DNA of 64,000 bases from the IMG/VR virus record IMGVR_UViG_3300023184_000037, positions 32,001 through 96,000 of that record. One strand, given 5' to 3'. Positions 1 to 64,000 of this stretch are shown here, one piece after another (the first letter of the stretch is position 1; every line of letters starts with the position of its first letter). Below the pieces are notes generated by a model. The model saw only the letters and a program-made list of their open reading frames with translations. It was not told the origin of the DNA and searched no databases. The stretch comes from a virus. The position numbers were made by a program, and so were the translations under genes.

Positions 1-2
1 GA

Positions 3-677
3 AGAGAATGGCCAAGTAGAATTAATAATATTAATCCAGAGACTGTTGCACCTCAACCAACGCCTGCAGCACCTCCTGCAACTCCTCCAGCCCCAGAACC
101 GGTTCCACCACCACCGGCTCCAGAACCACCAGCAAAACCAGAGTACACTGTTAGCGGTAAAATAGAAAGTAAAATCAAAAATTGGACGGCAAGCGTGGTT
201 CAAGGAGAATGGAAGGTTACACCAGAAGGTTCTCCAGCCCCTAGCAAAATCAATATTGAATTTAAAGACACAAAAACTAGTGCAATGAATTTACAGCCTG
301 CTCAAGTTGCAGCAGACGGTAAATGGACTCTAAATATTGCAAAAGAACAAATACCAGTTGGAAAATATAGTGTGACTGCAAAACTAGAAGCCCCTGGTGG
401 AGAAACAGCAGAAGGTACTTTAGGAAATACTTCAGTTGTTAAATGGACGCCAGATAGCGTTATAAGCGGACCTGATGTTATTAGACTTGGAAATGTATAC
501 TTTAGAAATGAAGTTAAAAATGGAAAAGAACCGGATACTTTTGTTGGAACATATACTCAAAAAGGAGAAGCAACTGATAATGGAAATACATCTCCAATGT
601 CTGGAAAAGTAGAAGGAACTAGCTCACAAAAAGTAATTTCAGACACTCAAGCAGCTATGAGGTCAGAAATGTCGTAA
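3..677 (+). CDS. C-terminal part of a virion protein (gene starts before the window): REWP motif, Pro-rich linker, Ig-like beta domain; possibly baseplate hub
   Basis: The frame of ORF 195..677 is open back to position 3 (REWPSRINNINPETVAPQPTPAAPPATPPAPEPVPPPPAPEPPAKP...). 'ADGKWTLNI...GKYSVTAKLE' resembles Ig-like folds. Lies upstream of gp5-like gene. Confidence 0.5.
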   Translation, partial: REWPSRINNINPETVAPQPTPAAPPATPPAPEPVPPPPAPEPPAKPEYTVSGKIESKIKNWTASVVQGEWKVTPEGSPAPSKINIEFKDTKTSAMNLQPAQVAADGKWTLNIAKEQIPVGKYSVTAKLEAPGGETAEGTLGNTSVVKWTPDSVISGPDVIRLGNVYFRNEVKNGKEPDTFVGTYTQKGEATDNGNTSPMSGKVEGTSSQKVISDTQAAMRSEMS

Positions 678-700
678 TAAATAAAAATAATATATAATAC

Positions 701-1906
701 ATGTCAGATTTTAAAACAACAATGGATTTTAGAAAGGGTTCCTATAGGAAATATCCTTACCAAGATCCGACGTATCTTTCTTTCGCGATATTATTTGATT
801 TTTATGATATAGAAAGTTCACCACTTCTTGCTGGAGGGGCAGAAACTTTCCTAAAAGGATTAGCAGATCAAGACGCTTTTTATGCAGATCGACTTAATGA
901 CTTACAGAATTTTATAAAAACACTAGGTGAAATTAACAAAGAATTGCCGTGGTTTTGGCAAAGTTTTAAAGGACTTGAGAGATTACAGCAGTACAATCCT
1001 GAAAATGCATATATGGGTGGTGATGATGCCAAGTTTGAAATTGAAACCCTAGAATCTTTAAATCTTACAATCTCAGGTTTAATGCACTTATATAGAAGAG
1101 CAATATTTGATGAGAGAAAATGGACTTATATAATTCCCGCTAATTTAAGAAAATTTAGAATGTGGGTATATGTTACCGAAATTCGATCGATTGCAATTAT
1201 AGAAAATATAAAGGTAAATGGTATTCCTAAAAAACTGGATAAAAGTACAATAACTGGATTCCCAGATAATGTTAAACCTAAAATTGACGTAGAAAATAAA
1301 AACGCAGGTATCTCTGGTACCGAAGGACGTCCTTACTTTTTAATAGGAGCAAAATACTGTGAGTTTGACTTAGCGTCAGGAACAACTATTTTTGCGGATC
1401 TTAATAAGAACCCGGAAATGGCAAAAGAGGCTCTTACTATAAAATATGAAAAACTTGAAAAGGTAGAGGCAAGAGTATTGAATGGAATAGTTAAACAAAG
1501 TTATGCAGAGGGACAATTGTCGCCATCTCCTGACCAAGAAATTTTTGCATCACAAAACAAAACACCTCTTGAATTTGCTAAAGATAAAATCAAAGGTAAA
1601 ATTGATAAAATAAAGGATAGCGCAGTTCAAGACCTTAAGGCACTTGCTGATAAAAAGAAAGCAGAACTACTTCAAAGACTAAAAGACGAAACAATTAATA
1701 GAATTCCTAAATTTGAAAATGTATTTTCAAATGTTGTAAGAAAGGCAGATCAAGCCTCTACAGCGGCATTAAATGACGCGTTAGCAGGTAGAAATATAGG
1801 TGCTGCTATCCAAGCAAATGTATATGGGATCCTACCTGGTACTACAATAGGACAGGGACTTAATAGAGCCGCAATTAATAACTTAGGTAACGTTTATAAT
1901 AAATAA
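701..1906 (+). CDS. Putative baseplate/tail-tube initiator-like structural protein
   Basis: 401 aa, preceded by late-type motif AATATATA (689-696), adjacent to gp5-like gene; call is mainly from context. Confidence 0.4.
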   Translation: MSDFKTTMDFRKGSYRKYPYQDPTYLSFAILFDFYDIESSPLLAGGAETFLKGLADQDAFYADRLNDLQNFIKTLGEINKELPWFWQSFKGLERLQQYNPENAYMGGDDAKFEIETLESLNLTISGLMHLYRRAIFDERKWTYIIPANLRKFRMWVYVTEIRSIAIIENIKVNGIPKKLDKSTITGFPDNVKPKIDVENKNAGISGTEGRPYFLIGAKYCEFDLASGTTIFADLNKNPEMAKEALTIKYEKLEKVEARVLNGIVKQSYAEGQLSPSPDQEIFASQNKTPLEFAKDKIKGKIDKIKDSAVQDLKALADKKKAELLQRLKDETINRIPKFENVFSNVVRKADQASTAALNDALAGRNIGAAIQANVYGILPGTTIGQGLNRAAINNLGNVYNK

Positions 1907-2625
1907 TGGCAACAGATACCGAATTAGAAAAGGATAATATTAGAGAAACTCACTGGATTGGTGAGGTTGTTGACAATGCGGATCCTAAAGACTGGGGAAG
2001 ATGTAGAGTTAAAGTATTTGGGAAGTTTGATAAACTACCCAATGATGCAATTCCATGGGCAACTCCAATGAATAGAGACTTTGCAGGTGCACACCATACT
2101 CCAAATGTTGGAACAATTGTTGCAGTTCGTTTTGACAATGGAAATCTTTATCACCCTGAATATTGGTTTCAAATCAATCAAAGTAAAGCACTTAAAGCTG
2201 ACATTCTTGAAAAATCAGGTGCAGCGCATAATGTAGTTTCATTAGTATATGATGAAGTAAGAAATGTTAGAATCTATCACTCACCTGAAGATGGATTGGT
2301 AATTACCCGAGGAACTGGAGCTAAAGAAAGACCATTAATTCAAATTGATGAGAAGGGATATATTAAAATTTCGACTAGTGAAAAAATATTCCTTGATTCT
2401 GGAAATGTATTCTTAAGTAACACTGGAGAGGGAAGTGAAAATGAAGATGAACCTACAGTACGTGGAGTCTCTCTAGAAAAATGGTTAAATAAATTATTGG
2501 ATGATTATAAAGCCCATATTCACCCAACACCAACTGGACCGTCAGGTCCGCCTTCGCCACCGACTCCTTCGACAGTTTCAAGTCTTAAGAGTTCACATAT
2601 CACATATCAGCAAAGGAATAAATAA
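1906..2625 (+). CDS. Baseplate spike protein, gp5/gpV-like (OB fold + beta-helix + HxH tip)
   Basis: 'WIGEVVDNADPKDWGRCRVKVFG...IPWA...P.VG..V.V.F..G' Gp5 N-terminal OB signature; C-terminal HIHPTPTGPSGPP metal-binding tip motif; no lysozyme domain. Confidence 0.85.
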   Translation: MATDTELEKDNIRETHWIGEVVDNADPKDWGRCRVKVFGKFDKLPNDAIPWATPMNRDFAGAHHTPNVGTIVAVRFDNGNLYHPEYWFQINQSKALKADILEKSGAAHNVVSLVYDEVRNVRIYHSPEDGLVITRGTGAKERPLIQIDEKGYIKISTSEKIFLDSGNVFLSNTGEGSENEDEPTVRGVSLEKWLNKLLDDYKAHIHPTPTGPSGPPSPPTPSTVSSLKSSHITYQQRNK

Positions 2626-2656
2626 TTGGGATAAATATCCTATAAATTAACTCAAT

Positions 2657-4930
2657 ATGCCTGCACAGTGGCCGATATTTATTAACAACCTTTCTCAAAA
2701 ACTGGCCAGTAGAACTTCTAAAGGGCCGGACGATATTGGTATGTTTGTTGCTAATGAATATTTTAATGCAGTTAAAACTTCACAAACTCCATTTGGAAAT
2801 ATACACAAATCTGGACAGAAAGCAATACTTGAAACTGGATTTAAAAAGGCATTCAATATGCTATTCAAATCTCTTGAACCTCAACTAGAAGATAAATTTG
2901 GAAATCCACCATACGATGATATGTTTGAAAATTTACCTGGTGTAGATTTAAGCGTAAATCCAGACTGTGACTTCCAAGAGTGGACTATTAAAAACAAGGA
3001 AACTATAGACCCATTTGAATTCTATCCCCTGTTTCCTACAACATGTATAATTCCAAAGCCAATAGTCCCACCTACAAATCTATATGGAGATATCGACATA
3101 ACTTCCGAAAATGTTGACTCTCAACCAGAACTACGATATGTTACAATGACGGTTGAAGGTGGTGGTGGAACCTTTCCATACGAATTTACATATTCATTAA
3201 ATGGAGTAATACAACCAACATTGACTTCTGATAGTCAGGGAGTTGTAAAGTTTTTAGCTCCTACTGATGTTGGAAAATGGGATTACACATTTATTAGTGC
3301 AATAGACGCATCTAAAAGAGAAGAGATTAAAAATATAGATAGAAGTGCTTCGATTGAAATTAAAAAAGATCCGAAAGCAATCGATATTAAAGTTGATCCA
3401 CCAAAACCATTTCCTTTAGTAAAGCCGATGACTGAGGCTCAGCAAATTGATGAGCTAGCAAATAGAGTATACTATCAAAATGACGGAACCGAAGAATATC
3501 TTGATTGGGTTGAAAGACTTTCATACCATGGTAAATTTGCGGCTAAAGTAAGCAAAAAAGTTTTAACTCTTTTAGATACTGAAACCAATGAAATAAAAAA
3601 GTCGACTGGAATAGTTGGTATACCGCAGGCAAGTTCTGCCGGGGCTGTTGCTACTAACAACGTTAACTTCTACGATAAGATTAATCTGATTGAAAATACT
3701 ATTAAAAAGGCACAAGACAAACTTGATAAATTAAATAAAGCGGATCCTCCTCCTGTAACTAATAGATTAGGTGATGTAGTTTCAAATAATAATCAATCTA
3801 AACCTAAAGTCGACCCAATTGAAAAGGCATATGCAAAGGTTGAGCTCCTACAAGCAAAAATTTTACTAGAAAAAACGTATATAGCAGCAGCTCAAAGATC
3901 GAATAGTGGTTATATTGATACCTATAGAAATGATAGAATTGAAAGCTTAACTAAGGAACTTTCATTAGAATTACAAATAGTTAATGTTGAAATTCTTAGA
4001 AAAAATCTTAATGAAATTAAAGATGTCAATTCAATTGACTATATAATGGCTAAGATTCGTTTATATCAAAATGAATTAACAATTGCAACATATAAAAAAG
4101 ATGATAGAAAAATAGACTCCTTAAATAGGGAGTTGACGGTGCAAGCTCTTCGAGTTATTAAGCTTAAGAATAAAATTAAAAAAGAGGCGGCTACTAATGA
4201 TCGGCTATTTCAAGAGGAATATGACGACAGACCTGATATTATGCCAACATTTATAACTTCTAATTTTATTTGTATTTTTACGTACGTTAATGGAATTGAT
4301 GACAATCAAAAGAGTGCTCCGGATAAAAATCCTTTAATTGCACTTACAACATCAACATCTAGCTCTGGATATAGTAATAATACATTTGGTAGCACTTGGG
4401 GTAATTCAAAACCAGAAACGTATTCAGAATGGTCCCGAAGAACCGAACCTGGGCGTATAAGAGCAAAGGGGATTAGATATGAACTTGAAAAGGTTAGATA
4501 TAGAGAGTTAAAAATCAGGCATATCAATCAAATTGCCGAAGATAATAAAAAGGCTGGAAACCTATGTGGAGCCGATGATGCTTATTGTGTGATGTCAAAA
4601 TGTATAATTGACTATTGGAAATCTACAGCAGCCCAGCCATTTGCAAAGTCACCGCCAATATTACCTTGTTTAATACCAGATCCTGGAAGTTACATTCCAG
4701 TATATTATGGAGATGAGGCAAAACTAGGTGCAGATTTGAGAAGAGCATGGAATACAGGTAAGCGATTTAAAATGGAGCCAACCTTACAAACTGCAACAAA
4801 AGCAGTTGCGACCGCGGTTGCAGTATCATGCGCAAGGCACTTATTGGACCTTAAGTTTATATATAGTGGAAAGATTCCAGCAGGTACTGGTACCGCCCCG
4901 ATGATAGGATTTTCACCATTGGCCCTATAA
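2657..4930 (+). CDS. Hypothetical virion-associated protein with central coiled coil
   Basis: 757 aa directly after spike gene, late-type motif GATAAATA at 2630-2637; Ig-like segment (TFPYEFTYSLNG) and K/E-rich helical region. Confidence 0.45.
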   Translation: MPAQWPIFINNLSQKLASRTSKGPDDIGMFVANEYFNAVKTSQTPFGNIHKSGQKAILETGFKKAFNMLFKSLEPQLEDKFGNPPYDDMFENLPGVDLSVNPDCDFQEWTIKNKETIDPFEFYPLFPTTCIIPKPIVPPTNLYGDIDITSENVDSQPELRYVTMTVEGGGGTFPYEFTYSLNGVIQPTLTSDSQGVVKFLAPTDVGKWDYTFISAIDASKREEIKNIDRSASIEIKKDPKAIDIKVDPPKPFPLVKPMTEAQQIDELANRVYYQNDGTEEYLDWVERLSYHGKFAAKVSKKVLTLLDTETNEIKKSTGIVGIPQASSAGAVATNNVNFYDKINLIENTIKKAQDKLDKLNKADPPPVTNRLGDVVSNNNQSKPKVDPIEKAYAKVELLQAKILLEKTYIAAAQRSNSGYIDTYRNDRIESLTKELSLELQIVNVEILRKNLNEIKDVNSIDYIMAKIRLYQNELTIATYKKDDRKIDSLNRELTVQALRVIKLKNKIKKEAATNDRLFQEEYDDRPDIMPTFITSNFICIFTYVNGIDDNQKSAPDKNPLIALTTSTSSSGYSNNTFGSTWGNSKPETYSEWSRRTEPGRIRAKGIRYELEKVRYRELKIRHINQIAEDNKKAGNLCGADDAYCVMSKCIIDYWKSTAAQPFAKSPPILPCLIPDPGSYIPVYYGDEAKLGADLRRAWNTGKRFKMEPTLQTATKAVATAVAVSCARHLLDLKFIYSGKIPAGTGTAPMIGFSPLAL

Positions 4931-4970
4931 AACAAATATATAATTTATTAACCTTTTAAAAATAATAACG

Positions 4971-6185
4971 ATGTCACAAGACGTTTTAACAAAACAAACA
5001 GAGAATTCTTTAAACGATATCTCTAACTTCGATTGGGATGCATACGCTGCAGATTGCCCATCTACTCTTAGAAAAATAAACCACCATGTAAAAGCTCCAG
5101 ACGGGGTTAAGGTGTATTCTAGAGAACCTTACGCCCAAGAACTTCTTAATTTAATGGAAAGTCACTGGAGCGAAAACACACAAACGCATACAATAAACGC
5201 CGGAGAAACACATACCGGTAAAGTCTACGCAGTAGACATGGAATGGGCATCTATCGATATTGGATATCGCGAGATGGTATACGTTCAATTGTCAAAAGAA
5301 TCCGCAATTTCAAGAGCGAGATTAGTTCCTGGAACTGAAATATCGGTTGAAATCACGGCAGAAAAAAGTAAAAGTACTCGAGGATTTGTATTGGGTTCTG
5401 TAGAAGCTGGTATTAAAGCCGCTACCCTAAGAGAAATCTTAGCAGCCGCTGAAACTGGAAATACTGCCTATATGGGAACTGTAACAAGTATGATTCCAGG
5501 TGGAGGTTACTTTGTTAACGTACAAGGAGTTGATTGTTTCATGCCGGGATCTCTAGCAGGTATTAATAAACTTGCAGACTTTGGTTCTGTAATTAACACT
5601 CAAATGTACGTAGTACCGATGAGTTACTCTCCTGAAAAAGGAACAGTAATTGTATCTCACCGAAAATATCTTCAAGCGCTTATTCCAAATGCAATTGAAG
5701 ACCTTAGAAATAATCCTGGAGAAACTAAAGAGGGTAACGTTACAGGTTCTACAAAATACGGAGTATTTGTTGAATTTGATGGTTGTTTAACTGGAATGAT
5801 TCATGCAAATGATTTAAACCCAGAAATGGCAAGAAAACATAAGGCTAGAGAAATTAATCCAGGCGATGTTATTGAATTTAAGATTAAAGAGATAATCAAT
5901 AATGATAAAATAACGTTGACTCAATTAGAGCATGTCGAAATTAGCGACCCATGGGCTGATGTTGCGACTAAGTATAAAAGCTTTCCAGTTGAAGTTAAAG
6001 GTACAATAAAATCTGTTAAAGATTATGGAGTATTTGTGGATGTTGGAGATGGTATTGTTGGATTACTTCATGTATCTGAACTTCCTGATAACGTTAAAGT
6101 GGATTCACTTGTTAAGAATGATAATATCACCGTTCAAATTACAAGAATGGACGTTGCAACCCGAAAAGTATTCTTAAAACTATAA
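4971..6185 (+). CDS. rpsA: Ribosomal protein S1-like protein (four S1 domains)
   Basis: Repeated S1 motifs: 'GGYFVNVQGVDCFMPGS', 'KYGVFVEFDGCLTGMIHANDL', 'DYGVFVDVGDGIVGLLHVSEL', 'VIVSHRKYL', 'DPW'; N-terminal FDWDAY resembles Bacteroidota RpsA. Confidence 0.88.
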   Translation: MSQDVLTKQTENSLNDISNFDWDAYAADCPSTLRKINHHVKAPDGVKVYSREPYAQELLNLMESHWSENTQTHTINAGETHTGKVYAVDMEWASIDIGYREMVYVQLSKESAISRARLVPGTEISVEITAEKSKSTRGFVLGSVEAGIKAATLREILAAAETGNTAYMGTVTSMIPGGGYFVNVQGVDCFMPGSLAGINKLADFGSVINTQMYVVPMSYSPEKGTVIVSHRKYLQALIPNAIEDLRNNPGETKEGNVTGSTKYGVFVEFDGCLTGMIHANDLNPEMARKHKAREINPGDVIEFKIKEIINNDKITLTQLEHVEISDPWADVATKYKSFPVEVKGTIKSVKDYGVFVDVGDGIVGLLHVSELPDNVKVDSLVKNDNITVQITRMDVATRKVFLKL

Positions 6186-6253
6186 TTGTTAATAACTTTT
6201 TGAAAATATTTAAGCCCAGATTTTTTTATCTGGGTTTTTTTGTTTATATTTAC
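6184..6253 (+). promoter_or_regulatory. Operator box + terminator hairpin + TATATTTAC promoter core
   Basis: AATTGTTAATAACTTTTT (6184-6201, identical at 57414-57431); stem CCCAGAT/ATCTGGG (6215-6234) followed by a T-run; TATATTTAC at 6245-6253. Confidence 0.6.
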
Positions 6254-6280
6254 ATTATAATTAAAACAGATATATAAAGC

Positions 6281-7084
6281 ATGAATAAATTTAAAACATA
6301 CGGACAATTCATTAACGAGTCAAATCAGAATAATATTGTTAATGTTATTTTAGATTCGTTGGAACCTACAATTGTTGAGATGTTAGCTGCAACTGAAAAA
6401 TGGTTTGTTGAGACTTTTAAACAGGAGTTCACCAAGTATGACAGAGAGATGGCTAGAATCAATTTAACCTATGATATGGTTAAATCTATTGAAATGTACA
6501 CATTGCCAACCGATTCACTGTTATCAATGAACGTACGTAAGAGTGTTAAAGGAAATATTCAAATTGATGCTCAAATCCAAAGAGGAGAAGAGACTTACAG
6601 TTTTTCTACCGAGGCTATTTATGCAGGAGGACATAACATCCAAAGACTTCACTATAGATATATTGTTAAGACAAATATTCCAAAAACTGGCGCTAGCGAA
6701 ATCGCTAAAGAATATGCTGAGAAAATTAAGAAAATGTCTAAGCTTGAAAAACTGAATAAAGAAATTGAAAGTTACGAGATTAGAATTAAAAGAACCGAAG
6801 AAAAAATTGAAGTAAATTCAAAATTGAATGACGATGAAATACTGAATGTTTTAAAGTCTGGTAAAGATTGGTACGAATGGCCAACGTGGTCTGAAATTGT
6901 AAAGAGAGATGCTGCTAAGAATTATGACAATGATGAAAACGTATTCAACCAAAAACAAAAAGAAAGCATGGACTTTAAGATAAAATTCTGGAAGGATATG
7001 AATGTTGATTCACAGAGAAAATACCTTGCAGACTATCAAAAAACCGTTAAAAAACTACAAGCAAAACGGGATTCTATTGTATAG
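6281..7084 (+). CDS. Putative internal head protein with capsid-targeting leader
   Basis: N-terminus MNKFKTYGQFINE resembles the T4 internal-protein CTS (MKTYQEFIAE); GATATATA at 6269-6276. Confidence 0.55.
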   Translation: MNKFKTYGQFINESNQNNIVNVILDSLEPTIVEMLAATEKWFVETFKQEFTKYDREMARINLTYDMVKSIEMYTLPTDSLLSMNVRKSVKGNIQIDAQIQRGEETYSFSTEAIYAGGHNIQRLHYRYIVKTNIPKTGASEIAKEYAEKIKKMSKLEKLNKEIESYEIRIKRTEEKIEVNSKLNDDEILNVLKSGKDWYEWPTWSEIVKRDAAKNYDNDENVFNQKQKESMDFKIKFWKDMNVDSQRKYLADYQKTVKKLQAKRDSIV

Positions 7085-7136
7085 TTATTTTTTAATTGGA
7101 TATATAACCTAACTTAAGTTAATATATCCAAATTGA

Positions 7137-8429
7137 ATGAATAATCTAAATGAATCTAGTATTTTACAGAATGCCCTAGTTGGCGTTGAATTTGAATTTT
7201 ACTCAAATTTCAGTGCGGAAGATACTGCAAAAAAACTTGCAAAATTACTTGGCAAAAAAATTCACGTTGAGGATAAAGCACATAGTGATTTTGAAGTAAC
7301 CAAAGATGAATTTAAAATAGAACCTGATATGTCGGGTGGCGCTAAACTTCTTGAGTTGGTTACTGGAGCCCTTCCATATACCGCAGCCCGATTAATGATA
7401 ATTAATGTTTGTAAGTGGATTGAAGAGAACGGATATACTAACGACAGGTCTTCGATACATTTGAATCTTTCATTTGATAAATCAAAAATTGAAAACAAGT
7501 ATCGTATCTCTAAGATGAACGTTCTTAAATTCATTTTAGATTTTAATGAAGAGCAAGTATTCAAATTCTTCCCTAAAAGAGAAAACTCAGCCTACGCAAA
7601 ATCGATTAAATTTGTACTTCCAAAAGAGGACACTTACTTCTTTGATGGAAAACACATCAATCAACAGAATTTTATTTACCCTGATACAAAATACTACGGG
7701 ATAAATTTTGACAAGAGACATAAAAATTATCTTGAATTCCGATATATTGGAGGAAAGGATTGGGAAAAGAAAACAACTACAATTCTCTACTTAGTTGATC
7801 GTTTCCTACTTCAATTATGGAAATCAACAGAAAACACCGACTTTACGGAATTAAATGCAATTGAATTAAAAAAGATAGTTGCAAACAATCAAAGAATAAT
7901 CGACGCTAGAAGGGACTGGAAAACAATTAAAGATAATTGGAAAAATGTTAAGTTCACTGTTGATATGAAGGATGACCCTAGAGTAGTTGATATGTACTGG
8001 AGTTCAGTTAAAGAAAGAGTGATGAGATTGTTTACCCATGGAGACCTTAGTAAAGGACATATTAATTATGATTCTGACGCTGGTAAAATTCAAGTAAATG
8101 GAGGTCGTCTAGAATATTGTGTTGACCTTAGAGGATATGAATTTGTAAGTTGTTTTTTACGAGGAGAATTTACAGAATGCGATATGTATGGATGCGATGT
8201 TAGTGGTTCAGATATTCATTATTGTAATTTCTATCAATCAACTCAAATTAATAGTTCTAAATTAGATGGTTCTTATGTTCATGGTACCTGCACAGCAAAC
8301 GATTGTTATGTTTATGGAAAAGGAACTTTTAAAGGAACTATGAACGGTGGAATCTTTAGAGAGGGTACTTATGATAAAAAACTTGCTAAATTTAATGATG
8401 TTGAAATTGTTAAATCTAGAACAATATAA
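7137..8429 (+). CDS. Putative amidoligase (COOH-NH2 ligase type 2) with C-terminal pentapeptide-like/beta-helix repeats
   Basis: Motifs GVEFEF, IEPDMS, LELVT, IHLNLS, KYYGINF, LEFRYIGG; C-terminal 'FTECDMYGCDVSGSDIHYCNF' repeats. Confidence 0.7.
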   Translation: MNNLNESSILQNALVGVEFEFYSNFSAEDTAKKLAKLLGKKIHVEDKAHSDFEVTKDEFKIEPDMSGGAKLLELVTGALPYTAARLMIINVCKWIEENGYTNDRSSIHLNLSFDKSKIENKYRISKMNVLKFILDFNEEQVFKFFPKRENSAYAKSIKFVLPKEDTYFFDGKHINQQNFIYPDTKYYGINFDKRHKNYLEFRYIGGKDWEKKTTTILYLVDRFLLQLWKSTENTDFTELNAIELKKIVANNQRIIDARRDWKTIKDNWKNVKFTVDMKDDPRVVDMYWSSVKERVMRLFTHGDLSKGHINYDSDAGKIQVNGGRLEYCVDLRGYEFVSCFLRGEFTECDMYGCDVSGSDIHYCNFYQSTQINSSKLDGSYVHGTCTANDCYVYGKGTFKGTMNGGIFREGTYDKKLAKFNDVEIVKSRTI

Positions 8430-8444
8430 AAATAAAATAAAAAA

Positions 8445-9275
8445 ATGGGTAATATATTAATAGGTAACCAAGGATATCAAGAACATCCGGAATGGGACAC
8501 AGAATGCTTTAATAATTTTGTAGATGAACTTGCCGCAGATATAACAGGTTCATGCATGATACCGATGAACCTTCCAAAAAGTGAAGTTCAAAACATAGTT
8601 AAAAGAGCAAAGAAATGGTTCTATAAAAATTATGAGTATTCAGTACAAGAAAACTTTTTAGTAATTCCGGCGGAAATGTTCGCATCGGATCATTTTAAAT
8701 ATTCAAGGTCTTTTACGCTACCCGGAATGGACCCTGTAACTGGAGGTGGTGAAATATTTTCAGTATTTGCAGTACTTGAAAGAGGAAACTCTTGGGGTGG
8801 TAGTATGGATATTAACTTTACGCAAGGGGATTTTGCAATCGAAAGAATGTTAATGGGTGGTATTTATGGAGGTTCTAAAACTGGACAAGCTGCAGAAAAT
8901 TTACAATACTACGTAATCAATGAATCATTTTTTGACCTAGCTCGCCAAATTTTTAAGAATCCTTATAGTTTTCATTATAGCCAACTTACACATGAATTAA
9001 AATTCATGGGAGAAACTCCGAAAAAAGATACAATTTTAAAAGTTTACCAAACTATTCCGGAATGCGCTCTATTTGGAGATGAAGCATTTTTTAGATATTG
9101 TTCAGCTAAAATTAAAATCTCTTTAGGACAAAAACTTGGAATATTTGGATTTGCACTTCCTGGAAATATTCAAGTAAATCCAGACCTGATTAAAGGACTT
9201 GGTGAAGAGGAATTATCTTCATTGATTGAAGAAATTAAGAGTGACGAAGGTACCGACTGGATGTTCCATTCTTAA
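8445..9275 (+). CDS. Neck/head completion protein, T4 gp13-like
   Basis: C-terminal 'RYCSAKIKISLGQKLGIFGFALPGNIQVNPDLIKGLGEEEL' matches the gp13 pattern Y..A..K...G..L......LPG.+.+N. Confidence 0.7.
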   Translation: MGNILIGNQGYQEHPEWDTECFNNFVDELAADITGSCMIPMNLPKSEVQNIVKRAKKWFYKNYEYSVQENFLVIPAEMFASDHFKYSRSFTLPGMDPVTGGGEIFSVFAVLERGNSWGGSMDINFTQGDFAIERMLMGGIYGGSKTGQAAENLQYYVINESFFDLARQIFKNPYSFHYSQLTHELKFMGETPKKDTILKVYQTIPECALFGDEAFFRYCSAKIKISLGQKLGIFGFALPGNIQVNPDLIKGLGEEELSSLIEEIKSDEGTDWMFHS

Positions 9276-9291
9276 ACAAATATATATTATT

Positions 9292-9645
9292 ATGGAATTA
9301 TACATAAAAACATTAGGTGACCCTAACTATGACGAGGATCAGTTACAAATCGATGAAGATATTGCACTGATAATATCCCAAATCGAAACATTGATATTTA
9401 CCGAGAAGGGCGATGTTATGGGAGACCCTGAATTTGGGCTTAACCTTGAAGATTATGTATATTCCTTTATGTACAATGATACAATGTTACAAGGGGTAGT
9501 TCAAAGCGCTATTTCGCGATACATTCCATTAGCCGCAAAAATACCAGTCCATGTTACTGTTGAATTTGCCGAGTTAACCGAAAAAAATATGGTTTTTATA
9601 GATATATCTATTGACTATAAGCATGGAATAACTATCGCTATATAA
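9292..9645 (+). CDS. Baseplate wedge subunit, gp25-like
   Basis: 'IETLIFTEKGDVMGDPEFGLNLEDYVY' GPW/gp25 signature; likely true start ATG 9292 after AATATATA at 9279. Confidence 0.8.
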   Translation: MELYIKTLGDPNYDEDQLQIDEDIALIISQIETLIFTEKGDVMGDPEFGLNLEDYVYSFMYNDTMLQGVVQSAISRYIPLAAKIPVHVTVEFAELTEKNMVFIDISIDYKHGITIAI

Positions 9646-9658
9646 AAAAATAAATGAG

Positions 9659-11479
9659 ATGACTGAATTAAAATTTTTATCAAAGGCCAGAATTAAGGCT
9701 ACTGAAATGATCGCCGATACTCGAACATATATTTCAAGAGTATATGGGCGATCAAGCGATTTATTTACAACAGCTTCGCCATATTCTCAGATACTTGAAG
9801 TATTAGCTGAAATTACTAATTTAGTATTCTTTTATATTGAAGATGCTACAGTTGAACAAAATATCCTAACAGCACAGGACCCTGAATCTATATATGGACT
9901 TGCAAGACTTGCAGGCCATGACGCATTTAGAGGTTCATCTGCGATAGGCGAATTAAAAATAAGACTAAATACAAGCGCATTTAATGATATTGAAGGAAGT
10001 ACATTAAATATACCTGCAAATTCAATAATCAAAGCAAGTAAAAACGGTTTAGAATATATCTTAAGAACTAACAATGACCAATTTGTAATTCAAAAAAGTA
10101 ACCCTGATTATATTTATATTCCGGTTATTCAGGGTAAAATTGAAAAACAAACCCTAACCGGGACTGGAGAAAAACTACAATCATTTAACGTAATTGTTAA
10201 AAAGAATACTGATAATGACTCTGTTAGAGTTAGTGTTAATAGTGAATTGTGGAGCAAATATGATTCTCTATACGATATGCAAGTTGGAACCAAAGGATAT
10301 ATGGTTAAAACTGGAATTACCGGAGGTCTAGATATTTATTTTGGTAATGGTTCATTTGGAGAAATTCCACCTATAGGTTCTACAATTGATATTGAATATA
10401 TTGTTTCAGAAGGGAGCAAAGGTAATTTAACAGGTTCTAAAGACCTTAATTTTAAATTTCAAACCGAAGGTTTTGACTCGCTTGGAAATTCATGTAACCT
10501 AAATAAATTATTAGAGGCTTCTTTTACAGTTGCACCTAACATGGGATCAGATCCTGAAAGTATTGAACTTACCAAATTGATTGCACCTCTGCAAAGTCAC
10601 TCATTTGTACTAGCAACTCCTGATAATTACGAGGCATTTCTTTCTAAGTATGGAATGTTTTCATATCTAGATGCGTACAATACTACAAATGATGGGTATA
10701 TTGATGACGATAACGTTATTTACCTATTCATGTTACCGGATACAAAAAGAAAACTGAGCAAAAATAACGACTATTTCAATCTGCACTTGGAGGAATTCTT
10801 TTTCTCAGAAGATGAAAAGAATGCATTCCTTACAACATTGGAAAATTCAGGTCGACAGATGGTAACTACTGAAGTTAAAATAGTAGAACCTAAGGCTCAA
10901 TATTTTAGAATGGACGTTAAGGTAAGATACTTTGAAGGTTATAATAAAGTTAACCTATTTGGGGAAATACGTTCAAAAATATCTGATTACTTAATTAATA
11001 TAACAAGAAGAGACCGTTTACCAAAATCCGATATTATTGCGCTATTAGAAGGTGTTGAAGGTATCGACTCGGTAAATGTACGATTTGTTTCTGAAAAGGA
11101 GGAAACTGCAAGAAGATTAGGTTATTACACTAGTGAAACTGTAACTGTAACTCCATCAACTACAACTCTTGAAGACATCGGAAATGGAAAACAAAAATAC
11201 GTTTTCTTTAAAAGAAACGTTCAAACAACCCTTGTTAATTTTGAACCAAATGCACCACTTCCAGAAAATGTAATTAACTTGGACTCTTTTGGAGATATTC
11301 TATTAGAGAAAGAAGAGGTTGCCCTATTCAGAGGAGGATGGGTAGATCGAGAAGGTGCAATGGTATTAGATGACGCAAAAGTTGGAGAGATGGCAGCACT
11401 ATCTGTTTACTTTGATGAACCTGCCGTACCAAATACTATTTTTAGTAGAGTACAGGCCCAAAATAGAAAAGCAATGTAA
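9659..11479 (+). CDS. Baseplate wedge subunit, gp6-like
   Basis: 'EQNILTAQDPESIYGLARLAGH', 'IYFGNGSFGEIPP', 'DPESIE', 'LATPDNYE' follow the gp6/baseplate-J pattern; follows gp25-like gene. Confidence 0.8.
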   Translation: MTELKFLSKARIKATEMIADTRTYISRVYGRSSDLFTTASPYSQILEVLAEITNLVFFYIEDATVEQNILTAQDPESIYGLARLAGHDAFRGSSAIGELKIRLNTSAFNDIEGSTLNIPANSIIKASKNGLEYILRTNNDQFVIQKSNPDYIYIPVIQGKIEKQTLTGTGEKLQSFNVIVKKNTDNDSVRVSVNSELWSKYDSLYDMQVGTKGYMVKTGITGGLDIYFGNGSFGEIPPIGSTIDIEYIVSEGSKGNLTGSKDLNFKFQTEGFDSLGNSCNLNKLLEASFTVAPNMGSDPESIELTKLIAPLQSHSFVLATPDNYEAFLSKYGMFSYLDAYNTTNDGYIDDDNVIYLFMLPDTKRKLSKNNDYFNLHLEEFFFSEDEKNAFLTTLENSGRQMVTTEVKIVEPKAQYFRMDVKVRYFEGYNKVNLFGEIRSKISDYLINITRRDRLPKSDIIALLEGVEGIDSVNVRFVSEKEETARRLGYYTSETVTVTPSTTTLEDIGNGKQKYVFFKRNVQTTLVNFEPNAPLPENVINLDSFGDILLEKEEVALFRGGWVDREGAMVLDDAKVGEMAALSVYFDEPAVPNTIFSRVQAQNRKAM

Positions 11480-11748
11480 TGGCTATTTTAAGTAATTTAT
11501 TTAAAGTTCGTAAAGTAAGGAGTTACGATACTCGACTTTCAGTAATGGATAAAAGATTACATGAAGGTAACGATTATCGAACAAACATATTGAGTAATTC
11601 AATATCGAAATATATACAACGAAATGATACAATGTATGATTTTATTGTGATGATGCAACATGTTGTCGCTGATTGGGTTGATTCTGTAACGTATTTAAAG
11701 GCATACAAATCATATACAATTAGAAAAGACGATAAAAAAGTTAAGTAA
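11479..11748 (+). CDS. Small hypothetical baseplate-region protein
   Basis: 89 aa, translationally coupled (TAATG) between wedge genes. Confidence 0.5.
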   Translation: MAILSNLFKVRKVRSYDTRLSVMDKRLHEGNDYRTNILSNSISKYIQRNDTMYDFIVMMQHVVADWVDSVTYLKAYKSYTIRKDDKKVK

Positions 11749-11750
11749 GA

Positions 11751-14738
11751 ATGGCAAATCAAAATTTAAGATTTTTTGATAGTGAATCAAATGACCTAAA
11801 CCTTCTATATAATTCAGATACGAATATATGGGAGGGAGTTTGTTATTTACCGAAAGTATCGACTGGACTATACGAAACTCTAACAATATACATATTAGAA
11901 CAGGTTGAAGGTGAGCTGGGAGGCGACAAGTTTATTACACCAATTGAAAGTAGCAATTCTGGCGGTTCCGGATCTAAGTTTAAATTCAAGTTTTTTAGTG
12001 GTTATGAATTTAGTGAAGACATATTTATGTACAGTGCTAAAAATAATAATGGAGTTCTTGAAATTCAAAAAGATGAGGTACAAATCCATAAAATATTAAC
12101 TCCAAATCAAGCAAATGTAGTAGGTACAAATGCCAATGGTTTTAAAATAATTGGTAGTAATGTTCCAATGATTCCTGTTAAGTGCAATGTTGCGCTTATG
12201 AGTGAGGAAGATAATTATCATACCAGAATTCTTGACATTTATGAATATACTAGTGGAGAACAAGATGGGCCAGAAGTATTAATTGCAAGCATTAGAATAT
12301 ATGGAGAAACAGAATCTGAAGACGAAAGACTTGGGGTTCTACTATCAAATATGGGAATGTCCCTATCTGAGGAAGAGTATATTATACTTAAAGATTCAAA
12401 CATTTTGGAGATGTCTCCAGACTGGATTTTAATGAATCAAAAGAGAAAGGAACTCTTGCTAGAGGCATCTCAAATACAACCATTTGTCGGTACGTATAAA
12501 GCCCTTCTAAATGCAATTGATTTTTACGGTTACAATAAAATAACAATCAAAGAATATTGGTTGAATATTAATGAACAGGCAGAAAACTTTGGAAAACTGC
12601 AAGCAATTGCACTTCCAAATCAAGACGCTGTTGGATTTCTTGCAAATAAAAATCAAGGAAACCAGTTGCCAAGTTCTAATTTAAAAAAGACTAGCAGATT
12701 TTCTCTTGTATACAGATTAAATGAAGCAGACGGAAATGTTGATGAATGGGATATCCCCACTGTAGTTGAATCGACTGATTACAGTCCAGATGAGGTACTT
12801 ATAAAACTATATGGACTTAAGAATAAATTACAAGAAAAGTACCTACCTCTCCAGGCTAAAATCGTAGATATTACAGGAGAAGGTGATTATTTTGCACAAT
12901 TTAATTTAAACGTTTGGAACAATCAGCACTTTATTAAAGACCAAACTGCTGGACAGAAGGTTGACTTTAGTAGATACCCAAAGGAGAGACAATTATATAT
13001 TGAAGACCTTAGAAAGGTTGATTATAGATTAACTGGAATTAACCAAGACTTTTCTGCTCTTGGTGTTAATACTAGAGAGGCGATAGCTAATTCTATTATA
13101 AATTTCTATGATGAATATTATTTTGATGAGCTGTCAAGCTTCAACACTCTTACTGGAATTCCAGTTGGATGTCCTATTGTTTTAAATGCGGACTCATTTA
13201 TTGGAAGTTGGGATTCTGCAGAATTTACATGGTTAGACGCTGGTAAAGATTATGTAGGTGGTGCAGTTGGATATAACTTTTTTGATGATTTTCCTCCACC
13301 CCCAACTGGATATCCCACAACTGGAGTTAGACCTAATACAATATGCCTTGGACCAACATGCCCGATACCAGTACCTATAGGAACTGTACCAGTAGGAACA
13401 GCGCCAACGGTAAACTTTACATATTGGGATTATTTGCATGCAAATGAACAATACATTTTATGTACATGGGATAATTGGTGGAGACAAGGTATATATGAAT
13501 TAGAATGGACAATACTTGGGCCTAGAGGTTATTCAAAATCTTTTAGAGGACCTGTTGGATTCTACGATATTACTGGAACATTCCGCCCACGATATCAACA
13601 ATTTCCTGTAGTACTTCCATATGCTGGAACATACTCTGTTGAATTGTCTATATTTGACCTTTATAATGTTCGAAGTTCTTATAGAAAGCCTGACTATTTT
13701 GAAGTTAAAAACAAAAATGTTGAAGTTTACGGAATATTCCAAAGAATGTTACCACAATTAAATTGGAACGAGTACAAGTACGATTACGATGTTGCAGGTA
13801 GTGACTGGGATTGGGCTAGAGAGAATACAATCGATGTTGATAGTGTTATCGCAACATATTATTTAACGTTAGACCGGGCCAACTATGTTCACGACGAAGA
13901 GAATGGTGTAGAGTTTTCTACAGTGCGAAGATATGTTGACCCAAATACGGTGACAGGATTTAATGAAACTGCAGGACCATATCAGTGGAGAGCCTTAAGA
14001 ACTCAATTATGGGAAGATGGCGAAGAAGTTAACTGGGACATGATGAGAGTTGGAGCAGATATTAACTCATCGTTTAAGATAGATTTAAGACAATCTGGAG
14101 GTTATAATAATGGTTATGAGTTTTATATAACTCAATATGATGTAAATTCAAACTTATTAATTACCGATTCTTATGAAATACAATCCCCATATCCAATTGA
14201 CGATAATGATTTAGCAGCATGGAGCGCTATTGCAAATGAACTTTCTCAATTAGATCCGGTAGCGCATCCAATCTTGACCAAATTTAATTACAATCCAATC
14301 TTGATCGATACCAATAATAATGGAACTGAAGATACTTGCGAATACATATTGGTAGTTGGTGAAGAACCTTCTAGAACCCATGATTATTTTAGTGTTGGAT
14401 TTAACAATGTAGCGGGTGGAGAAGTAGTTGCAGGATCTGAACTTCATTTTGAAAGTTACAATCCAAATTATCATGACATTTGCGTCATCGATAGTCACAT
14501 GAATGTTAAGCGATTAAATCATGTTACATTTTCATACGATACTACTAATATGCCAGGAATCGTTAAACAAGAGTGGACTCTTAAAAATAATAACGAGAAT
14601 GTAAATGATATATATTATAGTAATACATGGCTGACATACCTATTCAAACACAAAGGTGATTACACTGTTGAATTAGAACTGACCGACGTGAATGGAAATA
14701 AAAACAAAATAAATAAAAATATATTAAAAATCATTTAA
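11751..14738 (+). CDS. Baseplate wedge protein, gp7-like, with PKD-like domains
   Basis: 'GTYKALLNAIDFYGY..ITIKEYW' tail-I/gp7-like motif; PKD-like 'YAGTYSVELSIFD' and 'HKGDYTVELELTDVNGNK'. Confidence 0.6.
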   Translation: MANQNLRFFDSESNDLNLLYNSDTNIWEGVCYLPKVSTGLYETLTIYILEQVEGELGGDKFITPIESSNSGGSGSKFKFKFFSGYEFSEDIFMYSAKNNNGVLEIQKDEVQIHKILTPNQANVVGTNANGFKIIGSNVPMIPVKCNVALMSEEDNYHTRILDIYEYTSGEQDGPEVLIASIRIYGETESEDERLGVLLSNMGMSLSEEEYIILKDSNILEMSPDWILMNQKRKELLLEASQIQPFVGTYKALLNAIDFYGYNKITIKEYWLNINEQAENFGKLQAIALPNQDAVGFLANKNQGNQLPSSNLKKTSRFSLVYRLNEADGNVDEWDIPTVVESTDYSPDEVLIKLYGLKNKLQEKYLPLQAKIVDITGEGDYFAQFNLNVWNNQHFIKDQTAGQKVDFSRYPKERQLYIEDLRKVDYRLTGINQDFSALGVNTREAIANSIINFYDEYYFDELSSFNTLTGIPVGCPIVLNADSFIGSWDSAEFTWLDAGKDYVGGAVGYNFFDDFPPPPTGYPTTGVRPNTICLGPTCPIPVPIGTVPVGTAPTVNFTYWDYLHANEQYILCTWDNWWRQGIYELEWTILGPRGYSKSFRGPVGFYDITGTFRPRYQQFPVVLPYAGTYSVELSIFDLYNVRSSYRKPDYFEVKNKNVEVYGIFQRMLPQLNWNEYKYDYDVAGSDWDWARENTIDVDSVIATYYLTLDRANYVHDEENGVEFSTVRRYVDPNTVTGFNETAGPYQWRALRTQLWEDGEEVNWDMMRVGADINSSFKIDLRQSGGYNNGYEFYITQYDVNSNLLITDSYEIQSPYPIDDNDLAAWSAIANELSQLDPVAHPILTKFNYNPILIDTNNNGTEDTCEYILVVGEEPSRTHDYFSVGFNNVAGGEVVAGSELHFESYNPNYHDICVIDSHMNVKRLNHVTFSYDTTNMPGIVKQEWTLKNNNENVNDIYYSNTWLTYLFKHKGDYTVELELTDVNGNKNKINKNILKII

Positions 14739-14739
14739 A

Positions 14740-15345
14740 ATGGCAAGTATAACAACAATCCTAGGAACCGACAGTGTTTCTTCATCTAGAATCGTAATTA
14801 ATAATAATTTTGCAGCTCTTAATCAAGATTTAGCAGACATTCAATCATTCTTAAATACGACAAATCAAACACTTACATTAACTGGACAAATTCAAGGTGG
14901 TACACTAAGAGTTAATAATGGTTCTATCGATCTTTTTAAAGTTGATGCGAATGAAGTTAATGTTAATTTACCGATCAAGTTAAATCAAAATACTTATATT
15001 GAGAAAGGATTAATGCATAACGTATACTACAATGCAATTAATTTACCTGCTGCTAATGCGTATGCGTATACTACTTACGTTTTAGATGCAACTAACGTAT
15101 TTTGGGCAAGTACACAATTATTGAATGCTGCTGAAGATGGCCAAGAGGTTACATTTATTGCAAATGGAGGAACTCAACCAATTAAATTTAACCAAAGTAA
15201 TATACTAGGAATTGTACAGCCTGTTCAAATATTAACAGGAGGTTCATTGACACTAAGATATATTGCTAGCATCAGTAAATTTGTTATAGTATCTGCGTTC
15301 AGATGTACAATACAGGGATTTGACTCTATTGTTGATTTAATATAA
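14740..15345 (+). CDS. Short fibre/baseplate appendage protein
   Basis: N-terminal 'ILGTDSVSSSRIVINNNFAAL' anchor motif related to the fibre N-termini (KINYNFDQL). Confidence 0.5.
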   Translation: MASITTILGTDSVSSSRIVINNNFAALNQDLADIQSFLNTTNQTLTLTGQIQGGTLRVNNGSIDLFKVDANEVNVNLPIKLNQNTYIEKGLMHNVYYNAINLPAANAYAYTTYVLDATNVFWASTQLLNAAEDGQEVTFIANGGTQPIKFNQSNILGIVQPVQILTGGSLTLRYIASISKFVIVSAFRCTIQGFDSIVDLI

Positions 15346-15365
15346 ATATAAACCTAATTGCGTAA

Positions 15366-17312
15366 ATGGCAACACCATTAATAAGAATACCCCAAGAACA
15401 GGGAGGTACATTGTATGCATTTTCAAGTGCTGCTCGAGATTTAACAAGGGCTTACTATAATCCCGATATAAATTTTGAGTACTCTAAATTTGCATTGATA
15501 GATATCCCAGTGGTATCAGCACCTTCTCCGGGTAGCGGAGAAAACTTTATACAATTTGACAATTTATATGAAGGTGGATCCCTTCCTCCTGGTGGACAAG
15601 CGCCATCATATACTCCTGATGGAAATGCAAATGTTGATTTTGCACAGACTCTACAGAACTATGCACTTAATTTTGAGAATTTTGTACTAACTGACGACGA
15701 TTTTGATAATGCAATCTATTCTACAGATGCAGAAAAAATATTGTTTAAATGGTTACATCATTTAGGAGCTTTTGAGGTTAAAGCCGCAAATTCTCAACAA
15801 GTTGTTAGTGGATATTCTAGAGCTATTGAAAATGAAGAGACTACCGACACTGGTAATAATTATTCTAGAGTTGTAAAATATGTTGGAAATATCGACGTTT
15901 CAAATGATAAAAATTATCAAGGAAACACTTACAATGAAATATTTGTAAATGTTCCATCTTCAGTAGGTTATACTCCTGAGATATTATTTAAGTCTACTCC
16001 TTATAATACAACTGCAACTGCGTACCAACCTGATAGTGAAATTAATGGAAGAAGCGGACAAACGCATCCTGATGCTTTTTTAGATTTATATTCTTTAGCA
16101 GATCAGGACAACGGTAAGATTAATTTAGACCCAGTAAACTTATATAACTATGGTATTGAATGGAATACTTCAGTATATGCTAAAATTGCAAACGATCCAC
16201 AGGTTCATAACTTTTTAGATTATTCTAAAAGAGGAGGAGACTTTAGATTTAACGCAATACTAGTTTATTATGACCTATATTCAAAATCAAATATTGCCAA
16301 TAAGTCTACTAATCTTTATGGTATATTAATATTAGATAACTTCAAGGACGATCCAATTAATAATGGATGGTATATACCTGAACTGACTAAATATAAACCA
16401 AATGACGTTACTGGACTTAATGGTAATGCATTTGCCCTTAAATTAAATGTAAAATTTAACTCTTCTCTGGATAATGTAGGTGTTGAACTAAATATTAACG
16501 ACTACTCTACATTTTCGATGGATATTTTCTTGGACACGACAACTGCCCTTGAAAATGCTGCTAAACTATTAGTTGATGCTGCAAATTCTTATGGTGCAAT
16601 TGCTGAAAGAGTAGCCTACTTAGAAAATTTAGTTGCATCTAGTACTTCAACTGATTATTCTACTAAGATTACAGCATTAGAAGCTGCTGTTGAAAGTGCA
16701 TCTTTAAATTATGCATCTTCAACTTCAATTCTGGATATGATTACTTCGGTAAATAAGAGGTTAAATCAAATGATTAGCGGGGTTATTCCTACCGAAATTC
16801 AATACAACACAAATGTACTTGGAGCTGGAGATGGAATAAAAATCGACAAGTCAAATCCTAGCATGATTAAAATAGTTAATGACAATAATGGTTATACATT
16901 AAATGCTGTTTTTAATTATGACTACATATCGGGAACTTCAGGTTCTCTAATTGCTCCAAGTAATTTATTTAACTTAAATCTTACTGCATCTACCGGCTTA
17001 ATTACTAGAATTAAACCATTTGAAAATCTAATTAGAATAAACACTAATACGGGTACAATGACCGGAGACTTGAATATATACTTAGATGACAGTATTAATA
17101 CTTGGAAAAATGGGCAAACTGTTAAGTTTTCTTTTAGAAATCAATTGCCAAATTTAGGAAGTTACAAAATAAATATATACACTGACAAAAATAACGGTTA
17201 CGTGTTAAAATCTTCTATACTTAGCGGTGATTTATTAAGCCAAAAACCTTACTTTGAATTAATATGTATAGATGAAATAAACAAGACATTTGAACTTGAA
17301 ATAATAAGATAA
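15366..17312 (+). CDS. Virion structural protein (baseplate region)
   Basis: 648 aa in continuous structural operon; short coiled coil. Confidence 0.5.
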   Translation: MATPLIRIPQEQGGTLYAFSSAARDLTRAYYNPDINFEYSKFALIDIPVVSAPSPGSGENFIQFDNLYEGGSLPPGGQAPSYTPDGNANVDFAQTLQNYALNFENFVLTDDDFDNAIYSTDAEKILFKWLHHLGAFEVKAANSQQVVSGYSRAIENEETTDTGNNYSRVVKYVGNIDVSNDKNYQGNTYNEIFVNVPSSVGYTPEILFKSTPYNTTATAYQPDSEINGRSGQTHPDAFLDLYSLADQDNGKINLDPVNLYNYGIEWNTSVYAKIANDPQVHNFLDYSKRGGDFRFNAILVYYDLYSKSNIANKSTNLYGILILDNFKDDPINNGWYIPELTKYKPNDVTGLNGNAFALKLNVKFNSSLDNVGVELNINDYSTFSMDIFLDTTTALENAAKLLVDAANSYGAIAERVAYLENLVASSTSTDYSTKITALEAAVESASLNYASSTSILDMITSVNKRLNQMISGVIPTEIQYNTNVLGAGDGIKIDKSNPSMIKIVNDNNGYTLNAVFNYDYISGTSGSLIAPSNLFNLNLTASTGLITRIKPFENLIRINTNTGTMTGDLNIYLDDSINTWKNGQTVKFSFRNQLPNLGSYKINIYTDKNNGYVLKSSILSGDLLSQKPYFELICIDEINKTFELEIIR

Positions 17313-17313
17313 T

Positions 17314-20300
17314 ATGAGCGCTAGCAATTCAATATCACATTTACTTGAACAGTTTCTTGAGTTAAACACTAACTCATTAGAAACTTTTAAAAGAATTAAT
17401 GAAGCTATAACTACTGACAAGGAAACTGTCAGTATTGACCTTTTTAATAGTAAGACTAATAAGATGGAAACTATTCAAATACCTGCTTTTGGGTACTTGA
17501 AGAGAGAAATTGATCGTTTGAATGGCAACATAAGTTCTATTAGTGGGCTTGAAGGTTCTAATGCAAATGTAAGATTAAAGGACGGTACTTTTAGAACTAT
17601 CCATACTTCAAGATTAAAAGGACCATCTCCTTCTATTACAACTCTTGCATCTCCTACCCAGTTTTCAACTAAGTTAAATGATTTCTTTGAAAACTTTTTA
17701 AATCCCCTACTTACAATTAATTTAGATGTAAGTGGACAAATTCCTGTAGAAACTGAAAAGGTATATGTTGAACGTTACATATTTAATGAAAATGACCTAG
17801 CGTCAGTTACTGCTTTTGATGAACTTTATAGAGGTGGTAGTGAAATTGTATATGCTGATTTTAAAAATCAATTAACAGTTAATAACTTTGTTCACTATTT
17901 AGATTCTCAAGTTATTGATATGCCAATTAGAAAAATTCAATACACTGGATTTTTTGATGTGGTTAAAATTGACAATGCACAAAAAACTGTTGCTATTGAC
18001 GGAACAACTCAAACTAAAACCGTTAAATTATTTACGCTTAACAAGTTAACTTTTACTGATTCAACTAAAGCCCTAAAAGATACTGAAACCCTAAAAACTG
18101 GAGATTCTCTTATTGTAAACTCTGGTAGTTATAGAACAAGATACCAAATCCTTTCTATAGATGGTTCTACTTCTCAAGTTGAACTACTATTACTTGAAGG
18201 TTCGGAACCTATTAAACTTGGAGTTGACCAACTTGGAATTTACAAATCAGTAGATACTGATTTGAATATTGAAATCAATGTTGCATTTAACGAAAGACAG
18301 GTTATTTTTGTTAAACCAATCGATCCTATTTCTAAAATACCTGCTGAGAATTTTTCACCAGGGGTTGGATTCTATTCTAATAGTTTAGAAATGAACGACG
18401 AGGCTGGTAATAAAATGACCCTAGCCGAATATTATAAAAATGAAGTTGCAGATTTTGGACAATTCCTTAAATCGCTAAAGGTAGATTACATTCCACCTGC
18501 AGCATCTGGAATTAAGCCAACACCTCCAGTTATTAATGTTGAAAACTTTAAAGTTGTTCAAATTAATAAGCACTTAACAGACAATACGACAACCGATAAA
18601 ATTAAACAATTAAAGTCTGATAAATCATCGACAGAGCAATCATTAAAACAACTTGACGAATCGATTAAACAGAAAAAATCTTTAATTAATACTAAGAAGT
18701 TTGCCTCTCAAGCGGAGAGCGATACTCATAAAAATGAATTAAGTTCACTTGTTTCTCAAAGAGAATCTGAGTCAAAACTTTTCTCATCTGTTGTTAGCGA
18801 AATTAAATCTTCAGCGGAATCTGCAGATTTACAAACAGCCGCTCCAAAATATAAAGTTAGAGGATTCTGGTCAGTTCCAGAGCCGAAAACAGTTGGAAAT
18901 CAAGTATCGCAAGAAGTCGTACAATTTAAAATTAGATATCGTTACGTTTCTACTTCAGGGAAAACTTCAAATGTTGACCAATTAAAATTTGTCGATGCAA
19001 CAAACCAAACTGAGAAAACAGCTGCTTTTTCAAATTGGGTAGAAGTTCTTGGACCTGTTAGAAAGAGAGCAATGAATGCCAAAGGAAAATATGGTTGGAT
19101 TCTTGAGAGCGAAGAGGATGCTAATGCAGTAAACTTTAACTCTTTCGATATATCAATTAACCCAGGAGAGGTTGTTGAATTTATGATTAAGTCAATTTCA
19201 GAAGCTGGATTCCCTGCGAATCCTATAGAATCTGACTGGTCTCCAATTCAAAAAATAGAATTTCCACAAGGTCAGATTAATACCGACAGTTTAGGAAATG
19301 TTATTAAAGCAAATGAACTTGACCTATTAAAAGTACAAATCCAACAGGACTTAGAATCTGCAGGTGTATTTAAACACGTTGGAGAATCTTTTACAGTTGG
19401 AAGTCAAACTTTTGCGCATAGTGCTAACACAATATCTTCTGGATTTATTACTGATAACCAGGCTCCGATCACTGTTTATGAAAAGTTATTAGCTCTTCAA
19501 AACGAGATTCTAAGCTTAAGAGCCTTTATTGAAAAAACTTCTGGAGAATTACTTGTAAGAATTATTGATGAAAACGGAAACGTTACACCAGTAACAAACC
19601 ATTCAACTGTACAGTTGTTTGCGGGTTATTATAGTCAAGAAATTCCTGCAGTTAATGGAAAAGGTGCAATTGTAACTAAAAACTTTAAAATTGAACTATC
19701 AAACACTAAAGCGACAGACCTTGAGTTAATATCAAGAATTGTAGGAGATACTACGCAACCTGCTGCAGTTTCTTCAATGAATACGCGATTTGGATTATAC
19801 AAACCGCCAACTGCTTCAGTTCCAAATCCAGTAGATCCGGTTTATGGAAGTGATACATACTACACTATAGAAGGTAAATATGATTTAGTTCCAGTTGTTT
19901 ATCAAAATATTAGTAATGTGAATGAAGACTATATTAATAGCGGACCAGATCAGTCTTCTCAGTTAAAGGGACAATTTATCTACTCTAGATTTAGAAATAT
20001 TGCAAATGACGATAATTTATATGTAATTAATGAAGGTGTTGATGGAGACGGTGATATTAATACTGCACTACCTAGTACCGACGCTGGTATAAATACCGCT
20101 TATGATAAATATGAGTATGGAATTTCGTACAATCTTACTGGTATTCCTCCTGCTGACCCAGTAACTGGATTTAAAAACTTTGCAAGTGCTGTTGAAGTAC
20201 CATTTACAACTACAACAACTAGTCCAAATGATTTTGTTTGGGCTGGAAGTTATACAGGAGGAACGATAACAGCGCCTAGTGGTGCTCCTAAGAAAGTTGC

Positions 20301-21039
20301 AATTGGAATATCTGGAGTAACTTATTCTCAGTATTCTAATGGTATTTATTTACACGTTGACCATCCTCTTCTACAGAGTTTTAATACTCTTAAGAATATT
20401 GTAAGTGATGGAATGGTTGGAATGCCTAAAACTGCCCCTTTAAGAGCAACTGATGCGCATGGTAAAAAACAAACTCCATTTAGAATAATTGAAAGTATAA
20501 GTACTAATACACCTACTCCAAATACTCTAGGTTTAAGAGGAACTGCTAAGGCTGGATTCTCACCAGAAGACCAATACTTATTAGGTGGTCGATCATGCGG
20601 ATCTTTCCTTTATATTTCTCCACTAAATACTAATTCGTTAGTAGTAGATGCTTCTAATAAAAGTGGTAAAAAAATGATTCCTGGAGGAAGTGCTAATGCT
20701 ATAACAGTAGATTTGGTTTTCCAATATCGTATGACTGATTATTATGGACCTAAAGCTTCCGGAACCGGTAGAATTGGAGGAGTATTAGACAACACATTCA
20801 CAAATTTAAGTTATGCTAAAAAAATCGGAATAGATATTATCGATTTTGGAGGTAATGATTTTAAATTTGATGTAGAAGTTACTGCTAAATACGCTGCTGA
20901 AGGTAGAAATATTAACAATGTGACTAGTACAATGTTAACTAGATACAGAACAAACTGGCAACCAGGAAGAGGAAGACGTAGATTTTTATCTGATAATTTC
21001 ATGAATCTTTCATTTCCAGATATTAATCAGTACTACTAA
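17314..21039 (+). CDS. Large virion structural protein
   Basis: 1241 aa, coiled coils and beta-rich segments, structural operon. Confidence 0.5.
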   Translation: MSASNSISHLLEQFLELNTNSLETFKRINEAITTDKETVSIDLFNSKTNKMETIQIPAFGYLKREIDRLNGNISSISGLEGSNANVRLKDGTFRTIHTSRLKGPSPSITTLASPTQFSTKLNDFFENFLNPLLTINLDVSGQIPVETEKVYVERYIFNENDLASVTAFDELYRGGSEIVYADFKNQLTVNNFVHYLDSQVIDMPIRKIQYTGFFDVVKIDNAQKTVAIDGTTQTKTVKLFTLNKLTFTDSTKALKDTETLKTGDSLIVNSGSYRTRYQILSIDGSTSQVELLLLEGSEPIKLGVDQLGIYKSVDTDLNIEINVAFNERQVIFVKPIDPISKIPAENFSPGVGFYSNSLEMNDEAGNKMTLAEYYKNEVADFGQFLKSLKVDYIPPAASGIKPTPPVINVENFKVVQINKHLTDNTTTDKIKQLKSDKSSTEQSLKQLDESIKQKKSLINTKKFASQAESDTHKNELSSLVSQRESESKLFSSVVSEIKSSAESADLQTAAPKYKVRGFWSVPEPKTVGNQVSQEVVQFKIRYRYVSTSGKTSNVDQLKFVDATNQTEKTAAFSNWVEVLGPVRKRAMNAKGKYGWILESEEDANAVNFNSFDISINPGEVVEFMIKSISEAGFPANPIESDWSPIQKIEFPQGQINTDSLGNVIKANELDLLKVQIQQDLESAGVFKHVGESFTVGSQTFAHSANTISSGFITDNQAPITVYEKLLALQNEILSLRAFIEKTSGELLVRIIDENGNVTPVTNHSTVQLFAGYYSQEIPAVNGKGAIVTKNFKIELSNTKATDLELISRIVGDTTQPAAVSSMNTRFGLYKPPTASVPNPVDPVYGSDTYYTIEGKYDLVPVVYQNISNVNEDYINSGPDQSSQLKGQFIYSRFRNIANDDNLYVINEGVDGDGDINTALPSTDAGINTAYDKYEYGISYNLTGIPPADPVTGFKNFASAVEVPFTTTTTSPNDFVWAGSYTGGTITAPSGAPKKVAIGISGVTYSQYSNGIYLHVDHPLLQSFNTLKNIVSDGMVGMPKTAPLRATDAHGKKQTPFRIIESISTNTPTPNTLGLRGTAKAGFSPEDQYLLGGRSCGSFLYISPLNTNSLVVDASNKSGKKMIPGGSANAITVDLVFQYRMTDYYGPKASGTGRIGGVLDNTFTNLSYAKKIGIDIIDFGGNDFKFDVEVTAKYAAEGRNINNVTSTMLTRYRTNWQPGRGRRRFLSDNFMNLSFPDINQYY

Positions 21040-21105
21040 GAACTCTACCTCTTATATTGTTCCATAATCTGGGATATATAATATAAATAAAAAGAGGTGT
21101 CCTAA

Positions 21106-24100
21106 ATGGCTACAATTAATACTAGCGCTGTAAACAATTCAATAGATAATAAATCTTTTGCACTATTAAGAACAAACCCAAAGTTAACAAGTAATTCAAA
21201 GTTACTTGTTAACTCAAATGGTGACTTATTCTTAAGTTCTTTTAGAGCAAATAAAGAACTTTCTAAAGTTGAGTATCAAAAATATGAGATTAAATCTTCA
21301 GGGATTTATTCGATTGACATTGCTAATTTTTATAAAAAGTTACCATTAACTCAAAGATACGAAACACTTAGAGCTTCTTCGGATACTACTCTATATTCTG
21401 ATTATGAATTTCAATATGAGGATCAGTATCAATACGGCGCAATTCAAAACACTACTAAACTATATGACGAGCAGTACAAGATATTTGCTCCAATTTGGCT
21501 TGAAAAACAAGTACCTACTAAATTCGTAATTTATAGAATTGAGGATGCTGATTATAAGAATGACTATACGGAAGATACCGTCGGACAAAATTCTAGAATT
21601 TTAGAGCTTCTTAAAAATGCAACAATTATTAAAACATTTGACTTAGGAAAGTCTTCAAAAATTGGAGAGTACTTAAATACTCACATTAATGATAAACGAT
21701 TTCCAAATGCAATGCTTACCATAAATTTTAAGGAGAGCTCTCAATCTACGTTTAACGGTATTGATATTGTCAATGGTGGTTTTGCTACTAAAACCGAACA
21801 ATTAGACAGAGATTATATTCAAGTCGACTATCCTGAAATTTTTAACAATCAAACTATTACAAATGGTTTTGAAAGAAATGGAATAGTTTCGGCTAATATA
21901 ATTAATTTAGAATTCCTATTTGATGATTATACTGCAGAAAACTATAAAATCTACAGGTACTTTGGTATTTATGCAGATGATATTGATGAAGGAAACTTTG
22001 GAGCGTCTGGATTGGATAAATATGGAAACTTAACCGTTAAGTATGATACTTATAAAACATTTTATGATTTATCTCAATTTCCAATACTTGATATTGATAT
22101 GTTTCCTGGAAGTAATCAATTTCAAATTCCTACTCTACAGTATGTTAAAGATCGATCAGGTACCTTTTATAATATAAAAGATTCATCAACTATATTAATT
22201 CATCCTGAAAATGTCGGGCTTTCTATACCTGCAGTGTGGTCTTATAAACTCTTAATCTCAAAAAATGGTAAGGAAGAGGATTCTTTTATTGGATTTGCTA
22301 AAAATGGTAAAAAAATTACGGCAGATTTAAAGAAACCAAGTCCTAAAGGATTTCTTAAAGTTACGGTAAAAGATGTTCCAAGTCCTAATGATAGAATATT
22401 TATTGGAGATAGAACAGAACTTGAAATTTCACAATACAATCTAGGAGACTATTTAGTTATTGCGGATCCAACTCTTCCTGTTGCTAGAGCCAATGGAAAT
22501 AGGTTCTCAACGCAGGGAAGTCTTCAACAAATAGCAATTGCTCTTGCAGCTGCAATTAACAATGGAGAAATCATAACTTATAAAACAAAGGTTGTTGATA
22601 CTTCTATAATTATAGAAGAGATAGTTGCCGGAAATAAGAGAAGACAAACTGCTTTTGGAATTTATACGCTTAACTTGGTTGATTGGATAGAAGTTAACAA
22701 TGGCGAATATAATGATATTGGATTAAATGCATATATTCCTAATGATTGGAATATATGGACTACAATTGCCGGATCTTCAGAAGGTCAGGCTGTTCTTGTT
22801 AAATCTTCTGAAATTGGAAACGTCCAAGTTGGAGAATATTTAAGACAAAAAGATTCTAATACATTTGTTAGAATTATAGAGATTGACCAAGACCCGTTTG
22901 AAACTGATTACTACAGAGTTATTATAGATAAGTCTACAAAACTTTCAAATGACAGAGTATATGAAGTCTATGATGAATATAAAACAGTGCATGGCCGTTT
23001 TGCTGCATATGATTTTAAAGATTTTGATTTTGATTTTTACTCAACTAGAAACTCAGAGCTAGGAGATTTAATTTATGATAAAATAAGAAATCCTGCGTAT
23101 ACTGGTGAAATTGGTGCTCCCCCTCATGGATTGGACCCATTTAACCCACAGGAGCTTGGGTTAGGACCTACTGTTGGACCACCAGTACCTGAATTTATTG
23201 ATGTGTCGGGACTGTCTACATTCTATGCCGGTCTTAGAGATATTCTTTCGGCTGAAACTTCAAAAACCGTTACAAAAACTGAACTTTTAAACGAATACGA
23301 TCGACTTAAAGAAAATACTCTTAAGGAAACTGCTCTTTTAAGTAGAGTGATTCCTACTATTTGCAAGTATGAACTTAAGAACGCTTCAAATGCTAGAAAC
23401 CTACCATATATTTTAAATGCAAATGAAGCATTTGGTGATGACAATTTATCTCCAAATATAGAATTAGATTCAAATAGAAATGTCGAATACTTAAATATGG
23501 AGCATTTCCATCTTAATACAATTCCAAATTGTGCTTTAGGTAGTAGAAAAGATTTTAATAATTATCTAGATTTTGCGGCAGACGTCGATCCAATTGATGG
23601 AAAAAGAGGATTAACAGTTAACAAATTAATAGATACCAATTTTAACTACTTTGATAAACATTTTAATTGGACTGGATATTTTGACCAATTAGCATTTATT
23701 AATGGTGCTTATGGTGGATGGTTTAATAATAAAACTAAAAAACTTTGGTCTAAATTTGATGCAGGTAATTTTGAGAAGAGTTCATCAACAGTGTTTAGAG
23801 GACTTCGATATGTTTTCCAAAAGCGAAAAGAAAGAGACAGTGAGGTGCCAACTGAATTTTTAAAAGGAATAGACATTAGTGATTATAAGTTTGGAGCATA
23901 TCTTTCTTATAATATTGTTTATGATCTGGACAACGGTGTTATTCCTTCAAATTCAATAGTATTTAACTGTGTTAAAAATGACAAGTTTAAATTCATATGT
24001 GTTAACATAGAATTAAATGTTATTGAAAATGCAGTAGAACCAATTGATATGAATAGGTATTTGTTATATACATTGAAGGACTTATTAAAACCAAACGGAG

Positions 24101-25728
24101 ATATTATAAATACTAGAATTCCGTTTCGTATTGATTTTGCAGCTGCATCTACATTAACTACCGGACAAGACGAGCCTTTTATTATTAATGCGCATGATTT
24201 TGCAATAAATGATGGAACTGCTAAATTTACAGAGTTTATTAAAAGAGATTCTTATGGAGAATATTCGTGGATCTTTTTTGATTTATTAGGAGATACCTGG
24301 GCATTTAAAGTGGTTGATGTTATTGATGACACTTCAATTTTAGTAAGTGGATGGGCATGGCAATTTGACTTAAATCCAGCACCTATTCCACCAGCAGCTT
24401 TTGCTCCACCTGCGCCATTGCCAAGTGGAAATAGATTAGACCCAGTACAACTTTCTTTAGTTATAAATACAGGTCCTTTTTATTATTCACAAGGAGGAGC
24501 CAATGAATTTGCAAATTTATTAGATTCAATCAGCGCTTATAAATATTCTAAAAGATTTAATTCTTTTGGGCAGGTAAACTACATTACAATTAATGAAGAT
24601 GGAACAAGGGTTGATAATGATTTTGTTCTTTCCGTGGAATCTGGTGTTGATGTTGTTAAACCTTCAGTTATTGAACCAAAGTCAGATCCTGATCGACCTA
24701 AAGCGTATAGATTATCTTCAAATCAAATTGGAAATATAATTCAAGATAGAGAAGATGGAGGATATGCGACAATTTTGAGACGAATGAATGGAGATTATAA
24801 CCCTATTTTTAATGATATTGTAACATTTTTTGATACTGATTCAGAGAAAAAAATAGTTCAACCGTCAGATACTGCATTAGTGACATATAATAAATTAAAT
24901 GGTCAGGGAATTGCTTTTGATTCTTTTAAAAATAATAGAACTGATTATGGTTTTATAAAAAACTATTTTTATCATAAAGTTAATGAGCAAGACTCTAAGA
25001 ATATATTAAAACTTTCTCAAACTTCTGATAAATTACCGTTATACCCATTGATCGGAGAGATTGCAATTGATAAAAAAGACATCAATGTTTTTAAATCTAA
25101 GTATTCGAATGATTATTTTACAAGAGCCCTAAGTGCTGGAGAATCTGAAACAACTAATGGAACCTTAAGTCCAGTAGAAAAGAAAACTTTCTTGAACTCA
25201 ACAATCATGAAGGTCAGAGATACGTATGACATAACTAAGTTTGATAGTACCCAGGAGGCTTCAATTGAAGCACTAGATAAAATAAGATTTGCACAGTCTA
25301 ATAAAACGGCTATACATTGGATTGATGAAGATTCTCAAGTTATTGCAGATTTTTATTTACCAACCGCAATCCTAAATGAATTGACTGAAGATGGAATTGA
25401 GCAAGAGTTTGGAAGATATGTTAACCCTTCTACTTCTTATGGGGACAAATCATCGATAAAAGATGACCTTCAAGTATATTCAAATGCAAATATATCTCCT
25501 CGTTTTATTATTGATGCGATTAAGTTATATGGAATTGAAGGTAAAAGTTTAGAAACTGGATTTGTCTCAGTTACTGAAACATCCCAGTTGACCGCTGGTA
25601 ATTACAGAGAGTTAACTAATTTTAACATTCAAAGTTATCAAAATGATGGTTTGAGTTTTAGACTAATATATAATAAACAGGGTAAATACTCATACAACTT
25701 TAAAGTACACGTTAAAATACAAGCATAA
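21106..25728 (+). CDS. Large virion structural protein
   Basis: 1540 aa with its own late-type motif GATATATA (21073-21080), upstream of fibre genes. Confidence 0.5.
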   Translation: MATINTSAVNNSIDNKSFALLRTNPKLTSNSKLLVNSNGDLFLSSFRANKELSKVEYQKYEIKSSGIYSIDIANFYKKLPLTQRYETLRASSDTTLYSDYEFQYEDQYQYGAIQNTTKLYDEQYKIFAPIWLEKQVPTKFVIYRIEDADYKNDYTEDTVGQNSRILELLKNATIIKTFDLGKSSKIGEYLNTHINDKRFPNAMLTINFKESSQSTFNGIDIVNGGFATKTEQLDRDYIQVDYPEIFNNQTITNGFERNGIVSANIINLEFLFDDYTAENYKIYRYFGIYADDIDEGNFGASGLDKYGNLTVKYDTYKTFYDLSQFPILDIDMFPGSNQFQIPTLQYVKDRSGTFYNIKDSSTILIHPENVGLSIPAVWSYKLLISKNGKEEDSFIGFAKNGKKITADLKKPSPKGFLKVTVKDVPSPNDRIFIGDRTELEISQYNLGDYLVIADPTLPVARANGNRFSTQGSLQQIAIALAAAINNGEIITYKTKVVDTSIIIEEIVAGNKRRQTAFGIYTLNLVDWIEVNNGEYNDIGLNAYIPNDWNIWTTIAGSSEGQAVLVKSSEIGNVQVGEYLRQKDSNTFVRIIEIDQDPFETDYYRVIIDKSTKLSNDRVYEVYDEYKTVHGRFAAYDFKDFDFDFYSTRNSELGDLIYDKIRNPAYTGEIGAPPHGLDPFNPQELGLGPTVGPPVPEFIDVSGLSTFYAGLRDILSAETSKTVTKTELLNEYDRLKENTLKETALLSRVIPTICKYELKNASNARNLPYILNANEAFGDDNLSPNIELDSNRNVEYLNMEHFHLNTIPNCALGSRKDFNNYLDFAADVDPIDGKRGLTVNKLIDTNFNYFDKHFNWTGYFDQLAFINGAYGGWFNNKTKKLWSKFDAGNFEKSSSTVFRGLRYVFQKRKERDSEVPTEFLKGIDISDYKFGAYLSYNIVYDLDNGVIPSNSIVFNCVKNDKFKFICVNIELNVIENAVEPIDMNRYLLYTLKDLLKPNGDIINTRIPFRIDFAAASTLTTGQDEPFIINAHDFAINDGTAKFTEFIKRDSYGEYSWIFFDLLGDTWAFKVVDVIDDTSILVSGWAWQFDLNPAPIPPAAFAPPAPLPSGNRLDPVQLSLVINTGPFYYSQGGANEFANLLDSISAYKYSKRFNSFGQVNYITINEDGTRVDNDFVLSVESGVDVVKPSVIEPKSDPDRPKAYRLSSNQIGNIIQDREDGGYATILRRMNGDYNPIFNDIVTFFDTDSEKKIVQPSDTALVTYNKLNGQGIAFDSFKNNRTDYGFIKNYFYHKVNEQDSKNILKLSQTSDKLPLYPLIGEIAIDKKDINVFKSKYSNDYFTRALSAGESETTNGTLSPVEKKTFLNSTIMKVRDTYDITKFDSTQEASIEALDKIRFAQSNKTAIHWIDEDSQVIADFYLPTAILNELTEDGIEQEFGRYVNPSTSYGDKSSIKDDLQVYSNANISPRFIIDAIKLYGIEGKSLETGFVSVTETSQLTAGNYRELTNFNIQSYQNDGLSFRLIYNKQGKYSYNFKVHVKIQA

Positions 25729-25731
25729 TTA

Positions 25732-28101
25732 ATGGCTATTAATATAAAAGAACTTTTTGTAACCGACCTGAATCCAAACAGTAGCTTCTGGTGGTCTAGA
25801 GACAAGGTCGATAAGATTAATTATAATTTCGACCAGCTTTCAAATGGAGGAACACCAGGACCTCAGGGTACTATTGGGGTAGATGGTGGGTTTGGTCCTG
25901 TCGGTACTCAAGGTTATCAAGGATTTAAAGGTCCTCAAGGTTTTCAAGGGTTTCAAGGAGCAGAGAGTTTAAATGACTGGGTTCTTTTCCCTGAAGCGGA
26001 TGGTTTACCAGGATATTTATACCCTAGAAAAAACCCCGTAACTCTTAGTCAGGTCGTACCGGTTGCGTTAAGAATCGGGTACATAAACAATCCTTCATTA
26101 GACAGTGAATATGGAATTGGAGCTAGTGCTTTAGATTCTCCTTCTCAAGTTGTAAAAGTTCATGTTAATGGGTGGTCTAACTTAAGAGTTGAGGAAAACA
26201 ATAATGTAAATGGTTATAATTTTAGTTTTAGAAAATCTTTAGTGGGCAATAAACCGGTATTTACAATTTTTCCGGGTATTACTGATTCTAGATTTAAAAT
26301 TATTTGGACAGCTAAAACTACAGTTTTTAAGACAGGTATTACCTCATTTGTAGATGCTATTAAAATTACAGATTCTCAAATTACTATTAATACAGGAGGT
26401 TCTACCGGGCCTGAATTCACCCTAAGTAATAACTCTGGAAATATTACAAAATCTGAAAATCAATTTAGATTTACACCAAATGCTGCTATCGATAAAGTTC
26501 TTGTATCGACTGATGGATTTGGAAACGTTGAATGGAAAGATGTTAAAGAAGTTTTTGGTACATTTCCAATTGGTTCAATAATTTCGATTAGACCTTCTGA
26601 TTTTGTTACAGCTAATTTTTGGTTAGATGACTCAATTTCTGCAACTTTAGGTTCTCCATTAAATAATATTTATGGTCGAGGAAAGCTTGGAACTGATTAT
26701 GAAGGATGGTACCTTTGTAATGGAGAGACATGGGAAACGGAGCAAGGGTTTAACCAAACGCTAACCCCAAACCTAAACAATTTTACATATACAATAGATG
26801 CAAATGGGGATGCTCAATATGCAGTTACTTCGTTAGGAGCTGATGCAACACCAATAATTCTTGGAGGATATGACATGAGAATCACTGCGATTCCTAATTC
26901 TGCCGGAGTATATGATGTAGGTTATACAACATCATTCTCCAATAATGACACTTCTCCCGGAAATAATACTATTAATATGGGTATTTCAGGTTCACATTAT
27001 ACAAGTCGAATGATTCATATAGTCTATTTAGGATTAACAAACCTAAAATGGACAAATTCTGGAAGCAATATAATAGTTCCGCCACCTACTACTAATACAA
27101 TAACGTTAACGGCACCTTTACCTTCAAGCACTCTATGTAGTTCTCCGGTAACAACTAATTATAGTTGGACTGGAAATAATGATTGGAACACTTTTGCAAT
27201 TCCTTCAACTTATAAATTATTTAATTTTGGAACAACTACTTATGCGCCTTCTGGATGGTATATTAATGCAGATGGTTATCCAATTAATTGGAATAGTGTG
27301 TCTGGTTCATTTATAAGTAGAGGAATTACTTGTCCACCACAGCCAACGTATACTCCAAATCTTAGATATAGTCTATTAGTAGATGACTTAAATGGACCAT
27401 TGCCTAGTACGGGCGGTGGAGATATTTATCTTGATATGAGCAACCCTACGGGTCTTGTAACATCCCTAGATCAGGCAACAAGTTTATCCTGGTCTGATGA
27501 CCAAACCACATATCCGACAGGTACTCTAGCAGATGCGGGTTGGTATCGAGATATTAATACAGGAGTTAGAAGATACTGGAATGGAATCGGTCAATTTGAA
27601 GGAGCATCATTTACTCAAGATTGGGTTAACAGAGTTTATTTTAATTTTGGAGGTAACGGAGGTGTTATCGACGATCCAGGTTATAACAATGCAAGTTCTA
27701 CAGGTGGTTCACTTGGAACACCAGTATGCAGTGTACCACAGACAAAGCATGTAACCTATGTCGCAGGAGATGCAATTTTAGTTACCCCGGTAGTTGGGCA
27801 ATCACAAAATATTAGAGATTACCAAAATAATCTTGGGGTTTATGTAACCGGTTCGTATCCTGGAACGGCTTTTGGAACTGCTCTATATGTTCCACTTGCA
27901 TGGGAAGTACCTTTGTATGATTTTCTTAATCAAGATATTGCAAACACTCCGCCTCTAATAAATGTGGCAGATCAGTATAAACCTGGTTCAACTACCCTAA
28001 AATATAGTAAAGTATATCTAGATAATGATTATTGGGCTAGTATAACACAAACTGCTGGTTTAACGCATGGTAAAATAGGTACTACTCTAGGAAGTTGCTA
28101 G
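25732..28101 (+). CDS. Tail fibre protein 1 (collagen repeat + collar domain + variable C-terminus)
   Basis: KINYNFDQL, (G-X-Y)n GPQG/GFQG, FPIGSII and GWYLCNG collar motifs. Confidence 0.75.
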   Translation: MAINIKELFVTDLNPNSSFWWSRDKVDKINYNFDQLSNGGTPGPQGTIGVDGGFGPVGTQGYQGFKGPQGFQGFQGAESLNDWVLFPEADGLPGYLYPRKNPVTLSQVVPVALRIGYINNPSLDSEYGIGASALDSPSQVVKVHVNGWSNLRVEENNNVNGYNFSFRKSLVGNKPVFTIFPGITDSRFKIIWTAKTTVFKTGITSFVDAIKITDSQITINTGGSTGPEFTLSNNSGNITKSENQFRFTPNAAIDKVLVSTDGFGNVEWKDVKEVFGTFPIGSIISIRPSDFVTANFWLDDSISATLGSPLNNIYGRGKLGTDYEGWYLCNGETWETEQGFNQTLTPNLNNFTYTIDANGDAQYAVTSLGADATPIILGGYDMRITAIPNSAGVYDVGYTTSFSNNDTSPGNNTINMGISGSHYTSRMIHIVYLGLTNLKWTNSGSNIIVPPPTTNTITLTAPLPSSTLCSSPVTTNYSWTGNNDWNTFAIPSTYKLFNFGTTTYAPSGWYINADGYPINWNSVSGSFISRGITCPPQPTYTPNLRYSLLVDDLNGPLPSTGGGDIYLDMSNPTGLVTSLDQATSLSWSDDQTTYPTGTLADAGWYRDINTGVRRYWNGIGQFEGASFTQDWVNRVYFNFGGNGGVIDDPGYNNASSTGGSLGTPVCSVPQTKHVTYVAGDAILVTPVVGQSQNIRDYQNNLGVYVTGSYPGTAFGTALYVPLAWEVPLYDFLNQDIANTPPLINVADQYKPGSTTLKYSKVYLDNDYWASITQTAGLTHGKIGTTLGSC

Positions 28102-28128
28102 TCAGAATTAAAATAATATATAGTCTAT

Positions 28129-29529
28129 ATGACAATTAACCTAAAACAGATAAGAGTATTTGATACTGATAATATCAAACTTGACAAAATTAATTATAAT
28201 TTTGATCAGTTAGTTGTCAATGGTGGAGGTCCTAAAGGTTACAATGGACCTGATGGAAATACAGGACCTCAAGGATTTCAAGGAGTTCAGGGATATCAAG
28301 GACCTCGAGGAGTTCAAGGTGTTCAAGGACCAAGTGCATCTTCGGCTACTACATATTGGGATGCTGTTCCCCAAGATTTAAGCTCAACAGGATTTGCAGC
28401 TACCCTGTTTTCAAAACATCCGGATGCTGCTGATATATTAGCATCATATGCAACTGCAATACCAATCATCCCCGCGGTTGTTGGGTCTGGTTATGTGCTT
28501 GGAGATAATGGGTATCAAGGTCAACAATCAAATACAAGTGGTTTACCAAAATATCAATGGGTTGTTAATCGAAGACGAGATAAAGTTGATAGTAATATAA
28601 GGTTCACTAGCATTGATGTTATAGGTAATGCATTTGATATTACGATGGATAATTATAATCCAGTATCTGCATCTACAACATACAGACTAAACCTAGGTTT
28701 TATTGAAAATAATTTAAAAAATACCCAATTAAACCTAATTTCTAAAGAACATGTAATTACAAGCGCAACTACTGGTCTACCTCTACTAGGAGTATCGACA
28801 TCTGGAGGAGAAATTAATGTAGATTCACTTTTTAAAAGTAAGGTAACTTTTAATCAAAAACTGAAAATATCTGATAATTCACCTGCACTAAATAAAATAG
28901 TAACTGCCGTTGATAATACGGGACTTGTAACCTATAAAACAACGGATGATCTGGGCGGTAGTGTTAAAATTGGTACTACAATTTCTATATTGCCTTCAAT
29001 ATTTAGCAATCCTGCAAATTTTATCGATTATCAATCAATAGACACTTCGACTAATCCTAATGTACCGATACAAATAAAAATAGGAGCAGGTATTGGAGAT
29101 TATGCAGGTTGGTATGTATGTAATGGGCAAGAATGGAAAGACGGTGGTGCGGTTGCATTTACAGTTCCAGACCTTAATTCATATTCTTTTCAAATAGTAA
29201 GAAATACAATTTCAACAGATCCAAATAAACAAGGTAATGTTAATGTGATTAATGATGAAGTTCAAATACTAGGAGGAGCAGGTATTAACGTAAATGCTAA
29301 TCAAGTTGGAACAGTTACTGCGCAATATGATGTCGGTACTCAAGGGTATTCGGTAGATACGGATCTTGTATCAAATCCTGGTGGAAATGTGTTTAAAATT
29401 AAAAAACTACCTCAAATAATTTATTTAGGGGCTAATAATCTGTACTGGTCGCAACCAGGAACTGGTCAATTAATAGCGGGTGATTTTAATGCATCTGACT
29501 TTAACATTGCAGATTTTAACGCATCTTAA
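28129..29529 (+). CDS. Tail fibre protein 2 (collagen + collar, short)
   Basis: KINYNFDQL, G-X-Y repeats, GWYVCNG...TVPDL; ends GDFNASDFNIADFNAS. Confidence 0.75.
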   Translation: MTINLKQIRVFDTDNIKLDKINYNFDQLVVNGGGPKGYNGPDGNTGPQGFQGVQGYQGPRGVQGVQGPSASSATTYWDAVPQDLSSTGFAATLFSKHPDAADILASYATAIPIIPAVVGSGYVLGDNGYQGQQSNTSGLPKYQWVVNRRRDKVDSNIRFTSIDVIGNAFDITMDNYNPVSASTTYRLNLGFIENNLKNTQLNLISKEHVITSATTGLPLLGVSTSGGEINVDSLFKSKVTFNQKLKISDNSPALNKIVTAVDNTGLVTYKTTDDLGGSVKIGTTISILPSIFSNPANFIDYQSIDTSTNPNVPIQIKIGAGIGDYAGWYVCNGQEWKDGGAVAFTVPDLNSYSFQIVRNTISTDPNKQGNVNVINDEVQILGGAGINVNANQVGTVTAQYDVGTQGYSVDTDLVSNPGGNVFKIKKLPQIIYLGANNLYWSQPGTGQLIAGDFNASDFNIADFNAS

Positions 29530-29554
29530 TAATTAAAAATAAAAATATAAAAAC

Positions 29555-30217
29555 ATGGCAACATACACTTCAGTAAATAACCTAATTCAAACTTTATTGG
29601 GAACTGGAACTGATATTACAGCGGTTGAATTACAAACGGTTCAACAAGAGCTATTAAATTATACAAGGGACCAATGGTTAACCGGAGATATAAAAGAAAT
29701 CGATTGTAATGACGCATATATTGCAGCTAATTTTGAAACATCAGGACCTACAAAAGGACGTGGAATAGTAGGAGGAGAAAGAGAGGGATGGGCAATATGT
29801 AATGGTTTAAATGGAACAAAAAACCGAACAGGTTTAGTTTCTGTAGCTTATGGTACTATAGCTCCTACAATAGGCTCAAACGCATATCCAAGTATGGAAA
29901 GTTCTTTATCACCCGGATCACCTAATTATGGAGGTAATAAAAACGCAGTGTTAATTGCACATAAGCATGATTCTGTTGTATTTGGACCAGGTGCTAGCAA
30001 TAAAACATTATGTAATACTTCTGGAACTGGAACAACTCAACCAGCCGGAACGTATCACATGAACACAACTACTCAAAACAATACAGCTCCAGCAAACCAA
30101 ACATCTACAAAAGGAATAACATCAGTTGGTAATATATTTAATGACGATCCAAACCAGACTGGTCTTAATGCAAATATGCAACCCTACATAGTTACTCTGT
30201 TTATCCAAAAATTATAA
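29555..30217 (+). CDS. Tail collar-domain protein
   Basis: GWAICNGLNGT, HKH, NMQPYIVTLFIQKL: typical collar/short fibre motifs. Confidence 0.75.
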   Translation: MATYTSVNNLIQTLLGTGTDITAVELQTVQQELLNYTRDQWLTGDIKEIDCNDAYIAANFETSGPTKGRGIVGGEREGWAICNGLNGTKNRTGLVSVAYGTIAPTIGSNAYPSMESSLSPGSPNYGGNKNAVLIAHKHDSVVFGPGASNKTLCNTSGTGTTQPAGTYHMNTTTQNNTAPANQTSTKGITSVGNIFNDDPNQTGLNANMQPYIVTLFIQKL

Positions 30218-30266
30218 TAGGTATACTCTCTAAAAATTAGAATATATAATCTAAATATAGATAGGT

Positions 30267-32705
30267 ATGCCAATTACTCTTAAACATATAAACCACACGG
30301 ATTCTGCTTCAATTAAACTGGCTAAAGTTAATTATAACTTTGACCAGTTGGTTGCAAATGGAGGTGGACCTATGGGACCTCAAGGTGCCCTTGGACAGAC
30401 AGGACCTCAAGGTACTACTGGACAGATGGGATTCCAAGGACCTATTGGAGATGAAGGATTTCAAGGACCTGATGGTCCTGCTACTGGTAACTTTTGGAAT
30501 AAATTGCCGGCTTCTACAATTGATGTTGAAACACTGAATCCAATCTCTAATGCGGTAGACCAGTTTGCACCCGTTGTAAATATTGGTTATATTGACCAAG
30601 ACCCTGAATATGGAGCAACCGCAAAATTACCACTAGTAGGAGGAAAAACACCCTTTCAATGGAGAATTAATAGAAGATCGAATGCATCTAACAATTTAAC
30701 ATTTTTAAATTCAGAATCGGCAATTTCCGGAAATGCATATAATTTTAGACTAGAAAGCATAGGAAATGCTGCGCACATGTCGATGGGATTTCTTCAATAC
30801 ACAGATTCATATAGTGAATATACTGCAGGTACTACAAGTTTTAGAGGTTCTATTACATCAACTGAAAGTTTTACGATCAACGATACTGTAGCTACATTTT
30901 ATAAAGATACTGTATTTGATTCTCCAGCGGTTATCAAAGAAAATTTAATTATTCAAGATTCAACTGCGGGTACTGATAAAATTGCAATCTCTAGCAATAA
31001 TAATGGATTGGTAAAGTTTAAAAGCGTACAAGAACTTGGAGGTACAGTTCCATTTGGTACTATTGTTTCAATATTACCTTCAATATTTGCAGATAACACT
31101 AAGTTTATTAATACTGAAACAATAAATCAAGGAGATACAAGTCCAATTAATATAACAGCAGGTAAAGGAGTAGGAAATTATGAAGGATGGTATCTTTGTA
31201 ATGGACAACAATGGACGGACGGTGTAATGACCGGACCTGCTCTTGTAAATTACAATGTTCCAATGCTTGGAAATTTTAACTATAATATACAAGATAATAA
31301 TCTATCGACAAATCCATTTAGTCAGGGATCCGCAGTTTCTTCAAATTTTAGAACCCATATTACGGGAGGTTCAGATATAGGAATGGATGTTAATTTAGTG
31401 TCTGGTTTATCTTATACGGTTACTTCAACTGTTAGTACTTCAACTGTTCAAGTAGGTCCTAGTACTACTGGAACAACATATAAACTTAAACAACTGCCTC
31501 AAATAATTTATTTAGGTAGAAACGATTTATATTGGCAACAGCCTGGAACAAATCAAAATCCACCTGTACCATTAACAATATTATTAGACGACGCAAATAA
31601 TGGAGCTAATAAATTAAATCCAGATCCGTATCCGGTTGCTACTATAACTAACCGACCTGCAGGAGCTTCTTATTCTTTTGGAACATCGGTCACTGCTCCT
31701 GCTGGTTATTATTGGTCTACTGCGCCAAGTATTGGATCGATTACTGGATTACCGGGATATATGACAATCACAGGAATAACCTTGGGTTCTGGAACATATC
31801 CAAATATTATAATGATTATGTTTAGTATAAGTTCACATCCATCGTCTATAGCAAATGTAACTTTAGGTATTAATACAAGTACACTAACTACTTTGGCTAC
31901 GGTGCCAATAACACTTATAAGACATGATAATAGTTATGGTACCAGCCCTACTCAATATTATACATGTTCAACTCCAAGCACAACTGTTGTAAATTATAAT
32001 TTTAACACTGGTTATTATGATTATCAATTAGTCTATACTGCACAACCCGGGTGGAAATTTACCCCTACTCAATTTTCAGGATTATTTGCAGGTACAACTT
32101 ATGATGGTGGTTTTGCATGGTCTCCTCCTGCAGGATCAGGATGGATAATTGTTAAGGGTCCATGGACTGATTATAGTTTATCAAATAATGACACTACATT
32201 GACTGTTAATCTTAGACTGGATCAGGTTCCACTAACAGGGTATTTAACAACTATTGGATATGAGATACAAATAACTGTAACTCCTACTGCCCCTAGAATA
32301 AGTCAACGATCTCAGCCTTTTAATGAAATTACACAGGCAAATGGAACACAAGTGGTTACTAACAATCTTACAATTGAAAATGGAACGGGAGCAACTGTTT
32401 ATTTATGGCTTGGAGTATATCAAGGTTCGGGAACTATTAATTCAGCAGTATATACAGATGTTAGTTTTAGTTATGTAGATTGGTTAGGATTTACTCAAAC
32501 TCAAACATTATCTATTTGGCCAGCAAATGGTACACCAGTAAATACTCAGTATTATAGTACTAGTTCATATCCATTAACAGGAGGTTCAGTTACTTCTGTT
32601 TTTAAAAGATACGGGACTACTGATAGTTCACATTCTGTAAAACTATTTTGGTCTACTTCCCCTTCTTCAACATCACCAAAAACACAACTTATATATACAC
32701 CATGA
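30267..32705 (+). CDS. Tail fibre protein 3 (collagen + collar + S/T-rich C-terminus)
   Basis: KVNYNFDQL, G-X-Y repeats, VPFGTIV, GWYLCNG, LPQIIYLG shared with fibre 2. Confidence 0.75.
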   Translation: MPITLKHINHTDSASIKLAKVNYNFDQLVANGGGPMGPQGALGQTGPQGTTGQMGFQGPIGDEGFQGPDGPATGNFWNKLPASTIDVETLNPISNAVDQFAPVVNIGYIDQDPEYGATAKLPLVGGKTPFQWRINRRSNASNNLTFLNSESAISGNAYNFRLESIGNAAHMSMGFLQYTDSYSEYTAGTTSFRGSITSTESFTINDTVATFYKDTVFDSPAVIKENLIIQDSTAGTDKIAISSNNNGLVKFKSVQELGGTVPFGTIVSILPSIFADNTKFINTETINQGDTSPINITAGKGVGNYEGWYLCNGQQWTDGVMTGPALVNYNVPMLGNFNYNIQDNNLSTNPFSQGSAVSSNFRTHITGGSDIGMDVNLVSGLSYTVTSTVSTSTVQVGPSTTGTTYKLKQLPQIIYLGRNDLYWQQPGTNQNPPVPLTILLDDANNGANKLNPDPYPVATITNRPAGASYSFGTSVTAPAGYYWSTAPSIGSITGLPGYMTITGITLGSGTYPNIIMIMFSISSHPSSIANVTLGINTSTLTTLATVPITLIRHDNSYGTSPTQYYTCSTPSTTVVNYNFNTGYYDYQLVYTAQPGWKFTPTQFSGLFAGTTYDGGFAWSPPAGSGWIIVKGPWTDYSLSNNDTTLTVNLRLDQVPLTGYLTTIGYEIQITVTPTAPRISQRSQPFNEITQANGTQVVTNNLTIENGTGATVYLWLGVYQGSGTINSAVYTDVSFSYVDWLGFTQTQTLSIWPANGTPVNTQYYSTSSYPLTGGSVTSVFKRYGTTDSSHSVKLFWSTSPSSTSPKTQLIYTP

Positions 32706-33517
32706 TAGATTTTAAAAAATACATACCAACAAACCGAAACATTATCCTATTTGGAGCAATAGTTGTACTAGTTTTATTACTAATGCAGCAATGCGATAGA
32801 AATGCAACCCTTAAAAAGGATGCTGAAACTGCGCAAATGATTGCAAACCGAAATTACAATAATCTTAAAGCATCTCAAGATACAATTAAATTTGAAAGAA
32901 ACCGTAATGGTGATTTGGTTGCTATTAAATTGGCTTATGAATATGACATAAATACACTGACTGCCAAAAATAAAGAGATTATTGCCGATTATCAAAAAGC
33001 ACTGGGTCTTAATAAAGACTTAAAGGGTGTAAATTCACTCTTAAGAGCCGAAATCAAAGTCAAAGATTCGATTATTAATGCCCGAAGTTCAGTTGCAACT
33101 ACAAGTGATTCAACTGCTACTGTTGCGATTAGTGATGAAAAAAAATGGGATAAATATAATTGGAGAAACTTTAATGGAACCGTTGACCTTTTAAGAAATA
33201 AAAAGACCAATACCATTAGTGTTGTTTCAAATAAATTTAACTTTGAGCAAGGAATTGAACTTAAGGCTGCGATTATAAATGAAGAGGGTATTAATAAGTT
33301 AAAAATTACATCACCTTCACCTGGAGTAATATTTACCAATATTGAAAATATTAATCTGGTAAATGACAAACTGAACCAAAAACAGGAACAAAAATCAGGA
33401 TGGTCTCTTGGAGTTGGAGTTGGTTATGGAATTAACCTCAACAATAATCAAGTAATTAGTACTGGACCATCATTAAATATTGGACTTATATGGTCTCCAA
33501 AGTGGCTTAGGTTTTAA
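32702..33517 (+). CDS. Membrane-anchored coiled-coil protein, spanin-like
   Basis: True start ATG 32702 (ATGA overlap); hydrophobic IILFGAIVVLVLLLMQQC, coiled coil, C-terminal amphipathic beta hairpin ending in F. Confidence 0.55.
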   Translation: MIDFKKYIPTNRNIILFGAIVVLVLLLMQQCDRNATLKKDAETAQMIANRNYNNLKASQDTIKFERNRNGDLVAIKLAYEYDINTLTAKNKEIIADYQKALGLNKDLKGVNSLLRAEIKVKDSIINARSSVATTSDSTATVAISDEKKWDKYNWRNFNGTVDLLRNKKTNTISVVSNKFNFEQGIELKAAIINEEGINKLKITSPSPGVIFTNIENINLVNDKLNQKQEQKSGWSLGVGVGYGINLNNNQVISTGPSLNIGLIWSPKWLRF

Positions 33518-33531
33518 AAAATTATAGAGTA

Positions 33532-35595
33532 ATGGCAAAATCATCAAGATTCGTTAAATTAGACGACGACGTATTATTAGAATTCATGTATCATGACCAA
33601 TCACAGCCTGATTTGGTTAAAATTGAGAATGACAATAATGGAAGCCAAATCAAGTATCTTAATACGATTGCTGGAAATAATAGCGCTTCAAGGTTACTAA
33701 TACACGAACTTGGATCCGACGTTGTAGAATTTACTGTGACAACTGCAAATGGATTTATTGTTATTAATAGTTTTGCATCCCGTGCCTTATTATTAAAAAA
33801 TGGAAGTACTTACAAATTTGACTTAAGTGATATTAATACAATAAATAACCCTGCAGGATTTAATATTCCTGGAGGAAATGGTTACCTATCAGGAACTACT
33901 TACATTTATACACCAACAACTAATGGTAAATATGAGTACAATTATACAAATTTAGCAGGTACAGAATTTAATAAAGGAGAAATCCAAGTAACTGACCGTG
34001 CAAGTTCCCTATTTTCAGTTCCGTTCGCAGATACTGGAAATGATATTAGAACCGCAGCAGGACAGTCTGGAAGATATTATGCAGTTCCTACTGCTGAACC
34101 AAGTACATGGGCTCTTCTTGAAAATAATTTAGGTTACTTAGATTCAACTGAATGGTTAGGAACAGATTCTGCTGGATTACAACCCGTTGCTATTGGAGAT
34201 GTTGCAGCAGTATGGTATGACACTATTAGATTACACCTAAGAACCGGCTACTCATTTAATGGTAGAGGATATGATGGATTCTTATTCCAAACCAAGGTTA
34301 AAAGAAACTCCGGAGTCTATAATTATTTTAATTCAACGGTTTATTTAAACCAATCAAATTTTGAAATTCAAAACCCAAATCCATTTATATTAGGGGAATC
34401 TTCGTATTCTAAATATATTGAAATCAAAGTACCTTCATTGGTTGATATGTATTCGCCTGCAACAAATGAAGAATTTAAAGATACATTCTTTGCCCCTTCG
34501 GGAACTAATTCAATTCCAGCGACTGCAAATTATGAGTTTGATTTTAGATTAATCGACAGTGTAGTTACTCTTGCAGGTTATGACTACATTAAATTAGTAG
34601 AAGGAAAATCTCTAACTCTTGCACAAGAAGATGAATATGCAAATATTGCAGTTAATGTCGAACATGCAACAGATGGAGACTACTTTAAAATCTACGGAAC
34701 ATATAACTCGGATCAAGCAACATTTGAAAATTATATAACTGGAAGGATTGCAACTTCAGGAGATGACATTACAATATTCTATGAGGTTCAAGTTGCAGAG
34801 CAACTGGGTCTTAATTATATTAATACTTTTAATAATACTTTTACCCAAACCTCAAATTACGATGAGGCAATTGTGTTCAGACCTGTTATTTTAAACTCTT
34901 CAGTATCAAGCAACTTTGTAATAACTGTTAATATGAGAATCTATAATGAAACGGATAATACTCAAATTGTAAAAACCGCTTCTCTAATATATACACAACC
35001 TAAAAAGTACGGTAAAAAATTACTAAAACTGGCTCTTAATTCAAATTTTGCTCCAAGTATAGTATACAATACATTACCAAATACAGCAGTTAATAGAGAA
35101 CTTAATCAATTTGTAAATTCTATCCGACCTAGTGTTGGAGAGACCAAATATGTTCCTGTAGCCCTTGATACTTACAGAATTATGGGAGGAAGTACCTCAG
35201 TAACTGTTGATGGAGCCGCAGTAAATGATACAACTTCAATGGATTACAAAAAAGAGGGAGATGGAGTTATAACACTTTCAAAAGTTTCTGATAATTACAT
35301 TAAGTTTAAAGTTGCCCAACCTGATGGAGATTCGATGAAAAGTATTAGTCTTGTAAATGCTGAAGACCTAATACTTATAATTAAAAGTGGAGCAATTGAA
35401 CAACAAATATCTCACGACCCTAGTTTTCCAGGAGTGGACTTGGGAATCGGAGAAGTTTTCTTTAAAGTACCAAAAAGCGTAGCAGTCCGATTTGACCAAA
35501 GTGATACGAATCAAACATCAGACAAATTTTATATTAACATCAAAAACGGAAGTACTGAATCACTATTGTACTACGGAACAGTAAACATCATATAA
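33532..35595 (+). CDS. Virion structural protein
   Basis: 687 aa beta-rich, coupled to gp3-like gene. Confidence 0.45.
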   Translation: MAKSSRFVKLDDDVLLEFMYHDQSQPDLVKIENDNNGSQIKYLNTIAGNNSASRLLIHELGSDVVEFTVTTANGFIVINSFASRALLLKNGSTYKFDLSDINTINNPAGFNIPGGNGYLSGTTYIYTPTTNGKYEYNYTNLAGTEFNKGEIQVTDRASSLFSVPFADTGNDIRTAAGQSGRYYAVPTAEPSTWALLENNLGYLDSTEWLGTDSAGLQPVAIGDVAAVWYDTIRLHLRTGYSFNGRGYDGFLFQTKVKRNSGVYNYFNSTVYLNQSNFEIQNPNPFILGESSYSKYIEIKVPSLVDMYSPATNEEFKDTFFAPSGTNSIPATANYEFDFRLIDSVVTLAGYDYIKLVEGKSLTLAQEDEYANIAVNVEHATDGDYFKIYGTYNSDQATFENYITGRIATSGDDITIFYEVQVAEQLGLNYINTFNNTFTQTSNYDEAIVFRPVILNSSVSSNFVITVNMRIYNETDNTQIVKTASLIYTQPKKYGKKLLKLALNSNFAPSIVYNTLPNTAVNRELNQFVNSIRPSVGETKYVPVALDTYRIMGGSTSVTVDGAAVNDTTSMDYKKEGDGVITLSKVSDNYIKFKVAQPDGDSMKSISLVNAEDLILIIKSGAIEQQISHDPSFPGVDLGIGEVFFKVPKSVAVRFDQSDTNQTSDKFYINIKNGSTESLLYYGTVNII

Positions 35596-36149
35596 TGATA
35601 TTAAATAGTAGAAATAATTTATTCAATTTTAAGTTTCCTAGGACTTTTATTCCTAAGGAGGTAGCTGACAAATATCGAAAGTATTTGAATAGACTTCCAG
35701 GTAATTTGATTACTGAACCTATTGATTTTATAAATTACTCAATTCAAGGTGTTGGCCTTCCAGGAATTAGTTTTGACCCAATCGAAACCTCACCAAATGA
35801 TGGTACAATTACATATCATAGAGGTTCGATTCCGATACAAAATACGATCGACAGACAGTTCAAAGTAACAATGCAACTCTTAGATGGTTATATAAATTAT
35901 TGGATTATGCAGGACACCCTACTATATTACTATTCGAAGGGAGTCAAAGATCCGTTTATCAACGATATTAAACTTCAGATAATGGACGCAGAAGGAATTC
36001 ACCTTATGAGCGCTGTTTTTGAAAAACCAATACTTAATTCAATTTCAGACCTGGAGTTAAATATGAGTTCAAATATTGCAGAATTTACAACGTTTGAACT
36101 AAACTTTTATTATAATAAATTCGACATAACATTAGAAATAGATAATTAA
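35595..36149 (+). CDS. Tail completion/tube terminator protein, T4 gp3-like
   Basis: 'IQGVGLPGISF', 'FKVTMQLLDGYINY', 'LQIMD', 'SISDLEL', 'TFELNFYYNKF' follow the gp3/gp19 tube fold pattern. Confidence 0.65.
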   Translation: MILNSRNNLFNFKFPRTFIPKEVADKYRKYLNRLPGNLITEPIDFINYSIQGVGLPGISFDPIETSPNDGTITYHRGSIPIQNTIDRQFKVTMQLLDGYINYWIMQDTLLYYYSKGVKDPFINDIKLQIMDAEGIHLMSAVFEKPILNSISDLELNMSSNIAEFTTFELNFYYNKFDITLEIDN

Positions 36150-36150
36150 T

Positions 36151-36519
36151 ATGAAAACATTTTTAGATTACATAGCAGAACAGAACATAACTGAAAATGA
36201 GTTACAAGTACTAAACGAATCCCTTCAAACCGAATGGACCGAAGAACTTGAGGCTAAAGTTGACGCTGCTCTAGAACAATTTTCAAACACTTATAAGAAC
36301 GCTGACGGAACCTATAATATCCAAGCGTTCAATGAAGAGATTACTAATGAAGGAGTTTTAGGTAGTATCTTTGGAGGACTTGCAGGTTTTGCTCTTGGTA
36401 AAACTGTTGGAAAAACTATTGCCAATATCTTGGGAATCCAAAGTGGTATAATGTATGACATGTTAACCTCAAGACTAGTAGGAGCCGCTCTTGGTTCTTC
36501 TCTTGGTAGTAAATTATAA
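36151..36519 (+). CDS. Internal head protein with CTS and C-terminal glycine zipper
   Basis: MKTFLDYIAE (cf. T4 MKTYQEFIAE); GSIFGGLAGFALGKTVG and VGAALGSSLG GxxxG repeats. Confidence 0.6.
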   Translation: MKTFLDYIAEQNITENELQVLNESLQTEWTEELEAKVDAALEQFSNTYKNADGTYNIQAFNEEITNEGVLGSIFGGLAGFALGKTVGKTIANILGIQSGIMYDMLTSRLVGAALGSSLGSKL

Positions 36520-36521
36520 AT

Positions 36522-37178
36522 ATGAATTTTGTAACAATTGACTTTTCCTTAAATTCCCCAGGTATTTGTATCTTCTCAGGTAATAAATATCATTTTATTG
36601 GGTATTTAAAACCAAACACAGGCACCAAAGCCGAACAAAAGATTCAGGAGGAACTACACTTACTTGAAGATTGTCAGATTCACGATCAGCCGGATTGGAC
36701 GAATAACGAGGCCTATTCGAAGAGTGAGATGATTAAAATCCAGCGTCACACCCAAACTGCAAATGACATCATTGATATGATTATTGAAATTACAGGAGAA
36801 GACCCTGAAGTTGTGGTTGCATTTGAGGGCTCCTCTTATGGTTCTTCGGGTGGAACTAATAATATTATCGATATGGCGGCTGGAGCTGCAATCTTAAAAA
36901 TGGAAATGATGTCGAGGCTTAAAGTCAAAGATATGTTAACAGTCGCACCTTCGACAATTAAGAAGCATGCTGGAAAGGGTAACATGAAGAAGGATGAACT
37001 TTGGGTTAAATTCCTGGATAACGTTTTAAACGATTCAGTGCTTGAAAACTCGTCACTGCTTAGATACTGTAAAACCCAAATCGGAGAGGTTAAAAAAGTC
37101 CCAAAACCCTTAGATGATTTGGTGGATGCCTACTTTCTGAATCATCTAGCCCGAACTCTATTTTACCCGGAGGCTTAA
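36522..37178 (+). CDS. RuvC-like Holliday junction resolvase
   Basis: IDFSLNSPG, AFEGSSY, APSTIKKHAGKGNMKK, DDLVDAY catalytic pattern. Confidence 0.8.
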   Translation: MNFVTIDFSLNSPGICIFSGNKYHFIGYLKPNTGTKAEQKIQEELHLLEDCQIHDQPDWTNNEAYSKSEMIKIQRHTQTANDIIDMIIEITGEDPEVVVAFEGSSYGSSGGTNNIIDMAAGAAILKMEMMSRLKVKDMLTVAPSTIKKHAGKGNMKKDELWVKFLDNVLNDSVLENSSLLRYCKTQIGEVKKVPKPLDDLVDAYFLNHLARTLFYPEA

Positions 37179-37185
37179 AGACATA

Positions 37186-37336
37186 AGTTATATTCAACAT
37201 ACAAGTTTTTGTTTCAAGAATCTTAAAAAATATTTTAAGAGGGTAAATTTGTGCCTCTAGGGTAAGATTCCCCTAATAAAAAAGATATATAATTAATATA
37301 GATTCTTGAAACAAAAAAGAAAGTTTCTATATAACT
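37186..37336. promoter_or_regulatory. Divergent pair of TTGAAAC-N17/18-TATAACT promoters within an 18-bp inverted repeat
   Basis: TTTTTGTTTCAAGAATCT (37206-37223) vs AGATTCTTGAAACAAAAA (37300-37317); TATAACT at 37330-37336 (+) and at 37186-37192 (-). Confidence 0.6.
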
Positions 37337-37340
37337 ATCA

Positions 37341-37407
37341 TAAGTAATTAAAGGGCCCTTAAGACTTATTAAATTAAAGTTTAAACAAAATTAAAGCAAT
37401 TAAAGAC
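37341..37407 (+). promoter_or_regulatory. gp32-type translational operator (TTAAA repeats)
   Basis: Six TTAAA copies (37348, 37369, 37374, 37381, 37391, 37400) before the SSB start, with a small hairpin at 37341-37368. Confidence 0.55.
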
Positions 37408-38331
37408 ATGGCAGAATTTGACATTTTTAATCTTGGCGTAAATGACGTCGACACACACGAAACCCAAGCTTCATCTGGAAGCGATCTTTACAAACCTACC
37501 GCAGATGACGGTAAGGATGGAACTTATAAAGCAATGATTCGCTTTGTTCCGAACCCAACAAACCCACGAAACTCTTTAGTGAAAAAATACGTACATTGGC
37601 TAACAAATGCTAATGGTGACGGTAAAATGGTAGACTCTCCATCGACTGTTGGAGCACCATGTCCTATTGCAGACGTATTCTTTAAGTTACGTAAAAGTGA
37701 CTCAGCAGTTGACCGTAAAATGAGTGATAAACTTAAAAGACGTGAGCAATACTTTGCACTTATTAAAATCATTAAAGACCCACAAAATCCTGAACTAGAA
37801 GGACAATACAAAGTTTTTAAATTTGGTTACAAAATCAAAGAAAAAATCGACGAGGAATTAAAACCAGCTTTTGGTGAACCAACTCAGGTATTTGACCTAT
37901 TTGCAGGTAAAAACTTCGAATTGATTATTACTCGTCAAGGAGATTTTAACAACTACGATAAATCAAAGTTCTCTTCAAAAACATCACCAATTGAGATTGA
38001 TGGTAAAGCAGCGACTCGTACTCCTGAATCGATGGGTGCTATTAAAACCGAGTTGGAAACAGCTCCAAGTTTAGAGCCATACGAATACAAAGCATGGGAC
38101 GGAGAAACTCTTGATTTTGTTAATTCTATTCTTAGAAATTACTTAAATCCTGGAAGTTCAATAGATTCAGTTGTTAACAAACCTGCGGCTAAAAAAGCAC
38201 CAGCGAAATCTGAACCGGTTGCAGAAGCTAATGATTTTGAGTTCCCATCAGATATGGTAGGAAATCCAGACTCTACGAATGTAGACTCTTCAGATGACTT
38301 AGATTCATTCTTGAATGACTTAGATATTTAA
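37408..38331 (+). CDS. Single-stranded DNA-binding protein, T4 gp32-like
   Basis: 'AMIRFVP', 'CPI', 'IIKDPQNPELEGQYKVFKFGYKIKEKI', 'FDLFAGKNF', 'NYDKSKF', acidic tail DDLDSFLNDLDI. Confidence 0.92.
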   Translation: MAEFDIFNLGVNDVDTHETQASSGSDLYKPTADDGKDGTYKAMIRFVPNPTNPRNSLVKKYVHWLTNANGDGKMVDSPSTVGAPCPIADVFFKLRKSDSAVDRKMSDKLKRREQYFALIKIIKDPQNPELEGQYKVFKFGYKIKEKIDEELKPAFGEPTQVFDLFAGKNFELIITRQGDFNNYDKSKFSSKTSPIEIDGKAATRTPESMGAIKTELETAPSLEPYEYKAWDGETLDFVNSILRNYLNPGSSIDSVVNKPAAKKAPAKSEPVAEANDFEFPSDMVGNPDSTNVDSSDDLDSFLNDLDI

Positions 38332-38352
38332 TCTAAGTTACTTTTATAAACT

Positions 38353-38382
38353 AAAGGGCTAATTAAACTTAGCCCTTTTTTT
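38353..38382 (+). terminator. Intrinsic terminator after SSB
   Basis: AAAGGGCTAA-ttaaac-TTAGCCCTTT followed by T-run. Confidence 0.75.
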
Positions 38383-38394
38383 CTATATAATAGT

Positions 38395-39519
38395 ATGCAA
38401 AGTCAAAAAATCACAGAAGATTTAAAGATAAAAATCAGGAGCTTGGTAAAACAAGCAATTGTAAAGGCTCATAATGAGCCAAGCAAGCATATGATTAAAG
38501 AGATGCCGGGTAGAATTACGATGGCATGTCCCTATTGTGGTGACTCGACGACTGACCATAAAAAGAAGCGTGGAAATCTCTACTGGGACACCTTACAATT
38601 CCACTGTTTTAACTGTGGAGTTCACTCAAATGCATACCAATTATTAAAAGACCATCACGTAAAATTCCAAAGCACAGATGATTCCATCCAAGTTATTGAT
38701 TACATTCAAGAACATAAAATGGAAACAAATGAAATTGAAGTCCTTGAACATGACGTTTTCAAATTGACTTATGATATGGCACCAACCCGAAAAGAATTAA
38801 TGGAATGGTTTAAATTTAAAGAAGTCGAACCTGGAGACCCAGCATTTTTCTATCTTAAGAATAGATTATTGGCCAGTCAAATGCACCGATTCATGTACTC
38901 TCCTAAGGATAAAAGAATTGTAGTACTCAATGTAGCTCCAAATGACAAAGTTATCGGTTTTCAAACTCGCTCAATCGACAAGCGTTCTAATTCTCGTTAT
39001 TTAACTTATGACCTTGAGAAGATGTATCAAGAGATTCAACGGGAGATTGTGCTTACTGATGAAGAGTTGATTGGCGTTAAAAAACTTTCAACACTATTTG
39101 GAGTAATGATCGTAGACTTTGAACGCGATGTTACAATGTTTGAAGGACCTATTGACGCAATGTTCATGCAAAATTCGATTGGCTTGGCAACTGCAGGTCG
39201 TTCAACTCTTGAATTTGATGAGATACCTACAATTAGATATATGTTTGATAACGATACTACCGGTAAAAAGAAGATGATGGAAAAGATCCGAAGAGGCAAG
39301 CAAATATTTACATGGGAGAAATTCTTTAAAGACACTAAAATTGACAAGGACTGGGAAGATTACCTACAAAAATTGGACAAAGATGAAAGAGATAAATATC
39401 CTAAACATATAGGTGATTTAAACGATTTGGTGATCGCATCGTGGCTAACAAAAAATAAATGTTTAGCACAGATTCAAAAGTATTTTACTAACTCCAGACT
39501 AGATGCATATTACCTATGA
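38395..39519 (+). CDS. DNA primase, T4 gp61-like
   Basis: Zn finger CPYCGDS...KRG...FHCFNCG; TOPRIM motifs FEGPIDAMF, FDND, DLND. Confidence 0.9.
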   Translation: MQSQKITEDLKIKIRSLVKQAIVKAHNEPSKHMIKEMPGRITMACPYCGDSTTDHKKKRGNLYWDTLQFHCFNCGVHSNAYQLLKDHHVKFQSTDDSIQVIDYIQEHKMETNEIEVLEHDVFKLTYDMAPTRKELMEWFKFKEVEPGDPAFFYLKNRLLASQMHRFMYSPKDKRIVVLNVAPNDKVIGFQTRSIDKRSNSRYLTYDLEKMYQEIQREIVLTDEELIGVKKLSTLFGVMIVDFERDVTMFEGPIDAMFMQNSIGLATAGRSTLEFDEIPTIRYMFDNDTTGKKKMMEKIRRGKQIFTWEKFFKDTKIDKDWEDYLQKLDKDERDKYPKHIGDLNDLVIASWLTKNKCLAQIQKYFTNSRLDAYYL

Positions 39520-39734
39520 TAAAAAAAGATTTTTTACAAATGGTTGCTCAGGAATTCGAAGATTTTGAAAATGAGAAAAACAAAAGAAAGAATATTAAGA
39601 TGATGCTTGATTTTAGCACATCAGCATATTCTCACAACACAAAAGAATTTAAAATGACTAAGCCAAGATTAAAGGCAAAGTTAAAAAGTTCAGTATTCAT
39701 TAAGGACAATAATAAAGGAAATTCACTTTTTTAA
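39516..39734 (+). CDS. Hypothetical protein
   Basis: 72 aa, ATGA overlap with primase. Confidence 0.5.
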   Translation: MIKKDFLQMVAQEFEDFENEKNKRKNIKMMLDFSTSAYSHNTKEFKMTKPRLKAKLKSSVFIKDNNKGNSLF

Positions 39735-39745
39735 AAGCATAATAT

Positions 39746-40174
39746 ATGACAGACGTCAAAGACAAGATAACTCAGCTCGACGAATATTTAATTAAGCAGA
39801 GAGAAGATTGGACCCAAAAAATAAAAGGTCTAACTGAGGAACTTAAGTTAGGTAACAATCTTGAGAGTGTAAGCGCATTCACTCTTAGTTATCGACAAAT
39901 ATTGGTTGAACACTTAGCAACCATGGGTAATAGAATCAAAACCCAAAAATCAGTAGTAGATAAAAAATATAAAGATAAATGGATTGAGTATTATAGTTAC
40001 GACTATAAACTCACCGATAAAATGCGTGAAAAATTCGTCGAAGCAGACATTGCCGACGACACGAATATCCTTGAGTTGCTGATAACTCAGAAAAACTTTT
40101 TTGAGGGTTCAATTAAGACACTCGATAATATGGGCTTTGCAATTAAGAATCGCCTCGATATTAGTCGTTTATAA
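39746..40174 (+). CDS. uvsY: Recombination mediator, UvsY-like
   Basis: Helical 142 aa, 'KWIEYYS', 'FVEAD', C-terminal 'LDNMGFAIKNRLD'; directly upstream of UvsW. Confidence 0.75.
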   Translation: MTDVKDKITQLDEYLIKQREDWTQKIKGLTEELKLGNNLESVSAFTLSYRQILVEHLATMGNRIKTQKSVVDKKYKDKWIEYYSYDYKLTDKMREKFVEADIADDTNILELLITQKNFFEGSIKTLDNMGFAIKNRLDISRL

Positions 40175-40190
40175 AAAGATCGCATGAGAT

Positions 40191-41699
40191 TTGATTTTAA
40201 CATTAACGGATGATAATCAATTTTTAAGAATTGATGAAGCAACCGAAATTGAGTTAGAGCAGATTAGAATCTCTCTGACCAAAAGAATAGAAAGCTGGAG
40301 GTTTCACCCTCTAGTTAAACGCGGAGTTTGGGATGGATACGTATCATATATTAAAGATGATAAATGGATTCCTGCCGGACTTTGGCGTCATGTTATGACA
40401 ATATGTAAAGAATACCGATACGAACTTAAAATCGAGGGTATTAAGAGGCTTATTGACTCCAATATTAATGCAGAACAGTTTGAGGTTTGGGCTACTGACT
40501 TCTTTAAGGGCTCACAGTTTACACCTCGTGACTATCAAATAGAAACTGCATATAACATTTTAAAATTTAGAAAGTGTCTAGCAGAGCTTGCAACTTCAGC
40601 AGGTAAGACACTGATTAGCTTCTTGACCGTCGCCTACATGCTTGAAAAGGGGCATGCTCAACGGATTCTTTTCATTGTACCAAATGTTTCATTGGTTGTT
40701 CAGGCCCATGAAGATTTCCATGAATATAATTATAAAAATAGAATTGACCTAAGAATCCAACAAATATTTGCAGGACAAGAGGTTAAAAAGAACAAAAATA
40801 TAATTATTGGGACCTATCAATCATTAATTAAGAAGGACGCTGCCTATTTTGCAGAGTTCGACGCTGTTATTGTAGATGAAACGCACAAAGCAAAAGGTGC
40901 CAGTATTAAGGAGATTCTTAGCAAGTGTGTTAATGCAAAATATAGGTTTGGACTTTCGGGTACAATACCAAAAGATGGTACACTTGACAAATTAACCCTA
41001 ATGAGCCAGACTGGCCCAGTTATTAGTGAAGTTAAGGCAAGTTTCTTACAAGAGCAGGGGCATATTGCACAATGTGTTGTTAAGGTTATTGAAATGAACT
41101 ATGCAACTCCAAAACAGCGAACAGCTTTCATGGAATTGGCCCAAAACAGATATGAAAATAAAGATGTGTTCTCATTAGAACAAAACTTTGTAATCACTAG
41201 CGATGCGCGACTTAATTTTATTTCAAATGTAATTGCAAGAGTTCCCAGGAACTCATTGGTGCTTTTCCATCGAATAGAACATGGACAAAGACTATATGAA
41301 AAGTTGAGACAAGAGAGCAACAAAAGGGTATTTTATGTCGATGGTGGAACTGCTTCAGAGATCCGAGAGGAATATAAAAAGAAGATGGAGGCTGGAGAGG
41401 AAATTGTAATTGTTGCAAGTTTCGGAACCTTCTCTACAGGTATATCAATCAAGAAAATTCACAACATATTTTTTACCGAATCTTTTAAATCAGAGGTAAT
41501 TATTAGACAATCAATTGGACGTGGACTTCGACAACACGCATCAAAAGACAAAGTATTGATTGTTGATTTTGTAGATGATATTAGAACACTCGAATGGGAT
41601 AACTATTTATACAAGCATGGAAAGGTACGCCAATCTATTTATAAACAAGAGAAATTTGAATACACTGTAAAGAAAGTGGATTTTGATGGGGATATATAA
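40191..41699 (+). CDS. uvsW: SF2 DNA helicase, UvsW-like
   Basis: PRDYQ, LATSAGKT, VDETH, GLSGT, GTFSTGISIK, QSIGRGLR motifs. Confidence 0.92.
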   Translation: MILTLTDDNQFLRIDEATEIELEQIRISLTKRIESWRFHPLVKRGVWDGYVSYIKDDKWIPAGLWRHVMTICKEYRYELKIEGIKRLIDSNINAEQFEVWATDFFKGSQFTPRDYQIETAYNILKFRKCLAELATSAGKTLISFLTVAYMLEKGHAQRILFIVPNVSLVVQAHEDFHEYNYKNRIDLRIQQIFAGQEVKKNKNIIIGTYQSLIKKDAAYFAEFDAVIVDETHKAKGASIKEILSKCVNAKYRFGLSGTIPKDGTLDKLTLMSQTGPVISEVKASFLQEQGHIAQCVVKVIEMNYATPKQRTAFMELAQNRYENKDVFSLEQNFVITSDARLNFISNVIARVPRNSLVLFHRIEHGQRLYEKLRQESNKRVFYVDGGTASEIREEYKKKMEAGEEIVIVASFGTFSTGISIKKIHNIFFTESFKSEVIIRQSIGRGLRQHASKDKVLIVDFVDDIRTLEWDNYLYKHGKVRQSIYKQEKFEYTVKKVDFDGDI

Positions 41700-41732
41700 A
41701 CATAATAACGTAATAAAAAAACATATTAAAAA

Positions 41733-44700
41733 ATGGCACAAGTAAATAAAATTTCTTCATTTAAGAGTTTTACTGAAGTTAAGAATCAGGAGGCTACGAT
41801 GAAATTAAGAGAAACTAACAATGCAAAAAGACAGGAAACTGTTGGTAAAATTGGAGCAATCCTTGACGAAATGGGGTTAACATCTCTATCTGAGTTAGAT
41901 GAAGAGAAAAAACAAGCACTAATTAACAAAATGTTTGGAAACGTTTCAGAAGATGAAGCAGACGATATTGAAGATGAACTTAATAAATTAGGAGAACCTA
42001 AAAAACTAGAAGAGAGAAATGCATTCTTAGGCGCAAGAGCAAAAGCTATTGAGGAAGAGAAAAATGAATTTGAGTTTAACGGTAAAACATATAAAGTAAC
42101 AGTAAACGAAGGTAATGCCTTTGGAGATGCTGTAAGAAAAGCAAAAGAAGACGGTAAAAAAGAATTTGAATTCGACGGTAAAACTTATAAAGTTGAGGAA
42201 GGTAATGCCTTTGGAGATGCTGTAAGAAAAGCAAAAGAGGCTGGAGAGAAAGAATTTGAATTTGATGGTAAAACTTACAAAGTTGAAGAGTCTATCGATG
42301 AGGCTAAAAGAACCAAATTCACTGGTAAAACTGCTCATGATTTATACACTCAAACTGGTGGAAAACCATTCGAAGTGTTCGTTAAAAACGACTGGTACTC
42401 AGTTAACCCAGAAGAATTAAAAGATGACAAAGATACTTATTTTACTGGTTATACTAGAGATGGTTCTGATTATGAATTCGATCTTAAAGATATCGACTTT
42501 ATACAAGAATCTTTAAATGAAGGTCGTGTTAAAGCAGCTACCCTACTTCAAGAATTAATTGATGGAAATACTTCTAGAGCAGAAGGTATTAAAATGTCAA
42601 AAGACCTTGCTGAACATTATTTATATTGGTTAAGAACTTCACCTTACGGTAAGAAAAATGCTGACCTACCTCTTTACATGTTAATCAAAGCAAGTTTTGT
42701 TTGGGGAATTGAAAGACAATTAGACCCTAAATTAAAAGTAGAACTTGAAGCACTAAAAGGTAGTATTAAAGAATCAGCAGATTTTATTACTGAGGCTCGT
42801 TCAATTAATAAAATCCAATATGACTGGTCTAAACTGACAACTACAATGGCTGCAACTGCACAAAATTGGAAAACTGCAGAAGGACCTGCTAAAGAAATGT
42901 TACTTGGAAAATTAAAAGAGATGACTGCTCAAAAGAAAGCTCTAGAAGCTGAATTGGATGCTGCTATTGCTGACAAAGACAAAGACATCGAATTGGTAGT
43001 TTCTGAAGCATTCTTTAGATTACCAAAAGACGTTATTGGTAACGAATTATACTTAGCAACTCAAAATTTATCTAACCTATATGGTAGAACTTTAGCTGGA
43101 AATGATATTGATGCCGGAGTTATTGATACTGTTATTAAAGCCCTAAACACTGTTAAAAAATCTATTAAGAAATTTAATAACAAAGAAGAGGTTTTAGGAA
43201 CTGTTTACGAAGCTAAAGCAAAAGACTTAAAACCAAACCACAAATACACATCAGACTATGGTGAAGTTACATTCATCAAATTAAATCCTGATGGTAAAAC
43301 TATGAAGTTGCATTCAAAAGAAACTGGAGAAATCAAAACCGACATTTCAAATGCATACAACATGGAATTAATTGAATCAGTTGTTAATGAAGGAGATATG
43401 ACTAAACACTATGATGGTTTTATTCTATTAGACCAAAAAGGAAAAAAGACATATAAGTTTAAATACGTTAAAGGAACTAGTAATGTTAATGTTGAAAATG
43501 CAGCTATTGACAAGTTAGTAAAAGCAACTGGAGAACCAAGAGCAAATTTCATGGTTCATGGTTTTATTAAAAAAGGTGAATGGGATAAAAATAACATTAG
43601 TGTATTTGAATCTTTAAATGAAGGAAGCGCTAAACAATTTGATGTTGACTTTAACAATATGGTTAGAAACATTAAATCTGGTTATGGTTGGATCGATCCA
43701 GAATACGTAGCAGATACTTGGGAAAATTCAAGTGACTCTATCGATTTTGAATTAGTTAAAGGAGAAATCTACAAAAGATTAATTGCTGCTAAATTATTAG
43801 CCTACGCTGATGACGAAGATGAAGAAGCAGCAGGACAATATGTTAAATCATTAAAAGAACTTGGAATTAAAGAATCTTTTATTAATGAGGCAGAAAAATT
43901 TAAAAGCACTCAAGATTTTGAAGAGTTCTTAGAGGAAATTGATGGTATGCCAGAGCATAGAATCAAAAGAATCATGGGTAAAGATTACATCGATACTCCA
44001 GGAGGTTTCAGAGATGAAGCAGATGATTACGATAATGACATTGTAGAGTATACTCTTTCTAACATGGGTCGTAAAGATTTTGAAGCACTTAAAGCATGGT
44101 GGGAAAACAATGTTCAAGAATCTTTAAATGAGGCTGAAGTAAAATCTGACGATGAATTTAAAGAATATGCAATGACTGTTTTGAAAAAAGCATTTGGAGA
44201 TGACTTTGATGAAGCAAAAGCAACTGAAGTTATTGATGGAATTCTTGGAAAATGTGGCGATGATTACGGAGCTGCAGTTGGAATGATAACAAGTTCTCTT
44301 GGAGAATCAGTAGTTACTGAAGGCATTTGGCCTAAGTCTAAATTAGCTAGTTCATTTCAGTTTAAATTAGCAGACGAACTTAAACAAAATTTTAAAGGAG
44401 TATTCTATAGTATAGGTAATGATTTATACCATAATGATGAAAAAGTATACTCAATCGATGGAGATAAAGATAGTATAGACTCTATAATTTCAAAACTTAA
44501 AAAAACTATTGATGAATCAGTAGTTACTGAAGGTTTTGATGCAAACTACTGGGAAGATTATCAAGAAGGAGCTCAAAAAACGAAAAACCCAACTGCTATG
44601 GTAATCATGCAAGACGTACAAGCTGCCGTTGAAGAGTGGAATGAGAATAATGAAGTTGGACCTGAAAATGAAGTAACACCGGCCGGAGAAAAGAAAGTCT

Positions 44701-44783
44701 TAAAATTAGCAAAAGAATTTGTTAAAGCAAAAGGTTGGATTTCATTCGATATTATCGATGCAATGATCGCTCAGGAATCTTAA
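41733..44783 (+). CDS. Modular internal-head polyprotein with repeated [LIV]-x-E protease-type linkers
   Basis: N-terminal ISSFKSFTE; repeated ESLNE/ESVVNE/ESVVTE/ESFINE/ESIDE followed by G or A; GATATATA at 41691. Confidence 0.65.
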   Translation: MAQVNKISSFKSFTEVKNQEATMKLRETNNAKRQETVGKIGAILDEMGLTSLSELDEEKKQALINKMFGNVSEDEADDIEDELNKLGEPKKLEERNAFLGARAKAIEEEKNEFEFNGKTYKVTVNEGNAFGDAVRKAKEDGKKEFEFDGKTYKVEEGNAFGDAVRKAKEAGEKEFEFDGKTYKVEESIDEAKRTKFTGKTAHDLYTQTGGKPFEVFVKNDWYSVNPEELKDDKDTYFTGYTRDGSDYEFDLKDIDFIQESLNEGRVKAATLLQELIDGNTSRAEGIKMSKDLAEHYLYWLRTSPYGKKNADLPLYMLIKASFVWGIERQLDPKLKVELEALKGSIKESADFITEARSINKIQYDWSKLTTTMAATAQNWKTAEGPAKEMLLGKLKEMTAQKKALEAELDAAIADKDKDIELVVSEAFFRLPKDVIGNELYLATQNLSNLYGRTLAGNDIDAGVIDTVIKALNTVKKSIKKFNNKEEVLGTVYEAKAKDLKPNHKYTSDYGEVTFIKLNPDGKTMKLHSKETGEIKTDISNAYNMELIESVVNEGDMTKHYDGFILLDQKGKKTYKFKYVKGTSNVNVENAAIDKLVKATGEPRANFMVHGFIKKGEWDKNNISVFESLNEGSAKQFDVDFNNMVRNIKSGYGWIDPEYVADTWENSSDSIDFELVKGEIYKRLIAAKLLAYADDEDEEAAGQYVKSLKELGIKESFINEAEKFKSTQDFEEFLEEIDGMPEHRIKRIMGKDYIDTPGGFRDEADDYDNDIVEYTLSNMGRKDFEALKAWWENNVQESLNEAEVKSDDEFKEYAMTVLKKAFGDDFDEAKATEVIDGILGKCGDDYGAAVGMITSSLGESVVTEGIWPKSKLASSFQFKLADELKQNFKGVFYSIGNDLYHNDEKVYSIDGDKDSIDSIISKLKKTIDESVVTEGFDANYWEDYQEGAQKTKNPTAMVIMQDVQAAVEEWNENNEVGPENEVTPAGEKKVLKLAKEFVKAKGWISFDIIDAMIAQES
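42012..42287 (+). repeat. ~90-bp in-frame tandem repeat (three copies, two near-identical)
   Basis: EGNAFGDAVRKAKE.G.KEFEFDGKTYKV at 42108 and 42198 (period 90), plus a diverged first copy from ~42012. Confidence 0.9.
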
Positions 44784-44800
44784 AAATAATTCAAATAAAT

Positions 44801-44844
44801 AATACCTGATGTTTTACCATGTCAGGTATTTTTATTATATTTAC
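44801..44844 (+). promoter_or_regulatory. Terminator hairpin + TATATTTAC promoter core
   Basis: AATACCTGA (44801-44809)/TCAGGTATT (44822-44830), then TATATTTAC at 44836-44844. Confidence 0.6.
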
Positions 44845-44847
44845 ACT

Positions 44848-45120
44848 ATGAAACACATTAACCTATTTGAAGACTTCTTAAATGAATCTGATTATGCAGA
44901 AGCAAGGGCTGACCTTTCACTAAAGGCATCTGATCTACTTGCAAAAAGAAAGGAACTTAGAAATAAAGTTAATGACCTTAACCAAAAAGTGGATGACCCA
45001 AAATCTGCAATTCAAGCCCAAATAGCAACCCTTAAAATGCAGGCTCTGGACCTTGATAATCAAAAAATTAGAATTAACGCAAATATACTTGATTTAAGTA
45101 AAAAATTAGAAAGTTTATAA
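44848..45120 (+). CDS. Small CTS-bearing coiled-coil protein
   Basis: True start MKHINLFEDFLNE at 44848. Confidence 0.65.
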   Translation: MKHINLFEDFLNESDYAEARADLSLKASDLLAKRKELRNKVNDLNQKVDDPKSAIQAQIATLKMQALDLDNQKIRINANILDLSKKLESL

Positions 45121-45122
45121 CT

Positions 45123-45671
45123 ATGAAACACATCCAACTATTCGAACAATTTATTAACGAAGGAAAAAATGACTACGTTAAATATGTAAAAGACGCATCA
45201 AAGAAAATATTTGCACGTGGTGGTAACGGTCAAAATGTACTTGATTATCTAACAGAACTAGGAAAATATATTGATAGCACTATTGACCCAAAGGCAGACA
45301 AATGGTATGGTCCACAAACACCATCACTCTTCCAAGAACTAGTTAATAGTATGGGAATTGATGATATCGAACATAACAATGTTTCCGGTGTAAAAAGCAG
45401 CAAAAAACCAGAAGCTTTTAGAGGTGCTAGCGATTTAATCGCTGTTACCAATGATGCGATCAAACGCGCTAAAACTAATGGAGGAAATGACACTGGATGG
45501 GGTAAAGCCGCATTAGAACTTGCTGGACACCTTCAAGCTTATAAAGTAGGCGCTGGTAATCCAGGTCCTGGAGAAGACGGATTTTATACTGCTCCAACCT
45601 TAAGTACATTTACAAGATTGGTTGATGATATTGCAATGGAAAATATTAAAAAGAATAGAGTAGCTCAATAA
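45123..45671 (+). CDS. CTS-bearing protein with internal duplication
   Basis: MKHIQLFEQFINE; two copies of DA.K....GGN...EL...Y...T.S.F..LV. Confidence 0.65.
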   Translation: MKHIQLFEQFINEGKNDYVKYVKDASKKIFARGGNGQNVLDYLTELGKYIDSTIDPKADKWYGPQTPSLFQELVNSMGIDDIEHNNVSGVKSSKKPEAFRGASDLIAVTNDAIKRAKTNGGNDTGWGKAALELAGHLQAYKVGAGNPGPGEDGFYTAPTLSTFTRLVDDIAMENIKKNRVAQ

Positions 45672-45678
45672 TTAAAAT

Positions 45679-46968
45679 ATGAAAACAAGAATCCTTAATT
45701 TTAATCAATTCATAACCGAAAGGTATGAAGTTAAATTAAATGAGCAATTGTTATTAGAGGGTGGAGCCGCTGGACACATGTCCCATCCATTCGATAATAA
45801 TGACCTAACATTTGGAGACTTCAAGAATATGATTATTGGTGGACTTCAAGGTGAACTAAACTTTGAAGAGGAACCTACTGAAAAAACAGACGGTCAAAAC
45901 GTTTTTGCAACTATTCAAAATGGTGAAGTTAAATTTGCCAGAAATAAAACTGAGTTGCAAAACCCTATGAGTCTTAAGGATTTCCAAAATAAATTTGAGG
46001 GACATGCTAGTAAACTAGTACAAGATACTTTCCAATTTGCAGCCGCTGATTTAGCAACCCTACTTGTAAAGTTACCTGCAAAAACGCAAGAGGAAGTGTT
46101 CCAGAATGGGCTGAACTTCATGAACATGGAGTTGATATATTCTGCTAACCCTAACGTAATTCACTATGACGTTGATGTAATTCAATTCCATGGCATTAAG
46201 AAGACTGATGGTGCTGGAAATATAGTTGGAGATGACAATAGTGCGGCAAAAAGTGTTAGTGGAGTACTTAAATCACTAAACGCTGATGTTGGAAGTACAT
46301 TTACAATAATTCCCCCACAAGTTATTAAACTACAAAAAGATATAAATTTTGAAGAGAATCAAACTAAATTCTTAGGAAAGCTTGATGCTCTTAAAAATCG
46401 TTATAATTTAACCGATGCCGATGCAGTTGCACGATACCATGAAATGTGGTGGAGAGAGCAAATTGATGCAACATTCGGTGATTTACCACAAAATATTAAA
46501 GAAGGACTATTATTAAGATGGGCCTATGATGATAAAAAAACCTTAAATCTTCGTTCATTAGACAAAGAGTTAACTAAAGAACAATCTGAAGCTGTTAAGA
46601 AATTTGACAAAGAGGATGTTAAAAAGAAATTCAAAGAAAACATTCGACCATTTGAAGACCTTTTCTTAGAATTGGGAAGTGTTATCTTAAAGAATGCTAG
46701 TAATTTTGTTGCTGCTTCTCCAGATAAAGAAATGCAAAGATTGCATACTGAAATCAGAACTGAAGCTGACAAAATTAAACTTAATGGAGACCTTACTCAA
46801 ATTGACAAAGTCGCAAAAGAACTTGACCGATTAGAGAGAATTGGAGGAATCCAGTCTATTATACCGACTGAAGGTATTGTATTCTCATACAAAGGACACA
46901 TGTACAAATTAACAGGAACATTCGCTGCTATTAATCAGTTGATGGGAATTATAAAATATGGAAGATAA
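45679..46968 (+). CDS. Ligase-superfamily nucleotidyltransferase (DUF6267-like), CTS-bearing
   Basis: ILNFNQFITE leader, LLEGGAAGHMSHPFD, motif I EKTDGQN, MELI, EGIVF, KLTG. Confidence 0.65.
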   Translation: MKTRILNFNQFITERYEVKLNEQLLLEGGAAGHMSHPFDNNDLTFGDFKNMIIGGLQGELNFEEEPTEKTDGQNVFATIQNGEVKFARNKTELQNPMSLKDFQNKFEGHASKLVQDTFQFAAADLATLLVKLPAKTQEEVFQNGLNFMNMELIYSANPNVIHYDVDVIQFHGIKKTDGAGNIVGDDNSAAKSVSGVLKSLNADVGSTFTIIPPQVIKLQKDINFEENQTKFLGKLDALKNRYNLTDADAVARYHEMWWREQIDATFGDLPQNIKEGLLLRWAYDDKKTLNLRSLDKELTKEQSEAVKKFDKEDVKKKFKENIRPFEDLFLELGSVILKNASNFVAASPDKEMQRLHTEIRTEADKIKLNGDLTQIDKVAKELDRLERIGGIQSIIPTEGIVFSYKGHMYKLTGTFAAINQLMGIIKYGR

Positions 46969-46969
46969 A

Positions 46970-47422
46970 ATGAAACATATAAAACTGTTTGAACAATTTA
47001 TTAATGAATCAACAATTAATAACTTTAAACCTGAAGTATTAAAGAAATCTAATTCATTAGATGAAACATTCTTTAAGAAATTAATGCCACTTACCGCCAA
47101 AACTACCGATACTGCAATGGAATGGATCTGGGATTTTGAAGGAGAAACTATGTTTGTTCATTTCCAATATTTTGAAGTTAAACCACTTGGCAATATTATC
47201 GATACTCCAAAATACAGAATACATAATGCACAGTATTGGTTGAATGATACCCAATTAGCGCTACAAGGTAAAAGAGGTGAAGAGGTTAATGTAACCAAAT
47301 TATCATTTACTGATATAACAGACCCTAAAAAAGAGAAATCTTTAGGTTCGATTTGGGTTGATACTAAAGTTTATTTAGACGAGCAAAGAAGAGTATTTGA
47401 AGTAACAAAAAGTTCATCATAA
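46970..47422 (+). CDS. CTS-bearing hypothetical protein
   Basis: True start MKHIKLFEQFINE at 46970. Confidence 0.65.
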   Translation: MKHIKLFEQFINESTINNFKPEVLKKSNSLDETFFKKLMPLTAKTTDTAMEWIWDFEGETMFVHFQYFEVKPLGNIIDTPKYRIHNAQYWLNDTQLALQGKRGEEVNVTKLSFTDITDPKKEKSLGSIWVDTKVYLDEQRRVFEVTKSSS

Positions 47423-47437
47423 TTAAAAAACAAAGAG

Positions 47438-49309
47438 ATGGCATTACAAAAATTAAGAGAGTATTTTAACGAAACCAATAGAGAAACTTTTATTGATATG
47501 TTAAAAAATAGAGTGTTAGTAACTGAGAAAGTTGCAGCACCTACATTTCTTGTTAAAAGAAATCTTGATGGGTTTGAATATTTTAAATCTTCAAATTCAG
47601 AAAAATTAAATCTAGTTGACAGAACTATTATCTCCTTATATGAGATTGCAATCAACTATATGCAGAGTTTACCAAGCTCTACTAAAAACCAAATGCCACT
47701 TGATTGGAGATTTGGATTTGAATATCTACCGGAAGTTAATGTATCTAAAATTAAATACGGAAAGACTCCAAAGAATAATTTAATCTTAACGCACATCCAG
47801 CAAATGGGAGAAGGCGATAAAGTTAAGAAAACAATAAATGACCCAGTTATTCTAAATAAATGGGCAAAAATTCTTGATGTACAACAACCAAGCGTAATTT
47901 TTGATGGCTATTTATCTCAATTACAAAGAGATGAACTTCTTGAATTACTTGGAATGAGCGATAGAGAATTTAGTGAATCATTTGACTATTTACAAGAAAC
48001 AAAAGACAAGGTTAGTTTTACCAGTAAAGTAGTTAAACTTTTTAATCCAAATGCCTTTGAAACCGCCTTAAATGCTGATATTGAAGACGAATTTGACGGA
48101 TTAGTTGTTAATTTTATCGACGAAAAATCAATAAAGTCTTTTAAATTAGAGGATTTTATCAGAAAAGGGGTTGTTGATAACTCTTCGAGCCACATGTATC
48201 AAATTGCAGTTACTGACTTCTTAGAATTTGCAACTCAATTTAATATCGACGAAATCCAATTAGAAGACGAGAGAGCAGATTATCGATATCTAGAAATAAT
48301 GTCAATAATGTTTAATGAATATGTTGACAAAAATTCCTCAAAATATATTGGAGTTAATTTTGAAAGCGCTGAATTTTCATCAGCACAATCTTTTAAATTA
48401 AACTCAAAATATATTACTAATGAAAAGACACTAAAATTTGTTTCAAATGACATTTTAGCAGAACTACTTAAAATGATTTTAGGTTCTTTTAGAAAGAAAA
48501 GAACTAAAACTAGCGATTTAATAGATGATGACACTATGGCACGTCTAAATGAAATTATCGAAAAAATCAACAAGAAAATATTTGTTGAAAGTACTGATGA
48601 GAATGCAATATATGATTACCAAAATTTTATGTTGCGCGATAAAATTAAATCTTCAGTTAACTTAAATGAGGCGCTTAAGCTGACTCATGTTGAACAAGGA
48701 AAACAACCAGTAAATATGTTTGTTGGACGATTCCAACCGTTTACATTAGGACATGCTAAAGTTTTAGAGACTATTCATAAAGAAAATGGCTACCCAGTAG
48801 TTGTATTCCTTGTTAAAGCAAAAACCCAAAAGAAGGGCGATGAATTTAGCAGACCATACGACGAAAAGACGCAAATTGAAATGTTCAAAAACGTTCAAAA
48901 GCAATATACATTCCTTAAAGAGATATTTGTAATTCCAACTGGAGGTATTGATATTATGTTTAATGAAATGAGACCTAAATATGAACCAGTACTTTGGGGA
49001 ACAGGAAGTGATAGAATGACAAGTTATGGTTATCAAGTTAATAATGATGCGTATAGAGACCAATTAAACTGTAGAGCTGATTTTGGACTTTTTGAAATTC
49101 CTAGAAACGACGATGATATTTCGGCTACTGCGGTTAGAAATGCCCTATTAGCAGGAGATGAGAAACAATTTCAGAATTTAACACCAAAGGCAGTTCATGG
49201 AATGTATGGTGAACTTAAATCTAAAATTGAAGATTCAATGGGAGTAGTTGCTGAAGGATTTACCAATGAAATTATGACATTCGAACAATTTATTAACAAA
49301 GATATATAA
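47438..49309 (+). CDS. Fusion: degenerate ligase-like domain + HIGH-motif cytidylyl/adenylyltransferase
   Basis: N-terminal VTEK.., FEY, DGLVV; C-terminal FVGRFQPFTLGH, GSDR, ISATAVRNAL; ends IMTFEQFINK. Confidence 0.75.
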   Translation: MALQKLREYFNETNRETFIDMLKNRVLVTEKVAAPTFLVKRNLDGFEYFKSSNSEKLNLVDRTIISLYEIAINYMQSLPSSTKNQMPLDWRFGFEYLPEVNVSKIKYGKTPKNNLILTHIQQMGEGDKVKKTINDPVILNKWAKILDVQQPSVIFDGYLSQLQRDELLELLGMSDREFSESFDYLQETKDKVSFTSKVVKLFNPNAFETALNADIEDEFDGLVVNFIDEKSIKSFKLEDFIRKGVVDNSSSHMYQIAVTDFLEFATQFNIDEIQLEDERADYRYLEIMSIMFNEYVDKNSSKYIGVNFESAEFSSAQSFKLNSKYITNEKTLKFVSNDILAELLKMILGSFRKKRTKTSDLIDDDTMARLNEIIEKINKKIFVESTDENAIYDYQNFMLRDKIKSSVNLNEALKLTHVEQGKQPVNMFVGRFQPFTLGHAKVLETIHKENGYPVVVFLVKAKTQKKGDEFSRPYDEKTQIEMFKNVQKQYTFLKEIFVIPTGGIDIMFNEMRPKYEPVLWGTGSDRMTSYGYQVNNDAYRDQLNCRADFGLFEIPRNDDDISATAVRNALLAGDEKQFQNLTPKAVHGMYGELKSKIEDSMGVVAEGFTNEIMTFEQFINKDI

Positions 49310-49333
49310 AACATAAATAAATATAGAAATCCT

Positions 49334-51673
49334 ATGAATTTTAATGAATTCCTAAATGAAGGTAGTACTTCAACTTATGGTGGACCTGCTGGACTTACCA
49401 AAGATGAGACGTTTAAAATTGCTCAAAAATTTGCAGATGCTGCCGCTAGTGTTGACCCTGAAAAAGGAAAATGGGGTGTAAACAAAAGAACCTTAGAAGA
49501 GGATGGGTTTGACCTAGACTACAATGATGTGGAATTTGACGGTGGTTCATATAACATTTACAAAAATGGTAATGTTGTAAATATGGCTCTTCGTGAAAAT
49601 CCAGTTTTAGGTAAAATAGGAGACGATATTAAAACTATTGCAAAAGGTTTTAAAAAGATGATGGCAAATGAATCTGCTACAAACGAGGCTAATCTAGTTC
49701 TAGGGTTATCAACTAACAATTATCCTGCTGGAACAATTGCAAGATATCGTATAGAATCCTCTGTAATTAACCTAAGAAAAGTTGCTGATTTATCAAAAGA
49801 CTCATGGAAAAAATATTCAAGAGCATTTGCTGATGATGAAATTGGTTTTGAAAAATCAAGCGATAGAAAAGAGGCATTAGATGCTATTCAAAAATCATTC
49901 GATAATGGTAAAAATGACATTAGAGAATTTGGTTTAAATGAATCAGTAGTTAATGAAACTGGATTTAAAAAATCTGACATTAAAAAAACTATCGACTTTA
50001 TTAATAAAGAAATTGGAATAGATCCAGGATATGCTCTAATTGGAGATGAAGACGATATTGAAGAATTTGACAAACTTTGGGATCGTGGTGATTATGAAGA
50101 TGCATTTGACTTTTTAACAGTTGCAACAAACATGGAAATTTCAACATTTGCCGATGTTAAAGATGCTCTTAAAGAATCAGTAGTTAACGAAAGAAATATC
50201 ACTATCAAAAGACAATACACTGATAAAAGTCCTGCAGTTACTGTAGGTAAAGCTGCTAAAATTCGTAACAGAATGCTAGAGGCTATTAAAGATGGTAAAG
50301 TTTCACAAGAAGATTTTAATAATATTCTTAAAGAAATGACTACAGATTCTAAAAGATGGTTGAGAAGAAATGCTCAGTGTTTTAATGTATCTGAGGATGG
50401 AATTACCCTATCAAAAACAGGTTCTAGAATCCTTAAAAATATTATGGTTTCTGAAGCCACTACAAAGGCCCCAAAGATTTGGGTTCCTGGAGGATTTGAT
50501 AAAGAAATTTCAAAATACCCAAATAGTAAAATTACCAGAAAAATTGTATTAGATGCGGCACTTAAATGGGATGTTAATCCAGAAGATGCTATCAAGTATG
50601 TTGAATTTGGTTGGGTTGTTGACTTAGACGAAAATAAAAATAACAACGATATGAACACAAAATTTATTTACGAGTCTTTCGCAGATTTCGTTGCAAACAA
50701 ATTAAATGAAAATACATTAAACGAGGCATTTAAAAGTACTAAACTTTCTAACTTGTTCTCAGTAGGAAGCGCGGGTACTAAAGACCTTGCAGGAGCATTC
50801 TATAATTTCTCAAAACTAGCACTTGACCAAATCGAGGATTATGACATTATTGAAATGGACCCTCAAACTGCACGTAAAGAAAAAAGAGCAAATGCAATTT
50901 ACTTCTATATAGTAACTAATCAAAAAGTAAATCCATATATTGAAGGTAGTAATCCAAGCACTTACAATAATGGAATTATCCAATCAAATACTCTATTAGC
51001 AATGACCAATGGACAAAATGAATGGTACTCAACATCATATAATAATTATACAAAAGGAGAAACGATAAAAGTTGCAAAATCAAGAGAAGATGCAGCAGGT
51101 TTCGATAAAAGAGACAGTAAAAGATATGATGGTTCGGGAATTACATCTCTTACTAAAGTAGCTGAATTGGCTGATACTGCGTATGTTATTGACTTAGACG
51201 TTCTTAAAGCAAGATATTCTACATCATCATTAACATTTAAAAGAGCTGAAGATAAACGTGGAGCTACTGCTTTCCAAAGCGACAAAGACTTTAAAGCGGC
51301 AAACAAAGCACGTTATAATGAAATCTTAGCACAAAAAGCAGTTGCAATGCCAATCGATGAAGTAGTATTAGGAGCTATTGATACTCTTGCTACTCAAATT
51401 AAAGATGCTCTATCTGCGGGACAAAAGGGAAGATATGGAGAACTTATTATCGGACTAGACCCTAAAAATAGAGAAATCAAAATGAGTGATGCTTCTAATT
51501 TAATGAGAAATATCCTTGATGAGTACAATAGATATGTTGGATATGTTGTTGATGCTGAAAAAGAAGTTGCAACTGGATATAGTGGAAAATTCTACGAAGG
51601 TAGACTAAAAGAAAGTGCTAAAACAATAACAGATTACGTTAAGAAAGTAGACGCTAAAAATTACGCTTGGTAA
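49334..51673 (+). CDS. Second modular internal-head polyprotein
   Basis: MNFNEFLNE; ESATNE, two ESVVNE, MVSE, LNENTLNE linkers; internal YESFADFV; GATATATA at 49301. Confidence 0.6.
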   Translation: MNFNEFLNEGSTSTYGGPAGLTKDETFKIAQKFADAAASVDPEKGKWGVNKRTLEEDGFDLDYNDVEFDGGSYNIYKNGNVVNMALRENPVLGKIGDDIKTIAKGFKKMMANESATNEANLVLGLSTNNYPAGTIARYRIESSVINLRKVADLSKDSWKKYSRAFADDEIGFEKSSDRKEALDAIQKSFDNGKNDIREFGLNESVVNETGFKKSDIKKTIDFINKEIGIDPGYALIGDEDDIEEFDKLWDRGDYEDAFDFLTVATNMEISTFADVKDALKESVVNERNITIKRQYTDKSPAVTVGKAAKIRNRMLEAIKDGKVSQEDFNNILKEMTTDSKRWLRRNAQCFNVSEDGITLSKTGSRILKNIMVSEATTKAPKIWVPGGFDKEISKYPNSKITRKIVLDAALKWDVNPEDAIKYVEFGWVVDLDENKNNNDMNTKFIYESFADFVANKLNENTLNEAFKSTKLSNLFSVGSAGTKDLAGAFYNFSKLALDQIEDYDIIEMDPQTARKEKRANAIYFYIVTNQKVNPYIEGSNPSTYNNGIIQSNTLLAMTNGQNEWYSTSYNNYTKGETIKVAKSREDAAGFDKRDSKRYDGSGITSLTKVAELADTAYVIDLDVLKARYSTSSLTFKRAEDKRGATAFQSDKDFKAANKARYNEILAQKAVAMPIDEVVLGAIDTLATQIKDALSAGQKGRYGELIIGLDPKNREIKMSDASNLMRNILDEYNRYVGYVVDAEKEVATGYSGKFYEGRLKESAKTITDYVKKVDAKNYAW

Positions 51674-51674
51674 A

Positions 51675-52280
51675 ATGAAACACATTAAACTATTTGAGCA
51701 GTTTGTTGCTGAAGGAAAATCAGATGCTTTTCCGGAATACAACAATGGATATGCTCCTGGAGATTATAAATACATGAAAGAAATGAAATCTCTTCTTTCT
51801 AAAATTAAGGGAATTTCTGAGTATGACGATATGGACTCAACTACCCATGTTTATATAAAATCTGCTCCTGGAAATAGTGGTGTTGATTTAACTAAAGACA
51901 TTCAAAAGGTTCTTAAAGGATTTGATGGTAATCTAGATTTAGATAATATTACTAGTAACATCGGTAAACCTGGAGAAACTAGTCCTAATGACCAGCAAAA
52001 AGGAATTGTTACCTATAAAATTGCTAAAAAAATTGATTGGTGGACACTTAAAAGAGCAGCAGGAAAAGAAAAACCTAGCACTGAAACCGTTTTAACTGAC
52101 GATATTATTTCTGGAATTTTAGATAGAATGGCCCAAGTTTCAACGACTCAACATGAATTAGCAGACGTTCAATGGACTTCTTTAGAAGATTTACTTAGAG
52201 CAGCAGAAGACCACATGACTGCGACTAATTATAAGAAATTTTATAAAGAAATCAAGGCAAAATATCCTAAAATGAAATAA
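51675..52280 (+). CDS. CTS-bearing hypothetical protein
   Basis: MKHIKLFEQFVAE leader. Confidence 0.65.
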   Translation: MKHIKLFEQFVAEGKSDAFPEYNNGYAPGDYKYMKEMKSLLSKIKGISEYDDMDSTTHVYIKSAPGNSGVDLTKDIQKVLKGFDGNLDLDNITSNIGKPGETSPNDQQKGIVTYKIAKKIDWWTLKRAAGKEKPSTETVLTDDIISGILDRMAQVSTTQHELADVQWTSLEDLLRAAEDHMTATNYKKFYKEIKAKYPKMK

Positions 52281-52281
52281 G

Positions 52282-52782
52282 ATGAAACATATTAAACTAT
52301 ACGAACAATTTGTAAATGAAGCAGCCGCGGTAAAAGTTACCCTGACTCCTGATTTATTCGATGATAAAAACTCTACTTGGGGTATGTACCAAGATTTAAA
52401 AGATACAGGGTGTTCTACATGGAAAATCAACTGTAATTTATTAGCAGATTCTGATGATGATATTATCATAGGAGAACGTAATGTTGTTATGTTTTCAGTT
52501 AGTGTATGGGATGATGGTGAAGCAGTTGCTAAAATCGGAACTACAAACTCTCTTAAAAGAGAACCTTCTGGAACTTTTGGTAAGAATTTCACATTTAATG
52601 TTGAAGATTTTAAAGCCAATTCAAAGAAACTTTCTACCGAAATTGCAGATTTCTTAGTAGACAAAGAACACTTTAATTGGATTAATAAGAGCATCACATC
52701 AAATAGAACACCTCTTAAAATAACTCCTAAAGGAGATTTTAGTCAGGTAATCGAAAAACTAATAGAAGCAGCGATTAAATAA
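52282..52782 (+). CDS. CTS-bearing hypothetical protein
   Basis: MKHIKLYEQFVNE leader. Confidence 0.65.
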   Translation: MKHIKLYEQFVNEAAAVKVTLTPDLFDDKNSTWGMYQDLKDTGCSTWKINCNLLADSDDDIIIGERNVVMFSVSVWDDGEAVAKIGTTNSLKREPSGTFGKNFTFNVEDFKANSKKLSTEIADFLVDKEHFNWINKSITSNRTPLKITPKGDFSQVIEKLIEAAIK

Positions 52783-52795
52783 TAAGATAAACGAC

Positions 52796-53128
52796 ATGAA
52801 AAAATTAAAACAATACGAGGAATTTATCAATGAATCATTACTTATTGAAGAGTATAAATTATATGAAAAAAAGTATACACCTCAAGAGAGAAAAGAATTA
52901 GAAAAAAATGGAGAAGCAATGCCAGGCGGTAGGTTTCCTATTAAAGATTTAACTGATTTAAGAAATGCAATTCACTATTTAGGAAAGAACGTTGCAAAAG
53001 ACGGTGCAGATGTTGCTAAGTTTATTGCAAAAAGAATGAAAGAATTAGATGGATTAAAATATACTGACATGTTTTCATCAGCCCTAAAAAATTCAAAGTT
53101 AGGCGATGAAAAACAATATTTAGCATAA
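52796..53128 (+). CDS. CTS-bearing protein with DUF6582-like domain
   Basis: MKKLKQYEEFINE; 'GEAMPGGRFPIKDLTDLRNAI' motif. Confidence 0.6.
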   Translation: MKKLKQYEEFINESLLIEEYKLYEKKYTPQERKELEKNGEAMPGGRFPIKDLTDLRNAIHYLGKNVAKDGADVAKFIAKRMKELDGLKYTDMFSSALKNSKLGDEKQYLA

Positions 53129-53135
53129 CCAAAAC

Positions 53136-53203
53136 TTTAACATAAATTTAACACTCCAGATTTTACAGTCTGGAGTTTTTTGATTATATTTACATATCTA
53201 ATT
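53136..53203 (+). promoter_or_regulatory. TTTAACA direct repeat + terminator hairpin + TATATTTAC promoter
   Basis: TTTAACA at 53136 and 53147; ACTCCAGA/TCTGGAGT (53153-53176); ATTATATTTACATATCTAATT (53183-53203), identical at 57463-57483. Confidence 0.65.
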
Positions 53204-53219
53204 TTAACAAAGAAATATT

Positions 53220-53717
53220 ATGTACAAATTTAATCGATTTCCTTTATGTTCACTAGTTTATTTTGAAGCTGCCAAAATCCTAGGTTATGACGACAATGAA
53301 GCAGCCTCACTTGCACAAGGTAGAGCCGCATTTTTCGCAGCCGCTAAAATGGGTTTTAAAAATAAAAATAGTGTGGTTGATAACCCTAATATCGACCTTG
53401 TAGAATCTATTCCTTTTGCCGGATTTCCCGCGTTTATCTTACCTGCCGGAGCTATAGAAGGTGTTGATGGTATTGTATGTTGTACCCGAGATGGAGACAA
53501 AATCCATGAATCTTCAAGCCACTTTAAAAGTGAAAATAGAATTATCAATAACGTAGGTTCTTTAGGATTGGCTAAACTTAAGCAACACATTAATGATGAG
53601 TTACTTGCATTAGGTGACAAAATAAACGCAAATGACAAGGTTTATAAAGTTTACGTTAAGATGAGAGACACTGCTAGACACGAAAATTTTTACGAAGATG
53701 TTCTTTTATCCGCCTAA
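53220..53717 (+). CDS. Hypothetical protein, first gene of ligase/PolX operon
   Basis: 165 aa behind TATATTTAC promoter; no family recognised. Confidence 0.55.
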   Translation: MYKFNRFPLCSLVYFEAAKILGYDDNEAASLAQGRAAFFAAAKMGFKNKNSVVDNPNIDLVESIPFAGFPAFILPAGAIEGVDGIVCCTRDGDKIHESSSHFKSENRIINNVGSLGLAKLKQHINDELLALGDKINANDKVYKVYVKMRDTARHENFYEDVLLSA

Positions 53718-54222
53718 GCCCGGTACAATATTCTTTAAATCAATTCCATTAGAAAATTATCTAGTGCAATGGAAGTGGAGAGGATGGAGAATATGTATCA
53801 ACCAAAACGGAGAATGTTTCACTAGAACAAAAAAGAAGATTGACATTACCACCCATTTCCCTAAACAATCATATGACTATCAACTAGATGGAGAGATTAT
53901 TAGTAAATCAGAGGAGATAGAATATCAAGTTAAGGGTGCTATTAAAAGCGGAGATTATGAAATCAAGATTTTTGATATTTTTATTCCATCCAAACCGGAT
54001 TTAAAACTAATTGAAAGGTTAGAGATATTAAAAAATGATTTTGGAATTGATGTCAAGCATGAAACCGTAAAAACATTTGATGATGTTAATAATTCACTAT
54101 CCAATGCGTTATCTCTAGGAAGAGAAGGTATTGTACTAAAATTAAAAGATAGTGTTTGGAGAGCCGGAGAAACTATATCAAATATTGAACGAGATTGGAT
54201 TAAAGTAAAAGCAAAAATATGA
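53698..54222 (+). CDS. Minimal ATP-dependent ligase adenylation domain (no OB domain)
   Basis: QWKWRGWR (motif I variant), LDGEI, IFDI, EGIVLK, WIKVK at the C-terminus. Confidence 0.7.
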   Translation: MFFYPPKPGTIFFKSIPLENYLVQWKWRGWRICINQNGECFTRTKKKIDITTHFPKQSYDYQLDGEIISKSEEIEYQVKGAIKSGDYEIKIFDIFIPSKPDLKLIERLEILKNDFGIDVKHETVKTFDDVNNSLSNALSLGREGIVLKLKDSVWRAGETISNIERDWIKVKAKI

Positions 54223-54719
54223 AAAAAAAGACAGCCAAAAATAATTTTGAAAAGACGGGTTTAGTTGATGCCGAAATTGTTGCTCATCAATTAATCCATG
54301 AAATAGAACACATGTGCAATTCTATAGAAATTAGTGGTTCTATTCGTAGAGGTGCGGAAGAGGTTGGAGATATCGACATTGTTGTAATACCTAAAGATAT
54401 CGATAATTTTCTAGTAGAGATTAAGGGTATTATAGATTATGATTATGGAGGCACTAAAAAGGTATTTGGTATCTATAAAGAACGACCAATTAATATATTC
54501 TTAACCAATAGCGATTCTTTCGGTGCATGCCTTTACCAAACTACGGGTCCTGTTTTTTATAATATCCGTAAAAGAACCAAGGTAAAAGCAATGGGATATA
54601 AACTCAATGAGTACGGTTTATTTTGTAACACAACCGGAAACAAAGTTGCCGGAGACTCTGAGAATTCAATATTTGATTTCTTTGGTTGGTCAAGAAAAGA
54701 TCCCAAATTAAGAGTGTGA
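54219..54719 (+). CDS. Minimal family-X DNA polymerase (palm + thumb)
   Basis: SGSIRRGAEEVGDIDIVV, QTTG, GYKLNEYGLF, SENSIF...DPKLR; size similar to ASFV Pol X. Confidence 0.8.
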   Translation: MKKKTAKNNFEKTGLVDAEIVAHQLIHEIEHMCNSIEISGSIRRGAEEVGDIDIVVIPKDIDNFLVEIKGIIDYDYGGTKKVFGIYKERPINIFLTNSDSFGACLYQTTGPVFYNIRKRTKVKAMGYKLNEYGLFCNTTGNKVAGDSENSIFDFFGWSRKDPKLRV

Positions 54720-54744
54720 TATATAATAAAAACAAATTAAAATC

Positions 54745-55293
54745 ATGCCAAGTACAAGTAAAGCACAACAAAAATTAATGGGTATGGCATACGCTCTTAA
54801 AAAAGGAGATATGGACCCAAAGGATGCAAGCAAAGAAGTTAAAGACCTTGCTGATTCGATGACACTTCAACAATTAAAAGATTTTGCAAGTACAGAACAT
54901 AAAGGACTTCCTGACCATGTTAAAGAGGGAGAAGACCATGAAGTTGGAATGGCAATGAGTCAACTTAATGCAATTTCAAAAGCAGTTGGAGAATTACTTC
55001 AAAAAATTGGAAGAGAGGAAAAGGACTTACCAGGTTGGCTACAAGACCATATTTCCCAATCTTATAATTATATCAAACAGGCAAATGATGGTTACTATGA
55101 GTTAGAGGAAATGGTTTCTCCTGATAGTATTGGAGGAATGGGAGCTACCGCTCTACCCTCACCGACAACAGTAGGTTCTGGAGATGTTCCGAAAGGAGCA
55201 GGAGATGCAAAAGAAGAGGAGGAAGAGGAAAAGAAAAGACGCAAAGAATTCTTAAAGAAGTTTAAATCTTTCGAAGATTTTATTAAGGATTAA
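54745..55293 (+). CDS. DUF3008-like domain fused to second module; CTS-like C-terminus
   Basis: MPSTSKAQQKLMGMAYALKKG...LKDFASTEHKGLP; DHEVGMAMSQL; ends FKSFEDFIKD; GATATATA at 54718. Confidence 0.6.
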   Translation: MPSTSKAQQKLMGMAYALKKGDMDPKDASKEVKDLADSMTLQQLKDFASTEHKGLPDHVKEGEDHEVGMAMSQLNAISKAVGELLQKIGREEKDLPGWLQDHISQSYNYIKQANDGYYELEEMVSPDSIGGMGATALPSPTTVGSGDVPKGAGDAKEEEEEEKKRRKEFLKKFKSFEDFIKD

Positions 55294-55300
55294 TTAAAAA

Positions 55301-55345
55301 TTGAAACAATATTCCAAACCTCAGTATAAATACTGAGGTTTTTTT
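55301..55345 (+). promoter_or_regulatory. TTGAAAC-N17-TATAA promoter overlapping an intrinsic terminator
   Basis: TTGAAAC 55301-55307, TATAA 55325-55329; hairpin AAACCTCAGTA/TACTGAGGTTT 55316-55341 followed by Ts. Confidence 0.65.
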
Positions 55346-55354
55346 AATTTAACA

Positions 55355-55612
55355 ATGATGCAATATTTTTTTAAACCAGACAATTATGCTAGGTGGTCAG
55401 AACTGGCTACCGAAAAGATTAGTGTGACAATCGATTCGTGTACTACCCAGAGGCACATAGAATCTGCCAAAAGAATGATTGATACATTTATAATGATTAC
55501 TGCTCTAGAGGATAATATTGAAACAGAGGAGCTAGAATGGATTGTAAATCTATATTGGTTAAAAATCTTTTTAAAAAAACAAACTCTTTTTGAAACAAAA
55601 TCAAAACAATAA
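55355..55612 (+). CDS. Hypothetical protein
   Basis: 85 aa behind promoter. Confidence 0.5.
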   Translation: MMQYFFKPDNYARWSELATEKISVTIDSCTTQRHIESAKRMIDTFIMITALEDNIETEELEWIVNLYWLKIFLKKQTLFETKSKQ

Positions 55613-55618
55613 GTATAA
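55590..55618 (+). promoter_or_regulatory. TTGAAAC-N17-TATAA promoter of TROVE gene
   Basis: TTGAAAC 55590-55596, TATAA 55614-55618. Confidence 0.65.
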
Positions 55619-55643
55619 ATTAAGAACTTAAAAATAAATTAAA

Positions 55644-57080
55644 ATGGAATTCTTAGAAGCATTAAGACAAGAGGACATGGTAACTGAAAATGGAATGGCA
55701 ACTAATTCGACATCGTTGAATGCATGTGTTGACCTTTTCTTTAACATTGGAGCTATGAGAGGACAAGACAAACAACGTTTGATTGCTACTTTCTCTAAAG
55801 CATTTAATGAAGACCCTAAGCGTGCTATGAAACTCCTTTTTTGGGCTAGAGATGTTAGAGGTGGAGCTGGAGAACGTCAAGTTTTCAAGGACATTTTAGT
55901 TTATTTGGCAGAAAACCATGATTTGGTACTTAAACCAAACTTACACTTAATTTCAGAGTATGGTCGTTGGGATGACTTACTAGCCCTAGCAGGAACATAT
56001 CTTGAAAAGGAAGCATTCACCCTAATTTCTGATGCAATCATCAACGAAAATGGTTTATGTGCTAAATGGATGCCACGTAAAGGAGCAGTAGCTGAAAAGT
56101 TACGTAAATTTACTGGAATGTCCCCAAAGCAGTACAGAAAATCTCTTGTAGGTTTAACTAATGTTGTTGAAACTAAAATGTGTGCTAAAGACTGGAATTC
56201 TATCGATTTCGGTAAATTACCATCTGTCGCTTCAGCAAGATACCAAAAAGCATTTGGTAAAAACGCATACGAAAGTTATTCAGCCTATATTGCTTCTCTT
56301 GTAAAAGGTGAGGCTAAAATTAATGCAGGTGCAGTTTACCCATACGATGTGACTAAGTCTCTAAATTATGGAAACTCAAGCGTAGCAAACGAACAATGGA
56401 AAGCTCTTCCAAACTATATGGAAGGCGCAAACGATATGATTTTACCAGTGGTTGATGTCTCAGGTTCTATGTCTTGCCCAGCAGGCGGTAGTAAATCTGT
56501 AACATGTATGGATGTTGCAATCTCATTAGGTCTTTATATTTCTGAAAGAAATGAAGGTCCTTTCAAAGATGCATTCATTACTTTCTCAAGTAAACCACAG
56601 TTACAAGTATTAAGTGGCTCATTGAGTGATCGCTACACACAGATGTCAAACTCTGATTGGGGAATGTCAACGGATCTTGAGGCGACCTTCAAATTGATTT
56701 TAAATCAGGCCACTAAGCATAAACTATCGCAAGATAAAATGCCAAATAAAATCCTAATCCTATCGGATATGGAATTTAATGCAGCAGTTTATACTGGAGG
56801 TTATAGTACTAGATTTAAAGGTGGAACTTGGAATCCAACTGCTCAGCAAATGATTGAGCAAATGTATGCTGACGCAGGTTACAAAGTACCTCAAATTGTT
56901 TACTGGAATATTCAATCCCGAAATGGAGGAGTACCAGTTGCATTTGATACTCAAGGAACTGCACTGGTTTCAGGATTCTCTCCAGCAATTATGACAAGTT
57001 TACTTGGAGGAGACATAGAATCTCCACAACAAATAATGGATAAAACAATTTTGAGTGAGAGATACGCTCCAATTGTATAA
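55644..57080 (+). CDS. TROVE/vWA-domain protein (DUF2828-type, Ro60-like)
   Basis: TENG, RDVRGGAGER, YGRWDDL, AKWMPR helical part; vWA MIDAS VVDVSGSM, ITFS, STDL, LSDMEF, YWNI, VSGFSP. Confidence 0.85.
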   Translation: MEFLEALRQEDMVTENGMATNSTSLNACVDLFFNIGAMRGQDKQRLIATFSKAFNEDPKRAMKLLFWARDVRGGAGERQVFKDILVYLAENHDLVLKPNLHLISEYGRWDDLLALAGTYLEKEAFTLISDAIINENGLCAKWMPRKGAVAEKLRKFTGMSPKQYRKSLVGLTNVVETKMCAKDWNSIDFGKLPSVASARYQKAFGKNAYESYSAYIASLVKGEAKINAGAVYPYDVTKSLNYGNSSVANEQWKALPNYMEGANDMILPVVDVSGSMSCPAGGSKSVTCMDVAISLGLYISERNEGPFKDAFITFSSKPQLQVLSGSLSDRYTQMSNSDWGMSTDLEATFKLILNQATKHKLSQDKMPNKILILSDMEFNAAVYTGGYSTRFKGGTWNPTAQQMIEQMYADAGYKVPQIVYWNIQSRNGGVPVAFDTQGTALVSGFSPAIMTSLLGGDIESPQQIMDKTILSERYAPIV

Positions 57081-57089
57081 GATATATAA

Positions 57090-57400
57090 AGAAAATTGGT
57101 TCCTTACAGCAATCCATAAAAAGCAATTATAAACTACGCAAATATTGGAACCAGGCGGATCGGTACAGCAAAAAGTACACACACAGCTATGATAGCCAAC
57201 GTATTACAGAGATAGTATCAAGTATAACAGGCAAATGGAAGTCTAACCAGGATAAAAAATAGACAAACGTCATACCACCCCAATAGGTGATAAGTAGGAT
57301 GGGTCGAAGTTTAGTAGACGCTCGCGAAAATCAAAGCCGAAGACGTTAAACAGGGTTATTCCGCCGGGAAGAAAATCACGAAAAACGATCCCGTAATAAT
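57090..57400 (+). ncRNA. Putative structured ncRNA(s) with two stem + TACAGCAA units
   Basis: TGGTTCC(57097-103)-T-TACAGCAA...GGAACCA(57147-153); GGATCG(57157-162)-G-TACAGCAA...CGATCC(57386-391); GATATATA upstream (57081), terminator downstream; no credible ORF. Confidence 0.6.
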
Positions 57401-57402
57401 TT

Positions 57403-57483
57403 AATCCTGACAAAATTGTTAATAACTTTTTTAGTCAGGATTTTTTTATGTCGATTTTTTGTATTATATTTACATATCTAATT
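57403..57483 (+). terminator. Terminator hairpin enclosing operator box, followed by TATATTTAC promoter
   Basis: AATCCTGAC...GTCAGGATT followed by T-run; AATTGTTAATAACTTTTT at 57414-57431; TATATTTAC at 57465-57473. Confidence 0.65.
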
Positions 57484-57537
57484 AAAGTGCATAAAAAACA
57501 AAACCAATATATAACATATAATACTTAAACGAAACTT

Positions 57538-57813
57538 ATGAATATTTTAGACGAAGCAAGCGGAATTGTTAATAACCGCTCAGAAGAAGCAGACAGACAG
57601 TATGGTCCTTTCTCAGAAGGTATGGACAGAGCTGCAATGATTTTTAGAGGTATGACCGGAATCGAAGTTACCGGAGAACACATGTTTAAAGCACTAGTTG
57701 CACTTAAATTCAGTAGAGAATCGTACAATCACAAGCGTGATAATTTATTAGATGCAGTTGCATATATCCAAGGATTAGACAACTACATTAACGAAAAGCA
57801 AAACAATGGTTAA
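57538..57813 (+). CDS. DUF6378-like small helical protein (nucleotide-modification associated)
   Basis: 'ILDEA..IV..R....YG.F......A......LK.SR....KRDNLLDAVAY' pattern. Confidence 0.65.
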   Translation: MNILDEASGIVNNRSEEADRQYGPFSEGMDRAAMIFRGMTGIEVTGEHMFKALVALKFSRESYNHKRDNLLDAVAYIQGLDNYINEKQNNG

Positions 57814-58855
57814 TATTTACACAGTTTTAGATTCATTAAAGGGTAAGAAGATTGCAATTGATGATGTTGTAACTACTTATAGTTCAAAGAAGGCCAGCCA
57901 TAAAAGTGCATGGGCTTTCTTATTAGCTAATCAATTAAGGTCCCTAGGACTGGATGCTGAAGTACTTACCAAGTCAGAAGATATTCACCAATATGATGTT
58001 TGGTTAGTAGCACTTCCAATGGAATTCCAAGGTTCTTATAACCTATTTGGTGGAGCCACTGACGAACCAGCAGAAAGGATTAAAAGATTTTTAGATTTTG
58101 GTGGAACAATATATTGTTTGAATCGAGAAATGCCAGATGTTGGAGCATTCGCGCAAAGTCGAATGAAATCATGTTCACCCTTATGGGCATCTCTTAATGT
58201 TGAAGCACTTACAAAGAAGAGTAAAGAAACCGAAACAATTGAATTGAAATTGGCTTCCGGAACTTTTGTCTTAGGTGATTCCCATTCAGTTTCAGTATAC
58301 CAACCGGGCGCAAATATTAGCCGAAATGATGGTAAAACCCTATTTGGAGTTATGAAAGAGGGAATGACATCTTATATTCCTGAAGGAACTGACCATCTAA
58401 TTACATACTTTGGAAACATTGATGTTCGTCATCACTTATGCCGACAAGAAAAACCAGTCGACGCGGTTAAAGCCCTTGTAAAAAATTACTTTGAGCACTT
58501 ACAATCACTAGGAATTCAAAAGAATACCGTTGTAAAATTATTGCCTATCGAATTTGAAGGTCGCAGAATTCCAAAAACTGGGTACTATAAAGGTACTCCA
58601 TTTATCGGAACTCAACGAGAACGCACTCAATTGATGGAAATATTTAACGAAGAGGTTGACAAACTCTCGGCTATATATAATATGAACGTAATCGAATGGC
58701 CGATTCATTGGTACTCAGCAGACCCACAATATTTTGCCGATACTTACATGGAGAAACCAGGTTCCGTTCACCTATCTAGAGAGTTTTACCAATATGATTT
58801 CGAGACGTCCGAAAAAAATGTTGTGCTAAAGAAAACTATTAACACTCTTTTTTAA
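57806..58855 (+). CDS. Hypothetical protein with SGNH-like C-terminal domain
   Basis: LGDSHS, FGNIDVRHH, SVHLS motifs. Confidence 0.5.
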   Translation: MVNIYTVLDSLKGKKIAIDDVVTTYSSKKASHKSAWAFLLANQLRSLGLDAEVLTKSEDIHQYDVWLVALPMEFQGSYNLFGGATDEPAERIKRFLDFGGTIYCLNREMPDVGAFAQSRMKSCSPLWASLNVEALTKKSKETETIELKLASGTFVLGDSHSVSVYQPGANISRNDGKTLFGVMKEGMTSYIPEGTDHLITYFGNIDVRHHLCRQEKPVDAVKALVKNYFEHLQSLGIQKNTVVKLLPIEFEGRRIPKTGYYKGTPFIGTQRERTQLMEIFNEEVDKLSAIYNMNVIEWPIHWYSADPQYFADTYMEKPGSVHLSREFYQYDFETSEKNVVLKKTINTLF

Positions 58856-58866
58856 AACAAAATAAT

Positions 58867-59451
58867 ATGAAAAACATTTTTTTAGATTGTGGAACCCATC
58901 TATGTGAAGGGTTACTAGAATTTCAGGCTAAAGGAGTTATTGATGATACATTTGAGATTCATACCTTTGAGGCAAATCCTGAATGTAAAATAGAAGAACG
59001 TGTAAAGAAAATACCCTTAAATATTACTCCACATAATGTGGCAGTATGGATTGAGGACGGATTCGTATTGTTTAACCAAGAAAATCATAAAAAGAGTAAT
59101 TGCGGTTCCCCGACTGATGGACAATCCGATATAGATGGATGGGCATCTTCGATTAATGGAATAGGATTTTACTGGCCAGGATATGAGACCCATGTCCAAG
59201 TTCCAAGTATTGATTTTAGCAAGTTTGTTTCTGAGCTACCCAAAGATTCAAACATAATATGTAAAATGGATATTGAAGGTTCTGAATTCTCAGTCCTAAG
59301 AAAGATGATAGAAGAGGGTACAATTAGTAACATAAAGGAAATCTATATTGAGTTCCATGAAAGAGCTATGCCATCTGAATCTGTTGAATCCCGTCAAAAA
59401 ATAGTTAATGACATTACAAACCTAGGTGTAGTAGTACATGAATGGTTTTAA
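58867..59451 (+). CDS. FkbM-family SAM-dependent methyltransferase
   Basis: FLDCGTH..EG, HTFEANP, KMDIEGSEF, IYIEFH. Confidence 0.8.
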   Translation: MKNIFLDCGTHLCEGLLEFQAKGVIDDTFEIHTFEANPECKIEERVKKIPLNITPHNVAVWIEDGFVLFNQENHKKSNCGSPTDGQSDIDGWASSINGIGFYWPGYETHVQVPSIDFSKFVSELPKDSNIICKMDIEGSEFSVLRKMIEEGTISNIKEIYIEFHERAMPSESVESRQKIVNDITNLGVVVHEWF

Positions 59452-59452
59452 T

Positions 59453-59481
59453 TTGAAACTTTTTAAATAAAACTAGTATAA
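59453..59481 (+). promoter_or_regulatory. TTGAAAC-N17-TATAA promoter
   Basis: TTGAAAC 59453-59459, TATAA 59477-59481. Confidence 0.65.
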
Positions 59482-59507
59482 AAATTATAAATTAAATTTT
59501 AAGAAAA

Positions 59508-60695
59508 ATGAACAAAATTAAAGTAGGAATTATCGGAACAGGAAATTGCGCTAAATCATTAGTTGAAGGTGTACAATATTACACTGAAAATCCAAATGAT
59601 ATTACCGGAATGATGAAGTCCGATATTGGAGGTTACAAAGCAGAAAACATCGAGTTTGTATGTGGATTCGAAATTGATGAACGTAAAGTTAATCAAACAT
59701 TAGGATACGCTCTTAAACAAAGACCAAACTCTGCATGGGATATTGTTGACGTAATTCATTCTGAGGCTCCAGTTTATGAGGCTCCAGTTATTGATGGTTA
59801 TGCAGCCCTTATGGATAACTATCCAGAACAAAATCGTTTCTTAGTTGACGAAAAACTAAGAAATTCTACGGACATGAATCGTACTGATTGGACTCCAAAA
59901 AAATCACGTGAATGGAAAGACTCAATCATTGCTAAATTAAAAGAGCATGGTGTTGAAGTACTTATTAACTACTTACCAGTAGGTTCACAAAAAACAACTG
60001 AATTCTGGGCTGAAATTTGCCTTGAAACAGGAATCTCTTTAGTAAACTGTATTCCAGTTTTTATCGCATCTGACCCAGCTTGGGAGCAAAGATTTATCGA
60101 TGCTGGAATTCCAATTATCGGAGATGATATGCGTTCTCAATTTGGAGCAAGTATCCTTTCTCAAATGTTACAAGAACTTGCCTTTGAAAGAGGACATCAT
60201 GTAAAAGCGCACATCCAAAGAAATGTTGGAGGTAACACAGATTTCTTAAACATGGAAGACAAATCTCGTCTAGCATCTAAAAAGATTTCTAAAGAAAACG
60301 TAATTCGTGCCCAAAACGAAATTAGAGGAATCTCAACTGAAGATTCATTCTTACACGCTGGTCCTTCTGAGTATATTGCATTTTATGGCGATAACAAAGT
60401 TGCTAACTTCCGTTTAGAACTTACAGGATTCGGTGGAGCACCAGTTCTTTTTGATGCTCAATTAAGTGTACAAGACTCTCCAAACTCAGCTGGAGTAGTA
60501 ATCGATGCAGTTCGTTATTTAAGAGTTGCAAGAGAATTAGGAGTTGTAGGAGCATTAAGAGGTCCTTCAGCGTTTACTCAAAAAACCCCACCAGATCAAA
60601 TGATGTTTGCTGATGCTGTTTATGAGTGTACTGAATTGGCTGCAAGACGCTTAACAGATTCTACAAGAAAACAGTTAGTTGCTAAAAAAGCCTAA
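59508..60695 (+). CDS. ino1: myo-inositol-1-phosphate synthase
   Basis: GTGNCAKSLVEG, LINYLPVGS, VNCIPVFIA, GDDMRSQFGA, NVGGNTDFLNM, SKKISK, DSPNSAGVVIDAVR. Confidence 0.93.
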   Translation: MNKIKVGIIGTGNCAKSLVEGVQYYTENPNDITGMMKSDIGGYKAENIEFVCGFEIDERKVNQTLGYALKQRPNSAWDIVDVIHSEAPVYEAPVIDGYAALMDNYPEQNRFLVDEKLRNSTDMNRTDWTPKKSREWKDSIIAKLKEHGVEVLINYLPVGSQKTTEFWAEICLETGISLVNCIPVFIASDPAWEQRFIDAGIPIIGDDMRSQFGASILSQMLQELAFERGHHVKAHIQRNVGGNTDFLNMEDKSRLASKKISKENVIRAQNEIRGISTEDSFLHAGPSEYIAFYGDNKVANFRLELTGFGGAPVLFDAQLSVQDSPNSAGVVIDAVRYLRVARELGVVGALRGPSAFTQKTPPDQMMFADAVYECTELAARRLTDSTRKQLVAKKA

Positions 60696-60710
60696 CAATC
60701 CAATTAACCC

Positions 60711-60740
60711 AAAGGGGAGAGAATAACTCTCCCTTTTTTT
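60711..60740 (+). terminator. Intrinsic terminator after ino1
   Basis: GGGAGAG-aataa-CTCTCCC followed by T7. Confidence 0.75.
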
Positions 60741-60755
60741 ATCAAAACTTTACGC

Positions 60756-61154
60756 ATGTTAAACATATTTAAAACCAAAAAACCAGTCGATATCTATGGA
60801 TACGATTTTGATGGAGTAATTTCAATTGGAATAACTCCAAGAGCAACCACAGATTTTGTTATTACCGGAAGATGTATTGACGAACAAGACGAAATCCGTG
60901 CAATCCTTAAAGAGAGAGGAATTAAATGCAAAGTGTATTTTAATCCAATGACTCTTGAAGAACGTGGAAACCATACAGTTGCAGCTAGAAGGCATTCTGG
61001 AAATCACAAAGCAAAAACCCTTAATCGTTTAAAAGATGAAGGTGTTATTGTTTCACGTTTTTTTGAAGATGACCCAATCCAATACCAAATTATCCAGGAA
61101 AACTGTCCTGATGTTGAATTGGTTAACATTGTATCAAAATTAGTACAGAAATAA
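60756..61154 (+). CDS. HAD-superfamily phosphatase (capless)
   Basis: Motif I YDFDGV, II ITGR, III K, IV FEDD. Confidence 0.8.
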   Translation: MLNIFKTKKPVDIYGYDFDGVISIGITPRATTDFVITGRCIDEQDEIRAILKERGIKCKVYFNPMTLEERGNHTVAARRHSGNHKAKTLNRLKDEGVIVSRFFEDDPIQYQIIQENCPDVELVNIVSKLVQK

Positions 61155-61155
61155 G

Positions 61156-61857
61156 ATGAGTAGGGTTAAACTTCCTGAGTTTCCAATTTCTAAGTTAGAA
61201 AAAACTCGTCTTAAAAAGAAATACGTAAAAATATTGGGTGCAACCGAAGGTGTTGACGATAGTATGATTGGCGAAAGTATTGCTAATTACTTAATTCCTG
61301 AAATTGATTATAGGGGAATGGTTTGCCTTGACCTTGGAGCCAACATTGGAGCTTTTACTCAAATTGCGCTGGATGCCGGAGCAAGTAAAGTTTGTACTGT
61401 TGAATGCGATGCCAGAAACTTTGCAAAACTCGAGTCAACTTATAAAAATGATGATTACGTTGATTTGGTTTATGCTGCCGTTTCCGGATTGCCTAATAAA
61501 ACCTTAAAAATATTTAAGTCTGCTAGTCAAAACGCACATTGCTCAACATCAATTGAGAGCAAAATGAAGTTCAGCGAATATGATGAGGTCGAAAACATAC
61601 ACCTAAAAAAGTTACTAAAGAAATACAACCCAGATATTATCAAGATTGATATTGAATCTGCCGAGTATACCCTAATCGATACTTTATTAGATTATGAACC
61701 TAAATATTTATTTATTGAATTACACGCAGGAAAACATAGGGCTGAAATGTATCAAGTACTGGAAAGATTAGAGTCGATTTATCCGCATTCAAGAGTGGTT
61801 CCATTGATTATATTTACCGACAATTTGATAGCGCACGACTGCTTCTTTAAAAAATAA
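61156..61857 (+). CDS. FkbM-family SAM-dependent methyltransferase
   Basis: CLDLGANIGAF, VECD..NF, KIDIESAEY, FIELH. Confidence 0.82.
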   Translation: MSRVKLPEFPISKLEKTRLKKKYVKILGATEGVDDSMIGESIANYLIPEIDYRGMVCLDLGANIGAFTQIALDAGASKVCTVECDARNFAKLESTYKNDDYVDLVYAAVSGLPNKTLKIFKSASQNAHCSTSIESKMKFSEYDEVENIHLKKLLKKYNPDIIKIDIESAEYTLIDTLLDYEPKYLFIELHAGKHRAEMYQVLERLESIYPHSRVVPLIIFTDNLIAHDCFFKK

Positions 61858-61865
61858 AATATAAA

Positions 61866-63053
61866 ATGACTTCAAATAAACAACTGCTTGAGATGGATTC
61901 TCAAGCACTGTTGGATTTAATACCAACAGAAAAAAGACAATTGATCCGAGATTTTGTTCATGAAATGAATCGAAGAGAATATGAGGTTCGTTTTGCAAAA
62001 ACATGTACCTTTGATACTTTTAGACACAGAGAGGGTACTGGAGAGAACATCTTTGGCCATGGATTTATAGTAGAGGGACGTTCAGTTCCATACTTCCACC
62101 CAAACCGTTCATTCCACGATGAGATTATTTGGTTAAATGAAAATGTGTTCTACAATCCAGAATGTACTTTTGAAGACCGATTAATTAATGCAGCAATTGT
62201 AAAGTTCTATGGTCCGTCGAATACAATTAGTCTATTAACACACGACACTGGATTTCCATTCGTTAAATATGACCGATTGGTTAACGACGAGAAGTACGTT
62301 CTGCAGTGTATGGTTAATATGGAGAATGCAAGAAGGCGTGGTGAAAAGATTTATGGTACTACAGAATTACGAACAAGTCTACAGACCGAATCGAGAAATC
62401 ATGCAAGGGTTCTTAAAACTCCTTATGATGTATTAATTGGTGCCGAACCGGATCCAACCAGACAGAGTCGAACAAGTGATATGTTTTTTTGGTTTACCCT
62501 ACTAGGTCCACGTTTTGCAGAATTCTATGCCAAAAAACCGACGATGGAAGAGTCGTTTAACTTTTTAACATCACATCGAGGAATTGGAAACTATTATGGT
62601 TACCATTTTAGTACCAACCTTGCCCGAATGCCAGAAATCGGAACGCCAGACCTATTGCGACCAGGCAGCCTATCTGGAAATCTTAACGAAGACGATGACT
62701 TTGTTGCACCTGGAGTTGGAGCGATGACCACAATCAACTGGTTCTATGAACACTTAGGTTTTTCAATCTCGTCAGAAGTAGGAGCCAAGGTTATCAGACA
62801 AATCAGGGACACTCAACATGAATTCTTTGATTTTACTGGAGAAAATCTTGACTATTTAGAAACAATCACTGAGACCGGAAGATTTACAACGTTTGGTACA
62901 GAAATTAGTTGTTGTCAGTTTGGTGTATTTTTACGATTGAGAGATAGTAAAAAGATGGCCCTAAACCGAGCAAATGCTCCAATTTCTAAAGAACAAATTG
63001 GTGAATCATGCGAAGTAGATGAACCAACATTTAAAAGTTCATGTTTATTTTAA
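61866..63053 (+). CDS. aGPT-Pplase / amino acid:DNA transferase-like base-hypermodification enzyme (HhH-glycosylase fold)
   Basis: F...MNRRE near N-terminus, HhH-like GIGNYYGYH..TNL, APGVGA, C-terminal E.SCCQF..FLR (cf. E..LCEF.KY.R). Confidence 0.62.
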   Translation: MTSNKQLLEMDSQALLDLIPTEKRQLIRDFVHEMNRREYEVRFAKTCTFDTFRHREGTGENIFGHGFIVEGRSVPYFHPNRSFHDEIIWLNENVFYNPECTFEDRLINAAIVKFYGPSNTISLLTHDTGFPFVKYDRLVNDEKYVLQCMVNMENARRRGEKIYGTTELRTSLQTESRNHARVLKTPYDVLIGAEPDPTRQSRTSDMFFWFTLLGPRFAEFYAKKPTMEESFNFLTSHRGIGNYYGYHFSTNLARMPEIGTPDLLRPGSLSGNLNEDDDFVAPGVGAMTTINWFYEHLGFSISSEVGAKVIRQIRDTQHEFFDFTGENLDYLETITETGRFTTFGTEISCCQFGVFLRLRDSKKMALNRANAPISKEQIGESCEVDEPTFKSSCLF

Positions 63054-63095
63054 ACAAGTTCAAAATTACCTATAAAACTATTATATAAAAAACTT

Positions 63096-63563
63096 ATGGC
63101 AAATATAGACAATCAATGTAAAGACCTGGAAGTTAAAGACTTCTATTCAGATTCGACCACCCACCTGGCGGATATTATGGAAAACCAAAAGAAAATGCAG
63201 GAGCAGACTTATGGCTTTAATTTTGAAAATATGTCAATTAGAGAAATTATGAACTTCTGGCATGTTAATACACATGCAGTAGTTGATGAAATTCACGAGA
63301 TGACAGATGCCCTTGGAGGTATTAAAGATGGTAGTGGAAATGCAGTTTGGAAATACTGGAAAAAAGACTTTTCAAAGTATGAAACTATGAAAATTAGCGA
63401 TCTATCTGAAGAGGACAAAAAAGAACTTTATATGGAATGGGTAGACATACTACACTTCTTTATAAATTATGCGTCTTCAATCGGATTAGATGCAAAAACA
63501 GCTTACAATTATTACTTCGCGAAAGCAGAAGAAAATGTCGCAAGACAACAACGAGGGTATTAA
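63096..63563 (+). CDS. All-alpha dNTP pyrophosphatase (dimeric dUTPase / T4 gp56 dCTPase-like)
   Basis: DEIHE, WKYWKK, EWVDILHF, K..EN..RQ..GY. Confidence 0.82.
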   Translation: MANIDNQCKDLEVKDFYSDSTTHLADIMENQKKMQEQTYGFNFENMSIREIMNFWHVNTHAVVDEIHEMTDALGGIKDGSGNAVWKYWKKDFSKYETMKISDLSEEDKKELYMEWVDILHFFINYASSIGLDAKTAYNYYFAKAEENVARQQRGY

Positions 63564-63606
63564 ATAAAAGATGTAAATGTTTTCATTTACCTTTGATATA
63601 TAATAT

Positions 63607-64000
63607 ATGAAAGCATTTATATATCAATGGACTAATAATCTAAACGGAAAGAAATACATCGGATCACACATTGGAGAGCCTGAAGACGGTTATGCCGGTT
63701 CAGGCTCTTATTTTAAGAAAGCATTTAATAAATATAAAGATTTTTTTACTAGAGAAATTTTAGAAACTATAGATGGAGAAAATGTCTATGATAGAATTAA
63801 AATACTCGAAGAATCATATTTACAAAAAGTAGATGCTGCTAATAATTCCAATTATTATAATATCACAAATTCATATTATGGCGGTAATGTATATCAAGGG
63901 TTATCAATAGATGATAAAAAGAAAATGATAGAAGGTCGGACCAATGCCGCAAAAAATGATAGATTAAAAAATCCTCAAAAATATGAAGACATTGCTAAAA
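63607..64000 (+). mobile_element. GIY-YIG homing endonuclease (Seg-like), truncated by window end
   Basis: Translated by hand: MKAFIYQWTNNLNGKKYIGSH...DGYAGSG...FTREILE; GATATATA at 63595 and hairpin 63573-63590 upstream. Confidence 0.8.

Follow-up and report, generated by a model that had tools for sequence, protein, structure and literature searches.

Gene content of the locus

Eight genes follow each other on the plus strand of the window, a stretch of 64,000 nucleotides from a large T4-like lake phage. An ORF check returned exactly the coordinates given in the preliminary description, with intergenic gaps of at most 61 nt or overlaps between the genes, and the contiguous, co-oriented arrangement was confirmed. 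When 130 viral loci of the seventh gene product, P7, were grouped into 18 clusters at 70% identity (P7 clusters), clustering of the genes was found to be far beyond chance and to recur in 17 of the 18, with the order rearranged.

The first gene of the module (57538–57813) codes for a small protein of 91 aa that matches DUF6378 (PF19905) with an E value of 1.2e-8 and a score of 35.6 bits (cut-off 27.1). It is strongly conserved across 57 distinct homologues and is located upstream of the P2 gene in most P7 clusters. P2 (57806–58855) is a two-domain SGNH protein, the AF2 model of which has a pLDDT of 89.6. Its C-terminal domain (residues ~150–338) shows an SGNH esterase/acyltransferase fold (Z 12.5, rmsd 3.2, 165 aligned), and the motifs GDSH and GNID as well as His322 are invariant. 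The N-terminal alpha/beta domain (~1–148) tentatively resembles the N-domain of the T4 beta-glucosyltransferase (BGT), to residues 25–122 of which it aligns with an hhalign probability of 65% (E value 6e-5); the PF09198 profile yielded no match to P2.

Two genes code for FkbM-family SAM methyltransferases. The product of the first (58867–59451) scores 42.1 bits with PF05050 (cut-off 22.7) and 55.6 bits with TIGR01444 (cut-off 37.7). It is accessory and carried by few relatives; within the closest P7 cluster, 7 of 47 loci have it. For the second (61156–61857), the scores against the same cut-offs are 47.7 and 62.2 bits, respectively. In the two largest P7 clusters, 42/47 and 35/39 loci have this gene; several other clusters lack it.

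The product of the fourth gene, Ino1 (59508–60695), is shown by homology to be a myo-inositol-phosphate synthase (myo-inositol-1-phosphate, or inositol-3-phosphate, synthase). It matches PF01658 with 80.5 bits (cut-off 27, E value 1.2e-22), phrog_33138 (2e-146) and the Mycobacterium tuberculosis MIPS structure (PDB 1gr0) with an E value of 1.6e-77, followed by a five-membered-cyclitol-phosphate synthase (9e-41). The score with TIGR03450 is 286 bits, which is under the equivalog cut-off of 638. Between Ino1 and the next gene, there is weak evidence for a terminator-like hairpin with a T-run (60714–60732, plus strand); hairpin-type sites are no more numerous in the region than expected from shuffling.

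The fifth gene (60756–61154) codes for a small, cap-less HAD phosphatase of the PNKP/GmhB-like type. By sequence, the protein has no Pfam or PDB match. The motifs DxDGV, TGR (ITGR) and EDD are kept in 92 distinct homologues, and there is a weak match to phrog_415, a polynucleotide-kinase phosphatase phrog. Its identity is 43% to the protein encoded next after Ino1 in phage Ps15 (E value 5e-30) and 41% to Cr30 gp118 (E value 1e-26). Judged from these sequences, this small HAD protein with intact motifs is the constant neighbour of phage Ino1 and probably acts as an inositol-phosphate phosphatase.

P7 (61866–63053) had been described as aGPT-Pplase/AADT-like, with a check against the aGPT-Pplase families proposed. 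This check yielded a match above the cut-off to PF18723 (HMUDK_hel, E value 1e-7, 32.1 bits against 25), the second aGPT-Pplase paralogue. Membership in PF18724, the biochemically proven AADT family, was rejected on the basis of this Pfam placement. The AF2 model (pLDDT 90.7) has a helix-hairpin-helix (HhH) DNA-glycosylase-like fold. In VIA-align, it is closest to QNG1 (Z 9.4), the 5-PmdU glycinyltransferase PaMx11 gp46 (Z 9.0) and then about 20 HhH glycosylases; by the tool's own caveat, a Z of ~9 counts as only moderate when the model is all-helical. Residues Glu346, Cys350 and the GIG hairpin (G239–G241) are invariant in 40 sequences. The P7 motif EISCCQF aligns with ETVLCKW of M6 gp51 and EHTLCEF of M6 gp55, which places the invariant E-x3-C on the essential Glu/Cys of AADT enzymes (PMC8989533; Cys247 in PMC11472151). 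Glu346 and Cys350 are thus putative catalytic residues. The AADT-like part of the description is in line with the fold and this motif; assignment to the proven family did not stand.

The last gene (63096–63563) codes for an all-alpha dCTPase/dUTPase of the gp56 type, with 34% identity to T4 gp56 over 97 aa (BLASTP, E value 2e-19) and a match to phrog_173 (8e-14). In the two largest P7 clusters, it comes after P7.

P2 and P7 end in KTINTLF and KSSCLF, respectively, and 87 of 120 P2 homologues end in LF. Eight of 164 ORFs end in LF compared to 0.63 expected, including those of the PolB C-part and a FEN-like exonuclease. A P2-P7 fusion in Aeromonas phage 44RR ends in SLDGLF, similar to SLDFLF in T4 gp43. 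Binding of the T4 alpha-GT to gp45 has been reported. Through these C-terminal LF tails, both proteins probably bind the sliding clamp and travel with it.

Linkage across viruses

Ino1 and P2 immediately adjoin P7 in 17 of the 18 P7 clusters, in at least five gene orders, and a gp42-like gene is adjacent in 11 clusters. All further Ino1 loci with enough flank (65/65) also have P2 and P7. The exception is phage 44RR, in which the P2-P7 fusion (ORF233c) lies beside an SSF sugar-type sodium symporter in the place of Ino1. This replacement argues that P2-P7 depends on a polyol or sugar being supplied. In Cr30, a PF18724 AADT gene (E value 1.3e-52) is found two genes upstream of Ino1-HAD, while in RP13 a PF18723 gene (E value 1.7e-48), an HMUD2 kinase and a dUMP-type hydroxymethylase surround Ino1. 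The co-occurrence of ino1 and AADT suggested for examination was observed for the PF18724 gene of Cr30; P7, which co-occurs with ino1 in the 17 clusters, is of the PF18723 family.

The SGNH-like gene had been listed earlier and given no role. The comparison of sequences indicates that P7 has P2 as its obligate partner, and in Aeromonas phages the two are fused; phrog_17781 represents the P2+P7 fusion.

Target base and closest known systems

The hydroxymethylase had been expected outside the window, and a TS homologue of the gp42 type (dCMP hydroxymethylase) was indeed found on the same contig, ~77 kb upstream of the module. Judged by the residues diagnostic of the hydroxymethylase type (PMC13326640), it features D-F-V-C (L143D), RSND (D169 kept) and a terminal D (N177D), matching T4 gp42. 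The same signature is present in 9/9 module-bearing genomes checked. A gp42-type hydroxymethylase together with a gp56-type dCTPase indicates that C is replaced by 5hmC, which is hence the predicted target base. The signature ruled out 5hmU and 5hoC; of the earlier proposal of 5-hmU/5-hmC, only the latter is retained.

Among the closest known systems is thymidine hypermodification by 5-HMUDK and AADT (aGPT-Pplase clade 2, PF18724) in phages M6, PaMx11, ViI and PhiW-14 (PMC8989533, PMC11472151). Common features are a TS homologue making a hydroxymethyl pyrimidine, modification after replication, the HhH glycosylase-like fold with the E-x3-C motif and a small-molecule nucleophile, for which serine in ViI is a hydroxyl precedent. 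In contrast, the base here is 5hmC instead of 5hmU, the enzyme belongs to PF18723, a P-loop DNA kinase was not found, the nucleophile would be a phage-made cyclitol and the enzyme has an obligate SGNH partner. The alignment of P7 to the HMUDK_hel proteins M6 gp55, SP10 gp186 (C-domain) and RP13 ORF120 spans the GxG hairpin and E-x3-C, and the P7 clade is only ~20–27% identical to them. These proteins accompany or are fused to the 5-hmdU DNA kinase in hmU phages, whereas P7 occurs without a kinase in hmC phages.

With the glucosyl-hmC system of T4, the module shares the gp42-type hydroxymethylase, the gp56-type dCTPase, decoration of hmC after replication and possibly the BGT-like N-domain and clamp binding by the enzymes. 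It differs in having neither a GT-B transferase nor an NDP-sugar donor, with the SGNH fold replacing the donor domain, and a cyclitol is expected to be joined by an ether bond instead of a glycosidic acetal. No T4-type AGT or BGT was detected in five module-bearing genomes, while the T4 positive control worked. The arabinosyl-5-hydroxycytosine clusters of RB69 and DLP3 likewise bring together a TS homologue, DNA transferases, a small HAD phosphatase and a pathway that draws on central sugar phosphates to make the precursor (PMC13326640). However, they make 5hoC with D169N enzymes and use UDP-arabinose and GT-B transferases (PMC13326640), whereas this phage keeps D169 and has neither.

Proposed function of the module

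Taken together, we favour with moderate confidence that the module performs post-replicative hypermodification of 5hmC in DNA with phage-made inositol. Ino1 and the HAD phosphatase would convert host glucose-6-phosphate to free myo-inositol. P7 would flip 5hmC from the duplex and add Cys350 to C6, with Glu346 aiding the departure of the C5 hydroxyl or of an activated form. An inositol hydroxyl would then attack the exocyclic methylene; the chemical nature of the resulting adduct, an ether-linked 5-(inosityl-oxymethyl)cytosine, we purely infer. AADT enzymes have been proven to carry out this displacement chemistry on 5-phosphomethyl-uracil. The cyclitol may be O-methylated by the FkbM enzymes (one or two) prior to or following attachment, and P2 might either acylate the 5hmC hydroxyl for activation, as a substitute for the missing DNA kinase, or tailor the adduct. 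The preliminary description had already proposed that inositol is made, attached to a 5-hydroxymethyl pyrimidine and tailored by FkbM enzymes along with a gp56-type purge. Comparative genomics strongly supports this core idea, and the proposal as a whole is supported in part. In agreement with its statement that such a cyclitol-modified base was not known, we found no paper describing an inositol-decorated hmC base and no chemical demonstration. The +162 Da adduct put forward as diagnostic is isobaric with glucosyl-hmC, and mass alone is therefore no proof of inositol.

Several observations count against the favoured reading. P7 is outside PF18724, and the sole PF18723 member assayed, M6 gp55, was dispensable in vitro. 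The DNA kinase had been expected outside the window, but no 5-hmdU-type kinase of the PF18748 family turned up on the contig or among five relatives, of which three are complete, and this leaves the leaving group unexplained. Neither G000 nor two complete relatives yielded a T4 gp1-type dNMP kinase. The BGT likeness of P2 comes only from the hhalign probability given above. P2 also occurs without P7 or Ino1 in Aeromonas phage 25, where its neighbour is UDP-galactopyranose mutase, and in Tenacibaculum PTm1, so its role is not inositol-specific. Ino1-HAD is also present in a 7-deazaguanine cluster of a phage without any TS homologue.

It is unlikely that P2 and P7 put a non-inositol group (acyl or another small nucleophile) on 5hmC, with Ino1, HAD and FkbM as an auxiliary metabolic unit supplying the infected cell with inositol or methyl-inositol (as osmolyte, lipid head group or for signalling) and co-located solely because both sets are early genes. 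The presence of Ino1-HAD without P2/P7 in Menderavirus phages, of P2 without Ino1 and of P2-P7 without Ino1 in 44RR would fit such a unit. However, Ino1 stays beside P7 and P2 through at least five rearrangements in 17/18 clusters. In Cr30 and RP13, it also has AADT or PF18723/kinase genes as neighbours, and in 44RR the sugar-type symporter takes its place at the same spot.

We regard it as rather improbable that the same module, acting on the same base, transfers inositol phosphate or forms a phosphodiester on the 5hmC hydroxyl, with the PNKP-like HAD protein acting on the DNA-bound adduct instead of free inositol phosphate. The TGR/PNKP-GmhB-type motifs, the weak phrog_415 match and an NTP-transferase-like gene near Ino1 in one relative, which could make a CDP- or UDP-type activated donor, point in this direction. 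Yet the Ino1-HAD pair is kept even without P7, as would be expected if the two enzymes simply made free inositol in two steps; the module of the window and most P7 clusters lack a nucleotidyltransferase, and the Cys/Glu motif indicates displacement at the C5 methylene instead of phosphoryl transfer.

Action off DNA, on RNA, virion protein or glycan or host envelope lipids, with P7 being only nucleic-acid-binding or glycosylase-like, is highly improbable: in structure, P7 comes closest to QNG1, a queuosine-nucleotide hydrolase, and usual SGNH substrates are lipids and carbohydrates, but the module sits among replication and nucleotide-metabolism genes beside gp56-like and often gp42-like genes, P7 shares the catalytic motif of DNA-acting AADTs, the tails are like the clamp-binding tail of the polymerase, and PF18723 otherwise occurs only in thymidine-hypermodification clusters.

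Genomic setting of the module

The 145,137-base contig IMGVR_UViG_3300023184_000037, of which the window covers bases 32001-96000, has a G + C content of about 33%, and 155 of its 164 ORFs lie on one strand. Near-identical relatives extend to 234–236 kb. Eight co-oriented plus-strand ORFs, which overlap or lie at most 61 nt apart, form the module at window positions 57538-63563, with coordinates exactly as in the preliminary description. Its gene family assignments hold as well, with an amendment for one protein, P7 (61866-63053), which is placed in PF18723. The first gene was recognised by a DUF6378 profile match and is followed by P2 (57806-58855), a 349 aa protein with a weak GDSL match, an FkbM gene, the inositol-phosphate synthase gene ino1, a HAD gene coding for 132 aa, a second FkbM gene, P7 (395 aa) and an all-alpha NTP pyrophosphatase of 155 aa with 34% identity to T4 gp56 (E 2e-19). 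Scans for promoters and terminators gave counts no higher than the shuffled expectation.

A gene for a TROVE/Ro60-like protein (DUF2828 + DUF7788, phrog_850 'RNA-binding protein') is located directly upstream of the module at window 55644-57080 and is followed by 457 nt that contain no sizeable ORF on the plus strand. Between the dCTPase and DNA polymerase genes, a GIY-YIG homing-endonuclease-like ORF (phrog_314) occupies window 63607-63999, reaching to contig position 96476; in relative L006 the polymerase directly follows the dCTPase with no intervening ORF. The gene for the B-family DNA polymerase comes in two pieces, coding for an N part of 465 aa (L095:501-1898, contig 96501-97898) and a C part of 398 aa (L095:8200-9396, contig 104200-105396) ending in YSTSLF. 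Ribonucleotide reductase genes are found within the approximately 6 kb that separate them.

Ino1 contains the catalytic domain of myo-inositol-phosphate synthases (MIPS; PF01658, 80.5 bits against a cut-off of 27) and is close to the Mycobacterium tuberculosis enzyme 1gr0 (E 1.6e-77 over two stretches), in agreement with its earlier assignment. Its score for the NCBIfam equivalog TIGR03450 was 286 bits, below the cut-off of 638. The exact product is uncertain, since a related MIPS-like enzyme (6k96, E 9e-41) yields a five-membered cyclitol. The HAD protein is assigned by its motifs D17-x-D19-G-V, I-T-G-R and E-D-D, which are kept at ≥ 95% in 92 distinct homologues; it gave no Pfam match and no PDB sequence match. 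Both FkbM proteins exceed the cut-offs of PF05050 and TIGR01444, as expected for the methyltransferase family to which they had been ascribed, and their comparison with the PDB returned SAM-motif matches only.

The target base

The contig codes for one thymidylate synthase homologue, located outside the window at contig 12337-13191. Its closest solved relatives are T4 dCMP hydroxymethylase and MilA, and BLASTP against T4 gp42 gave an E-value of 3e-18. In this family (E. coli ThyA numbering), N177D confers cytosine selection, L143D/E accompanies hydroxymethylation and D169N characterises 5-hydroxy-dCMP synthases (PMC13326640). With Asp at L143, D169 kept and Asp at N177, seen in KDFVC and RSNDIFYGLTFD, the protein reads by these criteria as a dCMP hydroxymethylase of the gp42 type. 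All other module-bearing genomes checked (Aeromonas phage 44RR2.8t, two JGI contigs and five IMG/VR relatives, of which three are complete) share this signature, while the true thymidylate synthases of those genomes have LPPC and PFN. A 5-hydroxy-dCMP synthase of the RB69 gp48 type, producing 5hoC, was rejected because D169N is absent and the Asp is kept in RSND.

The pyrophosphatase at the end of the module is assigned by sequence to the T4 gp56 dCTPase/dUTPase type, as had been claimed, and in combination with the gp42-type hydroxymethylase it indicates hmC-containing DNA. Of the two targets considered in the preliminary description, 5-hmU and 5-hmC, the dCMP signature favours 5hmC, and a role of P7 as a 5hmU enzyme was dismissed because this signature is found in every module-bearing genome checked. 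As a caveat on the hmC reading, the genomes searched gave a T4 gp1-type dNMP kinase for 44RR alone, apart from a weak match in one relative. The contig lacks a C5 DNA methylase (PF00145). Such a gene comes directly after the module in three relatives (L009:13028-14248, L010:12655-13881 and the JGI contig of homologue P0025), which also carry the gp42-type hydroxymethylase; this combination would be odd if every cytosine were replaced.

The hydroxymethylase and a 5-hm DNA kinase had both been predicted to lie elsewhere in the genome. The former was located, but the 5-hmdU DNA kinase family PF18748 gave no match in the contig or in five relatives (three complete), and the contig codes for no small P-loop protein. 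AADT enzymes (aGPT-Pplase clade 2, PF18724) act on a base that a 5-HMUDK of the same phage has phosphorylated; the PF18748 search of these six sequences yielded no candidate for this kinase. PF18723 proteins, the second aGPT-Pplase paralogue, are fused to or lie beside a 5-hmdU DNA kinase in hmU phages; here, no PF18748 kinase was found and the hydroxymethylases are of the dCMP type. T4-type alpha- or beta-glucosyltransferases were not detected in five module-bearing genomes, with T4 as the positive control of the BGT search.

The PF18723 protein P7 and the SGNH protein P2

P7 matches PF18723 (HMUDK_hel) with 32.1 bits at a gathering score of 25, and distant members of its clade reach 50–56 bits. 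In hhalign comparisons, the alignment of 40 P7 sequences matched M6 gp55 (E 5e-5) and RP13 ORF120 (E 3.5e-3). A Pfam scan of P7 at E-values up to 10 lists only PF18723. Assignment of P7 as an AADT by sequence was discarded, as hhalign against M6 gp51, which itself scores 159.6 bits on PF18724, yielded a probability of 0.2%. The same hhalign comparison with Cr30 gp123 and with p227 and p228 of phage 25 showed no relation, and phmmer and hmmsearch against PDB sequences gave no meaningful match for P7, for the P7 and P2 alignments or for the HAD protein.

The P7 structure predicted from the 40-sequence alignment has a pLDDT of 90.7. Foldseek against the PDB gave a best E-value no lower than 0.6. 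An exhaustive VIA-align search returned a coherent list with QNG1 on top (Z 9.4), the PaMx11 gp46 5-PmdU glycinyltransferase, an AADT (8z2m_A; Z 9.0, rmsd 4.8, 220 of 287 residues aligned), and helix-hairpin-helix DNA glycosylases as the next approximately 20 matches, although the tool itself cautions that, for a helical protein, a Z near 9 is only moderate. The predicted model thus has a helix-hairpin-helix DNA-glycosylase-like fold as in PaMx11 gp46. Glu346-x3-Cys350 is invariant in the 40 sequences, with a Phe two positions after the Cys, and the GxG hairpin is kept. This motif aligns with EHTLCEF of M6 gp55 and ENSFCEL of RP13 ORF120, and EISCC of P7 and ETVLCKW of M6 gp51 are identically spaced. 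The Cys and Glu of the E-x3-C motif are essential in M6 gp51 (PMC8989533); for Cys247, the counterpart of this Cys in PaMx11 gp46, addition to C6 has been proposed (PMC11472151). The AADT-like character ascribed to the protein at 61866 is therefore retained in fold and motif, but PF18724 membership gives way to PF18723.

PF18723 counts M6 gp55 among its members, as well as the C-terminal domain of SP10 gp186, a kinase fusion. The family is without proven activity, as M6 gp55 is dispensable for glycinylation in vitro. In our reading, P7 acts like an AADT yet sits outside the AADT family. Many P7 homologues (P0014, P0016, P0025, P0042) reach 480–567 aa and carry 100–170 additional C-terminal residues without a Pfam match; these long forms end in ...YRRx, not in LF.

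The P2 model (pLDDT 89.6) consists of two alpha/beta domains. Residues 150–338 adopt a clear SGNH fold (Z 12.5 to 3p94), in which G157-D158-S159-H160, G203-N204-I205-D206 and H322, corresponding to SGNH blocks I, III and V, are invariant or nearly so. The Pfam Lipase_GDSL score of 17.6 is below the cut-off of 23.6. Based on the conservation of GDSH, GNID and His322, the domain is probably catalytically active. For the N-terminal domain, hhalign of the P2 alignment matched residues 25–122 of T4 BGT (probability 65%, E 6e-5), with NLFGGA against NFFGGK. PF09198, the BGT N-terminal domain, gave no match in the five relatives searched, although the same model finds T4 BGT, and the C-terminal domain of P2 is SGNH rather than a GT-B donor domain. 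The likeness to BGT is a lead only. An ESM Atlas search with the N-terminal domain returned no usable match, and BFVD Foldseek with P2 yielded nothing beyond P2 homologues, SGNH proteins and glycosyltransferase rows of low probability.

Both proteins end in LF, as do 8 of the 164 ORFs of the contig compared to 0.63 expected. These include the polymerase C part (YSTSLF), a FEN/RNase H-like exonuclease (KKINTLF), P2 (KTINTLF) and P7 (KSSCLF). Two further proteins, of 147 aa (KHINRLF) and 72 aa, also end in this way, and window 39516-39734 is among the LF sites. Of 120 homologues each, 87 for P2 and 21 for P7 have an LF end. In Aeromonas phages 44RR2.8t, 31 and relatives, a single 795-aa protein combines P2 and P7, and the end of the 44RR fusion, CSLDGLFAI, is close to ASLDFLFG of T4 gp43, whose tail binds the gp45 clamp. 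The shared LF tail may be a clamp-binding tail.

Linkage to Ino1 and the proposed modification

IMG/VR was scanned with the P7 alignment and with Ino1, yielding 90 relatives of P7 and 534 of Ino1, and five metagenome contigs were added. The 130 loci with a near-full P7 form 47, 18 and 4 clusters at 90, 70 and 50% identity. Ino1 and P2 are found beside P7 in 17 of the 18 clusters at 70% identity, in at least five gene orders (e.g. P2-Ino1-HAD-FkbM-P7, Ino1-HAD-P7-P2 and P2-Ino1-FkbM-HAD-P7), and a gp42-like gene adjoins the module in 11 of the 18. P2 and P7 were present in all of the 65 additional Ino1 loci whose flanks were long enough. Alignment-based sampling of more distant viral Ino1 led back to the same closest 80 loci, so that the linkage share applies to the loci sampled. 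Ino1 is much better conserved than P7 (83–91% versus 27% identity in some loci). Co-occurrence of ino1 with AADT genes, as suggested earlier, is thus borne out for P7, itself outside PF18724, and a genuine PF18724 AADT is found near Ino1 in Caulobacter phage Cr30.

The sole exception among the clusters is 44RR, where the P2-P7 fusion occurs without Ino1 and directly follows a sugar-type sodium:solute symporter, which fits a small substrate being imported instead of made. The same cluster would also suit an explanation in which P2 and P7 use another group and Ino1 is a metabolic gene; set against the association in the 17 other clusters, we regard this as unlikely.

We consider it probable that phage-made inositol is attached to 5hmC in DNA by P7 with P2 as partner. 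By homology, hmC would be supplied by the gp42-like and gp56-like enzymes and inositol phosphate by Ino1. The HAD protein would then remove the phosphate, the FkbM proteins would O-methylate, and P7, by means of its Cys, would link the C5 methylene of hmC to a hydroxyl of inositol. The model is weakest with regard to the leaving group, since no PF18748 kinase was found: the hydroxyl would depart either directly, with Glu346 as the acid catalyst, or after acylation by P2, and the P2-P7 fusion fits both routes. An adduct linked through inositol phosphate appears slightly less likely still than a metabolic Ino1. A target other than DNA is very improbable.

Ino1 was also found near other base-modification enzymes. 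Cr30 gp123, a strong PF18724 AADT (E 1.3e-52), lies two genes upstream of Ino1, with a weak TET-associated-glycosyltransferase (TAGT)-like gene in between. The order is gp123, TAGT-like gene, Ino1 and HAD gp118, which has 41% identity to the window HAD (L177:2732-7257, NC_025422 53130-57655); the thymidylate synthase homologue of Cr30 looks canonical and a PF18747 kinase was not found in this phage. In Ralstonia phage RP13 (LC554890, L178:915-10535), Ino1 (ORF125) is located between a strong PF18723 gene (ORF120, E 1.7e-48) and a PF18747 5-hmdU DNA kinase 2 gene (ORF133). The genome codes for a dUMP-type hydroxymethylase with Asn at position 177, and RP13 may perform an inositol-linked thymidine hypermodification. 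In Stenotrophomonas phage Ps15, where no thymidylate synthase homologue was detected in the genome, the Ino1-HAD pair (HAD with 43% identity, annotated as polynucleotide kinase) lies within a 7-deazaguanine cluster (L002:6098-11624) with GTP cyclohydrolase, QueC, a TGT/DpdA-like gene and QueE. A small HAD thus follows Ino1 in phages without P7, and Ino1 accompanies three different DNA-base modification toolkits.

The proposed system belongs to a known kind, in which aGPT-Pplase-type enzymes hypermodify 5-hydroxymethyl pyrimidines after replication. To our knowledge, this chemistry has so far involved only hmU, a DNA kinase, and amino acids or polyamines, and the known hmC decorations are glycosides formed from NDP-sugars by GT-B enzymes. 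Full-text literature searches gave no description of a DNA base that carries inositol or another cyclitol; among published systems, thymidine hypermodification (PMC8989533, PMC5889632, PMC11472151) and arabinosyl-5hoC (PMC13326640) come closest. A wider proposal is more tentative, and we place it just short of an even chance: in many uncultured T4-like phages, with variants in 44RR/31, Cr30 and RP13, a self-made or imported cyclitol would be a building block of DNA bases. In the present phage it would be O-methylated and joined to 5hmC through an ether; a cysteine enzyme of PF18723 and an SGNH enzyme directed at DNA, tethered to the clamp as a pair, would make this link with no DNA kinase involved.

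If true, this would be the first function for PF18723 and the first SGNH enzyme acting on DNA, would give a widespread phage SGNH family a function and would supply tools for the enzymatic coupling of polyols to hmC within DNA. Natural DNA bases would gain a new chemical class, the cyclitol ether on hmC, a non-glycosidic decoration that probably resists glycosidases, hmC-/ghmC-specific restriction and glycosylase defences. As the adduct would be isobaric with glucosyl-hmC, routine LC-MS could misassign it. The module is common in IMG/VR and is open to experiment, since variants are carried by cultured phages.

P2 occurs without P7 in Tenacibaculum phage PTm1 and in Aeromonas phage 25. It therefore resembles an esterase or acyltransferase with a general role on hmC-DNA more than an enzyme specific for inositol. 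In phage 25 (L093:3671-6942), the lone P2 homologue lies beside a UDP-galactopyranose mutase and a 358-aa phrog_14998 protein. This locus occupies the position of the symporter and the P2-P7 fusion in 44RR, which suggests a different hmC decoration with the same SGNH partner.
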